Shown: positions 1 to 64,000 of the stretch, piece by piece | Numbering within the stretch: the first letter of the stretch is position 1 | Layout: every line of letters starts with the position of its first letter | From: Macrostomum hystrix | Taxonomy: Eukaryota; Animalia; Platyhelminthes | Length of the DNA: 64,000 nucleotides | Direction: 5' to 3' | NCBI GenBank assembly: GCA_950097015.1 | Contig: CATNEN010000029.1 | Coordinates: forward strand, 1,674,001-1,738,000 | Notes under the pieces: model-generated | The model's database searches: none | Told to the model about the DNA's origin: nothing | The model's input: only the letters and a program-made list of their open reading frames with translations | Made by a program: the position numbers and the translations under genes

Positions 1-410
1 AGTAAGAGTGGGTGAGATTGTGAGTAAGAGTGGGTGAGATTGTGTGAGAGAGTGGGTGAGATTGTGTGAGAGAGTGGGTGAGATTGTGAGAGAGTGGGTG
101 AGATTGTGAGAAAGTGGTTGAGATTGTGAGAAAGTGGTTAAGATTGTGAGAAAGTGGGTGAGTTGTGAGAAAGATTGTGAGTAAGAGTGGGTGAGATTGT
201 GAGTAAGAGTGGGTGAGATTGTGAGTAAGAGTGGGTGAGATTGTGAGTAAGAGTGGTTGAGATTGTGAGAAAGTGGGTGAGTTGCGGAGAAAGAGTGGGT
301 GAGATTGTGAGTAATAGTGGGTGAGATTGTGAGTAAGAGTGGGTGAGATTGTGAGAAAGAGTGGGTGAGATTGCGTGAGAGAGTGGGTGAGAGTGGAGAA
401 AGCAGCGAAG
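1..410. repeat. ~22-bp minisatellite (GTGAGTAAGAGTGGGTGAGATT)n, truncated by the window edge
   Basis: Tandem units with small variants are directly visible. Confidence 0.95.
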
Positions 411-718
411 GTCGTGAGAGAAGCAGGAAGAGAATGAACTGCAGACTCAGTGAGTGAATTAGGCATGTGCTGTGTGTTACTGCCCTATTTGCACGGAGTC
501 AGAAAGTGAGCTAGCTAGCCTGCCTGTAGTTAGCTGGGCCGGGCGGATGAAAATGCGGCAATCTAATTGCATTGTCGAGCTAACCCAGCGAGCACTGCAA
601 TTTCTGCTGCAATTCACTCTAATTTGAAAGTTGGTTAAAACGCTCCAATGCGCGCCAGCTTCAGGCTGTGCGATTGTCGGCGCCGAGTGGAAATAAACTA
701 TTTTCGAGAAATTATACG

Positions 719-3700
719 CTGACTGACTGACTGCCTGACTGACTGACTGCCTGACTGACTGACTGCCTGACTGACTGACTGACTGACTGACTGACTGACT
801 GACTGACTGACTGACTGACTGCCTGACTGACTGACTGACTGACTGACTGACTGACTGACTGACTGACTGACTGACTGACTGCCTGACTGACTGACTGCCT
901 GACTGACTGACTGCCTGACTGCCTGACTGACTGACTGACTGACTGACTGACTGCCTGACTGACTGACTGCCTGACTGACTGACTGACTGACTGACTGCCT
1001 GACTGACTGACTGCCTGACTGACTGACTGACTGACTGACTGACTGACTGACTGACTGCCTGACTGACTGACTGCCTGACTGCCTGACTGCCTGACTGACT
1101 GACTGACTGACTGACTGACTGACTGCCTGACTGACTGACTGCCTGACTGACTGACTGCCTGACTGACTGACTGACTGACTGACTGCCTGACTGACTGACT
1201 GCCTGACTGACTGACTGACTGACTGACTGACTGACTGACTGCCTGACTGCCTGACTGCCTGACTGCCTGACTGACTGACTGACTGACTGACTGCCTGACT
1301 GACTGACTGACTGACTGACTGACTGACTGACTGACTGCCTGACTGACTGACTGCCTGACTGACTGACTGACTGACTGACTGACTGACTGCCTGACTGACT
1401 GACTGACTGACTGACTGACTGCCTGACTGACTGACTGACTGACTGACTGACTGACTGACTGACTGACTGACTGCCTGACTGACTGACTGCCTGACTGCCT
1501 GACTGCCTGACTGCCTGACTGACTGACTGACTGACTGACTGACTGCCTGACTGACTGACTGCCTGACTGACTGACTGACTGACTGACTGCCTGACTGACT
1601 GACTGCCTGACTGACTGACTGACTGACTGACTGACTGACTGACTGACTGCCTGACTGACTGACTGCCTGACTGCCTGACTGCCTGACTGACTGACTGACT
1701 GACTGACTGACTGACTGCCTGACTGACTGACTGCCTGACTGACTGACTGCCTGACTGACTGACTGACTGACTGACTGCCTGACTGACTGACTGCCTGACT
1801 GACTGACTGACTGACTGACTGACTGACTGACTGCCTGACTGCCTGACTGCCTGACTGCCTGACTGACTGACTGACTGACTGACTGCCTGACTGACTGACT
1901 GACTGACTGACTGACTGACTGACTGACTGACTGCCTGACTGACTGACTGCCTGACTGACTGACTGACTGACTGACTGACTGACTGACTGCCTGACTGCCT
2001 GACTGCCTGACTGACTGACTGACTGACTGACTGACTGACTGACTGACTGACTGCCTGACTGACTGACTGACTGACTGACTGACTGCCTGACTGCCTGACT
2101 GACTGACTGACTGCCTGACTGACTGCCTGACTGACTGACTGCCTGACTGCCTGACTGACTGACTGACTGACTGACTGACTGCCTGACTGACTGACTGCCT
2201 GACTGACTGACTGACTGACTGACTGCCTGACTGACTGACTGCCTGACTGACTGACTGACTGACTGACTGACTGACTGACTGCCTGACTGACTGACTGCCT
2301 GACTGCCTGACTGCCTGACTGACTGACTGACTGACTGACTGACTGACTGACTGACTGACTGCCTGACTGACTGAATGACTGACTGACTGACTGACTGACT
2401 GACTGACTGACTGACTGACTGACTGACTGCCTGACTGCCTGACTGCCTGACTGCCTGACTGACTGACTGACTGACTGACTGACTGACTGACTGACTGCCT
2501 GACTGCCTGACTGCCTGACTGACTGACTGACTGACTGACTGACTGACTGCCTGACTGACTGACTGCCTGACTGACTGACTGACTGACTGCCTGACTGCCT
2601 AACTGCCTGACTGACTGACTGACTGACTGACTGACTGACTGACTGACTGCCTGACTGCCTGACTGCCTGACTGCCTGACTGACTGACTGACTGACTGACT
2701 GACTGACTGACTGCCTGACTGCCTGACTGACTGACTGACTGACTGACTGACTGCCTGACTGACTGACTGCCTGACTGACTGACTGACTGACTGACTGCCT
2801 GACTGACTGACTGCCTGACTGACTGACTGACTGACTGACTGACTGACTGACTGCCTGACTGACTGACTGCCTGACTGCCTGACTGCCTGACTGACTGACT
2901 GACTGACTGACTGACTGACTGACTGACTGCCTGACTGCCTGACTGCCTGACTGCCTGACTGACTGACTGACTGACTGACTGACTGACTGACTGACTGCCT
3001 GACTGACTGACTGACTGCCTGACTGACTGACTGACTGACTGACTGCCTGACTGACTGACTGCCTGACTGACTGACTGACTGACTGCCTGACTGCCTAACT
3101 GCCTGACTGACTGACTGACTGCCTGACTGACTGACTGACTGACTGCCTGACTGCCTGACTGCCTGACTGCCTGACTGACTGACTGACTGACTGACTGACT
3201 GACTGACTGCCTGACTGCCTGACTGACTGACTGACTGACTGACTGACTGCCTGACTGACTGACTGCCTGACTGACTGACTGACTGACTGACTGCCTGACT
3301 GACTGACTGCCTGACTGACTGACTGACTGACTGACTGACTGACTGACTGCCTGACTGACTGACTGCCTGACTGCCTGACTGCCTGACTGACTGACTGACT
3401 GACTGACTGACTGACTGACTGACTGACTGCCTGACTGACTGAATGACTGACTGACTGACTGACTGACTGACTGCCTGACTGACTGACTGACTGACTGACT
3501 GCCTGACTGCCTGACTGCCTGACTGCCTGACTGACTGACTGACTGACTGACTGACTGACTGACTGACTGCCTGACTGCCTGACTGCCTGACTGCCTGACT
3601 GACTGACTGACTGACTGACTGACTGACTGCCTGACTGACTGACTGCCTGACTGACTGACTGACTGACTGCCTGACTGCCTGACTGCCTGACTGCCTGACT

Positions 3701-5930
3701 GACTGACTGACTGACTGACTGACTGACTGACTGACTGACTGCCTGACTGACTGACTGACTGACTGACTGACTGCCTGACTGCCTGACTGACTGACTGACT
3801 GACTGACTGACTGACTGACTGACTGCCTGACTGCCTGACTGCCTGACTGCCTGACTGACTGACTGACTGACTGACTGACTGACTGCCTGACTGACTGACT
3901 GCCTGACTGACTGACTGACTGACTGCCTGACTGCCTGACTGCCTGACTGCCTGACTGTCTGACTGACTGACTGACTGACTGACTGACTGACTGACTGCCT
4001 GACTGACTGACTGACTGACTGACTGACTGCCTGACTGCCTGACTGACTGACTGACTGACTGACTGACTGCCTGACTGACTGACTGCCTGACTGACTGACT
4101 GACTGACTGACTGCCTGACTGACTGACTGCCTGACTGACTGACTGACTGACTGCCTGACTGACTGACTGACTGACTGACTGACTGACTGACTGCCTGACT
4201 GCCTGACTGCCTGACTGCCTGACTGACTGCCTGACTGACTGCCTGACTGACTGACTGACTGACTGACTGACTGACTGCCTGACTGACTGACTGCCTGACT
4301 GACTGACTGACTGACTGACTGACTGACTGACTGACTGCCTGACTGCCTGACTGCCTGACTGCCTGACTGACTGACTGACTGACTGACTGACTGACTGCCT
4401 GACTGACTGACTGCCTGACTGACTGACTGACTGACTGACTGACTGACTGCCTGACTGACTGACTGCCTGACTGACTGACTGACTGACTGACTGACTGACT
4501 GACTGACTGCCTGACTGACTGACTGACTGACTGCCTGACTGCCTGACTGCCTGACTGCCTGACTGACTGACTGACTGACTGACTGACTGACTGACTGACT
4601 GACTGCCTGACTGACTGACTGACTGACTGACTGACTGCCTGACTGCCTGACTGACTGACTGACTGACTGACTGACTGCCTGACTGACTGACTGCCTGACT
4701 GACTGACTGACTGACTGACTGCCTGACTGACTGACTGCCTGACTGACTGACTGACTGACTGACTGACTGACTGACTGCCTGACTGACTGACTGCCTGACT
4801 GCCTGACTGCCTGACTGACTGACTGACTGACTGACTGACTGACTGACTGACTGACTGCCTGACTGACTGACTGACTGACTGACTGACTGACTGACTGCCT
4901 GACTGACTGACTGCCTGACTGACTGACTGACTGACTGACTGCCTGACTGACTGACTGCCTGACTGACTGACTGACTGACTGACTGACTGACTGACTGCCT
5001 GACTGCCTGACTGCCTGACTGCCTGACTGACTGACTGACTGACTGACTGCCTGACTGACTGACTGACTGACTGACTGACTGACTGACTGACTGACTGCCT
5101 GACTGACTGACTGACTGCCTGACTGCCTGACTGACTGCCTGACTGACTGACTGACTGACTGACTGACTGACTGACTGACTGCCTGACTGCCTGACTGCCT
5201 GACTGCCTGACTGACTGACTGACTGACTGACTGACTGACTGACTGACTGCCTGACTGCCTGACTGCCTGACTGCCTGACTGACTGACTGACTGACTGACT
5301 GACTGACTGCCTGACTGACTGACTGCCTGACTGACTGACTGACTGACTGCCTGACTGCCTGACTGCCTGACTGCCTGACTGACTGACTGACTGACTGACT
5401 GACTGACTGACTGACTGACTGCCTGACTGACTGACTGACTGACTGACTGACTGCCTGACTGCCTGACTGACTGACTGACTGACTGACTGACTGCCTGACT
5501 GACTGACTGCCTGACTGACTGACTGACTGACTGACTGCCTGACTGACTGACTGCCTGACTGACTGACTGACTGACTGCCTGACTGACTGACTGACTGACT
5601 GACTGACTGACTGACTGACTGACTGACTGACTGCCTGACTGCCTGACTGACTGCCTGACTGACTGACTGACTGACTGACTGACTGACTGACTGCCTGACT
5701 GACTGACTGACTGACTGACTGACTGACTGACTGACTGACTGCCTGACTGACTGACTGACTGACTGACTGACTGCCTGACTGCCTGACTGACTGACTGACT
5801 GACTGACTGACTGCCTGACTGACTGACTGCCTGACTGACTGACTGACTGACTGCCTGACTGACTGACTGCCTGACTGACTGACTGACTGACTGACTGACT
5901 GACTGACTGACTGACTGACTGACTGTCTGA
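719..5930. repeat. 5.2-kb tetranucleotide satellite built from GACT and GCCT units
   Basis: Directly visible. The 1209-aa QSVS ORF arises because the minus strand (AGTC/AGGC) has no stop codons. Confidence 0.98.
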
Positions 5931-5945
5931 CCGGGCCCCAGATAG

Positions 5946-6020
5946 GAATGAGAGAGTGAATGAGAGAGTGAATGAGAGAGTGAATGAGCGAGTGAATGAG
6001 AGAGTGAATGAGCGAGTGAA
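5946..6020. repeat. 12-bp repeat (AATGAGAGAGTG)n
   Basis: About 6 units; similar to the reverse complement of the CTCACTCATTCT repeat at 38-42 kb. Confidence 0.9.
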
Positions 6021-6668
6021 ACTTTTTAACTAACCCCCGACAGACTGACCTAATGAAGGCCGTTCTGAAACTATTTGCAATCTTGCGGCAAATCAGAAGT
6101 TGGCCTATGTTTGCAGCCTTAAAAAAAGCTATGAGAAAAAGGCAGAACAGAGAGCAAGCGGGTCTATAGTTGGTTATTTTTGCCTCGGAACCGCAAGCGA
6201 CCGAGGCGAAGGGAGACTTGGTGAGCAAACTTTCTCCAGATTAAGATCCACTCTTTAAAACCAATGTCCCAAAAAGGCGTCAAACTGAGGCAGCCGAGGA
6301 CAAGAGAAAAAGTTGAGCAGAAGAAGTGGAGCGAGTCGCTCCCGGGAAAATGGGACTTGCTTTGGTCAGTTTGCTCCATCGCTTTGGGCCCATCCTTCAG
6401 CCCTCAGCTTGTGTGATCAGCTCGCGGCCATCAAATCAGGCTGTGAGAAATGAAAATTGCCCAGCGGTCTTTTGGGGCCCATAGACTTCTTTTGGAAAGA
6501 AGATTTTCCAGAAGCAAGTGCAGCTGCTTGAATTCTCTGTCCGGCCTATCCTGATTGGCTGGCTAGGCCGGGAACAGGGAAAGTCAATGTGATTTATTGC
6601 CCTCAAAGCAGTTGAGAATAGACTTGCGGCCGACACTTGCAGAGAAGGAGAGCACCCCAGTCTAAGCA

Positions 6669-7835
6669 ATGAGTAGCATCAACATCACGACTAACTGGAC
6701 GGCCGACAGGCCAAACGAAGATTCAAACGACGAGCACTTCCCGGGACCGGGCACCGAGTCGCGCAGCCTATCCTTCAGCATCCAGGCGCTGAATCTGCTG
6801 GCCCTGGCTTTGAACGCCGGCCTCCTGGGCATTCTGGCCCGCAAACAGTCGCGCACCGGAGCTAAGGGTCTCATCCTGCTGGCTGTGGCAGAGATCGGCA
6901 TCAACTTATCGCTGCTGCTGATGCACACGGAGGTTTGGACTCAGCACAGCCACCCGCTGCCGGTGATGGAGCATTTTAACTACAGTTTTGAAGCGTTTCA
7001 TCTGCTGCGAAACGCCTGGCTCAGCGCCATGACCATCGCCAGGGCCCTGGCGGTCAGTCGGCCGTTCAGCAGCTCCCGGCTGCTCACCAGACGCCAGCAG
7101 GCGGTGATCTTCGGCGTCGAGGCGATCGCCTGCGCAGCCTGGAGCTTGGCCGACCTGCTGGTGCTGAGAAATCTGGCTGAGCTGCGCCGAGCCCTGGCCC
7201 TGCTGCGCCACGTACTCAACACTGTGGTAGTCGGCACCATCATCGTCGTGACGAGCTCCGTGATCGTGCACCATGTGCGCCGGTCAACTAGTCTGCAGCA
7301 GCCAGCGCAGCAGCATCAGCAGCACGGGCGGCGAGACCGTCAGGCCAGCAAGATTGTGGTCACCCTGGCTGTCGGCTTCTTCCTGCTTGAACTGCCCAAC
7401 GCTACGGCAGTTTTCGTCATCATCAGCTGCATCATGATTAAAAACGACACGACTTTTATTAAAAGCATCGCCCAGGTGTTGCACATAATTTACCGAGTAA
7501 ATCACCTGCTGATTGTGCTCAACACCTGCCTGAATCCGTTTGTACTTTTGGCATTCAGCAGCGGCTTTCGTCGGCAGGCGCGCGACGCCATCGCCTGCCG
7601 GTCGACGACAGCCGGCGGCGGCAACGGGGCCGGAGCGGCGTCGGCGGCGGCGATCGCGACCACGGCGATGCGTCGGCCGGCGACAACGCGGAAGACTGCC
7701 GGAGCGGCGGCAGCGGCGGCGGCGGCGACAGTGACGTTGGCTCGGCGAAACGGCGACGAATTGTCCGACGATGACAATGACAACGACGTGCATCGGGCGA
7801 GGCCGCTGATTTCGCCAACTGACGCTGACCTGTGA
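6669..7835 (+). CDS. Intronless rhodopsin-like (class A) GPCR, orphan peptide-receptor-like, 388 aa
   Basis: Seven hydrophobic segments with class-A landmarks: TM1 LNAGLLGIL, TM2 LAVAE, TM3 MTIARALAVSRPF, TM6 FFLLELP, TM7 LNPFVLLAFSSGFR. Short N-terminus with NxT/S sites (NIT, NWT) and an Ala-rich C-tail. Confidence 0.85.
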   Translation: MSSINITTNWTADRPNEDSNDEHFPGPGTESRSLSFSIQALNLLALALNAGLLGILARKQSRTGAKGLILLAVAEIGINLSLLLMHTEVWTQHSHPLPVMEHFNYSFEAFHLLRNAWLSAMTIARALAVSRPFSSSRLLTRRQQAVIFGVEAIACAAWSLADLLVLRNLAELRRALALLRHVLNTVVVGTIIVVTSSVIVHHVRRSTSLQQPAQQHQQHGRRDRQASKIVVTLAVGFFLLELPNATAVFVIISCIMIKNDTTFIKSIAQVLHIIYRVNHLLIVLNTCLNPFVLLAFSSGFRRQARDAIACRSTTAGGGNGAGAASAAAIATTAMRRPATTRKTAGAAAAAAAATVTLARRNGDELSDDDNDNDVHRARPLISPTDADL

Positions 7836-8475
7836 CAGCTGCACCAAAACACCACCAGAACGCATTCTGTTTGTCTTTCTCCTTCTTCTGTGTCTCCCTG
7901 TCTGTATAATTAAGAGCCTGGTTGTTCAGTGTTGTTGCACAAGCTACTCAGTTAGTCTCACAGCATTTCAGAGCATTCCTGACCCGATTCGGTCTAGCTA
8001 TTCACGTCACATATTTAGTTCGCTTTTAAAAATCAAGTTCGTTTAAAACGCACTTTTCTTCAGTCTTCAGTCTAAAGCGAAACCTGTCAAATTTAGAATT
8101 TAGAACGTGTGGATTCCAGGTAAAAGTACTCGTAGCGAATACTTTATATAAGACACCTTCAGAGCTTATTATCATGTCGTTCGGGTTGCAAATGTTCGTT
8201 AATTCCAACAGAAGGTAATTTGCTATTTCTTACTATTATCTATTACGTGTTTTTGTACGTGTATTATTTTATTTCTATAGTTTTAGCTTCGCAAAACCAA
8301 AAAGCCAAGATGCACCTGTAATTCCACCGATTGTCAATTCTGGTGTTCTTGGGCCAAAACCCTGTCATGGACTACACAATCTGAATCTAAAAATAAAACA
8401 TGCACTTTAGTAAAACAAATGATGCAACGCTAATAAGTTTTTTTACTTATTCTTCTCTGTTTCAAAAAACCTTAC

Positions 8476-8765
8476 AACGCTACGTACAACAGTTCAGTCC
8501 ATGGACTGGGGAGAGTCGGCTCACCCACACCCACCCTCATTTCTATCCCCGACTAATTTGGGACGCAGCCGCGGAGAGAAGGCCTGGGGCTTGTCGTGCA
8601 ATTTACGCTCTTGAGGGCCAACCTCCAAGGCACAGTGAAATTGTACACTGCCCGACGATGAGAAAGTCAGAGCAGATGTACACACATGTGTATGCGTGTG
8701 CCTGTGTACGGTATCTGTGAGCATGTGTGCTCAATGGACAGAATTACCTCCTCGCTGGCTGCAGT
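8476..8765. mobile_element. Composite SINE remnant: CORE-SINE 3' fragment (minus, ~8476-8538) abutting a 5'-truncated SINE family A body (plus, ~8550-8765)
   Basis: 8476-8538 matches the reverse complement of ~45280-45335. 8550-8765 matches the 13915, 47711 and 53276 copies (GCCGCGGAGAGAAGGC...GTACACTGCC.GACGATGAGAAAGTCA). Confidence 0.75.
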
Positions 8766-8849
8766 CATCAAATGATGGGCCATTGCCTGCAGTCATCCGG
8801 CCTTCATAATTAATATGAATATTATTTTTTTTATTATTAAATCAGGATT

Positions 8850-10510
8850 GATCACGTGATGCAGTTAAATTTGAATTAATCACGTGATGTAGGCAAATCA
8901 GGATTTGGTCACGGGATCTAAGCTAATCAGGACTGATCACGTGATGTAGTTAAATCAGGATTGATCACGTGATGTAGGTAAATCAGGATTAATCACGTGA
9001 TGTAGGTAAATCAGGATTGATCACGTGATGTAGGTAAATCAGGATTGATCACGTGATGCAGGTAAATCAGGATTGATCACGTGATGTAGGTAAAATCAGG
9101 ATTGATCACGTGATGCAGGTAAATAAGGACTGATCACGTGATGTAGGTAAATCAGGATTGATCACGTGATGCAGGTAAATCAGGATTGATCACGTGATGT
9201 AGGTAAATCAGGATTGATCACGTGATGCAGGTAAATCAGGATTGATCACGTGATGTAGGTAAATCAGGATTGATCACGTGATGCAGGTAAATCAGGATTG
9301 ATCACGTGATGTAGGTAAATCAGGATTGATCACGTGATGCAGGTAAATCAGGACTGATCATGTGATGTAGGTAAATCAGGATTGATCACGTGATGCAGGT
9401 AAATCAGGACTGATCATGTGATGTAGGTAAATCAGGATTGATCACGTGATGCAGGTAAATCAGGATTGATCACGTGATGTAGGTAAATCAGGATTGATCA
9501 CGTGATGCAGGTAAATCAGGACTGATCATGTGATGTAGGTAAATCAGGATTGATAGCGTGATGCAGGTAAATCAGGATTGATCACGTGATGTAGGTAAAT
9601 CAGGATTGATCACGTGATGCAGGTAAATCAGGACTGATCATGTGATGTAGGTAAATCAGGATTGATCACGTGATGCAGGTAAATCAGGATTGATCACGTG
9701 ATGTAGGTAAATCAGGATTGATCACGTGATGCAGGTAAATCAGGACTGATCATGTGATGTAGGTAAATCAGGATTGATCACGTGATGCAGGTAAATCAGG
9801 ATTGATCACGTGATGTAGGTAAATCAGGATTGATCACGTGATGCAGGTAAATCAGGATTGATCACGTGATGTAGGTAAAATCAGGATTGATCACGTGATG
9901 CAGGTAAATCAGGATTGATCACGTGATGCAGGTAAATAAGGACTGATCATGTGATGCAGGTAAATAAGGACTGATCACGTGATGCAGTTAAATCAGGATT
10001 GATCACGTGATGTAGGTAAATCAGGATTAATCACGTGATGTAGGTAAATCAGGATTGATCACGTGATGTAGGTAAATCAGGATTGATCACGTGATGCAGG
10101 TAAATCAGGATTGATCACGTGATGTAGGTAAATCAGGACTGATCATGTGATGCAGGTAAATAAGGACTGATCACGTGATGTAGTTAAATCAGGATTGATC
10201 ACGTGATGTAGGTAAATCAGGATTAATCACGTGATGTAGGTAAATCAGGATTGATCACGTGATGTAGGTAAAATCAGGATTGATCACGTGATGCAGGTAA
10301 ATAAGGACTGATCACGTGATGTAGGTAAATCAGGATTGATCACGTGATGCAGGTAAATCAGGATTGATCACGTGATGTAGGTAAATCAGGATTGATCACG
10401 TGATGTAGGTAAATCAGGATTGATCACGTGATGCAGGTAAATCAGGATTGATCACGTGATGTCGGTAAATCAGGATTAATCACGTGATCTAGTTAAATCA
10501 GGATTGATAA
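8850..10510. repeat. 28-bp minisatellite (GTAAATCAGGATTGATCACGTGATGTAG)n, ~59 units
   Basis: Directly visible; TGTAG and TGCAG variants alternate over long stretches. Confidence 0.97.
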
Positions 10511-10974
10511 CGTCATACATTTATTGCTAAAAGAAATAAAAAACTGATGCCAAAGGAAATCTGTCCCATCAGGTCTCTTATCTCGATTCGTGACTTCAGA
10601 TTTTGACTTGGTAACTAAGACACACGGGAACACACAGAAGCAAGCGAACTTCGATATCCTACTGTTTATACTATCTATTTGGCCTGACAAATGTTAGAGA
10701 ATATTTCAATAGTCAATGCACGAGAATTAATGAAATTAAATCTTGGCCAAGAGAACATTGCCAGGAAATAAGAAGTGCACACTTTATAGTTTAGTAAATA
10801 TTGCTATTCATATTTTTAGCTCCTCACCAAGGCTTATGAATAACTAGGAATGCTCAAGTTTTCGTGAGCTCTCTGTCATGCGAGGGCTAACTGTCGGTGC
10901 AGATTAGAACAAGCTCAAGTCTTTAGTCAGATTGGTTTTCCTACTGGCTCGATAAAAGGAAAGAGAATGGGGGA

Positions 10975-13560
10975 CAGGAGAGGGCAGAGAAAGGAGGAGA
11001 GGAGATAGGAGAGAATTGGGAGAGAAGATGGGAGAGAATTGGGGAGAGGAGATGACCGAGGGAAGAGAATTGGGAAGAGGAGAGGAGAAAGGAGAGAATT
11101 GGGAAGAGGACAGGGAGAGAATTAGGAAGAGGACAGGGAGAGAATTTGGAAGAGGACAGGGAGAGAATTGGGAAGAGGAGAGGGAGAGAATTGGGAAGAG
11201 GAGAGGGAGAGAATTGGGAAGAGGAGAGGGAGAGAATTGGGAAGAGGAGAGGGAGAGAATTGGGAAGAGGAGAGGGAGAGAATTGGGAAGAGGAGAGGGA
11301 GAGAATTGGGAAGAGGAGAGGGAGAGAATTGGGAAGAGGAGAGGGAGAGAATTGGGAAGGGGACAGGGAGAGAATTGGGAAGAGGAGAGGGAGAGAATTG
11401 GGAAGGGGACAGGGAGAGAATTGGGAAGAGGACAGGGGAGAGAATTGGGAAGAGGAGAGGGAGAGAATTGGGAAGGGGACAGGGAGAGAATTGGGAAGAG
11501 GACAGGGAGAGAAATGGGAAGAGGACAGGGGAGAGATATGGGAAGAGGACAGGGGAGAGAATTGGGAAGAGGACAGGGAGAGAATTGGGAAGAGGACAGG
11601 TAAGAGAATTGGGAAGAGGACAGGGGAGAGAATTGGGAAGAGGACAGGGAGAGAATTGGGAGAGAATTGGGAAGAGGACAGAGGAGAGAATTGGGAAGAG
11701 GACAGGGAGAGAATTGGGAAGAGGACAGGGAGAGAATTGGGAAGAGGACAGGGGAGAGAATCGGGAAGGGGACAGGGAGAGAATCGGGAAGGGGACAGAG
11801 GAGAGAATTGAGAAGAGGACAGAGGAGAGAATTGGGAAGAGGACAGGGAGAGAATTTGGGAAGAGTACAGGGGAGAGGATTGGGAAGAGGACAGGGGAGA
11901 GAATTGGGAAGAGGACCGGGGAGAAAATTGGGAAGAGGACAGGGAGAGAATTGGGAAGAGGACAGGGAGAGTATTTGGAAGAGGACAGGGGAGAGAATTG
12001 GGAAGAGGACAGGGAGAGCATTGGGAAGAGGACAGGGGAGAGAATTGGGAAGAGGACAGGGAGAGAATTAGGAAGAGGACAGGGAGAGAATTGGGAGAGA
12101 ATTGGGAAGAGGACAGAGGAGGGAATTGGGAAGAGGACAGGGAGAGAATTGGGAAGAGGACAGAGGAGAGAATTGGGAAGAGGACAGGGAGAGAATTTGG
12201 GAAGAGTACAGAGGAGAGAATTGGGAAGAGGACAGGGAGAGAATTTGGGAAGAGTACAGAGGAGAGAATTGAGAAGAGGACAGAGGAGAGAATTGGGAAG
12301 AGGACAGGGAGAGAATTTGGGAAGAGTACAGAGGAGAGAATTGAGAAGAGAACAGAGGAGAGAATTGGGAAGAGGACAGGGAGAGAATTGGGAAGAGGAC
12401 AGGGAGAGAATTGGGAAGAGGACAGGGGAGAGTATTGGGAAGAGGACAGGGAGAGAATTGGGAAGAGGAGAGGGAGAGAATTGGGAAGAGGAGAGGGAGA
12501 GAATTGGGAAGAGGACAGGGAGAGTATTTGGAAGAGGACAGGGGAGAGAATTGGGAAGAGGACAGGGGAGAGAATTGGGAAGAGGACAGGGAGAGAATTT
12601 GGGAAGAGTACAGAGGAGAGAATTGAGAAGAGAACAGAGGAGAGAATTGGGAAGAGGACAGGGAGAGAATTGGGAAGAGGACAGGGAGAGAATTGGGAAG
12701 AGGACAGGGGAGAGTATTGGGAAGAGGACAGGGAGAGAATTGGGAAGAGGAGAGGGAGAGAATTGGGAAGAGGAGAGGGAGAGAATTGGGAAGAGGACCG
12801 GGGAGAAAATTGGGAAGAGGACAGGGAGAGAATTGGGAAGAGGACCGGGAGAGTATTTGGAAGAGGACAGGGGAGAGAATTGGGAAGAGGACAGGGAGAG
12901 CATTGGGAAGAGGACAGGGGAGAGAATTGGGAAGAGGACAGGGAGAGAATTAGGAAGAGGACAGGGAGAGAATTGGGAGAGAATTGGGAAGAGGACAGAG
13001 GAGGGAATTGGGAAGAGGACAGGGAGAGAATTGGGAAGAGGACAGAGGAGAGAATTGGGAAGAGGACAGGGAGAGAATTTGGGAAGAGTACAGAGGAGAG
13101 AATTGGGAAGAGGACAGGGAGAGAATTTGGGAAGAGTACAGAGGAGAGAATTGAGAAGAGGACAGAGGAGAGAATTGGGAAGAGGACAGGGAGAGAATTT
13201 GGGAAGAGTACAGAGGAGAGAATTGAGAAGAGAACAGAGGAGAGAATTGGGAAGAGGACAGGGAGAGAATTGGGAAGAGGACAGGGAGAGAATTGGGAAG
13301 AGGACAGGGGAGAGTATTGGGAAGAGGACAGGGAGAGAATTGGGAAGAGGAGAGGGAGAGAATTGGGAAGAGGAGAGGGAGAGAATTGGGAAGAGGACCG
13401 GGGAGAAAATTGGGAAGAGGACAGGGAGAGAATTGGGAAGAGGACAGGGAGAGTATTTGGAAGAGGACAGGGGAGAGAATTGGGAAGAGGACAGGGGAGA
13501 GAATTGGGAAGAGGAGAGGGAAAGAATTGGGAAGGGGACAGGGCAAGAGGGTGGAGAAGA
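10975..13560. repeat. Purine-rich ~23-bp minisatellite (GGGAGAGAATTGGGAAGAGGACA)n
   Basis: Directly visible. All overlapping G/E/R-rich and P/L/S-rich ORFs here are translations of the repeat. Confidence 0.97.
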
Positions 13561-13914
13561 AAGCCTATTGGGCCAAATATTTTAGCTGCATGAGACTAGC
13601 AATCTCCGAGAGCGGATGCATTTTCACATTCGAACGTTGAAAACGTGTTTATTGAGAGATTTGATTTATCGCATTTCACCTGGATTTCTGCTTCATCATT
13701 TCCATTTAATAACCAAGATAGGCAGCTTAGAGAAAGGTGCGAAAAATGTAATTTTATTTAGACCGATGGATGGTGCTTAAATTGTTTTCTTCGGTGAAAA
13801 AAAATCGAAAAATAAATTGCCGAAATCCAAGATGCCAGAAAGGTGAAACCTGTTTAAAAATCAGAAAAATTTAATTACTTGGAAAAGCCGGAAAATTTGT
13901 TATCTCTTTCAGAG

Positions 13915-14160
13915 TCCCTGGGCTCGATTCCGCGGCGAGGTCACATTCATTTGGGCCGCCTCCGCAGAGAGAAGGCTTGGGCGCTTGTCGTGCAATTTAC
14001 GCCATTGAGGGTCAACCTCCAAGGCACAGTGAGAGTGTACACTGCCTTACGATGGGAAAGTCAGGGCAGATGTACACACCTATATGAGTGTGTGCGTGTG
14101 TGCTCAGGAGTCAGCGGAATGGGCAGAGTTGCCTCCTCGCTGCCTGCGGGTCTACTGACG
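13915..14160 (+). mobile_element. tRNA-derived SINE family A, 5'-truncated copy
   Basis: Begins at the B-box GGGCTCGATTCC; the body matches the copies at 47711 and 53276. Confidence 0.8.
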
Positions 14161-15199
14161 CTGATCATCCATAAATTTATCGACGTAATAGTCCAAAAAG
14201 CGAGACGTGAAATCAAGATGTCAAGCCTAGAGAGAATTGGGGTGGACTCGTGGCGTCCTGCGCCGCATGCGATCGCAAGCAGTCACTGCCATTATAGATG
14301 CAAATCGATACAGAAAAGTCTGCACCTCGCAGACAGTTCTCCTCATTAGGGGAGGCGTTAAGTAGCTAAAAATCTTTCAAAAAGCAATCTTCAAGAGGAA
14401 CTGCATAAATCATTTTAAGGTATACCTGCATCCCCGATTAGTCGGGACACTGATTCTCATTCTCTTCCGCCGGGTGAATCGCATTCCATTGTAAAAAGCA
14501 ATGAGGCCATTTTTAATTGGACAAAATCGGCAATCACGTGACAAACTACGAGCCAATAGCGAGACACACGTGTCTGTAGCCAATTGGAAAAGCCGGGTGC
14601 ACCCTACGCATTGGCCAATCATATTTTGAATATATTATACTATGCAGTACAGTATCCTGCATAGCTTCTTCATGTTAGTATCAAAGCTGCTTTCGCAATC
14701 CCAGATTCGCTCTTGAATTCGTCAGCCAACGCTAAATTAAAGTAACTTATTATGCGAACAATCATTCATCAAGACCCAGTACGAGCTAGTCGACAAATAA
14801 AACAATAGCCATCATTTCTCAGTCCCTGGTTAAATATAGCATGCAATTGCGAATCTGGCTTGGTCAACAGTGAAAGCTAAATTAAAACTGACAGTTCCTA
14901 ATATACAATTGTTTGCTGCAAGGAACAAAGCAATAATTAATTTTAAAAAATGGATTTTAGAAATCCTTATTTCTGCTTACCAAATTTTCTTTTGTTGCTT
15001 CTCACGCTCCAGGAAGTAGTAATAAAAAAATTAGCGGAAAACATTATATAACTTTTCTGCACTAAAAATTGATTGCTTTATATAATCATGCCATGAAATT
15101 GCTTATTTTGTGTTTGTAATAGATACAGTTATTTATATGTTCTTAGAATTTAGAGCAATAAGACCCTAAATTACAAGTACGTGTACCTACTCGCTTACT

Positions 15200-16255
15200 G
15201 GCTCCTCTCTCCCGTGTCTCATCCCTCCCTGCCTCTCATCTCTCCCGTGCCACATCTCTCCTGCGTCTCATCTCTCCTGCGTCCAATCTCTCCCCTGTCT
15301 TATCTCTCCCGTGTCTTATGTATAGCGTGTCACATCTCTACCGTCTCTTATCTCTCCTGTGTCTCATCTCTCCCGTGTCTCATCTCTCCCGTGTCTCATC
15401 TTTCCCGTGACTCATCTCTACCGAATCCAATCTCTCCCGTGACTTATCTCTCCCGCGTCTCATCTCTGCCGTGTCTCATCTCTCCCGTGTCTCATCTCTC
15501 CCGCGTCTCATCTCTCCCGTGTCTCATCTCTCCCGTGAATTATCTTTCTTGTGTCTCATCTCTTCCGTGTCTCAGATCTACCGTGTCCAATCTCTCCCGT
15601 GTCTCATCTCTCCCGCGTCTCATCTTTCCCGTGACTCATCTCTACCGAATCCAATCTCTCCCGTGACTTATCTCTCCCGTGTCTCATCTCTGCCGTGTCT
15701 CATCTCTCCCGCGTCTTATCTCTCCTGTGTCTCATCTCTCCCGTGAATTATCTTTCTTGTGTCTATCTCTCCCGCGTCTCATATCTACCGTATCCAATCT
15801 CTCCCCTGTCTTATCTCTCCCGTGTCTGATCACTCCCGCGTCTTATCTCTCCTGTGTCTCATCTCTCCCGTGAATTATCTTTCTTGTGTCTCATCTCTCC
15901 CGTGTCTCAGATCTACCGTGTCCAATCTCTCCCCTGTCTTATCTCTTCCGTGTCTTATGTATAGCGTGTCACATCTCTACCGTCTCTTATCTCTCCCATG
16001 TCTCATCTCTCCCGTGACTCATCTCTCCCGCGTCTCATCTCTCCCGTGTCTCATCTCTCCCGTGTCTCATCTCTCCCGTGTCTCATCTCTCCCGTGTCTT
16101 ATATCTACCGTATCCAATCTCTCCCCTGTCTTATCTCTCCCGTGTCTCATCTCTACCGTGTCTCATTTCTCCCGTCTCTTATCTTTCCCGTGTCTCATCT
16201 CTCCCGTGTCTTATATCTAAGGTGTCTCATCTACCCCGTGCCTCTTACATCTCAA
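15200..16255. repeat. ~16-bp pyrimidine-rich minisatellite (GTGTCTCATCTCTCCC)n
   Basis: Directly visible; the same unit occurs inside the hAT MITE at 18263-18739. Confidence 0.95.
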
Positions 16256-16929
16256 ACCCATCTTAAATTGGGTTTTAGAATTCAATTTCGATGCCTGTCA
16301 AGTATAAACTTTTGTAATATACTCGTACGAGCGTAATCTTTTTCTAATTAGTGTTCTGTTACTTCTAAAACCACAACAAATCAAATAAGCTCGAAACGAC
16401 AGAAACAAAACACTGATTTCCAAATCGCCAGATAGTAACACGCGCTATAGTGGATAGAGAAGCTTCTATTTCACGATTAGCACGGTAATACAACAATGAT
16501 GAGAAAGCATCATCTAACAATGTTCGTCAGCTTCCAACTCCTTCGGGAACCTAATCTCAGCCCTCAGCACGCAAGAAATGCCGAGCAGTGCGAGATTGTC
16601 TTCCGTAGCCCCAAGTGCTCAAATTGAGACAGAAGCTGTGACCGACCTGGCTGACAAAAAGACAGCTCGCACGATATTGAGTTCTTCCTATAAAAGATAA
16701 GCGACTCATGAGAGAAGTGGAACAAGCCTACCCCACTAAACTAGTACTGACCACTGCACCTTGCGGCCAATTAAAAGGCACCACAACTAGGACAGTTTAA
16801 GAACTGTCTTCCATAATTACTAGAGAAAAATGACGGGAAAAACTAATGCGAAATTCTACCTTGACGTCTGCATGACCTTCTATATGAGCTTCTGTGTGCA
16901 GTTCTACCATGTAACTAACTACCGATAGT

Positions 16930-17400
16930 CACGGGGAGTCTATGAGTCAGGAGGAATCACGGGAACTGGGATTTCTGTTAGGAGGGGTCACGGGAACTGG
17001 GACTTCTGTCAGGAGGGGTCACGGGAACTGGGACTTCTGTCAGGAGGGGTCACAGGAACTGGGATTTCTGTCAGAAGAGGTCACGGGAACTGGGATTTCT
17101 GTCAGGAGAGGTCACGGGAACTGGGATTTCTGTCAGGAGAGGTCACGGGAACTGGGATTTCTGTCAGGAGAGGTCACGGGAACTGGGATTTCTGTCAGGA
17201 GAGGTCACGGGAACTGGGATTTCTGTCAGGAGGGGCCACGGGAACTGGGATTTCTGTCAGGAGGGGCCACGGGATCTGGGATTTCTGTCAGGAGAGGTTA
17301 CGGGAACTGGGATTTCTGTCAGGAGAGGTCACGGGAACAGGGATTTCTGCCAGGAGAGGTCACGGGAACTGGGATTTCTGTTAGGAGAGGTCACGAGAGG
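16930..17400. repeat. 31-bp minisatellite (GTCACGGGAACTGGGATTTCTGTCAGGAGAG)n, ~15 units
   Basis: Directly visible. Confidence 0.95.
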
Positions 17401-18262
17401 TTCTCGTGACACTAAAGCACAGTTTGAGTTTCATTGAAACAAGCTTCATACGCGTCGCCTTTATTAATCAAGCAGCAGCACTCGTACAACATTATCACAT
17501 TTATAAAATTAAAAATAGTTTTACATACTTAAATATTGCTGCATGTGAAACTATGAATGACAGACTGTATGACCAAATGGATCGGGGGGAATATATATTC
17601 GATCACTATAAAATAGATTTGCTGTAATGGCTACAGCTACAGTTAAAGAAATTTAACTGTAGACGAAAAAAGTTACGCATACTGTAATAATTTGAAGCCA
17701 AATAACGATACCAATAGTTAATTGTTAAGCTTTTCTGAAGCAAATGCCAAAAATAAAAACTATTTTAACCCAGGCGAATATGAATAAGTGCTTTATAAGA
17801 TTGGTTTATCGAATACAAACTAGAATGATATAATACTTAAGTAATATTAACAAGAATAGACCTTCAAGCCATTTAACATTTAATCTACCTGTGCAGTCCC
17901 AGTAACATTTGCCTAACCTGCTAGCGAAGCAAATAAAAAAAGCATATAGAATTAATTCTGCTATCAGGTGTCAAAAGGGGCAGGGACAACTTCAAAGAAA
18001 CCGACTAATTATTTTGTAATACTAAAAGTGCGCCAACTAAAAGTGCAAACTGCACCACCTAGTACTGGTTTTAATTGAATTGAAAAATAATTATGAGCCT
18101 AGGTAAGTTCAGGGTAATTAGATTGTCGAACTCCTTCATTTAAAGGTCGGGAGTTCGAATTTCAGCCCAGCGAGATACTCAATTTCTCATTGCTTTAGTT
18201 CCCACGAGCTGTAAAATGAGTTAATAAGTTTAACTGAACTTGAAATTCTATAACACCTATTG

Positions 18263-18739
18263 CAGGGGTCGGCAAACTCCGGTCGGCAAAGCTCCCAAAT
18301 CCGGCTCTTTGCCACTTCCAACACCTACAGTATCTGTCTCATCTCTCATCTGTCCCGTGTCTCCCGGGCGTCTCTCTCCCGTCTCATAACTTCTCTATCT
18401 CATCTATACCCTGTCTCATCTCTCCCGTGTCTCCCGTCTCTCTTCCAAGTCATGTCTTCTCTGTCTCATTTATCCCTTGTCTCATCTCATCTTATCTCTG
18501 ACTAGTCCCTTCCCTGTCTCATCTCTCCCATCTCATCTCATCTCATCTCTGTCTCAGTCTCGTCTATCCCATGCCTCACCTCTCCTGTGTCTCATCTCTC
18601 CCCTTTCTTATCTCTCCCCTGTCTCATTTCTCTCTGTCTAATCTCACTCCATTTCTCATATTCCTACAATTAATGCGGCCCGCTGTCGTCTTTTAGGTTC
18701 TCTCCGTGGCCCGCACGCTAATAACTATGCCGACCCCTG
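18263..18739. mobile_element. Non-autonomous hAT-superfamily (Charlie-like) MITE, 477 bp
   Basis: 12-bp TIRs CAGGGGTCGGCA ... TGCCGACCCCTG and a perfect 8-bp target-site duplication ACCTATTG (18255-18262 and 18740-18747). An 8-bp TSD is diagnostic of hAT. Confidence 0.92.
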
Positions 18740-20333
18740 ACCTATTGCATGAATGTGACTAAAGTAACTTTTAATTAAAGTTTCGAGCTACTATTAATCT
18801 ATAGTTAAATATCAGGTAATGCTAGTATAAGCAAAACAATAACTAATTATGCTTATAACGAGCTTCATTAGATAGAAAGTGAGGCCAGACAAGACACCAA
18901 AGAAGCAATGCTGTTTAATTAATGATTTAAAAAATATTCATACAGGATCACCAACTACAAGCAGAGGAAGGATAAGTGCGAGCGAAAGCCTTATTGAGGT
19001 TGGGAAAAAAGTATTGGAGAATATGCACATTACCATAGACGAAATGAAGACTTGTTTTGCAATAGCAATAACAGAGAGACTCCGAACACCAATTAAAATC
19101 GAATTGTACAACTGATGGTGTTAATATATAGATTTTCGTTACGTTCCAACAAAATAAAATGACACTTTTACATGTGCGACATTGCTTGGAAAAAAGTGAA
19201 AAAGAAACTAAAATCAACAAAAACATCTGATTCACTACTCAAGCCAGTAGTAAATGAAGTGTTGTCAGATATGCGGCACTATAATTGGACAACTGAGAAC
19301 AAAAACTAAAAATACTAGTAGATTCGTAGAAACTATATATATGCATGTGATAGGGTCACTTTAAATTTGATAGACAAGCGCTGACGAACCGAAGGTGCTT
19401 ATACAGAACGGTAATTATATATCATGCATTTTTGACCCTAAAAGTGTGAAATACTAAAATATTTGTAAGAGAGATGCAGATTAACAGGTGAGAGAGGAGA
19501 GAGCTTAGGGAGAGAAGTCAGAATAAAGACCATAAATTAAGGGAGAGAGAACGGAGCTAGACGACTGGACGGTAAGTGCGTCTAAATCTCGCATCAAGAG
19601 GTCACGAGTTCGCATCCGCGACAAGGAATTAATTCCCATTAAAGCCTAGCCAAAATAATCTCAGGATATTTTTGGCTTCCGGAATTCGAGACTACAGAAG
19701 ACATTCGGTTACTAAGGACGCTAGAGGCGGGAAACTTTTTAACTTTTAATTTTTCTTTTTAACGATAGTGTGCCCATCATTAACTGTAATGTTGGATACA
19801 GAGAAGAATAGGACATTTAGAGGCAGATGTAAATATTCTAGACATACAATATTTAATTGTTAAAATAGCAAATAGTTTTCCAAGAAACGCCACTTAAAAA
19901 AACTTGCATTACATTCCCGATTTTTTAAAAATCAAACAAAGTCAAGAATGCACTGTCCATCATCTGGTCAGTAAAATGAGAACATCATTTTATTGTTAAT
20001 AGATCACAATCGGTCAGTCATTGTTGCTGCACCGACTGCGGCTGTTGTTGTTGTTGTTGTTGTTGAAATGGACTGGGCTTCTTTCCATTTCTCTGGCGCG
20101 GATTCTGGGCTACGCAGCTAGCTTGAGAATAGGCGACAGTCACTGTCCCTGCAGGTGGTGGCGGTGTACTTCTGTGTAATCTAAATATACATAATTTCTT
20201 AAAAACTACTTACTTCAGTAGTAGAAAAGCATTTTCTACTATTTTCATTGAGAATCGAATTATTTAAATCACAAAATTTCTGTGCAGCTTGCAATAAGTT
20301 GTCAGTTCATTCTAGTTTAGTAACACTAGATAA

Positions 20334-23219
20334 TTATGAACAAGAATTTTTATTGGAAATGCATACATCTATCGCAACCGATTCACTAAGCCGCTTGACT
20401 AAAGAAATAATTCCTGAAATTGCTGTGTTTAACAAAAACTTTTCGATACATATCGGCTGTTATCTAGACTAACGTAATAAGCCAGCAACGTGTTCATTTT
20501 TTCTCGCCATAAAGCCTCTTAAGAATACAAACTCTTATAGATTTTCTAAGATTGCATATTCATTTTTCGATACATATCGGATCCAAAATTCACAAATAGA
20601 CTTACCAACAGCCTTAGTCTTGCCCTCGCGAAACACGAGCCTAGTGCCAATCTTAATGTATTCAGGGTTTTTAATGAAGCGAAAGCGCACGCTGGCCTTG
20701 TCGCCAGTTCGCAGGTGCTCCTTGCTCATGTGTACAATGGTGGCCGTCTGGCGAATCGGACCAACATGTACCATGGCCTGGTAGCGAACACTGATTGTGG
20801 TCGGGTGGTGCAGAATTAAAACGTCGGCTTCAAACTCCCAGCAGGCTGTGGGCTCCAGCATCGGACTAACCAGCACCATGCCTTTGCGTATTTGACTGCG
20901 CTTAATCTTCTTTAAAGAGAATGACGCGGTCTGTGAGCCGGCCACTTCCATCACTGGCAGTCTTTTCCTGTGTATGGACTTGATTGGTATGCTCTGAAAT
21001 TTGCCCAACGGATCTGGGCCCAGTAGTAGCACATCGTTCACCCGGATGATGCCCTTGTTGCACGTGCCGGAAACCACAGTTCCAACGCCCTAGAATGATT
21101 GACGAAATAAAATATTGACGTTTCTTGAGCATCTATCTATGCGCATCGTCTACTTACAGGGGCAGTAAAGGAAAATTATCGACTAAATTTGTGCAAAAAA
21201 CTACAAAAGATTGCACAAGAAAATGAACACTCGTTGCAAAGAGCTATAATGTACATTTCATAGCATTAAGCACGCTATCATATCAACCTGCTCTAACACA
21301 TTGGATACAAAAGCTAGGGTTTTAACCTCCTAGTGTGGGGACGATAAAAAAACGCCATCTGATGAAATACTCAGCAATTCTAAAGAGTGCGCCAGATTTC
21401 ATCAGACTCAAAATGCACAAATATTCTAAATTTCATTGTAAGTCTAGCGGTTGCACAATTTTCAAGCAACATTAAATATTTGCACTTTTAAGTCCACTTA
21501 CCGGCACAGAGAAGGTGTCGTCAATTTGAAACTCGGCCGGTTGAGTGAGGCAAGGATCGGTGCGGCTGGTTAACAGGTTGAGAAACTGTGTCAACAGGCT
21601 GAGATTCTCGCCTGTCACATTGCTGACGCGGAAAATCGGACAGAGCCGTTCGGATGTGAAATTGGTGGCCGAACAGACCACATCGTCTGCAGTGTTAACC
21701 AGAACTGGAATTTTCCTGCAACCTGAGCTGCGCAGAATTTTCTGCAGCAGGCGCAGCGTTTCCTCCAGCACATTTGGGGGGCACATGTCAATCTTTGTTA
21801 CAACAACAAAGACTGGCACGTTGAGCGCCAGGGCCAGGCCCAGGTGCTCCTTGGTCATACCGATAACGCCGGCATTTGAGCCGATCATGAGCATGGCAAA
21901 GTCCGGACTGTGACCGGTCATGCCAAACACTGTGGTCTTCAGGTATTTCTCGTGTCCGGCCAGGTCAATAAAGGTCACAACCTTGGCCGATCTCTCGCAC
22001 ACGCGCTGCCAATCCAGGTGGCCGTGTGTCGGCGCGTTGACCACCTCGCCTTTGGAATTGAAGCCCAGAATGTCGTTGCCAACGGAGGAGGTCCGCCCGG
22101 ACTCGGCTTCGTGCTTGTGACGAAATAGCTTCTGGCGGGCGAAGCCGCGCCCGTTGTCTAGCTCGCCGTGGGTCAGGACGCCAAGCAATGTACTCTTGCC
22201 TGACGGTCGAAATGAGGGGGAAGTCTTGATAGGGAATTAATTAACAGTAGAAGACCACGCTATTTTCTCCCTGGGGAAAGACCATGGGGCATTTCAAATA
22301 CCCACTGCCCACTTCACGATAACTCCCAAATCGAATGACCGCTTTTTGTAAAATTCCACCGTATGGATCCAAATTTTCCGCCCTTTACGATGAACTAAAT
22401 TTCAAAGCCGTCCGAGTCAGCATCGTCGAGATATTCAGCGATTCTTGTCGGAGACCCTGGTGACATGGAAAACTAACATTGCTCTGTATCTCAGCCTTCT
22501 ATGATTATTCCATATTGGTTAACAATAATAGCGAAATGGTTACATGATGCAATATTTTAGCATAAAATTTGTGCCTATTTTTGTGGTTTTCGCCACCAGA
22601 CACCCTGACGAGAATCTTTGAACTTCCAGAGGCTGTGCACAGCTGTTCAATCTGCGGACTTGGGAGGCTGCCATCCTTAATATTCAGAAAAGGGTCCTAC
22701 TGGGCTGAGATTCGAACTCCAGACCTCTTCGTCAATATCTGTGTGGGGGTGGCTTTGAGATCAACTTGGGCACATTAGACAAGCGGCGTCATTACCAGCA
22801 TCGACATTGCCGACCACGGCAACCCGGACCTCCATGAAGTCGCCATTGGCTGGCCGCCTGCGCACCAACAGTTTGGCAGTGTGAAGGCCTCCGGCTGGCA
22901 GCTGCTGGCGTTGAAGCTCGCTGCAGTCGGCGCCTAGCTGCACAGCGATGCTTTGGACTGTGGCCACGCTCGCGGCCAGTTCGTCGGCAGTCAGGCCCGG
23001 CTCTTCAGCCTCACCGCAGCCCAGTTCAACGATGGCCTCTTGAACTCCTTGGCCCATGCGAGCGGATAATCTGGCGCAGAGCTGTTCGAATTCAGCGTGA
23101 GTCGGGCTAACATAGGCGGCTTTGCGGGCCAGGCCGACTGCAAACTGGAGCGCGCTCGTCGCAGTTGGCGATTGAGCGTCGTTAACAACAAGCATCGGGT
23201 CGTCTACTAGGTGAGCCAT
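20334..23219 (-). CDS. GTPBP1: GTP-binding protein 1 (translational GTPase). Exons 23219-22796, 22199-21502, 21089-20606 and probable 20413-20334; 3' end uncertain
   Basis: The spliced product gives [10 protein letters not shown]|[56 protein letters not shown]|GVGTVVSG and [14 protein letters not shown] introns have matching phases (1, 0, 1). A Q-rich open frame at ~19985-20180 could be an extra terminal exon. Confidence 0.93.
22245..22640. mobile_element. MITE-like family C copy inside GTPBP1 intron 1
   Basis: Shares CAGCATCGTCGAGATATTCAGCGATTCTTGTCG.AGACCCTGGTGAC and the 5' terminus CAGTAGAAGACCAC with the copies at 32727 and 59601. Confidence 0.75.
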
Positions 23220-26019
23220 AGATTATAGATCAGTATTTGAAACCTTATATGTGATTTAATATTGCTTTTATTATTAGCCAACTGGTTAGCCAAGCATTGC
23301 CAGCAGCTGTTGCGGCTGAAAAAAATAATAAATGACGAATTCAACTGGTTTAATCGCATGTCTAGTAATGACAGGCTAGGCTGGCCCTGCAAAATACTCT
23401 ATTATATAATGGTACTGTTGGTCATTCATGCAATTAACTGCAACCATTAGCTGGTGTAGCAGAAAAAAGAATGAAATTCTGAGCATCCTACTCGTACTTT
23501 AGAGAGTAGTATAGCAAACAATAATTGGACATTTTCTTATAATGTCAATTTTTAGGAACAAAAATAGTAGACATATAGCTCACTATTTTTTGCACACATG
23601 AGACCAGTTAAGACCTTATCAAAAAGATGACAGGGGCTAAAAAAATTGAAGAAATAGGCAATTTTGTTGAGGATTTTTCAAGTTGAGGATCTAGCTTGAT
23701 GCAGGATTGCTTTTATTGTGAATGATGACAATATAGGCAAGCTGTAGCAGAAATTGGTGGCAATGCCTCCATGCTACATCCAAGTGATGTCCCTGTAGCA
23801 GCTCTGACTTATCAGTGTAAAAACTTGCAATGGGTCACAATCGATTGCAATAAGACAACTACAGATCACAACATTGCTCATCAAAAGTCAAACTAAATAG
23901 AGGGTCCTAATTAGGTCCATATACATTTAGTTTTAACGTTCTTGATCTGTATTATGCAAATTGATTAGGGTAAGACCTAGGGCCAGGCAACAATGGCCTA
24001 CAGGACCCAACTAATTTATATATATAATGTGTGTATGATTATACCCTTAACCCTTTTAATTTTAATTTGCTTTTGTATAGTGGTTTTTAGTTGCATTAAA
24101 ATATTTATGTACCTATGATCTACCACATATATTTACATAAATTGTTTCATCACTTTGCTATGATCCTCATTTTGAGATGCATATGCAAATACAATATACA
24201 AGAATTGTAATGCTAAATGTATTAATATAACACATTCATAAATATGTTAATATCTACATATTAAGCTAGAGTTCAACCATAGATATAGGAATGGCTATGG
24301 GAAGACGAAGTTAGGATGTATATATTTTTTGTCAAAAGTTACAGGCTATATCATCACCATAAGAACTTTTGTTTAACCTGTTTTAGTGCTTTAACAAAAA
24401 TTAACTTGCTTTTGTTTGTTGGCTTACAATTTCGGTAAAAAAACGAATGCAGGAAACTAGGACATTGACGAAAAATGACTTCAGTTACCAAGAAATAAAT
24501 TTACAGTAATAATCCCCAAATTCTGTCCTACATAAAAAACAATTATTAAGCAATATTCTACACACAATAAATACCGTTAACACTTTTGTGCGCCGAGAAA
24601 TGACTCACAGTTACATGTAATAACTTTAAAGTTATAATTAAAAAATTAACAAATAATCCCCAAATTCTATCCAATGTTAAAAAAATATTATCAAGTAATA
24701 TTTTGGACACAAAAAGTACAGCTAACACATTTGTGCGTTTCGTTTTCTCTTCTCTCTGTCACACTTTAAACTAATATATTGTACACATGTGTATTAACGA
24801 TACTTAAGTTAAAGCTTTAAAATAAGAATAAAGTAAAAAGACAGAACTACGCTAATCAACCGTAGACTTCTTGACATAAAAACGATATCATCGACTTAAT
24901 AGAATAGTTAGGATTACCGTGCACGCCTTGCACTACAGCTTCCTCTCGGTGTGTTACGTGTGGTAGCAAAAAAAAGAATTAAAATGCGATGCTTAACACT
25001 TTTTTAATTATCGCAATCGCTTTGATTGACTTAAGGCAAATTGAGAAAAAACATATCTTCATTGTTTTTTATAGTATTTAAATAACTAACAGGGCTTGTT
25101 CCGTATATGTAGCCTAGTCGATACTATATATATAGAGCAAATTTGTTTTGCTGCCAAGACCTTCGCGTGCTATGGAATTTAATAAGTGACTATATCACAG
25201 CAAAAAGTTACGAAGTACTTCTTTCACAAGTCTTTCACAGTCTTTCACGAGTTAGTAAACAGTGAAAGTTATCTTTTATATGAATTAAAAAGATTGTTAC
25301 ATTTTTCGAGAAAAAAATGAACAGCTGCGGCCTTTTTTGTGTACAGCTCGACCGATCGAAAAATTTCTCAGTTATCATGATAAAAATGTATCATAAATTG
25401 ACTATTCATATGCGCGAATAGCGTAAATATACATACTGTTTACACCTACCAAATATTTTTACCTAATTTATATTCGTCTTTTGATCCAGACTTTACGACA
25501 TTTCTTATTTACTTTTATATATAGCGTCTCCCAGTCAAATTTGATACCATTGGAGCTGAGTAATTTTATATTCCACTATGTTATAGCGAAATCCAACTCG
25601 TTTCACTGTGACTCGAGATATTCTATGGTAAATGTGCAGTTTTTTTTCCTTAATTCAAGCCTGAAGGCTTAAATTTAAGTAAATCTATAAGCTCCTTTGC
25701 TTGTTTTTTGAGCTTTATTACTTTTAACATATTTTTTTTAGTTTTCCAAATCAGCACTAATTTCCTTAGGTTCTACAAAATGTATTAATTTTGCGCTACA
25801 AATGAATAATAATTTTCTAACGCGTACTGTTACGAAATTGGAATCCAGCCAAGATCTATTTTTCATAGCAGAACGTTTTCACTAGGGACGGATAGTAAAA
25901 TAACAAAACATTAGCAAGTGTAAATATACTAAAATTGTATTTAAAGTATAATTACTTGTGTTTTACAGTTTTGGAATTTTTTAGATTAAATTAGTTTGGT
26001 CCGTTGTCTTAAATCATCG

Positions 26020-27846
26020 CTAGTAGATTCGACCATCGATATACAGTACGTCGGTTCGTCTCTCCAGGTATTTGGCTTCGTCGTCACCTTCATCGTTCTC
26101 CTCCAGCTGCAGGGCTCGCCACCAGTTGGTGCCGGTGCACTGCAGGCGCCGCATCTCCAGTCGGTGCCGAGTTTGTGCGTGAATCTGAGCAGGCGTTGAG
26201 TTGCTTGTGAATTTATAAACGTCACTATCCGCAGCCTCCTCGAGTTTCGGTGCCGACATTAGTAGCTGAGCATCGGCTTCTAAGCGGCTCAGCAGAGCCT
26301 CTCGCTCTAAATCTTCCTTCGGTGCTTGCAGAGACTTGACAACAAATTCGTGCATCATGGCCTGCGAGGATCGATACTGGTTTGTTAGTTCTTCCCTGTT
26401 CCTCTCCTTTGGCTTGCTGATGTATTGCTGCCTCTGAATCGATTCCATAATCTCGGCTCTGGTCTCATCTGAGATCGGGGCGATGCGCTTCAGCTTCTCC
26501 ATCATTCTTTCGTATTGAATCGCCCGCAGCCAACGCCGCACGGCCCGCTGAATGGTGACGGTAGCCCTGATGACCCTGGCCATGGACTTCTTTTCTTCCA
26601 GTTTGCCGCGCTCTCGCCACGACTTGTAGCGCGCCTGAATCTTGACGGCTGCCTCATCTTGCTGCTTCTGGACGAAGGTTCGCACCGTACTAGCAGGCAA
26701 GGTGCTCATCAGCTGAACCTCCATTTCTCGTTTCTCTGCCACCAGCTTGCGACGCCTGATGGCCACTTCGTATTCCAGCTCACGCCGCATCCGCGAAGTT
26801 TCAGTCTCCTCCCTGCGCCCTCTCTGACGCTGTCGAATCTTGCGCTGGAACTTTGCCAGCGATTTGTTAGCCCTCTTCAAATCGCGCCGCACTTTGAAGC
26901 TGCGCCAATTCGATTGGATCATTGTTGCCGCCCGAATTTTCAGCTCCATCGTGGCCCGATCGCCAGACTTTGCATCTAGCAGGCGCACAAAGTCCTGAAG
27001 CTCTCGCCCGAAAGTCACCTGCCCTGTCCATTTTGTGAGCAGCAGGCGCAGCCCGCTGTACTTCATAATTAGAGCTTCGAGTGAGTCGGGGTAGTTGCGC
27101 ACAATGGCCAGCAGTGTGCGGATGGTTTCACCAGCCAGCTCGGCTGATTCGCCTGTGGCCAGATCGTAGATCATTTCTTCAACCAGCGATTCGAACAGTG
27201 CCTTGTCCATTGTACGGCACAGGTCGGCCTGGTAGGAGATGCACGATCTCAGCAGCTTCAGCGTGCTGATCGGTGTCTCGGGGTCGTCGGTGACAAAAAT
27301 TTGCAGAAACCAGGGCGAGTGGATAACGTGGCTGATCATTGTTCTCTTCTGTCGGAGATAGTTGACTAGGAAACTGATGACCCTGTCGTAGCACTGAAGC
27401 AGTTTGTCGGCGCTCATTTCGGAATAGACTTTTTTCTCAGCCGCATCACAATAGCAGCCCTGAAGTCGCTTCGAAAGTACTAGTAGATTTTCGCAGAACT
27501 GCGGCACGAGTTTCTTTTCGAATGTCTCTTCCGGGTCCTCTGCTTTGGTGACATAAATATTCACCATGAGATTGTAGGCCAGGTCAGCTAGCTTTAGTCC
27601 AGTCTCCCAGGTGCCAACAATATTGGAGAAGTCTCTACGAAGCGACATCAGCAGCAGCGGTAGGAGATCAAATTTCCATATGTCCTGTTTCACAGCCGCG
27701 GCTTGTGCACTGCCTGCGGTGACTCGGCTAAGAATGTTCTCGATGCGAAGCAGCAGTTTTGGAAGGCGCCGCTCATCCTTGGTGTTCCCGATGTCCATTG
27801 CCAGCTTCTCGATTTCTGATATCTTCGAGCCCATTACCGCTGCCAT
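26020..27846 (-). CDS. IQCB1: IQ calmodulin-binding motif-containing protein 1 (nephrocystin-5), intronless CDS, 608 aa
   Basis: Helical N-terminal region, three IQ motifs (AATMIQSNWRSFKVRR, AAVKIQARYKSWRER, ATVTIQRAVRRW), coiled coils and a C-terminal NWWRAL resembling the NPHP5 WW motif. A possible 52-nt 5'UTR intron lies at 27899-27950. Confidence 0.9.
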   Translation of the reverse strand: MAAVMGSKISEIEKLAMDIGNTKDERRLPKLLLRIENILSRVTAGSAQAAAVKQDIWKFDLLPLLLMSLRRDFSNIVGTWETGLKLADLAYNLMVNIYVTKAEDPEETFEKKLVPQFCENLLVLSKRLQGCYCDAAEKKVYSEMSADKLLQCYDRVISFLVNYLRQKRTMISHVIHSPWFLQIFVTDDPETPISTLKLLRSCISYQADLCRTMDKALFESLVEEMIYDLATGESAELAGETIRTLLAIVRNYPDSLEALIMKYSGLRLLLTKWTGQVTFGRELQDFVRLLDAKSGDRATMELKIRAATMIQSNWRSFKVRRDLKRANKSLAKFQRKIRQRQRGRREETETSRMRRELEYEVAIRRRKLVAEKREMEVQLMSTLPASTVRTFVQKQQDEAAVKIQARYKSWRERGKLEEKKSMARVIRATVTIQRAVRRWLRAIQYERMMEKLKRIAPISDETRAEIMESIQRQQYISKPKERNREELTNQYRSSQAMMHEFVVKSLQAPKEDLEREALLSRLEADAQLLMSAPKLEEAADSDVYKFTSNSTPAQIHAQTRHRLEMRRLQCTGTNWWRALQLEENDEGDDEAKYLERRTDVLYIDGRIY

Positions 27847-28157
27847 GATTTCGAGGTTCTTAGTGATAGCAGAAGCGATAGCGGTAAGATTTTAGCAGCT
27901 GCAAATGACCTAGTCAAGAGCAGGCGTCTTTTTAGTCCTTCTCATTTTACCTGGCTGCGTCAGTGAGTACACAGAAAATTCTAGGCCTGTACAGTTAGGC
28001 ACACCTCACCCAGATCTTTCTACCCAGAACTGGTACAGGCAGTCCCAGCGCACCAATTTCTAGCCAGTGCGTTGTCTACGTGCCCCCCTTGTCTCCATTT
28101 CTCTCCTCCTCAGTGTACACTCAACCCTTGCTAGCAGCGCCTCTTCTCCTGTCCCTC

Positions 28158-28189
28158 GTAACCAGGGCAACAGCAGCTTCAATGGCAAC
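28158..28189. promoter_or_regulatory. RFX X-box (GTAACCAGGGCAAC) plus an adjacent degenerate X-box (GCTTCAATGGCAAC) in the IQCB1/DRC7 bidirectional promoter
   Basis: 28158-28171 fits GTNRCC-N0-3-RGYAAC and lies ~115-130 bp upstream of the DRC7 ATG. Both flanking genes are ciliary. Confidence 0.75.
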
Positions 28190-28284
28190 ACGTCATATAG
28201 AGCAATGCAGTCTGCTCTGGCGGCAAGTTTAAATTCAAATTCTGCCACGAATAAACTGCTCGCTGGGAAGCAAACGACCAGAAC

Positions 28285-31185
28285 ATGACCAAAGACTCCG
28301 GCTCGCCGATCGAAGACGACAAGCCGAGGACGCCCGGCTCCAGACAGGGCTCAGCCAAGTCTGGGCGAAGCGATGGCGCGCGGAGCGATAAGTCGGCAGC
28401 GAAGAGCGACAGATCCGCAGGGACGAGAAGCGACAAGTCGGCAACAGCCAAAAGTGACAAGTCCGCACCACGATCCACGAGGTCTGCGAAATCGCCCAAG
28501 GAATCCGCTGAGGATGGCCAACGAGAAGATGCTCATTCGCCAGCCGATGCAGCAGCCGAAGTCGAGACCAAGGATCTCACAGAAACTGTCGAAGATGGAG
28601 AAACCTCGGGAGCAGAGGACGGTGGACACGAAGGCAGACACGCGCATGAGACAGAAGGCGGCCTCGAGGCCATCGCCGAGGAGGCTATTCGGGAGGAGGT
28701 GGAAACGCTAAACAAGGAAATGGACAATATTCAGATTAGCGTCCCCACGTTCAACGAGTTTGTGCAGCACGAAACTGAGTTTCGCTTTAAGGATTTCCCA
28801 GTCACCTATCACGAAAACACGGTTACTGAGGATCTTGTTCTGTCTTACGCTGCGAATTTCCGTCGTCAGTACGCTCACCTGGAGAAGGATCGTAAGCCAC
28901 TTTTTCTTAACCCATTGAACGAGTGCGACATCGAAAAGTTTGTCTGCACCACTCTGAATCCGACCAAGCTGCCGTACAGAGAGCTCTACGATTGGCATGG
29001 CGCAGCCAGTTTTGTTGCCGACTATCTCAACTATGTGCTGCTCGATCCACCCACCGAGCTGCCAGAGCGCATGTTCTCGCCGTCAACAACGCTGGAGATT
29101 CAGAAGGGCCACTGCTTTGAATACTCGCAGCTGCTCTGTTCTATTCTGCTCGGTTGTGGCTACGATGCCTACGTCGTGAGCGGCTATGCGACCAGGGAAA
29201 TCTGCATGATGGACGAGTCGCGGGACGTCTGTTCTGAGTTGCAAAGGAAGCTGGAGGCGAAGCGCGAAGCGACGGCCACTGAGCAGAAAAAGTACTCAGT
29301 GAAGCCGCCGAAGGACCTGCGCAGTCAATTCATTCTCAACATGGAGGCCCGAAAGGTGAGGGAGGAACGCGAGCGCGAAGAAGCCGAGAGAAGGGAGGCG
29401 GAGAAGCGCGAACTCGAAGCAGAGCGGCCCGTCAACGATCCTCTGTACGGACTACGAGTTCACTCCTGGGTCCTCGTGCTGGCCGGAAAGCGCGAAGTCC
29501 CGGAGAGCTTCTTCATCGAGCCACTGACTGGCGTGGCTCGGCCGCTTGTCAACGACGACTACTGCGGCATTGAGAGCCTCTGGAACCACAAGAACTACTA
29601 TGTCAACATGCAGAGCTGCCGTGAAGGAGTGCGGAAGCTGAGCTATGACCTTGGCGACTGCACACTTTGGGAGTTTATGTTCCCTAGCAACGAGAAGCCG
29701 CTCTACCTTCTCCCAGAGGTCAAGGAGCAGCGCGACGAGGAGGAGGGCGATGAAGACAACGAAAAGGTGGAGGAAATCGAGAGGCACTTGGACATGCCAA
29801 AAACCTGGACGAAGCCGATCGTGCTCTCGCGGCGGGATTTCGAGACTCGGTGTCCGCACGGAAAGAAGACAAAGATCTACAAGAAGGCCAAGCTCGAAAA
29901 ATTTGCCCCGTATCTCCTTCGCGACGGCATGGTCATGCGGCTATCCATCTACACAGATAGAACTCTGTCTGACCTTGTCGAGGTCAGAGAGTATTTCGAG
30001 AATCGGGCCGACAAGCTCACTTTGCGAGTGAGAGACATGGCCACTGGCAAGGTTTCTGAGCACTTCGCCAAGGGACGCATGGAGAGGCTTCACGAGCACC
30101 AGTACTATGCGTCTAGACCCGGCCCGGAAACTGAGCGGGTCATGTTTTTCTACAATGACGCTCGCGTCGACTGTCTAGCTCGGAGGGAGGAATGGCCTCT
30201 AGAGATGAAAGAGTTCTTTGTCAACCGCCCGGACCGGCTATACTTTCGGCACACAGTTTTTTCGAAGCGCGTCAAGAAATTTGCGCCCCAGAGTGCGCCA
30301 GGTGAGCCGGAGGTGCGTCCGATCAGCAGAATCGAGGAGAAGTTCGCTCGGAATCCAGAAGTTCCCGCTAACGAGGATGTCGCCGAGCGAATTTTCGTGT
30401 TGACTGAGGACCGCATTCAGCTGGTGTACCATACCGACTCCAGCAAGATTGCTGCCAGCACTCGCGAGTACATCAAGCCGCCGAATTCCGACGAGAAAGG
30501 CACCGTGATTGTCCTGCCGCCAGATAACCACAGTACGTTCCAGGTGGACCCGAACAAGGCCGGCAAGAAGGAGGTGCAAGTCTACCAGCTGCTGCTGGAA
30601 CTCATCGCGATCGAGGAGAAGACGAAGGAGCGGGTGCGTGCCTCCGAGAAGGAGTCGCTCGACATCCTGAACGCCAGGTCGAGGGAGGAGGCAGATGCTG
30701 AGATGGACATCAGTCTCTACGACACGGAGAGAAACGAGAAGGCGAAGAAACATCGCGAAGAGCTGGAGCGTCAGCGTCAGGAGGAGCTCATGCGCAACCG
30801 CGAGCTTGAGCTCGACTACCTGGCACCGTTCCTGGCGCAGCTCGGCGAACCAACCAGGATCACGAAGGAAATCGCGTTCGAGCTGCGCAAGGCCTGTCTG
30901 GAGGACTTCAAGCATCGCCTGATTGACAAGGCCAACCTCATCCAGAGCCGCTTCGAGAGGCAAAGCGCCGACCTGCAGAAGAAGCAGAGCTGGTATCAGC
31001 AGAACCAGGTGAACATGTCCAAGAACGACGAAGAGGAGTATTTGAAGTACTGCAGCGAGGCCATGTTCAAGATTCAGATCTTAGAGGAGATGCTGCAGCG
31101 GCACAAGAACTTGGCGCCGCACAAATTCCAGGCGCTGGAGCTGAAGCTACGGACCGATCCCAGGCTGCAGGACTTCCTGAACTGA
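28285..31185 (+). CDS. DRC7: Dynein regulatory complex subunit 7 (CCDC135), intronless, 966 aa
   Basis: Transglutaminase-like core (GHCFEYSQLLCSILLGCGYDAYVVSGYA; HSWVLV; FFIEP; IESLWNHKNYYVNMQ), a C-terminal coiled coil and a low-complexity N-terminal extension. Confidence 0.93.
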   Translation: MTKDSGSPIEDDKPRTPGSRQGSAKSGRSDGARSDKSAAKSDRSAGTRSDKSATAKSDKSAPRSTRSAKSPKESAEDGQREDAHSPADAAAEVETKDLTETVEDGETSGAEDGGHEGRHAHETEGGLEAIAEEAIREEVETLNKEMDNIQISVPTFNEFVQHETEFRFKDFPVTYHENTVTEDLVLSYAANFRRQYAHLEKDRKPLFLNPLNECDIEKFVCTTLNPTKLPYRELYDWHGAASFVADYLNYVLLDPPTELPERMFSPSTTLEIQKGHCFEYSQLLCSILLGCGYDAYVVSGYATREICMMDESRDVCSELQRKLEAKREATATEQKKYSVKPPKDLRSQFILNMEARKVREEREREEAERREAEKRELEAERPVNDPLYGLRVHSWVLVLAGKREVPESFFIEPLTGVARPLVNDDYCGIESLWNHKNYYVNMQSCREGVRKLSYDLGDCTLWEFMFPSNEKPLYLLPEVKEQRDEEEGDEDNEKVEEIERHLDMPKTWTKPIVLSRRDFETRCPHGKKTKIYKKAKLEKFAPYLLRDGMVMRLSIYTDRTLSDLVEVREYFENRADKLTLRVRDMATGKVSEHFAKGRMERLHEHQYYASRPGPETERVMFFYNDARVDCLARREEWPLEMKEFFVNRPDRLYFRHTVFSKRVKKFAPQSAPGEPEVRPISRIEEKFARNPEVPANEDVAERIFVLTEDRIQLVYHTDSSKIAASTREYIKPPNSDEKGTVIVLPPDNHSTFQVDPNKAGKKEVQVYQLLLELIAIEEKTKERVRASEKESLDILNARSREEADAEMDISLYDTERNEKAKKHREELERQRQEELMRNRELELDYLAPFLAQLGEPTRITKEIAFELRKACLEDFKHRLIDKANLIQSRFERQSADLQKKQSWYQQNQVNMSKNDEEEYLKYCSEAMFKIQILEEMLQRHKNLAPHKFQALELKLRTDPRLQDFLN

Positions 31186-32726
31186 ATCGGCGCCCTCTCA
31201 GTCGGCTGTCTGATCCGGAGCAGGCGAATAATCTAGACTTTCGAGCGGTTCTCAAACTGAACGCTTGCCCCATGGACTCCTCCTTTGAAAAGTTATCGTT
31301 CGAATCCTAGCTTCACTACTCGAGGCAGTAGTAGTTCATCGCTCCGATTGACCAATTATTTTTTATTATCGTATTTTATTAACCGTTAGATTTTTTGAGG
31401 ACACTCGAAAGGACAAGAATTTATCGCGTGTCTAAAATAATGCCCTTTTAAAAATCACTTCGAGCACTTACTTAGCAACAAGTTCCGAGTTGCTCTACAT
31501 GCTTTAAATATATCGTGTGTAGTGTATGTTTCTTACTTTCATCAAGCCGCATTTCAATTTTAATTTTGACTACTCGAATCCAAAGCAGACTAAAGGTGCA
31601 ACTTAACTAAGCAATATAGTGCAAGTGTATTGATAAGAAGTGAGACACCCTGTAGGGAATCAGTGAGCATCTTTGAGAACTAGAGCGTGAGATTTAAATC
31701 CTATTCTGTAATGCCTTGATAAAAGCTTATCTGATTCGCTTGCCAAGATTCACAATGCTTCTTAAAGTGCAGCTTAATCCGTAGCAAGCTCGGCTTAACT
31801 TCTAGGGAAAATTGGGATAAATTTTCCTTTTAAATACTCTCTTAACAGACCTTATGGAGCTTGATTTAATTCTTAATGCTTTTTTACCTATTCTCAGTAA
31901 CTTGAAACTATATTTTGGCAAGGTATACTAAATCGAACGGTCCGTCTTTTAGTGGTTTTTCGCCATTCACCTTTTCGATGGGATTTCATTAGATAAAGTG
32001 GAGTTCTAACACACGCGTACCTTTTTAGCATAGTGCGCAGGGACAAAAGTACTCAAGTTTTGTCTAGGCCCAAAATTGGTGCACGTATTATATCATAATT
32101 ATGCTCTGTAGGCTTCAATTATGCAAATGAAAATTTACAATCCGATTATCTGATTCAGTAAATCTGGAATGACACCCTCGGGAGACACCTCGGGACTGCC
32201 AGCAGGCTAGAGAAGAACTCAGAGACGGCGAAAGTGCGCCTATGAGCTTCAGAAAGGGCCTCTATAAATCGGCTTTAACCTCACCGCCAGCTTTGGAAGA
32301 AAAGTTGAAAAAAATATGCCTAGAATGACCGAGAATGAGAGACAAAAATGAAATCGGAATCCAATTCTAGACGGATGAGGCCAATGAGGATCGATTAAAA
32401 GTTCTCCCCATCGGAAACCAGACAGACTGTTTGCTCAGCGGAAGTAAAGGACGCGGAGTGTGTCTGTATTAGGGGCAAATAGCAATGGCGGTGATCGTCT
32501 GCAAACTTCCTGTCTGCACTATAGGGAATATTTTTCTCCCATGCAGCCTCCCAGCCTCCCAACCACCCTGGCAACTCAGAGACGGCTTGTCCACAGAGCT
32601 TTGGATATAGAACCTTGAAAGACAACAATCCGCCGAAACCTCAGTTTTCCAGACTTGTGAAGGCCTAGTCACTGTCCTAAATTTGCACTGGGAAAAAAGG
32701 AACTAGAATTGTAATGCACTACATAA

Positions 32727-33207
32727 CAGAAGACCACAGGGGTGCCCGCTGCCTACTTCACAATAGCTCCAAAACCGAAGGGCCGTTTTTCGTGAAATTC
32801 CACGATCTGAATAACATTTTTCCGCCCTTGACGATGAACTTACTTTCAAAGCCGTACGAGCCAGCATCGTCGAGATATTCAGCGATTCTTGTCGAAGACC
32901 CTGGTGACCCCAGTTCAAAAGTGCATAAATGAACAATATAATAAAAACAAAAAAGACAACAATGATAGAATTTTGTGAGCAGAAAATTTTTGCCCATTTT
33001 TGTTGTTTCTGCCACCAGACACCCCGACGAGAATCGTTGAATATGTCGACGATGCCGATGTTTTGTGATTCTGAAATTGTCTTCATCGGATGCAGCGGAA
33101 AAGTTTAGCCTTCATGTTCTGGGCTTTCATTACGATTGGTTGAATATTTTAGGAGATACAGAAAAAAAGGAGGGTATTTAATTGAAATACTCGCCTGTGG
33201 TCTACTG
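32727..33207. mobile_element. MITE-like family C, apparently complete copy (481 bp)
   Basis: Terminal inverted repeats CAGAAGACCACAGG and CCTGTGGTCTACTG match at 13/14; the interior is shared with the 22245 and 59601 copies. No clear TSD, so the superfamily is unassigned. Confidence 0.7.
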
Positions 33208-33429
33208 CTAAAATATTAATTATCGTCCGTTTTTTACTACTGAGCTGTGTTTAAAAGAAAGTTTAAAAAACGTTTGCAGCGAAAAAGCGCGAATTGTACA
33301 CGCAGAAATTAGTTACTTTGCGTTCTGTGAGTACCTGAAACTTTCGATGCTTTCTATAAATTAAGCTCGTAAATATTGAAATAACAAAAAAAAGTTTTAT
33401 AACTCACACGTTTCTAATGTTTTTTTATA

Positions 33430-33521
33430 TTCTTATTCTTATTATTCTTATTATTGTTATTATTGTTATTATTATTATTATTGTTATTCTTAATATTACT
33501 ATTATTATTATTATTGTTATT

Positions 33522-33552
<31 letters not shown>

Positions 33553-33590
33553 CTATTATTATTACTATTGTTATTATTATTGCTATTATT
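33430..33590. repeat. (ATT)n microsatellite
   Basis: Directly visible; the poly-N, poly-I and poly-L ORFs here are artefacts. Confidence 0.97.
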
Positions 33591-34126
33591 CAGGTGCGCA
33601 CGCCGATTGGGTGCTGATTTTTTTGTTTTTTTGATGTTTGAGTCTGAACAATTCGAGTTAAAAAAAATAAGGCAATAGAAAAACAATCGCATGCATAAGA
33701 TTAATTTTAGGTGAATAAAATATTTGAAATAAACAATTAGGCATTAAAACAAAAAATGAAATATTTAAATTTAAAAAGAAAATTAGAACTGTGAGTGAAA
33801 TCACTTCGCTCCCGAAAGGTGAATAGATATTGTGTTTTTGCATTCTAACTATGGGCTTCATTGTTCTAACTTCTACGAGCGAAACTTTGCATTCTAGCTA
33901 GTTATAGGTAAATGGCATATTTAGTATTTCTAAAACATTTTAGTTCCTTAGAATAGGTGAGAGAAAAAAGAGAGTGGTCTATTGGGAGCTCTATTGGCTT
34001 GTCTTCACCAATCCGGGCTGCCTAGATCTCATTGGTTGTCGAGCTGATTTCCCAATGGTTTAAAGTTATAACTGAAGAGTTTACTTCGAAAAATAGTCAC
34101 GTAGGAACAAGCTTCAGCCGCGTCAA

Positions 34127-35191
34127 ATGGGCGGCACTTTATCAGCATCGTCGGCGCCTTGCCGAGTTCTGCTACTGGGGCTGGACAACTGCGGCAAGAC
34201 CACCCTGCTGAGGCAGCTGGTTGCCAGGCACGACGACGCGTCGGCCGAGGCGGAGGCGAGCGACACGCGGCGGGTGCTACCGACGCTAGGATACGAGTCC
34301 GAGCTGGTCCGGCTGTCACAGGGAGGCCCGGATCTTGCGCTGACAGAGGTGGGAATTCTAGACAGGAATAGGATAGTCAGTACCAGGCACACTTATTCGG
34401 ACTTCTCACCGGGAGGTCGGAAGCTCGAATCTTTGCAATTTGTTTCTAAGAGGAAGATATCCTAGATTTTCGAGAATCAGCTGAGGGTGGAAATTTTGGC
34501 GGGTAAACTTGGCCCAATGCATCATTTCCACCTGTCTTTTTATCTTTATATTAAGAGTGTACAAGATAATGAAAGGATGCTGAAAAACACGGAAATATTG
34601 CAAGACACAGAGTGGTTACAAGACACAAAGATCCCACAGGTACCAGACGCTGAAATAGTACAAGACGCTGAGATGGTACAAGACACTGAGAAGGTACAAG
34701 ACACTGAGAAGGTACAAGACACTGAGATGGTACAAGACACTGAGATGGTACAAGACACTGAGATGGTACAAGACACTGAGATGGTACAATACATATCGCA
34801 GCCGCATGTCACGTGTCGCTCATCCCAAAAGGTCGGCGGCAGCCGTGTACTACGCGACTCCTGGCGTTACCACACCCGGCTAGCTGAAGGCGTTGTATTC
34901 GTCGTTGACAGCAACGACCCCGCCAGACTAGAAGAGGCCCGCCAGTTCCTATTCGAGGTGGCCACCAGCTGGGAGTTGCTCGGAGCCCCGGTGCTGGTGC
35001 TGGCCAACAAGCAGGATTTGCCGTTCGCCCTGTCTGGCTGGCAAGTGGCGGCCCGGCTGCAGACGGAGCTGCTGGAACGGCTGGGCCATCCGACGCATGT
35101 GCACCGGACTGTTGGCTTGACTGGCGACGGCCTAGTGACTGCGCTGCACGTGCTGGCCAAGTTTGTTGGACAGAGGCGCAGGGGTGATTGA
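34127..35191 (+). CDS. ARF-like small GTPase, 2 exons (34127-34348, 34832-35191)
   Basis: MGG N-terminus (possible myristoylation), G1 GLDNCGKT, switch-I PTLG, spliced G3 LTE|VGGS, VFVVDS and G4 NKQD. The phase-0 GT..AG intron is 483 bp and contains an in-frame stop. Confidence 0.88.
34595..34790. repeat. 18-bp repeat (GTACAAGACACTGAGATG)n inside the ARL intron
   Basis: Directly visible; the QDTEMV peptide in ORF 34487-35191 is intronic. Confidence 0.9.
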
Positions 35192-35301
35192 CACCTGGAA
35201 GCATGTCAATCTGTTGTCTAGTGTGAAGCTTAATTTGCACTGATTTGATTTGATTTGACATGACTTTACATGAAAACTAAATTTCACGTGACTGAGTTTT
35301 C

Positions 35302-36490
35302 TTATTCACCCAGCTCAGTGTGTGTGAGAGAGTGACAAGTTGTGATTCACCCAGCTCAGTGTGTGTGAGAGAGTGACAAGCTGTGATTCACCCAGCTCAG
35401 TGTGTGTGAGAGAGTGACAAGCTGTGATTCACCCAGCTCAGTGTGTGTGAGAGAGTGACAAGCTGTAATTCACCCAGCTCAGTGTGTGTAAGAGAGTGAC
35501 AAGCAGTGATTCACCCAGCTCAGTGTGTGTGAGAGAGTGACAAGCTGTGATTCACCCAGCTCAGTGTGTGTGTGAGAGTGACAAGCTGTGATTCACCCAG
35601 CTCAGTGTGTGTGAGAGAGTGACAAGCTGTGATTCACCCAGCTCAGTGTGTGTGAGAGAGTGACAAGCTGTGATTCACCCAGCTCAGTGTGTGTGAGAGA
35701 GTGACAAGCTGTGATTCACCCAGCTCAGTGTGTGTGAGAGAGTGACAAGCTGTGATTCACCCAGCTCAGTGTGTGTGAGAGAGTGACAAGCTGTGATTCA
35801 CCCAGCTCAGTGTGTGTGAGAGAGTGACAAGCTGTGATTCACCCAGCTCAGTGTGTGTGAGAGAGTGACAAGTTGTGATTCACCCAGCTCAGTGTGTGTG
35901 AGAGAGTGACAAGCTGTGATTCACCCAGCTCAGTGTGTGTGAGAGAGTGACAAGCTGTGATTCACCCAGCTCAGTGTGTGTGAGAGAGTGACAAGCTGTA
36001 ATTCACCCAGCTCAGTGTGTGTAAGAGAGTGACAAGCAGTGATTCACCCAGCTCAGTGTGTGTGAGAGAGTGACAAGCTGTGATTCACCCAGCTCAGTGT
36101 GTGTGTGAGAGTGACAAGCTGTGATTCACCCAGCTCAGTGTGTGTGAGAGAGTGACAAGCTGTGATTCACCCAGCTCAGTGTGTGTGAGAGAGTGACAAG
36201 CTGTGATTCACCCAGCTCAGTGTGTGTGAGAGAGTGACAAGCTGTGATTCACCCAGCTCAGTGTGTGTGAGAGAGTGACAAGCTGTGATTCACCCAGCTC
36301 AGTGTGTGTGAGAGAGTGACAAGCTGTGATTCACCCAGCTCAGTGTGTGTGAGAGAGTGACAAGCTGTGATTCACCCAGCTCAGTGTGTGTGAGAGAGTG
36401 ACAAGCTGTGATTCACCCAGCTCAGTGTGTGTGAGAGAGTGACAAGCTGTGATTCACCCAGCTCAGTGTGTGTATGTGTGAGAGAGTGAC
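35302..36490. repeat. 41-bp minisatellite (GATTCACCCAGCTCAGTGTGTGTGAGAGAGTGACAAGCTGT)n, ~29 units
   Basis: Directly visible and highly homogeneous. Confidence 0.97.
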
Positions 36491-36566
36491 AAAATATTGT
36501 AAAGTAGTTAAACATGTTAATTTATTCTTTTTTGCAATAAATATAAGAATCGAGCATATGCGGGCT

Positions 36567-37335
36567 ATTATCTGAGTCGTATCCTATTATCTGGGTCGTA
36601 TCCTATTATCTGAGTCGTATCCTATTATCTGGGTCGTATCCTATTATCTGAGTCGTATCCTATTATCTGGGTCGTATCCTATTATCTGGGTCGTATCCTA
36701 TTATCTGAGTCGTATCCTATTATCTGGGTCGTATCCTATTATCTGAGTCGTATCCTATTATCTGAGTCGTATCCTATTATCTGGGTCGTATCCTATTATC
36801 TGGGTCGTATCCTATTATCTGAGTCGTATCCTATTATCTGAGTCGTATCCTATTATCTGGGTCGTATCCTATTATCTGAGTCGTATCCTATTATCTGAGT
36901 CGTATCCTATTATCTGGGTCGTATCCTATTATCTGGGTCGTATCCTATTATCTGAGTCGTATCCTATTATCTGAGTCGTATCCTATTATCTGAGTCGTAT
37001 CCTATTATCTGAGTCGTATCCTATTATCTGAGTCGTATCCTATTATCTGAGTCGTATCCTATTATCTGAGTCGTATCCTATTATCTGAGTCGTATCCTAT
37101 TATCTGAGTCGTATCCTATTATCTGAGTCGTATCCTATTATCTGAGTCGTATCCTATTATCTGAGTCGTATCCTATTATCTGAGTCGTATCCTATTATCT
37201 GAGTCGTATCCTATTATCTGAGTCGTATCCTATTATCTGAGTCGTATCCTATTATCTGAGTCGTATCCTATTATCTGAGTCGTATCCTATTATCTGAGTC
37301 GTATCCTATTATCTGAGTCGTATCCTATTATCTGG
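36567..37335. repeat. 19-bp minisatellite (TATTATCTGAGTCGTATCC)n, ~40 units
   Basis: Directly visible; A/G variants are mixed in the 5' half and the 3' half is uniform. Confidence 0.97.
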
Positions 37336-37519
37336 TTCCTCGTGACATGGCATTCTTTAATATTATGAAGGCTTTCTAACTAAGCATTAGAACAGGAAGA
37401 GCTACCGAAGATAGGATCCAGATTTTTAAGCTTTGGCTGAATTGGGCCTGTGAAATCTGAGCTAGTTAAAATACCAGATGAATTCCATAGCCGAATCGCG
37501 TGCACAACTGTATGCTGTG

Positions 37520-37533
37520 GTTGCCATGACAAC
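37520..37533. promoter_or_regulatory. Consensus RFX X-box GTTGCCATGACAAC (orphan)
   Basis: Near-palindromic 14-bp match to the X-box consensus with no gene start identified nearby. Confidence 0.5.
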
Positions 37534-38174
37534 GGAAAGCGAATGCCAGAAGATGTGCAGAGAGAATTGTTCGTCTACACTGGAGTCTAAAAGATAAAGC
37601 AAGGAAGAATATGTTTACTGGGGCCAATCTTCTCGTTTCACGCCTTCTCCCGACCTGAGTTGAAAAAATGCCAGGCACATTCCTCTTTTCATCCGTTATT
37701 TTCACTCCTCGTCACGACTTCCTTCCCCCAGTCTTTACACTTTCTCTGCTTTCCTGCCTATAGGCATTTCTTGCTATGCGCCGGGCCGCTAGGAGATTGC
37801 GGGGCCGGGAAGAGGAAGAGAGTTAGCTTTGGGAAAGGTATGTCAAAGGACTTTTGCTCCAATCGCTCGAGAGAAAAGAGAGAGAGCGTCGAGTGAAATC
37901 CCATTTTCCACCGTTTCCAGCGTCAATCTATTCGGGCGGAACAAGAAAATGAGGGTTAAAAAACAGAGGATATAGGAGGCTGAGGATAAAGTAGGATTTG
38001 AAGAGGCCGCTGTGACAGATGTGGGAATAGCCGGAGCATAGGCTGAGGAGTTGGTCAGGCCAGAGAGAGAGAAAGTAGCTCAAAAGAATAGACTGCTTGC
38101 TGCCGACACACCCGAACCTACCTGCCCAATGTACGAGTATGTGGCTTAAACTACACTTAACAATCAGTTAGTCC

Positions 38175-41100
38175 GTGAGTAACTCACACACTCACTCACT
38201 CTCTCATTCTCTCACTCACTTAATATCTCACTCACTCACTCTCTCACTCATTCTCTCACTCACTCACTCTCTCACTCACTTATTATCTCACTCACTCATT
38301 CTCTCACTCGCTCATTCTCTCACTTACTCATTCACTCACTCATTCACTCACTCACTCATTCTCTCACTCACTCATTCTCTCACTCGCTCATTCACTCACT
38401 CATTCTCTCACTCGCTCATTCTCTCACTTACTCATTCACTCACTCATTCACTCACTCACTCATTCTCTCACTCACTCATTCTCTCACTCGCTCATTCACT
38501 CACTCATTCTCTCACTCGCTCATTCTCTCACTTACTCATTTACTCACTCATTCTCTCACTCACTTATTATCTCACTCACTCATTCTCTCACTCACTTATT
38601 ATCTCACTCACTCATTCTCTAGCTCACTCATTCTCTCACTCATTCTCTCACTCACTTATTATCTCACTCACTCATTCTCTCACTCACTCATTCTCTCACT
38701 CACTCATTCTCTCACTCACTCATTCTCTCACTCACTCATTCTCTCACTCGCTCATTCACTCACTTATTCTCTCACTCATTCTCTCACTCATTCTCTCACT
38801 CACTCATTCTCTCGCTCATTCTCTCACTCTCTCATTCACTCACTCATTCTCTCACTCACTCATTCTCTCACTGGCTCATTCTCTCACTCACTCATTCACT
38901 CACTCATTCTCTTACTCATTCTCTCACTCACTCATTCTCTCACTCACTCATTCTCTCACTCACTCATTCTCTCACTCACTCATTCTCTCACTCACTCATT
39001 CTCTCACTCACTCATTCTCTCACTCACTCATTCTCTCACTCACTCATTCTCTCACTCACTCATTCTCTCACTCACTCATTCTCTCACTCACTCGTACTGA
39101 CGAAGGAACTCCCAAATCACTAAAAACTCACAAACTCACTTTAATGTTTGGAGAAGATTCAAATATTAAAAAGACAATATATAATGGAACGCATTGTCAA
39201 AGCGTAACTGATCAAATTAACGATTCGAAATAATTTGGCAGCTACGTATTAGTAAAATAATGGCGCGACTTATGTACGTACATCATCTTCGTGTCTTCTC
39301 AGATTCCATTTTATGACATTGATGCAATAAAAGTACAAACCTTAGTTGCACTAAATGTTCAACTAAAACAATCGACTTCATGAGGGCGAGACAGGCAAAA
39401 ATAAGTTGTAGTTCTCATTTTTCCTATTTCTATAGTACGAGCGTACGAGTAAAATATTGAGAGAATCCTTATTAGACAAAATACTACAATATCACTCAGT
39501 AATTAGTAGCCTACTCTCTGACATGAGTTCATACTCATCCTCATTATTATGCGCCCTTATTTCAAATTTTTAGCAGCTGTCTGTCACTCATTAAATCGAT
39601 TCTCGTTCTTAAATTCTTTACTTTAAATCCCTCTTTTTTTATCCCACACGGACTCCGATCCCAGCAACAATGCGACTGACTGCGCTGGGCATCTTTGAAG
39701 CGGGAATAAAATTAGCAGCCATTTGACGGACTCACGACCGGGACTTGAGGTGTTCCCCCGGCACTAAACCTTAAGTTACCGTTGCTTCTAGTTGATTGCC
39801 TCCCGTAACAATTCTTAATTAATGCTTTCTTGATAGAAGCACGCAAGAGAAAAATACTTTCTGCTAATTCCACTCTTGAAGTCATATGCAAACTCACTTC
39901 TGCCGATACTAAAAAACCGTACAAAACCACCGACTCACTTAAACATGAACTCATCTACTTAACCTGGAACTTAACCACTTTGGAACTCACTCACTCGGGA
40001 ACCTCTGGAACTCACCCGGGGACACACTCCACTCTAGACCTCACTCATCACTCTGAAACTCATTCACCCTCTCAGAAGCTCACTTGCTCACTCCGAAACT
40101 CACTCGCTGACTCTGGAACTCACTCACTCTCTAACTCACTCACTCTTGAACTCACTCACCCTTGAACTCTCTCACTCTGGAACTCACTCACTCTCTAACT
40201 CACTCACGCTCTAACTCACTCACTCTCTAACTCACTCACCCTTGAACTCACTCACTCTCTAACTCACTCACCCTTGAACTCACTCACTCTCTAACTCACT
40301 CACCCTTGAACTCACTCACTCTTGAACTCACTCACTCTTGAACTCACTCACTTTGGAACTCTCTCACTCTGGAACTCACTCACTCTCTAACTCACTCACC
40401 CTTGAACTCACTCACTCTCTAACTCACTCACCCTTGAACTCACTCACTCTTGAACTCACTCACTTTGGAACTCACTCACCCTTGAACTCACTCACTCTTG
40501 AACTCACTCACTCTTGAACTCACTCACTTTGGAACTCACTCACCCTTGAACTCACTCACTCTTGAACTCACTCACTCACTCTTGAACTCACTCACTCTTG
40601 AACTCACTCACTCACTCTTGAACTCACTCACTCTTGAACTCACTCACTTTGGAACTCTCTCACTCTGGAACTCACTCACTCTTGAACTCACTCACTCACT
40701 CTTGAACTCACTCACTCTTGAACTCACTCACTCACTCTTGAACTCACTCACTCTTGAACTCACTCACTCACTCTTGAACTCACTCACTCTTGAACTCACT
40801 CACTCTTGAACTCACTCACTTTGGAACTCACTCACTCTTGAACTCACTCACTTTGGAACTCACTCACTCTTGAACTCACTCACTCACTCTTGAACTCACT
40901 CACTCTTGAACTCACTCACTCACTCTTGAACTCACTCACTCTTGAACTCACTCACTCTTGAACTCACTCACTTTGGAACTCTCTCACTCTGGAACTCACT
41001 CACTCTTGAACTCACTCACTCACTCTTGAACTCACTCACTCTTGAACTCACTCACTCACTCTTGAACTCACTCACTCTTGAACTCACTCACTCTTGAACT

Positions 41101-44100
41101 CACTCACTCTTGAACTCACTCACTTTGGAACTCTCTCACTCTGGAACTCACTCACTCTTGAACTCACTCACTCACTTTTGAACTCACTCACTCTTGAACT
41201 CACTCACTCACTCTTGAACTCACTCACTCTTGAACTCACTCACTCTTGAACTCACTCACCCTTGAACTCTCTCACTCTGGAACTCACTCACTCTCTAACT
41301 CACTCACGCTCTAACTCACTCACTCTCTAACTCACTCACTCTTGAACTCACTCACTCTCTAACTCACTCACTCTAGAACTCACTCACTCTAGAACTCACT
41401 CACTCTAGAACTCACTCACTCTAGAACTCACTCACTCTAGAACTCACTCACTCTTGAACTCACTCACTCTAGAACTCACTCACTCTTGAACTCACTCACT
41501 CTTGAACTCACTCACTCTTGAACTCACTTATTATCTCACTCACTCATTCTCTAGCTCACTCATTCTCTCACTCATTCTCTCACTCACTTATTATCTCACT
41601 CACTCATTCTCTCACTCACTCATTCTCTCACTCACTCATTCTCTCACTCACTCATTCTCTCACTCACTCATTCTCTCACTCGCTCATTCACTCACTTATT
41701 CTCTCACTCATTCTCTCACTCATTCTCTCACTCACTCATTCTCTCGCTCATTCTCTCACTCTCTCATTCACTCACTCATTCTCTCACTCACTCATTCTCT
41801 CACTGGCTCATTCTCTCACTCACTCATTCACTCACTCATTCTCTTACTCATTCTCTCACTCACTCATTCTCTCACTCACTCATTCTCTCACTCACTCATT
41901 CTCTCACTCACTCATTCTCTCACTCACTCATTCTCTCACTCACTCATTCTCTCACTCACTCATTCTCTCACTCACTCATTCTCTCACTCACTCATTCTCT
42001 CACTCACTCATTCTCTCACTCACTCGTACTGACGAAGGAACTCCCAAATCACTAAAAACTCACAAACTCACTTTAATGTTTGGAGAAGATTCAAATATTA
42101 AAAAGACAATATATAATGGAACGCATTGTCAAAGCGTAACTGATCAAATTAACGATTCGAAATAATTTGGCAGCTACGTATTAGTAAAATAATGGCGCGA
42201 CTTATGTACGTACATCATCTTCGTGTCTTCTCAGATTCCATTTTATGACATTGATGCAATAAAAGTACAAACCTTAGTTGCACTAAATGTTCAACTAAAA
42301 CAATCGACTTCATGAGGGCGAGACAGGCAAAAATAAGTTGTAGTTCTCATTTTTCCTATTTCTATAGTACGAGCGTACGAGTAAAATATTGAGAGAATCC
42401 TTATTAGACAAAATACTACAATATCACTCAGTAATTAGTAGCCTACTCTCTGACATGAGTTCATACTCATCCTCATTATTATGCGCCCTTATTTCAAATT
42501 TTTAGCAGCTGTCTGTCACTCATTAAATCGATTCTCGTTCTTAAATTCTTTACTTTAAATCCCTCTTTTTTTATCCCACACGGACTCCGATCCCAGCAAC
42601 AATGCGACTGACTGCGCTGGGCATCTTTGAAGCGGGAATAAAATTAGCAGCCATTTGACGGACTCACGACCGGGACTTGAGGTGTTCCCCCGGCACTAAA
42701 CCTTAAGTTACCGTTGCTTCTAGTTGATTGCCTCCCGTAACAATTCTTAATTAATGCTTTCTTGATAGAAGCACGCAAGAGAAAAATACTTTCTGCTAAT
42801 TCCACTCTTGAAGTCATATGCAAACTCACTTCTGCCGATACTAAAAAACCGTACAAAACCACCGACTCACTTAAACATGAACTCATCTACTTAACCTGGA
42901 ACTTAACCACTTTGGAACTCACTCACTCGGGAACCTCTGGAACTCACCCGGGGACACACTCCACTCTAGACCTCACTCATCACTCTGAAACTCATTCACC
43001 CTCTCAGAAGCTCACTTGCTCACTCCGAAACTCACTCGCTGACTCTGGAACTCACTCACTCTCTAACTCACTCACTCTTGAACTCACTCACCCTTGAACT
43101 CTCTCACTCTGGAACTCACTCACTCTCTAACTCACTCACGCTCTAACTCACTCACTCTCTAACTCACTCACCCTTGAACTCACTCACTCTCTAACTCACT
43201 CACCCTTGAACTCACTCACTCTCTAACTCACTCACCCTTGAACTCACTCACTCTTGAACTCACTCACTCTTGAACTCACTCACTTTGGAACTCTCTCACT
43301 CTGGAACTCACTCACTCTCTAACTCACTCACCCTTGAACTCACTCACTCTCTAACTCACTCACCCTTGAACTCACTCACTCTTGAACTCACTCACTTTGG
43401 AACTCACTCACCCTTGAACTCACTCACTCTTGAACTCACTCACTCTTGAACTCACTCACTTTGGAACTCACTCACCCTTGAACTCACTCACTCTTGAACT
43501 CACTCACTCACTCTTGAACTCACTCACTCTTGAACTCACTCACTCACTCTTGAACTCACTCACTCTTGAACTCACTCACTTTGGAACTCTCTCACTCTGG
43601 AACTCACTCACTCTTGAACTCACTCACTCACTCTTGAACTCACTCACTCTTGAACTCACTCACTCACTCTTGAACTCACTCACTCTTGAACTCACTCACT
43701 CACTCTTGAACTCACTCACTCTTGAACTCACTCACTCTTGAACTCACTCACTTTGGAACTCACTCACTCTTGAACTCACTCACTTTGGAACTCACTCACT
43801 CTTGAACTCACTCACTCACTCTTGAACTCACTCACTCTTGAACTCACTCACTCACTCTTGAACTCACTCACTCTTGAACTCACTCACTCTTGAACTCACT
43901 CACTTTGGAACTCTCTCACTCTGGAACTCACTCACTCTTGAACTCACTCACTCACTCTTGAACTCACTCACTCTTGAACTCACTCACTCACTCTTGAACT
44001 CACTCACTCTTGAACTCACTCACTCTTGAACTCACTCACTCTTGAACTCACTCACTTTGGAACTCTCTCACTCTGGAACTCACTCACTCTTGAACTCACT

Positions 44101-44560
44101 CACTCACTTTTGAACTCACTCACTCTTGAACTCACTCACTCACTCTTGAACTCACTCACTCTTGAACTCACTCACTCTTGAACTCACTCACCCTTGAACT
44201 CTCTCACTCTGGAACTCACTCACTCTCTAACTCACTCACGCTCTAACTCACTCACTCTCTAACTCACTCACTCTTGAACTCACTCACTCTCTAACTCACT
44301 CACTCTAGAACTCACTCACTCTAGAACTCACTCACTCTAGAACTCACTCACTCTAGAACTCACTCACTCTAGAACTCACTCACTCTTGAACTCACTCACT
44401 CTAGAACTCACTCACTCTTGAACTCACTCACTCTTGAACTCACTCACTCTTGAACTCACTCACTCTTGAACTCGCTCACTCAAGAACTCACTCACTCTAG
44501 AACTCACTCACTTTTGAACTCACTCACTCTAGTACTCACTCTGGAACTCACTCACTAAAA
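38175..44560. repeat. CTCA-based microsatellite complex containing a 2,932-bp tandem duplication (~38591-41522 and ~41523-44454)
   Basis: The ~0.9-kb unique core at 39095-39990 recurs at 42027-42922. ORF-track pairs are offset by exactly 2932 (39712/42644, 39830/42762, 40498/43430). Confidence 0.95.
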
Positions 44561-45116
44561 AATCTCACAGCCATTTTGTACAGCCTATGAATTGTCAGTG
44601 TTGCACTGAATAGCTTTGATGTGCCGTCAGTGCGTGTCGTAACTTGTTCAACAAACCAGTTGTCCAGAGCGGCGAAAATGAGATTGAGATTGGCGCCCGG
44701 GCAATCAAAAGTTTCCAGGTTACAGGTTTCCAGCTGAAATCGAATTACAGTGCTCGGATTAGAGACCGGGTGCCAAAATGCACCCGAGTCCACTCGCCTA
44801 TCCAGAAGCGGCTCTCATCTGTCTGATGAAGTTCTTGTTTCTGTCGAGTCCCACTCGGAGCCTGATTCGATTTTCAATGAGCGGCAAGAAAAATTAGAGA
44901 TAGAGATTCTCTTTCTGGGCCATCAGATTCTCGAGCCACTCCAGCGGAACAACAAATTATGACACTGGCACTGACGCGCCGAGATTCATCGACGCGGAAT
45001 TTTTTACTCCTGTTGGCGTCTGTTAACTTCGGCCGATATTCGACACTGTCCGTGCTGCACTACTTCTAGTACGAGGGGTCGCATTTTTTGAAAGAATCGC
45101 ATTTACTGCATACGAA

Positions 45117-45360
45117 GCCTAAATACGACACTAGGGGGTGTCGGACTCACGACTTGAAGGTCGGGGGTTCGATTCTCTACTTCAATGTAACAATTTGTGT
45201 CCTTTAACAAGACACTTATAACTCTGCATTGCTTCAGTTCACCCAGCTGTTAAATGGGTGCCATAATTATCTGGGTAATTGAGGGTGGGTGTGGCGTTCC
45301 CCCAGTCCATGGACTGAACAGCCGTACGCAGCCTTCAGATGCGCCGCGCAATAGCTGCGG
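45117..45360 (+). mobile_element. tRNA-derived CORE-type SINE (family B)
   Basis: tRNA-like head with B-box GGTTCGATTC followed by the CORE-like TGTGTCCTTTAACAAGACACTTATAACTCTGCATTGCTTCAGTTCACCCAGCTGTTAAATGGGTGCC. An inverted copy lies at 49090-49309. Confidence 0.78.
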
Positions 45361-46090
45361 CTGTGCTGTCGGCTGCACATCTGACCCAATCTGGGCAGAT
45401 GTAATAAATAAGAAAATTTTTTTTATTTTTATAGTTGCTAGGGAGCTGAGGGCACATCGAAATATTTTTAATTTCTCTTTTAAAATAAACCCGACACGTT
45501 TTTCGATACATGTCGGAAAACTTCTATCTAAGAACTGTAGTATTAACCTACAAGGTTGATATAAAAAGTAAATTCAACCGAAACGTAGTTTTATCCTACT
45601 AATGGCTACGAAATACTTTTTTGAAGTATTTTTTAACCGCAAGATTAGCGAACAATATTTCCGTGAGAGCTTAGGGAGAATGAGTGGGGAATTTTAGTAT
45701 AATGACAGTCTTCCAGCTGTTAGGGCTCCTAAAAATTGAGGATCAGAGAACCGATAATAGTTCAGAGTTTCACCCCAAACAAAAAGGAATAGACTTATTC
45801 TCTCCTCCCTTTAGGGTTGGCTGCATAGTTGTGCTCAAGGTGTGCTCAAAACCACTCTATCGCTTATCTGTGTGTTCGATTCGTTTGAGCTGGAGCTTAT
45901 ATAAAATTAGCATTCGACACTCATTCAGTCAGTCGATGAGCTCGGCTAGCAACCAGTTCCCACCGGACCAGATGCGGTTGCAGTTGAAGGTCAGAGCTGT
46001 TTGACGACTGATCAGCTGATCAAGGTCAGCTTCTTGAGAATAGGTTATTATCAATTGTGACCGAAAAATATTTTCACAGCTAACAAAATC

Positions 46091-47496
46091 ATGAAGGTAA
46101 GAAACAGCGACTACAATTTCAACATATTCATCTGCTAATCTGAATATCAATCTGAAGATTGATAACAGTGACATGTCCAGCAGATTGATAACAGTGACAT
46201 GTCCAGCAGATTGATAACAGTGACATGTCCAGCAGATTGATAACAGTGACATATCTAGCAGATTGATAACAGTGTCATATCTAGCAGATTGATAACAGTG
46301 ACATATCTAGCAGATTGATAACAGTGACATATCTAGCAGATTGTAGATTGATAACAGTGACATATCTAGCAGATTGATAACAGTGACATATCTAGCAGAT
46401 TGATAACAGTGACATATCTAGCAGATTGATAACAGTGACATATCTAGCAGATTGATAACAGTGACATATCTAGCAGATTGATAACAGTGTCAGATCTAGC
46501 AGATTGATAACAGTGTCAGATCTAGCAGATTGATAACAGTGACATATCTAGCAGATTGATAACAGTGACATATCTAGCAGATTGATAATAGTGTCATATC
46601 TAGCAGATTGATAATAGTGTCATATCTAGCAGATTGATAACAGTGTCATATCTAGCAGATTGATAACAGTGTCAGATCTAGCAGATTGATAACAGTGACA
46701 GTTCTAGTCGATCGATAAGTTAATACGGTGATGCGTTGATAAGTCGATGCGTTGATAATTTGATAAGTTGATTAGTTGATAACTTGATTTTTTCACTTTT
46801 TTGCTGCAGCTGCTGGTCGTCGCTTTGCTTTTTCTGTGCTTTTGTAGCCCCAGCTGCCTCGCCTGTTGGTCATCTCACCGGGCTAGCGAGAAATGCAGCA
46901 GCAGCAGCAGCAGCAGCAGTGAAGTGGCTTCGGCAGTGGCAGCCGCCGCATCGCACTCGGCAATCGAGTGCAATCCGTTTGAGAGGCCCGCGCTGAACTG
47001 CAGCGGTGCCGGAGCGGCCTGCCACGGGTACAAGTGCGTCTGCTCCTCCACCGGCCATGTCTACGTCGCCGGACGCGGCTGTCGCGATGTTGACGAGTGT
47101 CGCGAATTGCCACAGCCCTGCCGAGGTCCCGGAGTCACCTGTCTGAACGTGAACGGTGGCTATCAGTGCATCTGCGAGGCTGAGGGACACCAGTACCACC
47201 CGTTTAAGGGCTGCGGCTCGCACAACTCCTGCCACTTCCCGTTCAAGTACAAGGGCGCTTACTATCACCACTGCATCAGATCGCAGCACCATAGGCTCTG
47301 GTGCAGCCGCACCGCCGACTATGACAAGGACCGGCAGTTCATCAACTGCGCAGCCGAATTCGTCAGCCTTCACTGCCACTTCCCGTTCAAGTACAAAGGC
47401 CGCGAATATAAGAGCTGCATTGGCAACGGCAGCGAGAAGTGGTGCGCCACCACTTATAACTATGATCTGGATGGCCGTTGGGACATCTGCTATTAG
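46091..47496 (+). CDS. Secreted EGF-like / Ca-binding EGF / 2x fibronectin type II protein, ~230 aa; exons 46091-46096 (ATG AAG) and 46810-47496
   Basis: ATGAAG|GTAAGA spliced to TTTTTTGCTGCAG|CTG gives the signal peptide MKLLVVALLFLCFCSPSCLA. cbEGF DVDEC..C..CLNVNGGYQCIC is followed by two FN2 repeats CHFPFKYKG..Y..C..WC..T.(D/N)YD.D..(F/W)..C. Confidence 0.87.
46160..46705. repeat. 26-bp intronic minisatellite (AGCAGATTGATAACAGTGACATATCT)n
   Basis: Directly visible, ~20 units, inside intron 46097-46809. Confidence 0.95.
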
Positions 47497-47710
47497 TGGG
47501 CCAAGAACTCACAACTGGGTGTTGGTGCTGTTTTACTACTATGATTCGCGTGTGACAGACTACTGCGAGTAGGAGAGTTTGAGAATTAATTTCGATTTGG
47601 AAGATTACACAGAAATAAATCAAGAATGTAGTGATGCATGGTTTAAAAGGGCCAATATTTTCTTTTTTAGAGTCTCAAAAAACGTACCTTTAGTTCACTT
47701 GTTGCTTCGG

Positions 47711-47997
47711 GAGTGAGTGGCAGAGCGGCTAACGCGTTTGCCTTTCGCACCTCTGGGCTATGGGCTCGATTCCGCGGCGAGGCCACATTCATTTGGGGCG
47801 CAGCTGCGGAGAGAAGGCTTGGAGGCTTGTCGTACAATTTACGCCCTTGAGGGCCAACCTCCAAGGCACAGTTAAAGTGTACACTGCCTGACGATGAGAA
47901 AGTCATGGCAGATGTACACACCTGTGTGAGAGTGTGCCTGCGTACAGTATATTTGTGAGCGTGGCCTCAAAAGTCAGCGAATTGGGCAGAATTGCCT
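47711..47997 (+). mobile_element. tRNA-derived SINE family A, near full length
   Basis: A-box-like TGGCAGAGCGG and B-box GGGCTCGATTCC; the body is shared with four other copies in the window. Confidence 0.82.
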
Positions 47998-49089
47998 GAT
48001 GTGCAATGTTTTCAGAGAGGATTCGGTGCCCTCCAATCAAGTAAATGCTTTATTAATGACAATATTTTTATTTATCGCGTCTACCAAAGAATAAATTTGG
48101 TCCATTTGCGGCTCGCCGATCATGCCAATCTATGTTCGCTAGTTCATCTGCAGCACGAAACAGGCGTGAGGTAAATGGAACACATTGAGATGATGGCATC
48201 AGCCGTACTGGAGGGCTGCATGATCTCAAATCCCTGCAGTAAACTCATTTCATCTATAGCCCCGGCCCTCAAATTCTGATCCCGCGACTAAACTCAAAAG
48301 CTGCTTCTACTAATCTGTTAATCCCTGAAGCACAGGTGCGCATGGAGTAGAGTTTTCTTTATTTTCCAAACGAAGGAAAATTTCATACAGTCGGGCAGGC
48401 AGGCAGAAGTAGTGCGGCATTTGTTTGACGGAGCGCAAGCGGTAGTGAACTCGGGGAAGAGATTATCCCGCAATCTCGGCGGCGAGTAAGACCGGGATGA
48501 GGAATTTGGCCCAGTCAGCTGACGGGGATTTGCAGAGGCGCTGACCGCGTGCGAATTTCAAGAAGCTGCGACGCCTGATTGAATTATCCCCCCCTCCCCG
48601 TCGGTGTCCACTTCTCCCATCGCGCTCTCGGGTCCGCCAAATCCCCTCGATCTGACAAGCCGCCCGCCCCACTCGGCTGAAATTCAATCGCAATCCGAAT
48701 AGAGAGACACGGATAAGAATGAAGGCGCAACACACAAAATTCTATCGTACTGAGATTGAGTCGGTTTAGTTTAGGCAGCAGAAATTAGCTAGCTCGCACG
48801 TGTTGACAGCTCTATCGGGTTGAAGGGTCCTCTTCTGAAGCTCGAGCCAAGCTACTTCAGTGCATGTGCGCTGTCGAGTGAGACCTTTGAGACATCCAAC
48901 TGGCTCAACTAGAGAGTCAACTTAAATAGATAGACGGACACTTCCAAAGACTGTGTACAAGTCACGGTGTCCAAGTCACGATGTACAAGTCGTCGTTGTA
49001 CAAGAGAGGCAACAACCAAAATGACTTAAAATCGTTACTTATATGCTTTACAGTTCTGTGAACTGAATAACTAGGGAGTTAAGTGTCGA

Positions 49090-49309
49090 CTATGAGTTAA
49101 CTATTGCGCCGCGCATCAGAAGGCTGCGTAGGGCTGTTCAGTCCATGGACAGCACAGCCACATCAGTTAATGCTGGTACCCAGCTGGATGAACTAAAGCA
49201 ATGCAGAGTTAAGTGTCTTGCTAAAGGACACAATTTTTTTCTAGTGGAGTCGGGAATCGAACCCCCGACCTTCAAGTCGTGAGTCGGACGCTCTAACCGC
49301 TAGGCTACA
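49090..49309 (-). mobile_element. tRNA-derived CORE-type SINE (family B)
   Basis: Minus strand reads GTAGCCTAGCGGTTAGAGCGTCCGACTCACGACTTGAAGGTCGGGGGTTCGATTCCC, then the CORE-like segment; matches the 45117 copy. Confidence 0.8.
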
Positions 49310-49710
49310 ACCTGATCTAAGCTCTAAAAACTGGACTAACAGCTCCCTAGCGGATCATAACGATCATTTAGCAGGCCTTGTTGTTGCCATGCGGATGTCT
49401 CTGGGGAGAAATGCCTGTTCTATTCCCACCGGTGTAGAATTACGGAATTTAATTCTCGCCTTCTGCCGCACCATCCCCAAACTGATGACGACAAGCTGAG
49501 CAGAGCGGCATGAGCAGACGCTGCAGCCAATAGGAAGCCACCATTCTGCATGGTGTAGCTCCTATTTAGCACCCTCAGCAATGTCTGTTCCCATCTCCCC
49601 TCTATAACTGATCGCCACGTTAGCGACTTCTGTATTCGATTCGGTCGTAGGCCCAGTGCAGTGGCTAGCCAATGTCAGTTTAACAATCATTTAACAACAA
49701 GCAAGACAGC

Positions 49711-52700
49711 ATGGCTGTTGGGACTAAACAACAGCTGCTGCTTCTTCTAGTAGCGATCCTGGCTGCATCAGCCGGCCGCATAAGCAATCGGGACAGCAAC
49801 AACTGCTTCGACATCCGGCAAGGCGGACGCGTGCTCTACAGCCTACCAGCGTTCAATGGCACCAAGTGAGCAGTCAGTTTGAGAATGACATTGTGCAGGA
49901 ATGGACTATTGTTCAACGGTCAGTTATTTATCAAAGTCCTAATTCCATAGTGATAGTTGATTCTAAGGCTTGTAATCATGTCACATGGATATACGATCAT
50001 GTCACATGGGTATACGATCATGTCACATGGATATACGATCATGTCACATGGGTATACGATCATGTCACATGGATATACGATCATGTCACATGGATATACG
50101 ATCATGTCACATGGATATACGATCATGTCACATGGGTATACGATCATGTCACATGGATATACGATCATGTCACATGGATATACGATCATGTCACATGGGT
50201 ATACGATCATGTCACATGGATATACGATCATGTCACATGGGTATACGATCATGTCACATGGATATACGATCATGTCACATGGGTATACGATCATATCACC
50301 TTGAGATAAGCGATCATATCACCTTGATAAGCGATCATATCACCTTGATAAGCGATCATGTCATAGGGATAAGCGATCATGTCACCGTGAAAAGCGATCA
50401 TGTCATAGGGATAAGCGATCATATCACCTTGATAAGCGATCATGTCATAGGGATAAGCAATCATGTCACCGTGATAAGCGATCATGTCATATGGACATAA
50501 ACCGATTACGACATTATGAGGATAATTTATACTCGTAGTAAATTCGTGTTTTAAAAAGGGTTCTAATAAAATTGTTATATTGTTTTATAAAAAAATTCAT
50601 TGAGCAAGTGACGTCCCTCAAAATTGCTCGATTGTTTAAAAATGCTACCTAATTTGACAATATGAATCCTTTCAGCCTTTTTTCAATGGTGTCTTTTTGA
50701 CTTCTAAATCTACCAATTTATTGTTTAATCCAGTTGGAAAATAAAATGCTTGCCTAAATATCACACGGAATCATAAAATGGGACCTGTATAGGTCGAAGA
50801 TAGTTAACAACAATCATCCGGTATGTAGGTCAACTAAAATATAATCTTTCTCAAACATCTGGCTTCATGTGATATTAAATTGTGTCTTAATTTTGTATCA
50901 TACTGCAGCTGTCAGTTTTTACACCCGATTTGAAAACTACAGCTCCGTCCTGAATATCATCAACTAACTGTCACTATTCTGTCAGGCACTATCGCCGACA
51001 ACGGACATGCGGGAGAAGTACAGTCCATAGTGCACTTCAAAAACTAAAGTCTTAGAGTGAAAAATACTCGTACATTGTATACCAGTTGAAGCTAATTACC
51101 CAATTGTCGCTTAGTCACAGCGGTAGCTAATTACCCAACTGTCCTTCAGTCACAGCGGTAGCTAATTACCCAATTGTCCTTCAGTCACAGCGGTAGCTAA
51201 TTACCCAACTGTCCTTCAGTCACAGCGGTAGCTAATTGCCCAACTGTCTTTCAGTCACAGCGGTAGCTAATTACCCAACTGTCCTTCAGTCACAGCGGTA
51301 GCTAATTACCCAACTGTCCTTCAGTCACAGCGGTAGCTAATTACCCAATTGTCGCTTAGTCACAGCGGTTGCTAATTACCCAACTGTCCTTCAGTCACAG
51401 CAGTAGCTAATCTAAACAACATTCACTATATCGCTAATGGAAGTATATTTTCCTAAATCATTTATTGAAATAAAAATCCATGAATAATCTACTGCTTATA
51501 AGTCGTAAACTTTGAATAAGGACAAATATTTTCTAGTAAAAATGTTGAGTTGACCGTGCTGATATTTCATACACTAAAGACTATTGACTCAGTGAAAAAT
51601 TTTTGTTATTAAAATCAACTATTACAACCAGCTAATGGACATTAAAAAGTGGCGAGAAAAGAAATTCAAATTGACAGGTCGGGTTAAAATATTGTACCCC
51701 AGAACCCGACAAATTTGATGGATCAGTATAGTTGGCAGGTGTATCGGGATTTTACATTAATGATCGTTGCATCTAAGTTTCCTCTTAAAAGAGGAAGTCA
51801 ACTCACATTTGGTCTACTAATATTGAGTTTGGACAAGTACAGCTTTAGATTATTCGTTTGAGCCATTATTTTAACGGCCGTGCGTTTTATTTTAGAGCTC
51901 GATTATGAAATTGGCGTTGGGGTCATTAGCGGGATGGGGTGGCCCAAGAGACTGGAGACTAGAGTGACCGAGGGCGATAGTTAAAAGAAAGCTTAAATAG
52001 ATTAACGAGTGACGACTAAATGGGATTTGTTGAAGTCAATGTGACTTAGGATAGTGTAAATAGTGAGTGGCAGAGTTAGAGATACAATCAATAGAGGGGC
52101 AAATATGAGAAAACAAAGAAACGAAATAGAAAAGAGGTAGGACGTGACAAAGATAAGAAAGAGGAGATTAGAGAGGAGACAGAAGAGATTAGAGAGGAGA
52201 CAGTCGACAGAAGAGATTAGAGAGGAGACAGAAGAGATTAGAGAGGAGACAGTCGACAGAAGAGATTAGAGAGGAGACAGAAGAGATCAGAGAGGAGACA
52301 AAAGAGATTAGAGAGGAGACAGAAGAGATTAGAGAGGAGACAGAAGAGATTAGAGAGGAGACAGAAGAGATTAGAGAGGAGACAGAAGAGATTAGAGAGG
52401 AGACAGAAGAGATTAGACATAAGTTAGAGGGAAAAGAGGGGGCAGTGTGAAAAATGAGAGCAAATTCGAGTAAGATAGAGAAGCGGAGAGTAGGCAAGGA
52501 GGGAAGGTTGGCCAAAAATCAAGCAATCCTTGAAAAAAGGCTAAAACAAAGAAAAAGAAGGTGAAAATATCAAAGTCGAGACAGAAGTCGTGGGCTCGGG
52601 GGGTATTGCTTCAGGCAGCGAATTAATTTCCGCCAGCTCTGCAGACATTCGGGCAACACAGTGGTCGGCCGCTCGTCTAATTAGGCGATATCATCGGGCC

Positions 52701-55700
52701 ACGCGGGCCAAGGAGGACAAGCAGGCGAAGGCGGCGTAGAAGAGGATTTCCCTCTGACTTGGACCTCGCCGATGATTGCGCGATGAAGAGGAAAAATGAA
52801 ATTTTCCACTCACCCCCCTAGAGTCCTTCGCTGGTATCCTATCCTATGTAGCGTGGGATCCTATATACTTGGATTCAATTTAGCCCTAACTGGGAAGTGG
52901 AGGCTGCTCAAGACTGCTCATGACCATCCAGTTATCTGGCTGCATTACTCACTGTTGCTTCTGGCAGTCCATTTGTTTCTTAGCTGTATAAGTTTACTTT
53001 CAATATTTGTCTCTGTTCAAGTGTGTGTGTGTCTTTGTGTGTCTTTCATATTACGCGACCATTTTAAGCAATCAAAGGGACTTCATCTCATTTCCTTACA
53101 TTTTTATAACTTCCTCGCGTTATTTTAATATACCATCATTTTCCATTAATCAACATAGCTATTGCGCGGCGCTTACAAAGACTGTGTACAACTGTTCAGT
53201 CCTAGTTTAGGTGTACAAGTAGTTTAGGTAGAGAACTGAAGTAATGGGTGATTAAATGTTTCTAGTTTAGGTGGAAAGGTGAGTGACACAGCGGTCTAAC
53301 GCGTTTTCCTCTCGCGTTACCAAGGTCCCTGAGCTCGATTCCGCGGCGAGGCCACATTCATTTGGGTCGCAGCCGCGGAGAGAAGGCTTGAGGGCTTGTC
53401 GTGCAATTTACGACCTTTAGGGCCATGCAACCTCCAAGGCACAGTGAGAGTGTACACTGCCTGACGATGAGAAAGTCAGGGCAGATGTACACCGCTGTGT
53501 GAGCGAGTACCTGCGTACAGTATCTGTGTGCGTGTGTGCTCAGGAGTCAGCGAAATGGGCAGAATTGCCTCCTCGCTGGCTGCGGGTCTAGTGTCACCAA
53601 ATAATGTGTTAGTGCCAGACACAGACATTTTTTCATGGGCTGAGAATCGAACTCCCGACCTCTTGTAAGGAGTTCGAAGTTCTAACCTCTGGGCCACCAC
53701 CTCTAATCGTTTCTAGTGTTGTCTTGATGTTTTATAAAAATAACTTTAATTCTAAGCCCAAAACATTTTCAAGATTTATATAGTCAAGCATTTTAGTCCC
53801 AGTAGAACTGCCAAGAGATTTGGCATCAATGAAAATTATTCTCCCCAGGTGCATAATTAACAGCGTCCCAATATCCAGCGCCACTACCCCACTGCGAGTA
53901 TACAGATAGGCAAGCAGGATTCGCTGACGAAAAAACCTGCAGAATTTATGAGCCTCAAAAGCTGCATCCTCAGACAAGAAGAGGAACAGCAGTCGCAGAA
54001 GCAGATCCACGTATAGAGACAGTGCAAGAGGGAGATAAAGCAATGGCAGGGAGAGGGAGACAGAGAAAAGCCCTCAGTGCAAGCGTTTGCTTTGGGATTA
54101 AGAAGGCGCATGCGAGCACAATATTGACTCAAACGAGAACGAGAGACTGCCAAGGCCCACTAACGCACATTGCTAGTGGACAAAAAAAACAGAGAGAGGC
54201 TTTGGTCGAGCGGTTCGGCCTAATGGATAATCGGAGCATCTGGAAGCACGGGGGACAATTGTATTGGCAAGGATGCGAGGGGAAGGGGAAAGTTCTCCCA
54301 GTCTCTATGGCAGGGATTTGTGAGCGATGGGAGACTGAAAGAGCGAGTCCAGATTGCTGCGCGCTGAAAGTTTCCGGCTGACACGAGTTTGGTTTTAAGC
54401 TGACGGAGCTCGATTGAAATCTGGTTGTGCTCGGAGATTTAAATCTCGCTTCATACAGCCGAATCAGGTCCGTATTTGACTGGAAAAATAATATGCTTCT
54501 GCTTTGTTCATGTTTTTGTAGCCAGGAGAGGAGGTTGTAGCCAAGCTATAATAGTAGTGGCTAGCTTCGCCCTTCTGACCGAGAGGTCGTGAGTTCGATT
54601 CACGGCGAAATGAAAATAGTTCATGCCACCCTAGAGCTAGGCTATTAATTCCCTACCTCACATTAAGTCTACGGACTGAAAAGCTGTACACAGCCATTTG
54701 AAGAGCCGCGCAATATTTTTGGCCTGCAATCTGGCTGATTATTAGGTGTTTGAGTATATACACTTGTACATTTTAGATGATAACAATCAGATAAGGTTAT
54801 CAGTAAATATTCTGTTTTTATACGAATAGAACATATCAGTGTTACGTTTCTTCATTAAACTTTTTACTGTCATTATTCACCCAATAACTAACCTACCAAC
54901 ATTAACCTATTTCAGCGCTGTCATTACACTGCAATTCCTCAGCTACCACAAGGATGGCGTCATTCTCTACCTGTCTGGCCACCACGGCGACTACATGGGC
55001 CTTTACTTGAAGGACGGCATTCTCAACTATTTCATATTCAATCCAAGTAGGCTAGACTGGTCGCTAAGGGGCATCCAGATCAACACTAAGGAGCCACTGG
55101 AGATTAATAAAAACTATGCGGTAAGTGCTATGCTGGCCTACTCACCCGGATACGAATGTAATCGTTGGTGCCGTTGTGTGGCGAGGCCACGTTAATTTAG
55201 TACGCAACCGCGGAGACTTGGGGGCTTGTCATGCTATTTAAAGCCATCAGGGCTAACCACAATAATAATAATAACAATTTTAGGAGGGCTGCGGGCAATG
55301 GCACATCATTTGGTGACACTAGACCCACGGTCAGCGAGGAGGCATTTCGCTGACTCCTGAGCACACACTCACACAGGTGTACATCTGCTCTGACTTTCTC
55401 ATCGTCAGGCAGTGTACACTCCCACTGTCTCTTGGAGGTTGGCCCTCAAGGCCGTAAATTTCACGACAAGCTCCCAAGCCATTACTTCGCGGTTGCGCCT
55501 AAATAAATTTGGCCTCGCCACGGAATCGAGCTCAGGGACCTTGGTGCGAGAGGCAAACGCGTTAGACCGCTCAGCCCTGGGCCAACCACCAAGGCGATGG
55601 TCAGAGCAGTCAGAGCAGATGTACACACCTGAGTGCGTGTACTCAGGATTTGCCTCTTCGCTAGCTGCGAATACACTCACCAAAACAATGCATCAGAGAC

Positions 55701-58700
55701 CACAACCCAAAACAAAGATTACCTATTTTCTGCTACGTTTTCAACTCGAAAATTCTCTTTCAAGTAATTTCCACTGTAGTTAAATGTAATGGAAGCAGTG
55801 TTTTTATTACCTTGAAAATCTGTGATGCCAAGTTTTATGGCCCAGTATATGGTAGAGTGAGTCAGCCCTTAGAACCCATTAGTAGCGCTTCCTTTACAAG
55901 CTCCCCTGTGCAATAACTTTTCAACTTTCCTTTTCAACAGTTAAGCACTGTAAAAAATGCATTTCGCTATAATTCCACGATGCAACAGCTCTCGGTACAG
56001 CCGTGGACATTGTCTTGAAATATCGGTTAAGACAATTAATGTCTGCATTGCTAGGATTGCTAAAGGGAAGAGAACAAAAATGTTGCTTTAACAAGCCTCC
56101 TTAACCCTGTATTGTCAGTTGCCTAGACTTTTCTGTACGACTCTGCGTCATAGCTCAAGGGGCGGTGCGTGATGCAAAACATTCTCGGGTGGCGGGTGCA
56201 CAATATTTTACCGCTGACAGCCCTCTTTATTGACAAAAGGAAGCTGAATTGCGTGATGAAGCTTTTGACGCGAACACAGACGGACCGCCTCCGCCGCGCG
56301 CACGCTTATTCGCAAGCGGGTTTCGGGTGCTGAAAACTTTGCCATGCCAGGTATTTTTATGCCAGGCATGCAGACATGACTGGCACTAGGCGTCATTATT
56401 TTCTTTGCTGGTATTTAACTTCTCTGCCAACTTTGCTACTGAGTTTTTAAAGAAAGCATCAATAGTTTTAAAGTAAAGGTAGATGGACAGATAGAACTAA
56501 CTACAAAAAGCCCAGAAATTACAGTCCATGGACTTCACTTAGCTGCATCAATTTAGTTAGTTAACTATAGGGATGAGATTTAAACTAACGACCTTATCTG
56601 TCAGTAGTCCGAAGCTCTAACCACTTGGCTTTTTGAAAGGACACAAACTGTACGCTTTCGAACCCTTGCACAGGTGGAATTCATGTACAACTTTGCGCAG
56701 TACCAGAGCTTCCGCAATAGTATACTGTTTTCTACCGGACTAAGATTGGACAATCGCGAAGTCGAGATCTATGACTATCACATTCCGGATATTCAATTCA
56801 AGGCGCCAATCTACCTGGGCGGTGGACCAAGTGGCTTGGTAAGGCTATATATACAAATTGAATTAGTAAAATTATGCTTCACAGTTTTACAACAACTACA
56901 GAGCTATAGGCAAATAGTAGTTGCCCTTCCGTTCACGGATGAGATAAAAATGGAGAACAAACATAGATTTGAGCAGCTAAACTTCAGGGCGTGATGAGTT
57001 AGTTGTCTACAGGTGACTCAAGCCAGGCGGGATGAAATCATTGCAAAATCTGCAGCTATAGAATACCTGCAGCTTAGCATTGCAGTTGCTCGGCGGAGGT
57101 AGTTGTTGGGCGGAGGTAGCATGAGAAGCATTGTGCCACGAGAAGCATTCAATTCATTCACTGACGTGAGGCTGACTGGAGCTTGGAAGGGACAAGGATA
57201 TAATGGGAAGACAAAGGGCCGTTTGTACGTGACGAAAGTATAGCATGCGCAGGGCCAGTCAAATAGGTCGCGATTTGTGTGAAGCTATAGTAGGGAAACC
57301 TTTCAGCAGGAGGCACTCGCTAAAGTCAAGTTTTTTATCAGTTAGATTTGGAGGCCAATTCTCGCTAGACTCATAAACTGCATGGGCCTGCTTGTAGGTA
57401 GCGGGCATCTACAGCAAGTAAGGCCTCGAGCAGGGTTTTTTAAACCTAGAGCACAAGATTGAGAACCACGCAGGGAAAGAAACGCATTTTCAAGTGCGCC
57501 CGTTTGGAGTTGAAAATTGCTCTCTTGAGCTAACAGACAGCTGTGTGGTATATAACGGCTCTAATACTGCATGTATAATGTGTATATAATCTTTCCACTT
57601 TCCTATGCAACCAGAGCTGGCCAACGAAAACTGCTACCCGCCCAGTCCTCCAAGCCACTCACTTCACTATATTAGACCCACATTCGCAGTGCAGCCTGGC
57701 ATTATTATACCTTGCCAGTCTGCACTGCCCACTACAGGCCAAGCAGCAGCAGCAGCAGCAACAGCTTCATTAGCAATAGGGGATCTCTCTGGCGACAGTT
57801 AGGGCCGTCTATAGCGACCAAGGCTAGCGAATCGGGAAGAATGGCAGCCATGCAGCCAGCCCTGCCTGCAAGCCATATCGGCCCCTACCATTCATTGCGA
57901 CCTGCTTTTTTGTCCATCGAATCAATTTCGGCGCGGGGGATCAACTATAGGGCCGAATTCCAATAAAATTCTACTCAGCATCAGCCAGAAAAGTCATCAT
58001 TCAGGTCTTATTGCCTAGCTATCCTACTCCGATCTGGCATACCGTATTTCTCTCTTTTTGGCAATCAGAAGACCTGCTTTTCCTTGCTGTATAACGGGAA
58101 GTGGCTATATTCTTCGCCCCAACACGACAAAGCAGTGGTTTTTGCTAGCAAACAAAGAATTAACGCGAAAGGGAAGACAAGAATTGTTTCTTCTATTTAT
58201 TGGTCTCAGTTTCTAGGGGAAAATCTATGCACAGAGTGCAGCGATATCTAACAGTTATCGCATGGTGCCCTAATATTTAACTACCGATTGAATGAAAATG
58301 GATTTAGCATTTTTACAAATCTTTGCAACTCAAAAAAATCTTTAGAATGGGGAATTTGAGCACTCAGAATAGAAGGCTCAGTTTTAACCGTTTTTAGGTT
58401 TTTAGATACATACTCAAACTTCACCCATATGGACTCAGTCCAAACTCTTCCATTCCATTAAAGTAGTTCATGCAGTCGTTTTAATGACACTGTCAGATTT
58501 AATCCCTGAAATACATATTCAATGCTTCGACCTTGTTAATTTCACATTCGCACAGGCCCTAGATCGACCGCGAATATAGCAGTTAAACTAAGGGCCTTTT
58601 ATTTTCCTCTTTCCACCCTGCGCATATGCTGCCTCTATACATGCAAAGGTCGCCTACCCCCAACTGAATTCCCGCAGAATCTGCACGTGCCAGACTTCGA

Positions 58701-58779
58701 AGGACTCATTAGGGACGTGCGGATCAACGACGCCTATGTGAAAAGTGCGAAGACCAACCAGCGAGTGAAGGAGTGCTAA
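49711..58779 (+). CDS. Secreted single laminin-G-domain protein, ~208 aa; exons 49711-49865, 54916-55120, 56674-56838, 58678-58779
   Basis: Signal peptide MAVGTKQQLLLLLVAILAASAG, then LPAFNGT, ITLQFLSYHKDGVILY..DYMGLYLKDG, PIYLGG and FEGLIRDVRIN..C*. All junctions are GT..AG with compatible phases (2, 0, 0). The exon1-exon2 link is less certain and a short exon may be missed. Confidence 0.78.
49975..50500. repeat. Two-domain 21-bp minisatellite: (GATCATGTCACATGGATATAC)n switching at ~50290 to (GATCATATCACCTTGATAAGC)-type units
   Basis: Directly visible; lies in LamG intron 1. Confidence 0.95.
51090..51410. repeat. 35-bp minisatellite (AGCTAATTACCCAACTGTCCTTCAGTCACAGCGGT)n, ~9 units
   Basis: Directly visible. 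Confidence 0.93.
52160..52420. repeat. 21-bp minisatellite (AGAAGAGATTAGAGAGGAGAC)n
   Basis: Directly visible. Confidence 0.93.
53276..53615 (+). mobile_element. tRNA-derived SINE family A, full-length copy
   Basis: A-box TGACACAGCGG, B-box GAGCTCGATTCC, the family body and the 3' segment GGGTCTAGTGTCACCAAAT. Confidence 0.85.
53625..53700 (-). other. Degenerate tRNA-like sequence (probable SINE head or tRNA pseudogene, Val-TAC-like loop)
   Basis: Minus strand GGTGGTGGCCCAGAGGTTAGAAC...CTTACAA...GGGAGTTCGATTCTC with imperfect stems. Similar heads occur at ~18110-18170, ~22700-22730, ~54555-54610 and ~56585-56630. Confidence 0.5.
55178..55665. mobile_element. Nested SINE family A: full minus-strand copy (~55261-55577, with ATT tail) inside a plus-strand copy (~55178-55255 and ~55605-55665)
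   Basis: 55301-55577 is the reverse complement of the 53276 copy. The flanks match successive plus-strand parts of the same family. Confidence 0.75.
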
Positions 58780-58810
58780 AGACTCAATTATGGCCGGGAT
58801 GTTTACAATG

Positions 58811-59025
58811 AAAACTAAAAAAGCCGTCCAAAAAGAGTTGACCTAAAACGCTAGTTTACGGGACTGCCTGTCAACCCACTTTACTACGCATATTGAAGTA
58901 TCATTTTCCGGAAATAAAAACTAAAAAAGCCGTCCAAAAAGAGTTGACCTAAAACGCTAGTTTACGGGACTGCCTGTCAACCCACTTTACTACGCATATT
59001 GAAGTATCATTTTCCGGAAATAAAA
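58811..59025. repeat. Perfect 106-bp direct tandem duplication just 3' of the LamG stop
   Basis: AAAACTAAAAAAGCCGTCC...TTCCGGAAATA occurs at 58811 and at 58917. Confidence 0.93.
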
Positions 59026-59600
59026 ACTTACTCAAGCTAGGGTTAATATAAATATAATGCTTTGAATCAATTCTACAAATGATGTGTAAGCTGTTTACTT
59101 TTACAGTCTCATTAAATATTAGTTGTATACTTTACCCTGCTAACACAATTGCTACCCATTAGCTGTTTGAGCAAGTATTTCTCATGCATTCATTTGTCTG
59201 CGATAATATTGATTTTTTCTAAAACTGTCAAAATACATCAAGCACATTTAATGCAAACGACACAGTCTAACAAGTGAAGTGCGGAAATGTTAGTGTATAA
59301 CTTGCAAACCATTTGATCTGTAAGTACAGTTTTCACTCTCATCTGAATTTACTCCCGTTTTTTTTCAAATTATGTCCTTTTGTGGAATGAAAATTCTATC
59401 TATACTACTCAAAGAAATTAAAGTGTTAAATGAGCAGATTAAGCCTAGTTGGGCCAGATGGCCAGCGGCGCTTCCAAAGACTGATGAGGGTTTCGCCACA
59501 ACCACCATTTTTATCTCTGCGTGTTGCTAATGTGCACAAATTGCTTCCTTGGGCTAAGATAAGAAATCCAGACCTCTCGGTCGGAAGGCCAAAGCTTTAA

Positions 59601-59870
59601 CAGTAGAAAGAACACTCTATTTTTCCGATAGGGAACGACCACGGGGGTATTTCAAATCCCACTGCCGACTTCACGACAGCTCCCAAACCGAATGACCGAT
59701 TTTCGTAAAAGTCCACCATCAACTAACTTTCAAAGCCATCCGACGCCAGCATCGTCAAGATATTCAGCGATTCTTGTCGAAGACCCTGGTGACAAGGACA
59801 ACTAACATGCTTTGTATAAATCTCTATGCAAATCTATATTTGTTTAATATTTGAATATTCTAGGAGATAT
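59601..59870. mobile_element. MITE-like family C copy (internally deleted)
   Basis: Shares the terminus and interior with the 22245 and 32727 copies. Confidence 0.72.
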
Positions 59871-60183
59871 AGAGTGTATAAACATCTCACTTAAGTCATC
59901 TATTTACATGACATTTATACAGTAACTAGAATGGGAAACTGAAAGCCAAAGATACAGATGCAAAAATGCTAGCTAAAATGCAAGTCTGGCATATCAAATT
60001 ATCTGCAATAGTAAATAGTAAAAGCTGTCAATGTTGATTGCCGCACACATCTTGAGCCATTTCGATCGAACCATTTGAAGCGTCTAAAAATAAAAAAAAC
60101 GCGAAATTTAAAATTGATTCGAAGCTATAAAAAGTTACCTAGAGTACAGGTTGGTTTTAAAATGGCTACTTTGATACACCAGT

Positions 60184-60269
60184 AAAATCAGGACTTCTTA
60201 GAGGATAGAAATATATAATCTGATCATGCTAAGAGATTCAATATTATTAAAATACTTTCATCACGAGAA
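60184..60269 (-). ncRNA. SNORD61: Box C/D snoRNA, SNORD61/U61-like, distal copy
   Basis: C box GTGATGA (60264-60258) and D box CTGA (60191-60188). Guide TCCTCTAAGAAGT(C) is complementary to conserved 18S ACUUCUUAGAGGG. Intronic. Confidence 0.82.
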
Positions 60270-60431
60270 TAGTGTACGGTGGAAAATATTTTCAGATCAA
60301 ACAGATAGGCAAACTCACATTGCTATCCTACTCGTGAGTAGCTTCATCTGAAAAAATGTGACAGAACTGATGAAATACAAAAACCAAGACAAGGGCATTT
60401 TATAGTAGTCACTAAACTAAAGAAAACAATA

Positions 60432-60525
60432 AAGGTCAGAACTTCTTAGAGTTTAAGCCACATGAGAACGCATCAACATGACTGTTGTTGCATTTTTTCA
60501 ACAGAGAATGGTTTCATCATTTTTT
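60432..60525 (-). ncRNA. SNORD61: Box C/D snoRNA, SNORD61/U61-like
   Basis: C box ATGATGA (60520-60514) and D box CTGA (60439-60436). The 12-nt guide CTCTAAGAAGTT abuts box D. Confidence 0.87.
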
Positions 60526-60773
60526 AATGTACAATAGCTTCAATACACTAGCTACATTTATTTAAAATAGAGCCGTTTAAACTCACAGAATACGAACAAG
60601 TATAAGATGCTCAAGAATGCTGCACTTGTGTACAACATTCGTGTGCTGTTTAGATCTGAAATTAAGGCGATAATTATTGTCTTTTTTATTTTCAATATTC
60701 AAAGCATTTCAAAATACACTACAAGCAACCATACTACTGATATTCGGTTTCTGAGTAGTAAAGCGAGGATATA

Positions 60774-60865
60774 ATATTCAGAACTTCTTAGAGTTAAGGC
60801 CACACGAGAACGCATCAACATGATAGTTGCGCATTCTTCAACAGAGAATGGTTTCATCATTTTTC
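60774..60865 (-). ncRNA. SNORD61: Box C/D snoRNA, SNORD61/U61-like
   Basis: C box ATGATGA (60860-60854), D box CTGA (60781-60778) and the same 12-nt guide; close paralogue of the 60432 copy. Confidence 0.87.
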
Positions 60866-61064
60866 AATGCTTAGCCTCAATCTTAGCTGATTTACGAGTA
60901 AAATAGCACAAAATCTTTTAACAGATTGTGAAAACTTACAGAGTTTAAACAAGCATCAGATGTCCACCGGAAGCATCTGAAATAAAAGTGACAATGTGAT
61001 TTTTTACTTTAGAGGATTTTATTACATAACAAGCAAAGCACTACTCATGCTAGCTTCCTGAAAA

Positions 61065-61158
61065 GCATTCAGAACTTCTTAGAGTTACGGCTACATTTTA
61101 AGTACAAACCATCAAGGCTTGCACCCTGTTTCAACAATAGATGATTTCATCACAAATA
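61065..61158 (-). ncRNA. SNORD61: Box C/D snoRNA, SNORD61/U61-like, proximal copy
   Basis: C box GTGATGA (61153-61147), D box CTGA (61072-61069), the same guide and a short terminal stem GTAT/ATGC. Confidence 0.85.
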
Positions 61159-61218
61159 CTGGAATGCTCTACTAAAGAGTCAGATAATAACATGTCTGCA
61201 GCCACTGACACAGCAATG

Positions 61219-63202
61219 TTAGACGCCAGAAGGATAGCTCTCAGCCAGCCACCAGTCGGGCACGTCAATGCTGAGCCGGAGACAGGCGCGCAGAAACAGT
61301 CGCCGGTGCATCCAACGCGGCGCCGCAGCCAGCAGTCGCAGTAGGCAGCGCAGCAGTCTGGCCAGGACGGCATCAACGAAAGGCCGGTATCCGACAGCGC
61401 CCAGGGCACGCTGACGCATCGGGGTTGGTGCATCCGAGACTTCTAAGAAAACGGCAGCCACTGCCGGCGGAGAGAACGACGCAAGCAGGAGACGCAGTGG
61501 CAGCAGCAAAGGTAAGAGCAACACGGGCGATGACCGATCGCCGGCGATTAGGAGAATACCATTGGAGAGAGCTTCGGCTAGGGGGCGAAAATGCGGCGGC
61601 GGAGATTGCAGAGCAGATATTAGACGGAGTTGAACCTCGCCGCAGGCGGATCTACAGCTGTATCATTAATATTGGACATTGTAGCTAGGAAGCAGAGCAA
61701 TGTGGAGCAATGAGCCACTGGAACCATGAGACACTGGAACCATGAGACACTAGAACCTTTAGACACTGGAACCATGAGATACTGCAACCATGAAACACTG
61801 GAACCATGAAACACTGGAACCATGAGGCACTGGAACCATTAGACACTGGAACCATCAGCCACTGGAACCATGAGATACTGGAACCATGAGATACTGGAAC
61901 CATGAGGCACTGGAACCATGAGATACTGGAACCATTAGACACTGGAACCATGAGATACTGGAACCATGAGATACTGGAACCATGAGACACTAGAACCTTT
62001 AGACACTGGAACCATGAGATACTGCAACCATGAAACACTGGAACCATGAAACACTGGAACCATGAGGCACTGGAACCATTAGACACTGGAACCATGAGAC
62101 ACTGGAAACATGAGATACTGGAACCATGAGACACTGTAACCATTAGACACTGGAACCATGAGACACTGTAACCATTAGACACTGGAACCATGAGACACTG
62201 TAACCATTAGAACTGGAACCATGAGACACTGTAACCATTAGACACTGGAGAGATCAGAGACGGGAGTGCTGTGATTGGAGAGTACATTCGAGAGATGAGA
62301 CATGGGATTAAGAGGCAAGCAAGAAATCAGATAGGGTAGAGAATGTGTTGAAAGGAGCTCCGAGGGCCGCATCTGGTCCAGTTGCCAGAGATTTGACAAC
62401 CCATGTCTAATGGTGCCCCAAAAAGAGCAAAGCAGCCCTCGCACCTTCTGAGATTGCCGGCCAAGGCGCTGTCGGCTTCAGGCACACCCAGCTGCAGGCC
62501 AATCCGATGCCAGTGCCGGGCATAGGCAGCCAATTGCGGGCTGTCCGGGCCCTCATTGTCAATGCAGCGAATGCCAAAGAGGCGTCTGTGCAGCAAGGCG
62601 TAAGCAACAAATGCAGTCTGCACTGTGCGCATATCATCTGTGTTAAACACTGGGACGCCAACCACTGAGTTAGCCGCGTGAGTGTGCGCTCGACGAACAG
62701 CAATACTGGACTGGCCAGCCTGACAGGCGGCGTTTGCCGGATCTCCCAAATGCCAGGCGATCACGTGACGTGCGGTGGAAACGTAGCGACGCAGCGCTTT
62801 AATTGGCTGATCGGATCGGCCCGTTGCTGCCAGAACAGAAGACAGCGGAGCGAGCGATAAGCCAGTCATGAGGGAGAACAGTAGAGCGGCCATGCAGGAG
62901 GCAAAGTTATCCGCCAGTAAGTGAGTCGCTGCGCGTTGGTCGGCCTCAGATAGTTGACTTAGCTCTGGGATTTTAGTAGGCTTGCCGTCTTCCGTCGAAG
63001 TGCTGAGTTGCCGAGCTTCATCAAATGGATTCTTATGGACATTATTACCTTCTGCTGAAGTGCTAGGTTGCCGAGCTTCATCAAATGGATTATCATGGAC
63101 ATTATTACCTTCCGTTGAAGTGCTACGTTGCCGAGCTTCATCAAAGGGATTCTCATGGACATTGTTGCCTTCCGTTGAAGTACTCTGTTGTCGAGGAAAC
63201 AT
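61219..63202 (-). CDS. DUF2236 / MpaB-Lcp-like (ER-bound oxygenase / rubber-oxygenase catalytic fold) protein; exons 63202-62445 and 61651 (or 61657)-61219
   Basis: Family-like motifs ALRRYVSTARHVIAW, VRRAH (putative haem His), FNTDDMRTVQTAF and AYARHWHRIGLQLG. Phase-2 splice AG|GTGCGA..TAG|A continues into CGEVQLRLISALQSPPPHFRPLAEAL and a hydrophobic segment. Confidence 0.8.
61710..62245. repeat. 16-bp intronic minisatellite (CACTGGAACCATGAGA)n
   Basis: Directly visible inside the DUF2236 intron; a ~240-bp block is repeated (~61745 and ~61985). Confidence 0.93.
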
Positions 63203-64000
63203 TTTATATTAAGCGAAAGACATTTTTTTTAATACCGAGTAACAGCAATTTTGTTAATGCTTTTTAACGTTTTATTTCAATCGCAGTAGCGTCAATGATG
63301 CGGAAGAGCGAATGCACGTTTAACTGAAAAGCAGACGAGAAAACTTTATTATTATATTATTCCACATCACTAGCAAATGAGGATTTAAATTATGATCTAC
63401 TATTATTATGATTTTTTACTAGCCTATAAGCGAAGATGCAAAACGGAAGCTATAACAATGTTCGCGAATCACGGGGTGAGCTAGCAGATATGCGCACGCT
63501 AGATCACACGTTAAATACGCGGAGATTATTCTACCTGCCATTTTCTCTGTCAATCACTTTATTTATAATTACAGTGTGACAGCAAGTGGGCAGGTGGTTA
63601 TTCTATCGACCCCACACTCTAATTATAAGTACAAGATCAAACCAAATGTAACAGAAACCGATAAAAACGTATCCTTTTCATTGGAAAATGACTTCTAATT
63701 AATTTTTGAGCAGAAGATCCGAAAAATGCTTTTTTACTAATAAACCAACCTTTTTTGCTTACAAAACAACAAACAGGAAATAATGAAACACTTTACTTAG
63801 CAACTAAATCTTAAAAGTTTTAAGTTTATCGTGCTTGCAGTGTTTTTCAGAGAAACTTTCAGCTACGTGTATTTAGGATTAGCAAAATAAATATTAGTCA
63901 AGCCGGATGTACATGAACTATTGCGGAAATGAAGCTAACGCTCTATAGGTATCGAGTCTTAGCAGTATAAACAACAAAAAGCGAATTGCAATTTCAACGA

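Follow-up and report, generated by a model that had tools for sequence, protein, structure and literature searches.

A Macrostomum hystrix MpaB/DUF2236-like gene whose spliced 3' UTR probably hosts four U61/SNORD61-group box C/D snoRNAs

The window analyzed here, a 64,000-nt stretch of contig CATNEN010000029.1 from the flatworm Macrostomum hystrix, carries on its minus strand a gene for an MpaB/DUF2236-like protein whose transcript continues past the stop codon through four further introns. Each of these introns (233, 284, 239, and 235 nt) contains a single box C/D snoRNA unit, and they are separated by three mini-exons. The features are given below in the order in which the minus strand is read.

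62445..63323 (-), first exon with the 5' UTR, the ATG at 63202, and 252 full codons plus 2 nt
61658..62444 (-), coding intron, 787 nt, GT..AG, joint 61657/62445 in both runs
61210..61657 (-), second coding exon with 1 nt of the split codon, 145 codons, the TAA at 61221-61219, and 9 nt of 3' UTR
60977..61209 (-), 3' UTR intron 1, 233 nt, GTCAGT..TTTCAG, joint 60976/61210 in X4 and X5
61069..61153 (-), snoRNA unit 1, type I, 85 nt, C box GTGATGA, D box CTGA, guide CTCTAAGAAGTT
60940..60976 (-), mini-exon, 37 nt, seen in contigs, non-coding and unconserved in M. lignano
60656..60939 (-), 3' UTR intron 2, 284 nt, GTAAGT..TTTCAG, joint 60655/60940
60778..60860 (-), snoRNA unit 2, type I, 83 nt, C box ATGATGA, D box CTGA
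60587..60655 (-), mini-exon, 69 nt, seen in contigs
60348..60586 (-), 3' UTR intron 3, 239 nt, GTGAGT..TTTCAG, joint 60347/60587
60436..60520 (-), snoRNA unit 3, type I, 85 nt, a close copy of unit 2
60319..60347 (-), mini-exon, 29 nt, seen in contigs
60084..60318 (-), 3' UTR intron 4, 235 nt, GTGAGT..TTTTAG, joint 60083/60319
60188..60264 (-), snoRNA unit 4, type II, 77 nt, guide CCTCTAAGAAGTC, the most SNORD61-like of the four
59784..60083 (-), last exon, at least 300 nt, ATTAAA at 59848, contig piece 59784..60083

The transcript evidence consists of contigs assembled from public runs. Single contigs from two small runs, X4 (1787 nt) and X5 (1572 nt), join CDS exon 1, CDS exon 2, the three mini-exons, and the last exon, and because these contigs are spliced they derive from RNA. 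The joints past the stop (61210/60976, 60940/60655, 60587/60347, and 60319/60083) are all GT..AG on the minus strand in both contigs. They use the sites predicted in the first-pass annotation, which had drawn exons of 37, 69, and 29 nt with one unit per intron; its TTTCAG acceptors hold for the first three introns, whereas the last acceptor is TTTTAG. The donor it placed 9 nt past the stop is truly used, the GT at 61209-61208 opening the intron of joint 61210/60976 in X4 and X5. Its proposal that the coding sequence and the mini-exons share one transcript is likewise borne out by a single assembled contig from exon 1 to the last exon in each of the two runs, such contigs being assemblies and not single molecules. 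No alternative 3' end of the coding RNA was seen, no contig runs unspliced into 61209-60977, an intron with an AATAAA near 61022, and no intronic contigs from X4 or X5 were placed at the locus. The last-exon contig reaches no further than the border of a high-copy transcribed repeat, and in runs X1 and X2 nothing of the locus is covered beyond 260 nt of exon 1 and the repeat at 59584-59808.

Together the two coding exons form an ORF of ~398 codons, with a frame that is arithmetically continuous across the coding intron, which itself contains a 16-nt minisatellite (61710-62249, TRF). The N-terminus of the protein carries a 3.5-copy, 20-aa NPF repeat (DNA period 60, 62989-63195 in a tandem-repeat scan), and the MpaB/DUF2236-like domain begins in the first exon. 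Against Pfam PF09995 (MpaB/Lcp catalytic domain, formerly DUF2236), the product of exon 1 reaches 24.4 bits with E 3.4e-5, marginal relative to the cut-off of 23. A word-based protein search with exon 1 returned an M. lignano protein as its sole match. The M. lignano protein P0001 has no direct Pfam match; proteins related to it by phmmer, with E values as low as 9e-21, reach 38-49 bits on PF09995. Judged from sequence, the host protein is a member of PF09995 through its homologues. Comparison of the coding exons between the window and M. lignano gives dN/dS values of 0.15 and 0.17 (the latter for the second coding exon) at dS ~1.2, indicating purifying selection on the ORF at the two loci and hence that the protein matters. 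At the other end of the gene, the first-exon contig pieces span 62445..63324 (X4) and 62445..63374 (X5). At 63324, the last letter of a TTTTCAG acceptor, the X4 contig departs from the genome with 24 further letters unplaced; this position is a possible spliced-leader site, and the host gene may be trans-spliced.

The guide-RNA units are recognized by a shared 16-mer, CTCTAAGAAGTYCTGA, which comprises the guide and the D box and occurs in four minus-strand copies (61084-61069, 60793-60778, 60451-60436, and 60203-60188). Only 0.01 copies are expected by chance, and a count of four was reached in none of 100 shuffles. One RTGATGA C box stands upstream of each copy (at 61153, 60860, 60520, and 60264), so that the C-to-D lengths of units 1 to 4 are 85, 83, 85, and 77 nt, in keeping with the earlier description of four minus-strand C/D units of 77-85 nt. 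Box C/D snoRNAs are defined by a 5'-proximal RUGAUGA, a 3'-proximal CUGA, and a size of ~70-120 nt, and these boxes and this size are found in the four window units and in three units from the homologous M. lignano locus. Across all seven, TGATGA and CTGA are invariant and the C-to-D span is 67-85 nt. The best ungapped pairings of the flanks into a terminal stem are weak in all units (0-6 bp), with a 5-bp stem possible in unit 1; terminal stems are often short or missing in intronic animal snoRNAs. From the D box to the acceptor, units 1 to 4 lie at distances of 92, 122, 88, and 104 nt, a range (88-122 nt) reported to favour C/D processing (Hirose and Steitz 2001, cited in PMC4233243).

In a box C/D guide, 10 nt or more immediately before D (or D') are complementary to the target, with the modified nucleotide opposite the fifth position. 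The 12-13 nt guide that adjoins the D box matches the consensus guides of SNORD61, plant snoU61, snoR01, and Dictyostelium DdR1 letter for letter. The units carry a U61/SNORD61 guide, in support of the SNORD61-like label given to them by the first-pass annotation. Its further statement that human SNORD61 resides in RBMX and targets 18S U1442 agrees with the literature (PMC3511933; PMC3511168), in which SNORD61-type guides are directed to 18S Um1442 in human and Um1381 in Arabidopsis (PMC3511168; PMC3511933). Given that the D-box-adjacent guide of the Macrostomum units is identical to that of human SNORD61, plant snoU61, and DdR1 (Rfam clan CL00067 and relatives), the same 18S target is predicted. 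For all four RNAs this would be the second U of AACUU in AACUUCUUAGAG, equivalent to human Um1442. The stretches between the C box and candidate D' boxes are unconserved among units, and therefore no second target is proposed.

Searched at Rfam gathering thresholds, the entire window gives no match. The threshold for SNORD61 (RF00270, clan CL00067) is 43 bits, a score reached by none of the four window units. In E-value mode, the SNORD61 model gives 34.6 bits (E 0.0063) with unit 4, below threshold, and 26.6 bits with unit 1, which also scores 19.1 bits against DdR1. Units 2 and 3 have no SNORD61 match in this mode and give weak scores to DdR1 (21.9 and 28.1 bits, respectively) and snoU61 (16.9 and 18.2 bits). 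The homologous unit A of M. lignano, by contrast, scores 44.6 bits against SNORD61. The Rfam check proposed at the outset thus fails for the window units, the best of which stays at 34.6 against 43 bits, and succeeds for their M. lignano homologue. Because unit A passes the threshold, clan membership is likely at the level of the locus family. Unit 4 and M. lignano units A and C also have the D'/C' layout of SNORD61 in common. Human SNORD61 occurs once, in an intron within the coding region of RBMX, whereas Macrostomum has four copies of two subtypes in the 3' UTR introns of an unrelated host, an arrangement that fits the known mobility of snoRNAs between hosts.

The same plan recurs in M. lignano. 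Synteny was compared with one homologous locus, L001, the contigs of the remote homologues P0002 and P0003 being ~1 kb long and without flanks. L001 was considered as a same-genome paralogue and this was dropped: another ORF of the window shares no more than 89% identity with its best M. lignano match, so that the window may derive from a different Macrostomum species or from a homeologue, and L001 is treated as homologous only. In L001 the stop is followed by 9 nt, a GT, and then three U61-type units in separate putative introns, with D box-to-acceptor distances of 83-90 nt, a positive outcome for the synteny comparison suggested in the first-pass annotation. The stretch around this stop and donor is the first copy of a 25-nt minisatellite whose GTAGGT motifs are candidate donors, the GT after the stop being a putative one, and two mini-exons are predicted at about 12225-12264 and 12501-12535 of L001. 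Between the window and L001, alignment is confined to the coding exons and the snoRNA units, with unit 4 matching units A and C at 80-83%; the mini-exons do not align.

This pattern bears on the idea that the units are non-functional snoRNA-derived repeats, sitting in ordinary 3' UTR introns and giving rise to no stable guide RNA. The sub-threshold Rfam scores in the window and the weak terminal stems point in that direction. Such decay is nevertheless highly improbable, as the boxes and guide have stayed invariant in seven units while their surroundings, including the mini-exons, diverged past alignment at dS ~1.2; the units sit one to an intron, at the favoured distance from the acceptor, and one M. 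lignano unit exceeds the SNORD61 threshold. Conserved coding exons (dN/dS ~0.15), unconserved mini-exons, and the shared plan in M. lignano instead argue for a real protein-coding gene with a UHG-style 3' UTR. We therefore read the region, with a probability of roughly 80%, as the spliced 3' UTR of a conserved MpaB/DUF2236-like gene that hosts four U61/SNORD61-group C/D snoRNAs in the manner of UHG.

A different parsing of the same contigs would divide the locus into two overlapping units, in which a non-coding snoRNA host starts, or is trans-spliced, inside coding exon 2 and the enzyme mRNA is separate, the contig being a merger of the two. Contigs cannot phase distant parts of a transcript, and in a de Bruijn assembly two overlapping transcript populations can end up in one contig, so a second start inside exon 2 is conceivable. 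However, a complete coding mRNA must reach 61219, merely 9 nt short of the donor, exon 2 contains no AATAAA, and the assemblies offer neither another 3' end nor RNA unspliced into 61209-60977. The stop-to-donor spacing is moreover preserved in M. lignano. These observations make a division into two units quite unlikely.

Under the preferred reading of a single gene with a snoRNA-bearing 3' UTR, the pre-mRNA would run beyond the stop codon through four short introns, each with one ancient U61/SNORD61-group box C/D snoRNA. By analogy with the intronic C/D snoRNAs of other animals, the excised introns would be debranched and trimmed by exonucleases to an snoRNP-protected core of ~80-90 nt. What remains would be a spliced mRNA with three unconserved mini-exons in its 3' UTR, equivalent to a UHG/GAS5-style host fused behind a real ORF. 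Through this fusion, snoRNA output would be tied to transcription of the gene, or of the trans-spliced unit to which it belongs. With the same 12-13 nt guide in all four RNAs, fibrillarin should 2'-O-methylate the same 18S uridine, and all four snoRNAs should, on sequence grounds, guide methylation of that one position.

The layout is well supported yet fairly ordinary, and the novelty attached to it in the first-pass annotation was overrated. A close precedent is Drosophila minifly/Nop60B (mfl), where the C/D snoRNA DmSnR60 is encoded in four isoforms within 3' UTR introns (Riccardo et al., 2007, PMC1821038). Both are protein-coding genes with four isoforms of a single C/D snoRNA, one per 3' UTR intron, and in both conservation peaks on the snoRNAs and not on the UTR exons. 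The defining mfl trait, snoRNA introns past the stop on an ORF-bearing transcript, is present in Macrostomum in single contigs from two runs, which are assemblies and not single molecules. In mfl, however, the 3' UTR exons that bear snoRNAs are part of longer alternative isoforms with a sex bias, whereas the spliced tail is the only form seen in Macrostomum, where it starts 9 nt past the stop in a gene that appears to be trans-spliced. The mfl host is a ribosome-biogenesis enzyme with a 5' TOP start, while the MpaB/DUF2236-like host has no known ribosome link. Vertebrate UHG/SNHG1 and GAS5 and the dUhg genes of Drosophila likewise place one conserved snoRNA in each intron between short exons that are less conserved, and the Macrostomum locus shares this trait. 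It departs from them in coding potential, as they lack a conserved ORF and the Macrostomum transcript opens with one of ~398 codons (dN/dS 0.15-0.17). Multi-copy snoRNAs are also spread over the introns of one coding host in the case of U14 in hsc70 and U17 in Xenopus RPS8; as in Macrostomum, several copies of one guide RNA each occupy a separate intron, but there the introns interrupt the coding region and not the 3' UTR.

The same anatomy could also be regulatory. Junctions lie 9, 46, 115, and 144 nt past the stop in the contigs, and since EJC-dependent NMD acts on junctions more than ~50-55 nt downstream of a stop, the positions of the last two (115 and 144 nt) could make the mRNA a constitutive NMD substrate that serves mainly as a snoRNA source, with the enzyme throttled. 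In human cells, NMD targets are enriched in snoRNA host genes, and no feature predicts this more strongly than a 3' UTR intron (PMC4233243, PMC5238794). Against this stand the fully spliced RNA, abundant enough for assembly in two small runs, and the purifying selection on the ORF in both loci. Invertebrates, moreover, differ in how far NMD depends on exon junctions. A throttled mRNA of this kind is thus possible, if on balance doubtful. A wider version, which we regard as fairly unlikely, would make the enzyme gene the last cistron of a trans-spliced unit beginning at RPS3, with H/ACA snoRNAs upstream of the acceptor and the C/D array in the 3' UTR, one ribosomal-protein promoter feeding all of them and the 3' UTR junctions trimming the enzyme through NMD. 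An FG-repeat gene and RPS3 lie upstream of the enzyme gene. If true, this would be an operon-scale snoRNA host conserved between Macrostomum species, yielding the mRNA of a ribosomal protein, rRNA guide RNAs of two classes, and the mRNA of a passenger enzyme.

Taken as a single gene with a snoRNA-hosting 3' UTR, the locus does not overturn current understanding. It adds unannotated U61/SNORD61-type snoRNAs for a genus of regeneration-model flatworms and corrects the model of the MpaB/DUF2236-like gene to an mRNA with four 3' UTR introns. The fusion of a UHG-style host to a real ORF, documented until now for Drosophila mfl, would also occur in flatworms and be kept between Macrostomum lineages. 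Since junctions at 115 and 144 nt beyond the stop are present in every mRNA seen, the locus offers a convenient natural reporter of exon-junction reading by flatworm NMD.

The array of U61-type snoRNAs in the 3′ UTR of the MpaB/DUF2236-like host gene is a well-supported, real feature. In each of two public sequencing runs from one study (X4 and X5, read as Logan contigs), a single contig of 1787 or 1572 nt, respectively, extends across all exons, and all the parts that these contigs skip, read on the minus strand, begin with GT and end with AG.

Pieces of the X4/X5 contigs and sites of the snoRNA 16-mer, in window positions
63324 (or 63374)..62445, minus strand, contig piece with the first coding exon
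61657..61210, minus strand, contig piece with the second coding exon
61084-61069, minus strand, 16-mer of unit 1
60976..60940, minus strand, contig piece, mini-exon
60793-60778, minus strand, 16-mer of unit 2
60655..60587, minus strand, contig piece, mini-exon
60451-60436, minus strand, 16-mer of unit 3
60347..60319, minus strand, contig piece, mini-exon
60203-60188, minus strand, 16-mer of unit 4
60083..59784, minus strand, contig piece, last exon

Their five spliced joints show the runs to be RNA-derived, though they are not so recorded. Their depth bins are wholly accounted for by the exon pieces, and neither run has a contig within the host introns. The exon structure proposed in the first-pass annotation is reproduced by these contigs: mini-exons of 37, 69, and 29 nt, one snoRNA unit in each of four introns (233, 284, 239, and 235 nt), and use of the unusual donor GTCAGT at 61209, which lies 9 nt past the TAA stop codon (61221-61219). 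The anticipated D box to acceptor spacing of 88-122 nt likewise holds, at 92, 122, 88, and 104 nt for units 1-4. Hirose and Steitz are said to have found in 2001 that such distances favour splicing-coupled assembly of C/D snoRNPs. A short transcribed repeat of very high copy number (59584-59808), rich in variants and joints, abuts the end of the last exon and keeps the 3′ end of the host from being placed; the summed contig depth of this repeat exceeds 1000 in both X4 and X5, and it is present also in runs of two other organisms.

The 16-mer CTCTAAGAAGTYCTGA, composed of a 12-nt guide and box D, occurs four times in the window, all on the minus strand (chance expectation 0.01), and a single RTGATGA C box lies 77-85 nt upstream of the D box end in all four units. 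When these are aligned with the three units of L001, the homologous Macrostomum lignano locus, all seven share TGATGA, CTGA, and the guide without change, while the interior varies. Type I units (window units 1-3 and L001 unit B) have a guide ending in GTT, and type II units (window unit 4 and L001 units A and C) one ending in GTC; the latter have a CTGA/ATGATCA D′/C′ pair whose layout resembles that of human SNORD61.

At curated thresholds Rfam has no match in the whole window, and in E-value mode units 4 (34.6 bits, E 0.0063) and 1 (26.6 bits) fall below the SNORD61 threshold of 43, which M. lignano unit A passes with 44.6 bits. Dictyostelium DdR1 matches units 3, 2, and 1 (28.1, 21.9, and 19.1 bits), and plant snoU61 weakly matches units 2 and 3. 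The guide adjoining box D is identical in the Rfam consensus lines of SNORD61, snoU61, snoR01, and DdR1. Arabidopsis U61 (Um1381) has been equated with human U61 (Um1442), and the SNORD61 clan has been treated as one orthologous group reaching back to the last eukaryotic common ancestor, with snoRNAs known to change hosts (PMC3511168). The human host RBMX and target 18S U1442, as named in the first-pass annotation, are stated likewise in the literature (PMC3511933). The nucleotide five upstream of CUGA is an A; under the box D+5 rule its partner would be the second U of AACUU in AACUUCUUAGAG, the 18S target predicted from the conserved guide.

Synteny in a related species, put forward as a check, is found at L001 (NIVC01001130.1), where the gene order is RPS3, a 1127-aa gene, and the DUF2236 homologue. 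In both loci the protein ends seven residues past WWLA, followed by the stop, 9 nt, and GT; downstream in L001 lie three U61-type units, set apart by plausible acceptor and donor pairs, each unit 83-90 nt ahead of its predicted acceptor. Blastn matches the two loci in the coding exons and snoRNA units alone, with no alignment of mini-exons or intron flanks, a classic snoRNA-host signature. The donor in L001 is putative, as its stop/donor stretch is the first of 24 copies of a 25-nt minisatellite (11384-11991) that starts at the stop codon, so that the stop-plus-donor motif recurs across the first 3′ UTR intron. The window's coding intron holds a minisatellite of its own (61710-62249; 34 copies of a 16-nt unit), and the two lie in different introns with unrelated units. 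Over its full length, a 608-aa IQ-motif protein ORF (26020-27846, minus strand) shares only 89% identity with its best M. lignano match, which suggests a related Macrostomum species or a diverged homeologue as the source of the window; L001 may be either an orthologue from a sister species or a paralogue of old standing.

The host gene is genuinely protein-coding. Its ORF runs from the ATG at 63202 to 62445 (758 nt) and from 61657 to 61219 (439 nt), making 399 codons with the stop counted, and neither coding exon has an internal stop. In a codon comparison against the M. lignano gene, dN/dS is 0.15 in exon 1 and 0.17 in exon 2 (dS about 1.2), indicating purifying selection on both. Exon 1 has a marginal match to Pfam PF09995 (MpaB/Lcp catalytic domain, formerly DUF2236), at 24.4 bits against a cut-off of 23. 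Protein search found one close relative, M. lignano BOX15_Mlig022926g1 (P0001, 340 aa), for which in turn 150 remote relatives come up at E values of 0.001 or less (best 9e-21); of eight of these that were scanned, five match PF09995, four above the Pfam cut-off (38-49 bits) and one at 21 bits. An N-terminal 20-aa NPF repeat (62989-63195, minus strand; 3.5 copies, weak Pfam NPF match) is absent from P0001, and its motifs are potential EH-domain ligands.

The contigs, together with a complete ORF ending 9 nt before the donor, argue that coding mRNA and snoRNA host are one molecule, though an additional start site inside exon 2 may exist. To the observed anatomy, splice joints, conservation pattern, and coding constraint, established snoRNA biology would add the following course: as splicing proceeds, snoRNPs would form on the introns, the lariats would be debranched and trimmed down to snoRNAs, and all four units would guide one 18S 2′-O-methylation. 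Downstream of the stop, exon junctions fall at 9, 46, 115, and 144 nt, positions that, with human data (PMC4233243, PMC5238794), raise the idea of NMD of the host mRNA; the spliced RNA is stable enough for assembly in both runs.

Placement of snoRNAs in 3′ UTR introns is already known from Drosophila mfl/Nop60B, which carries four isoforms of one C/D snoRNA there (PMC1821038). In contrast to that gene, the Macrostomum tail appears constitutive, its splicing starts 9 nt past the stop, and its host has no known link to ribosome biogenesis. A literature search found no paper on Macrostomum snoRNAs, so the units are probably unannotated.

At the 5′ end, the X4 contig departs from the genome exactly at the host TTTTCAG acceptor (63324-63330, minus strand), with 24 letters off the window, which is compatible with spliced-leader trans-splicing. 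X5 contigs run through this acceptor into an element about 130-270 nt upstream of it (63456-63594, minus strand), which has two conserved counterparts (L001 8449-8622 and 9623-9796; 77-85% identity) upstream of the M. lignano homologue. The host gene thus appears to be flanked on both sides by guide RNAs, the upstream one a putative H/ACA snoRNA.
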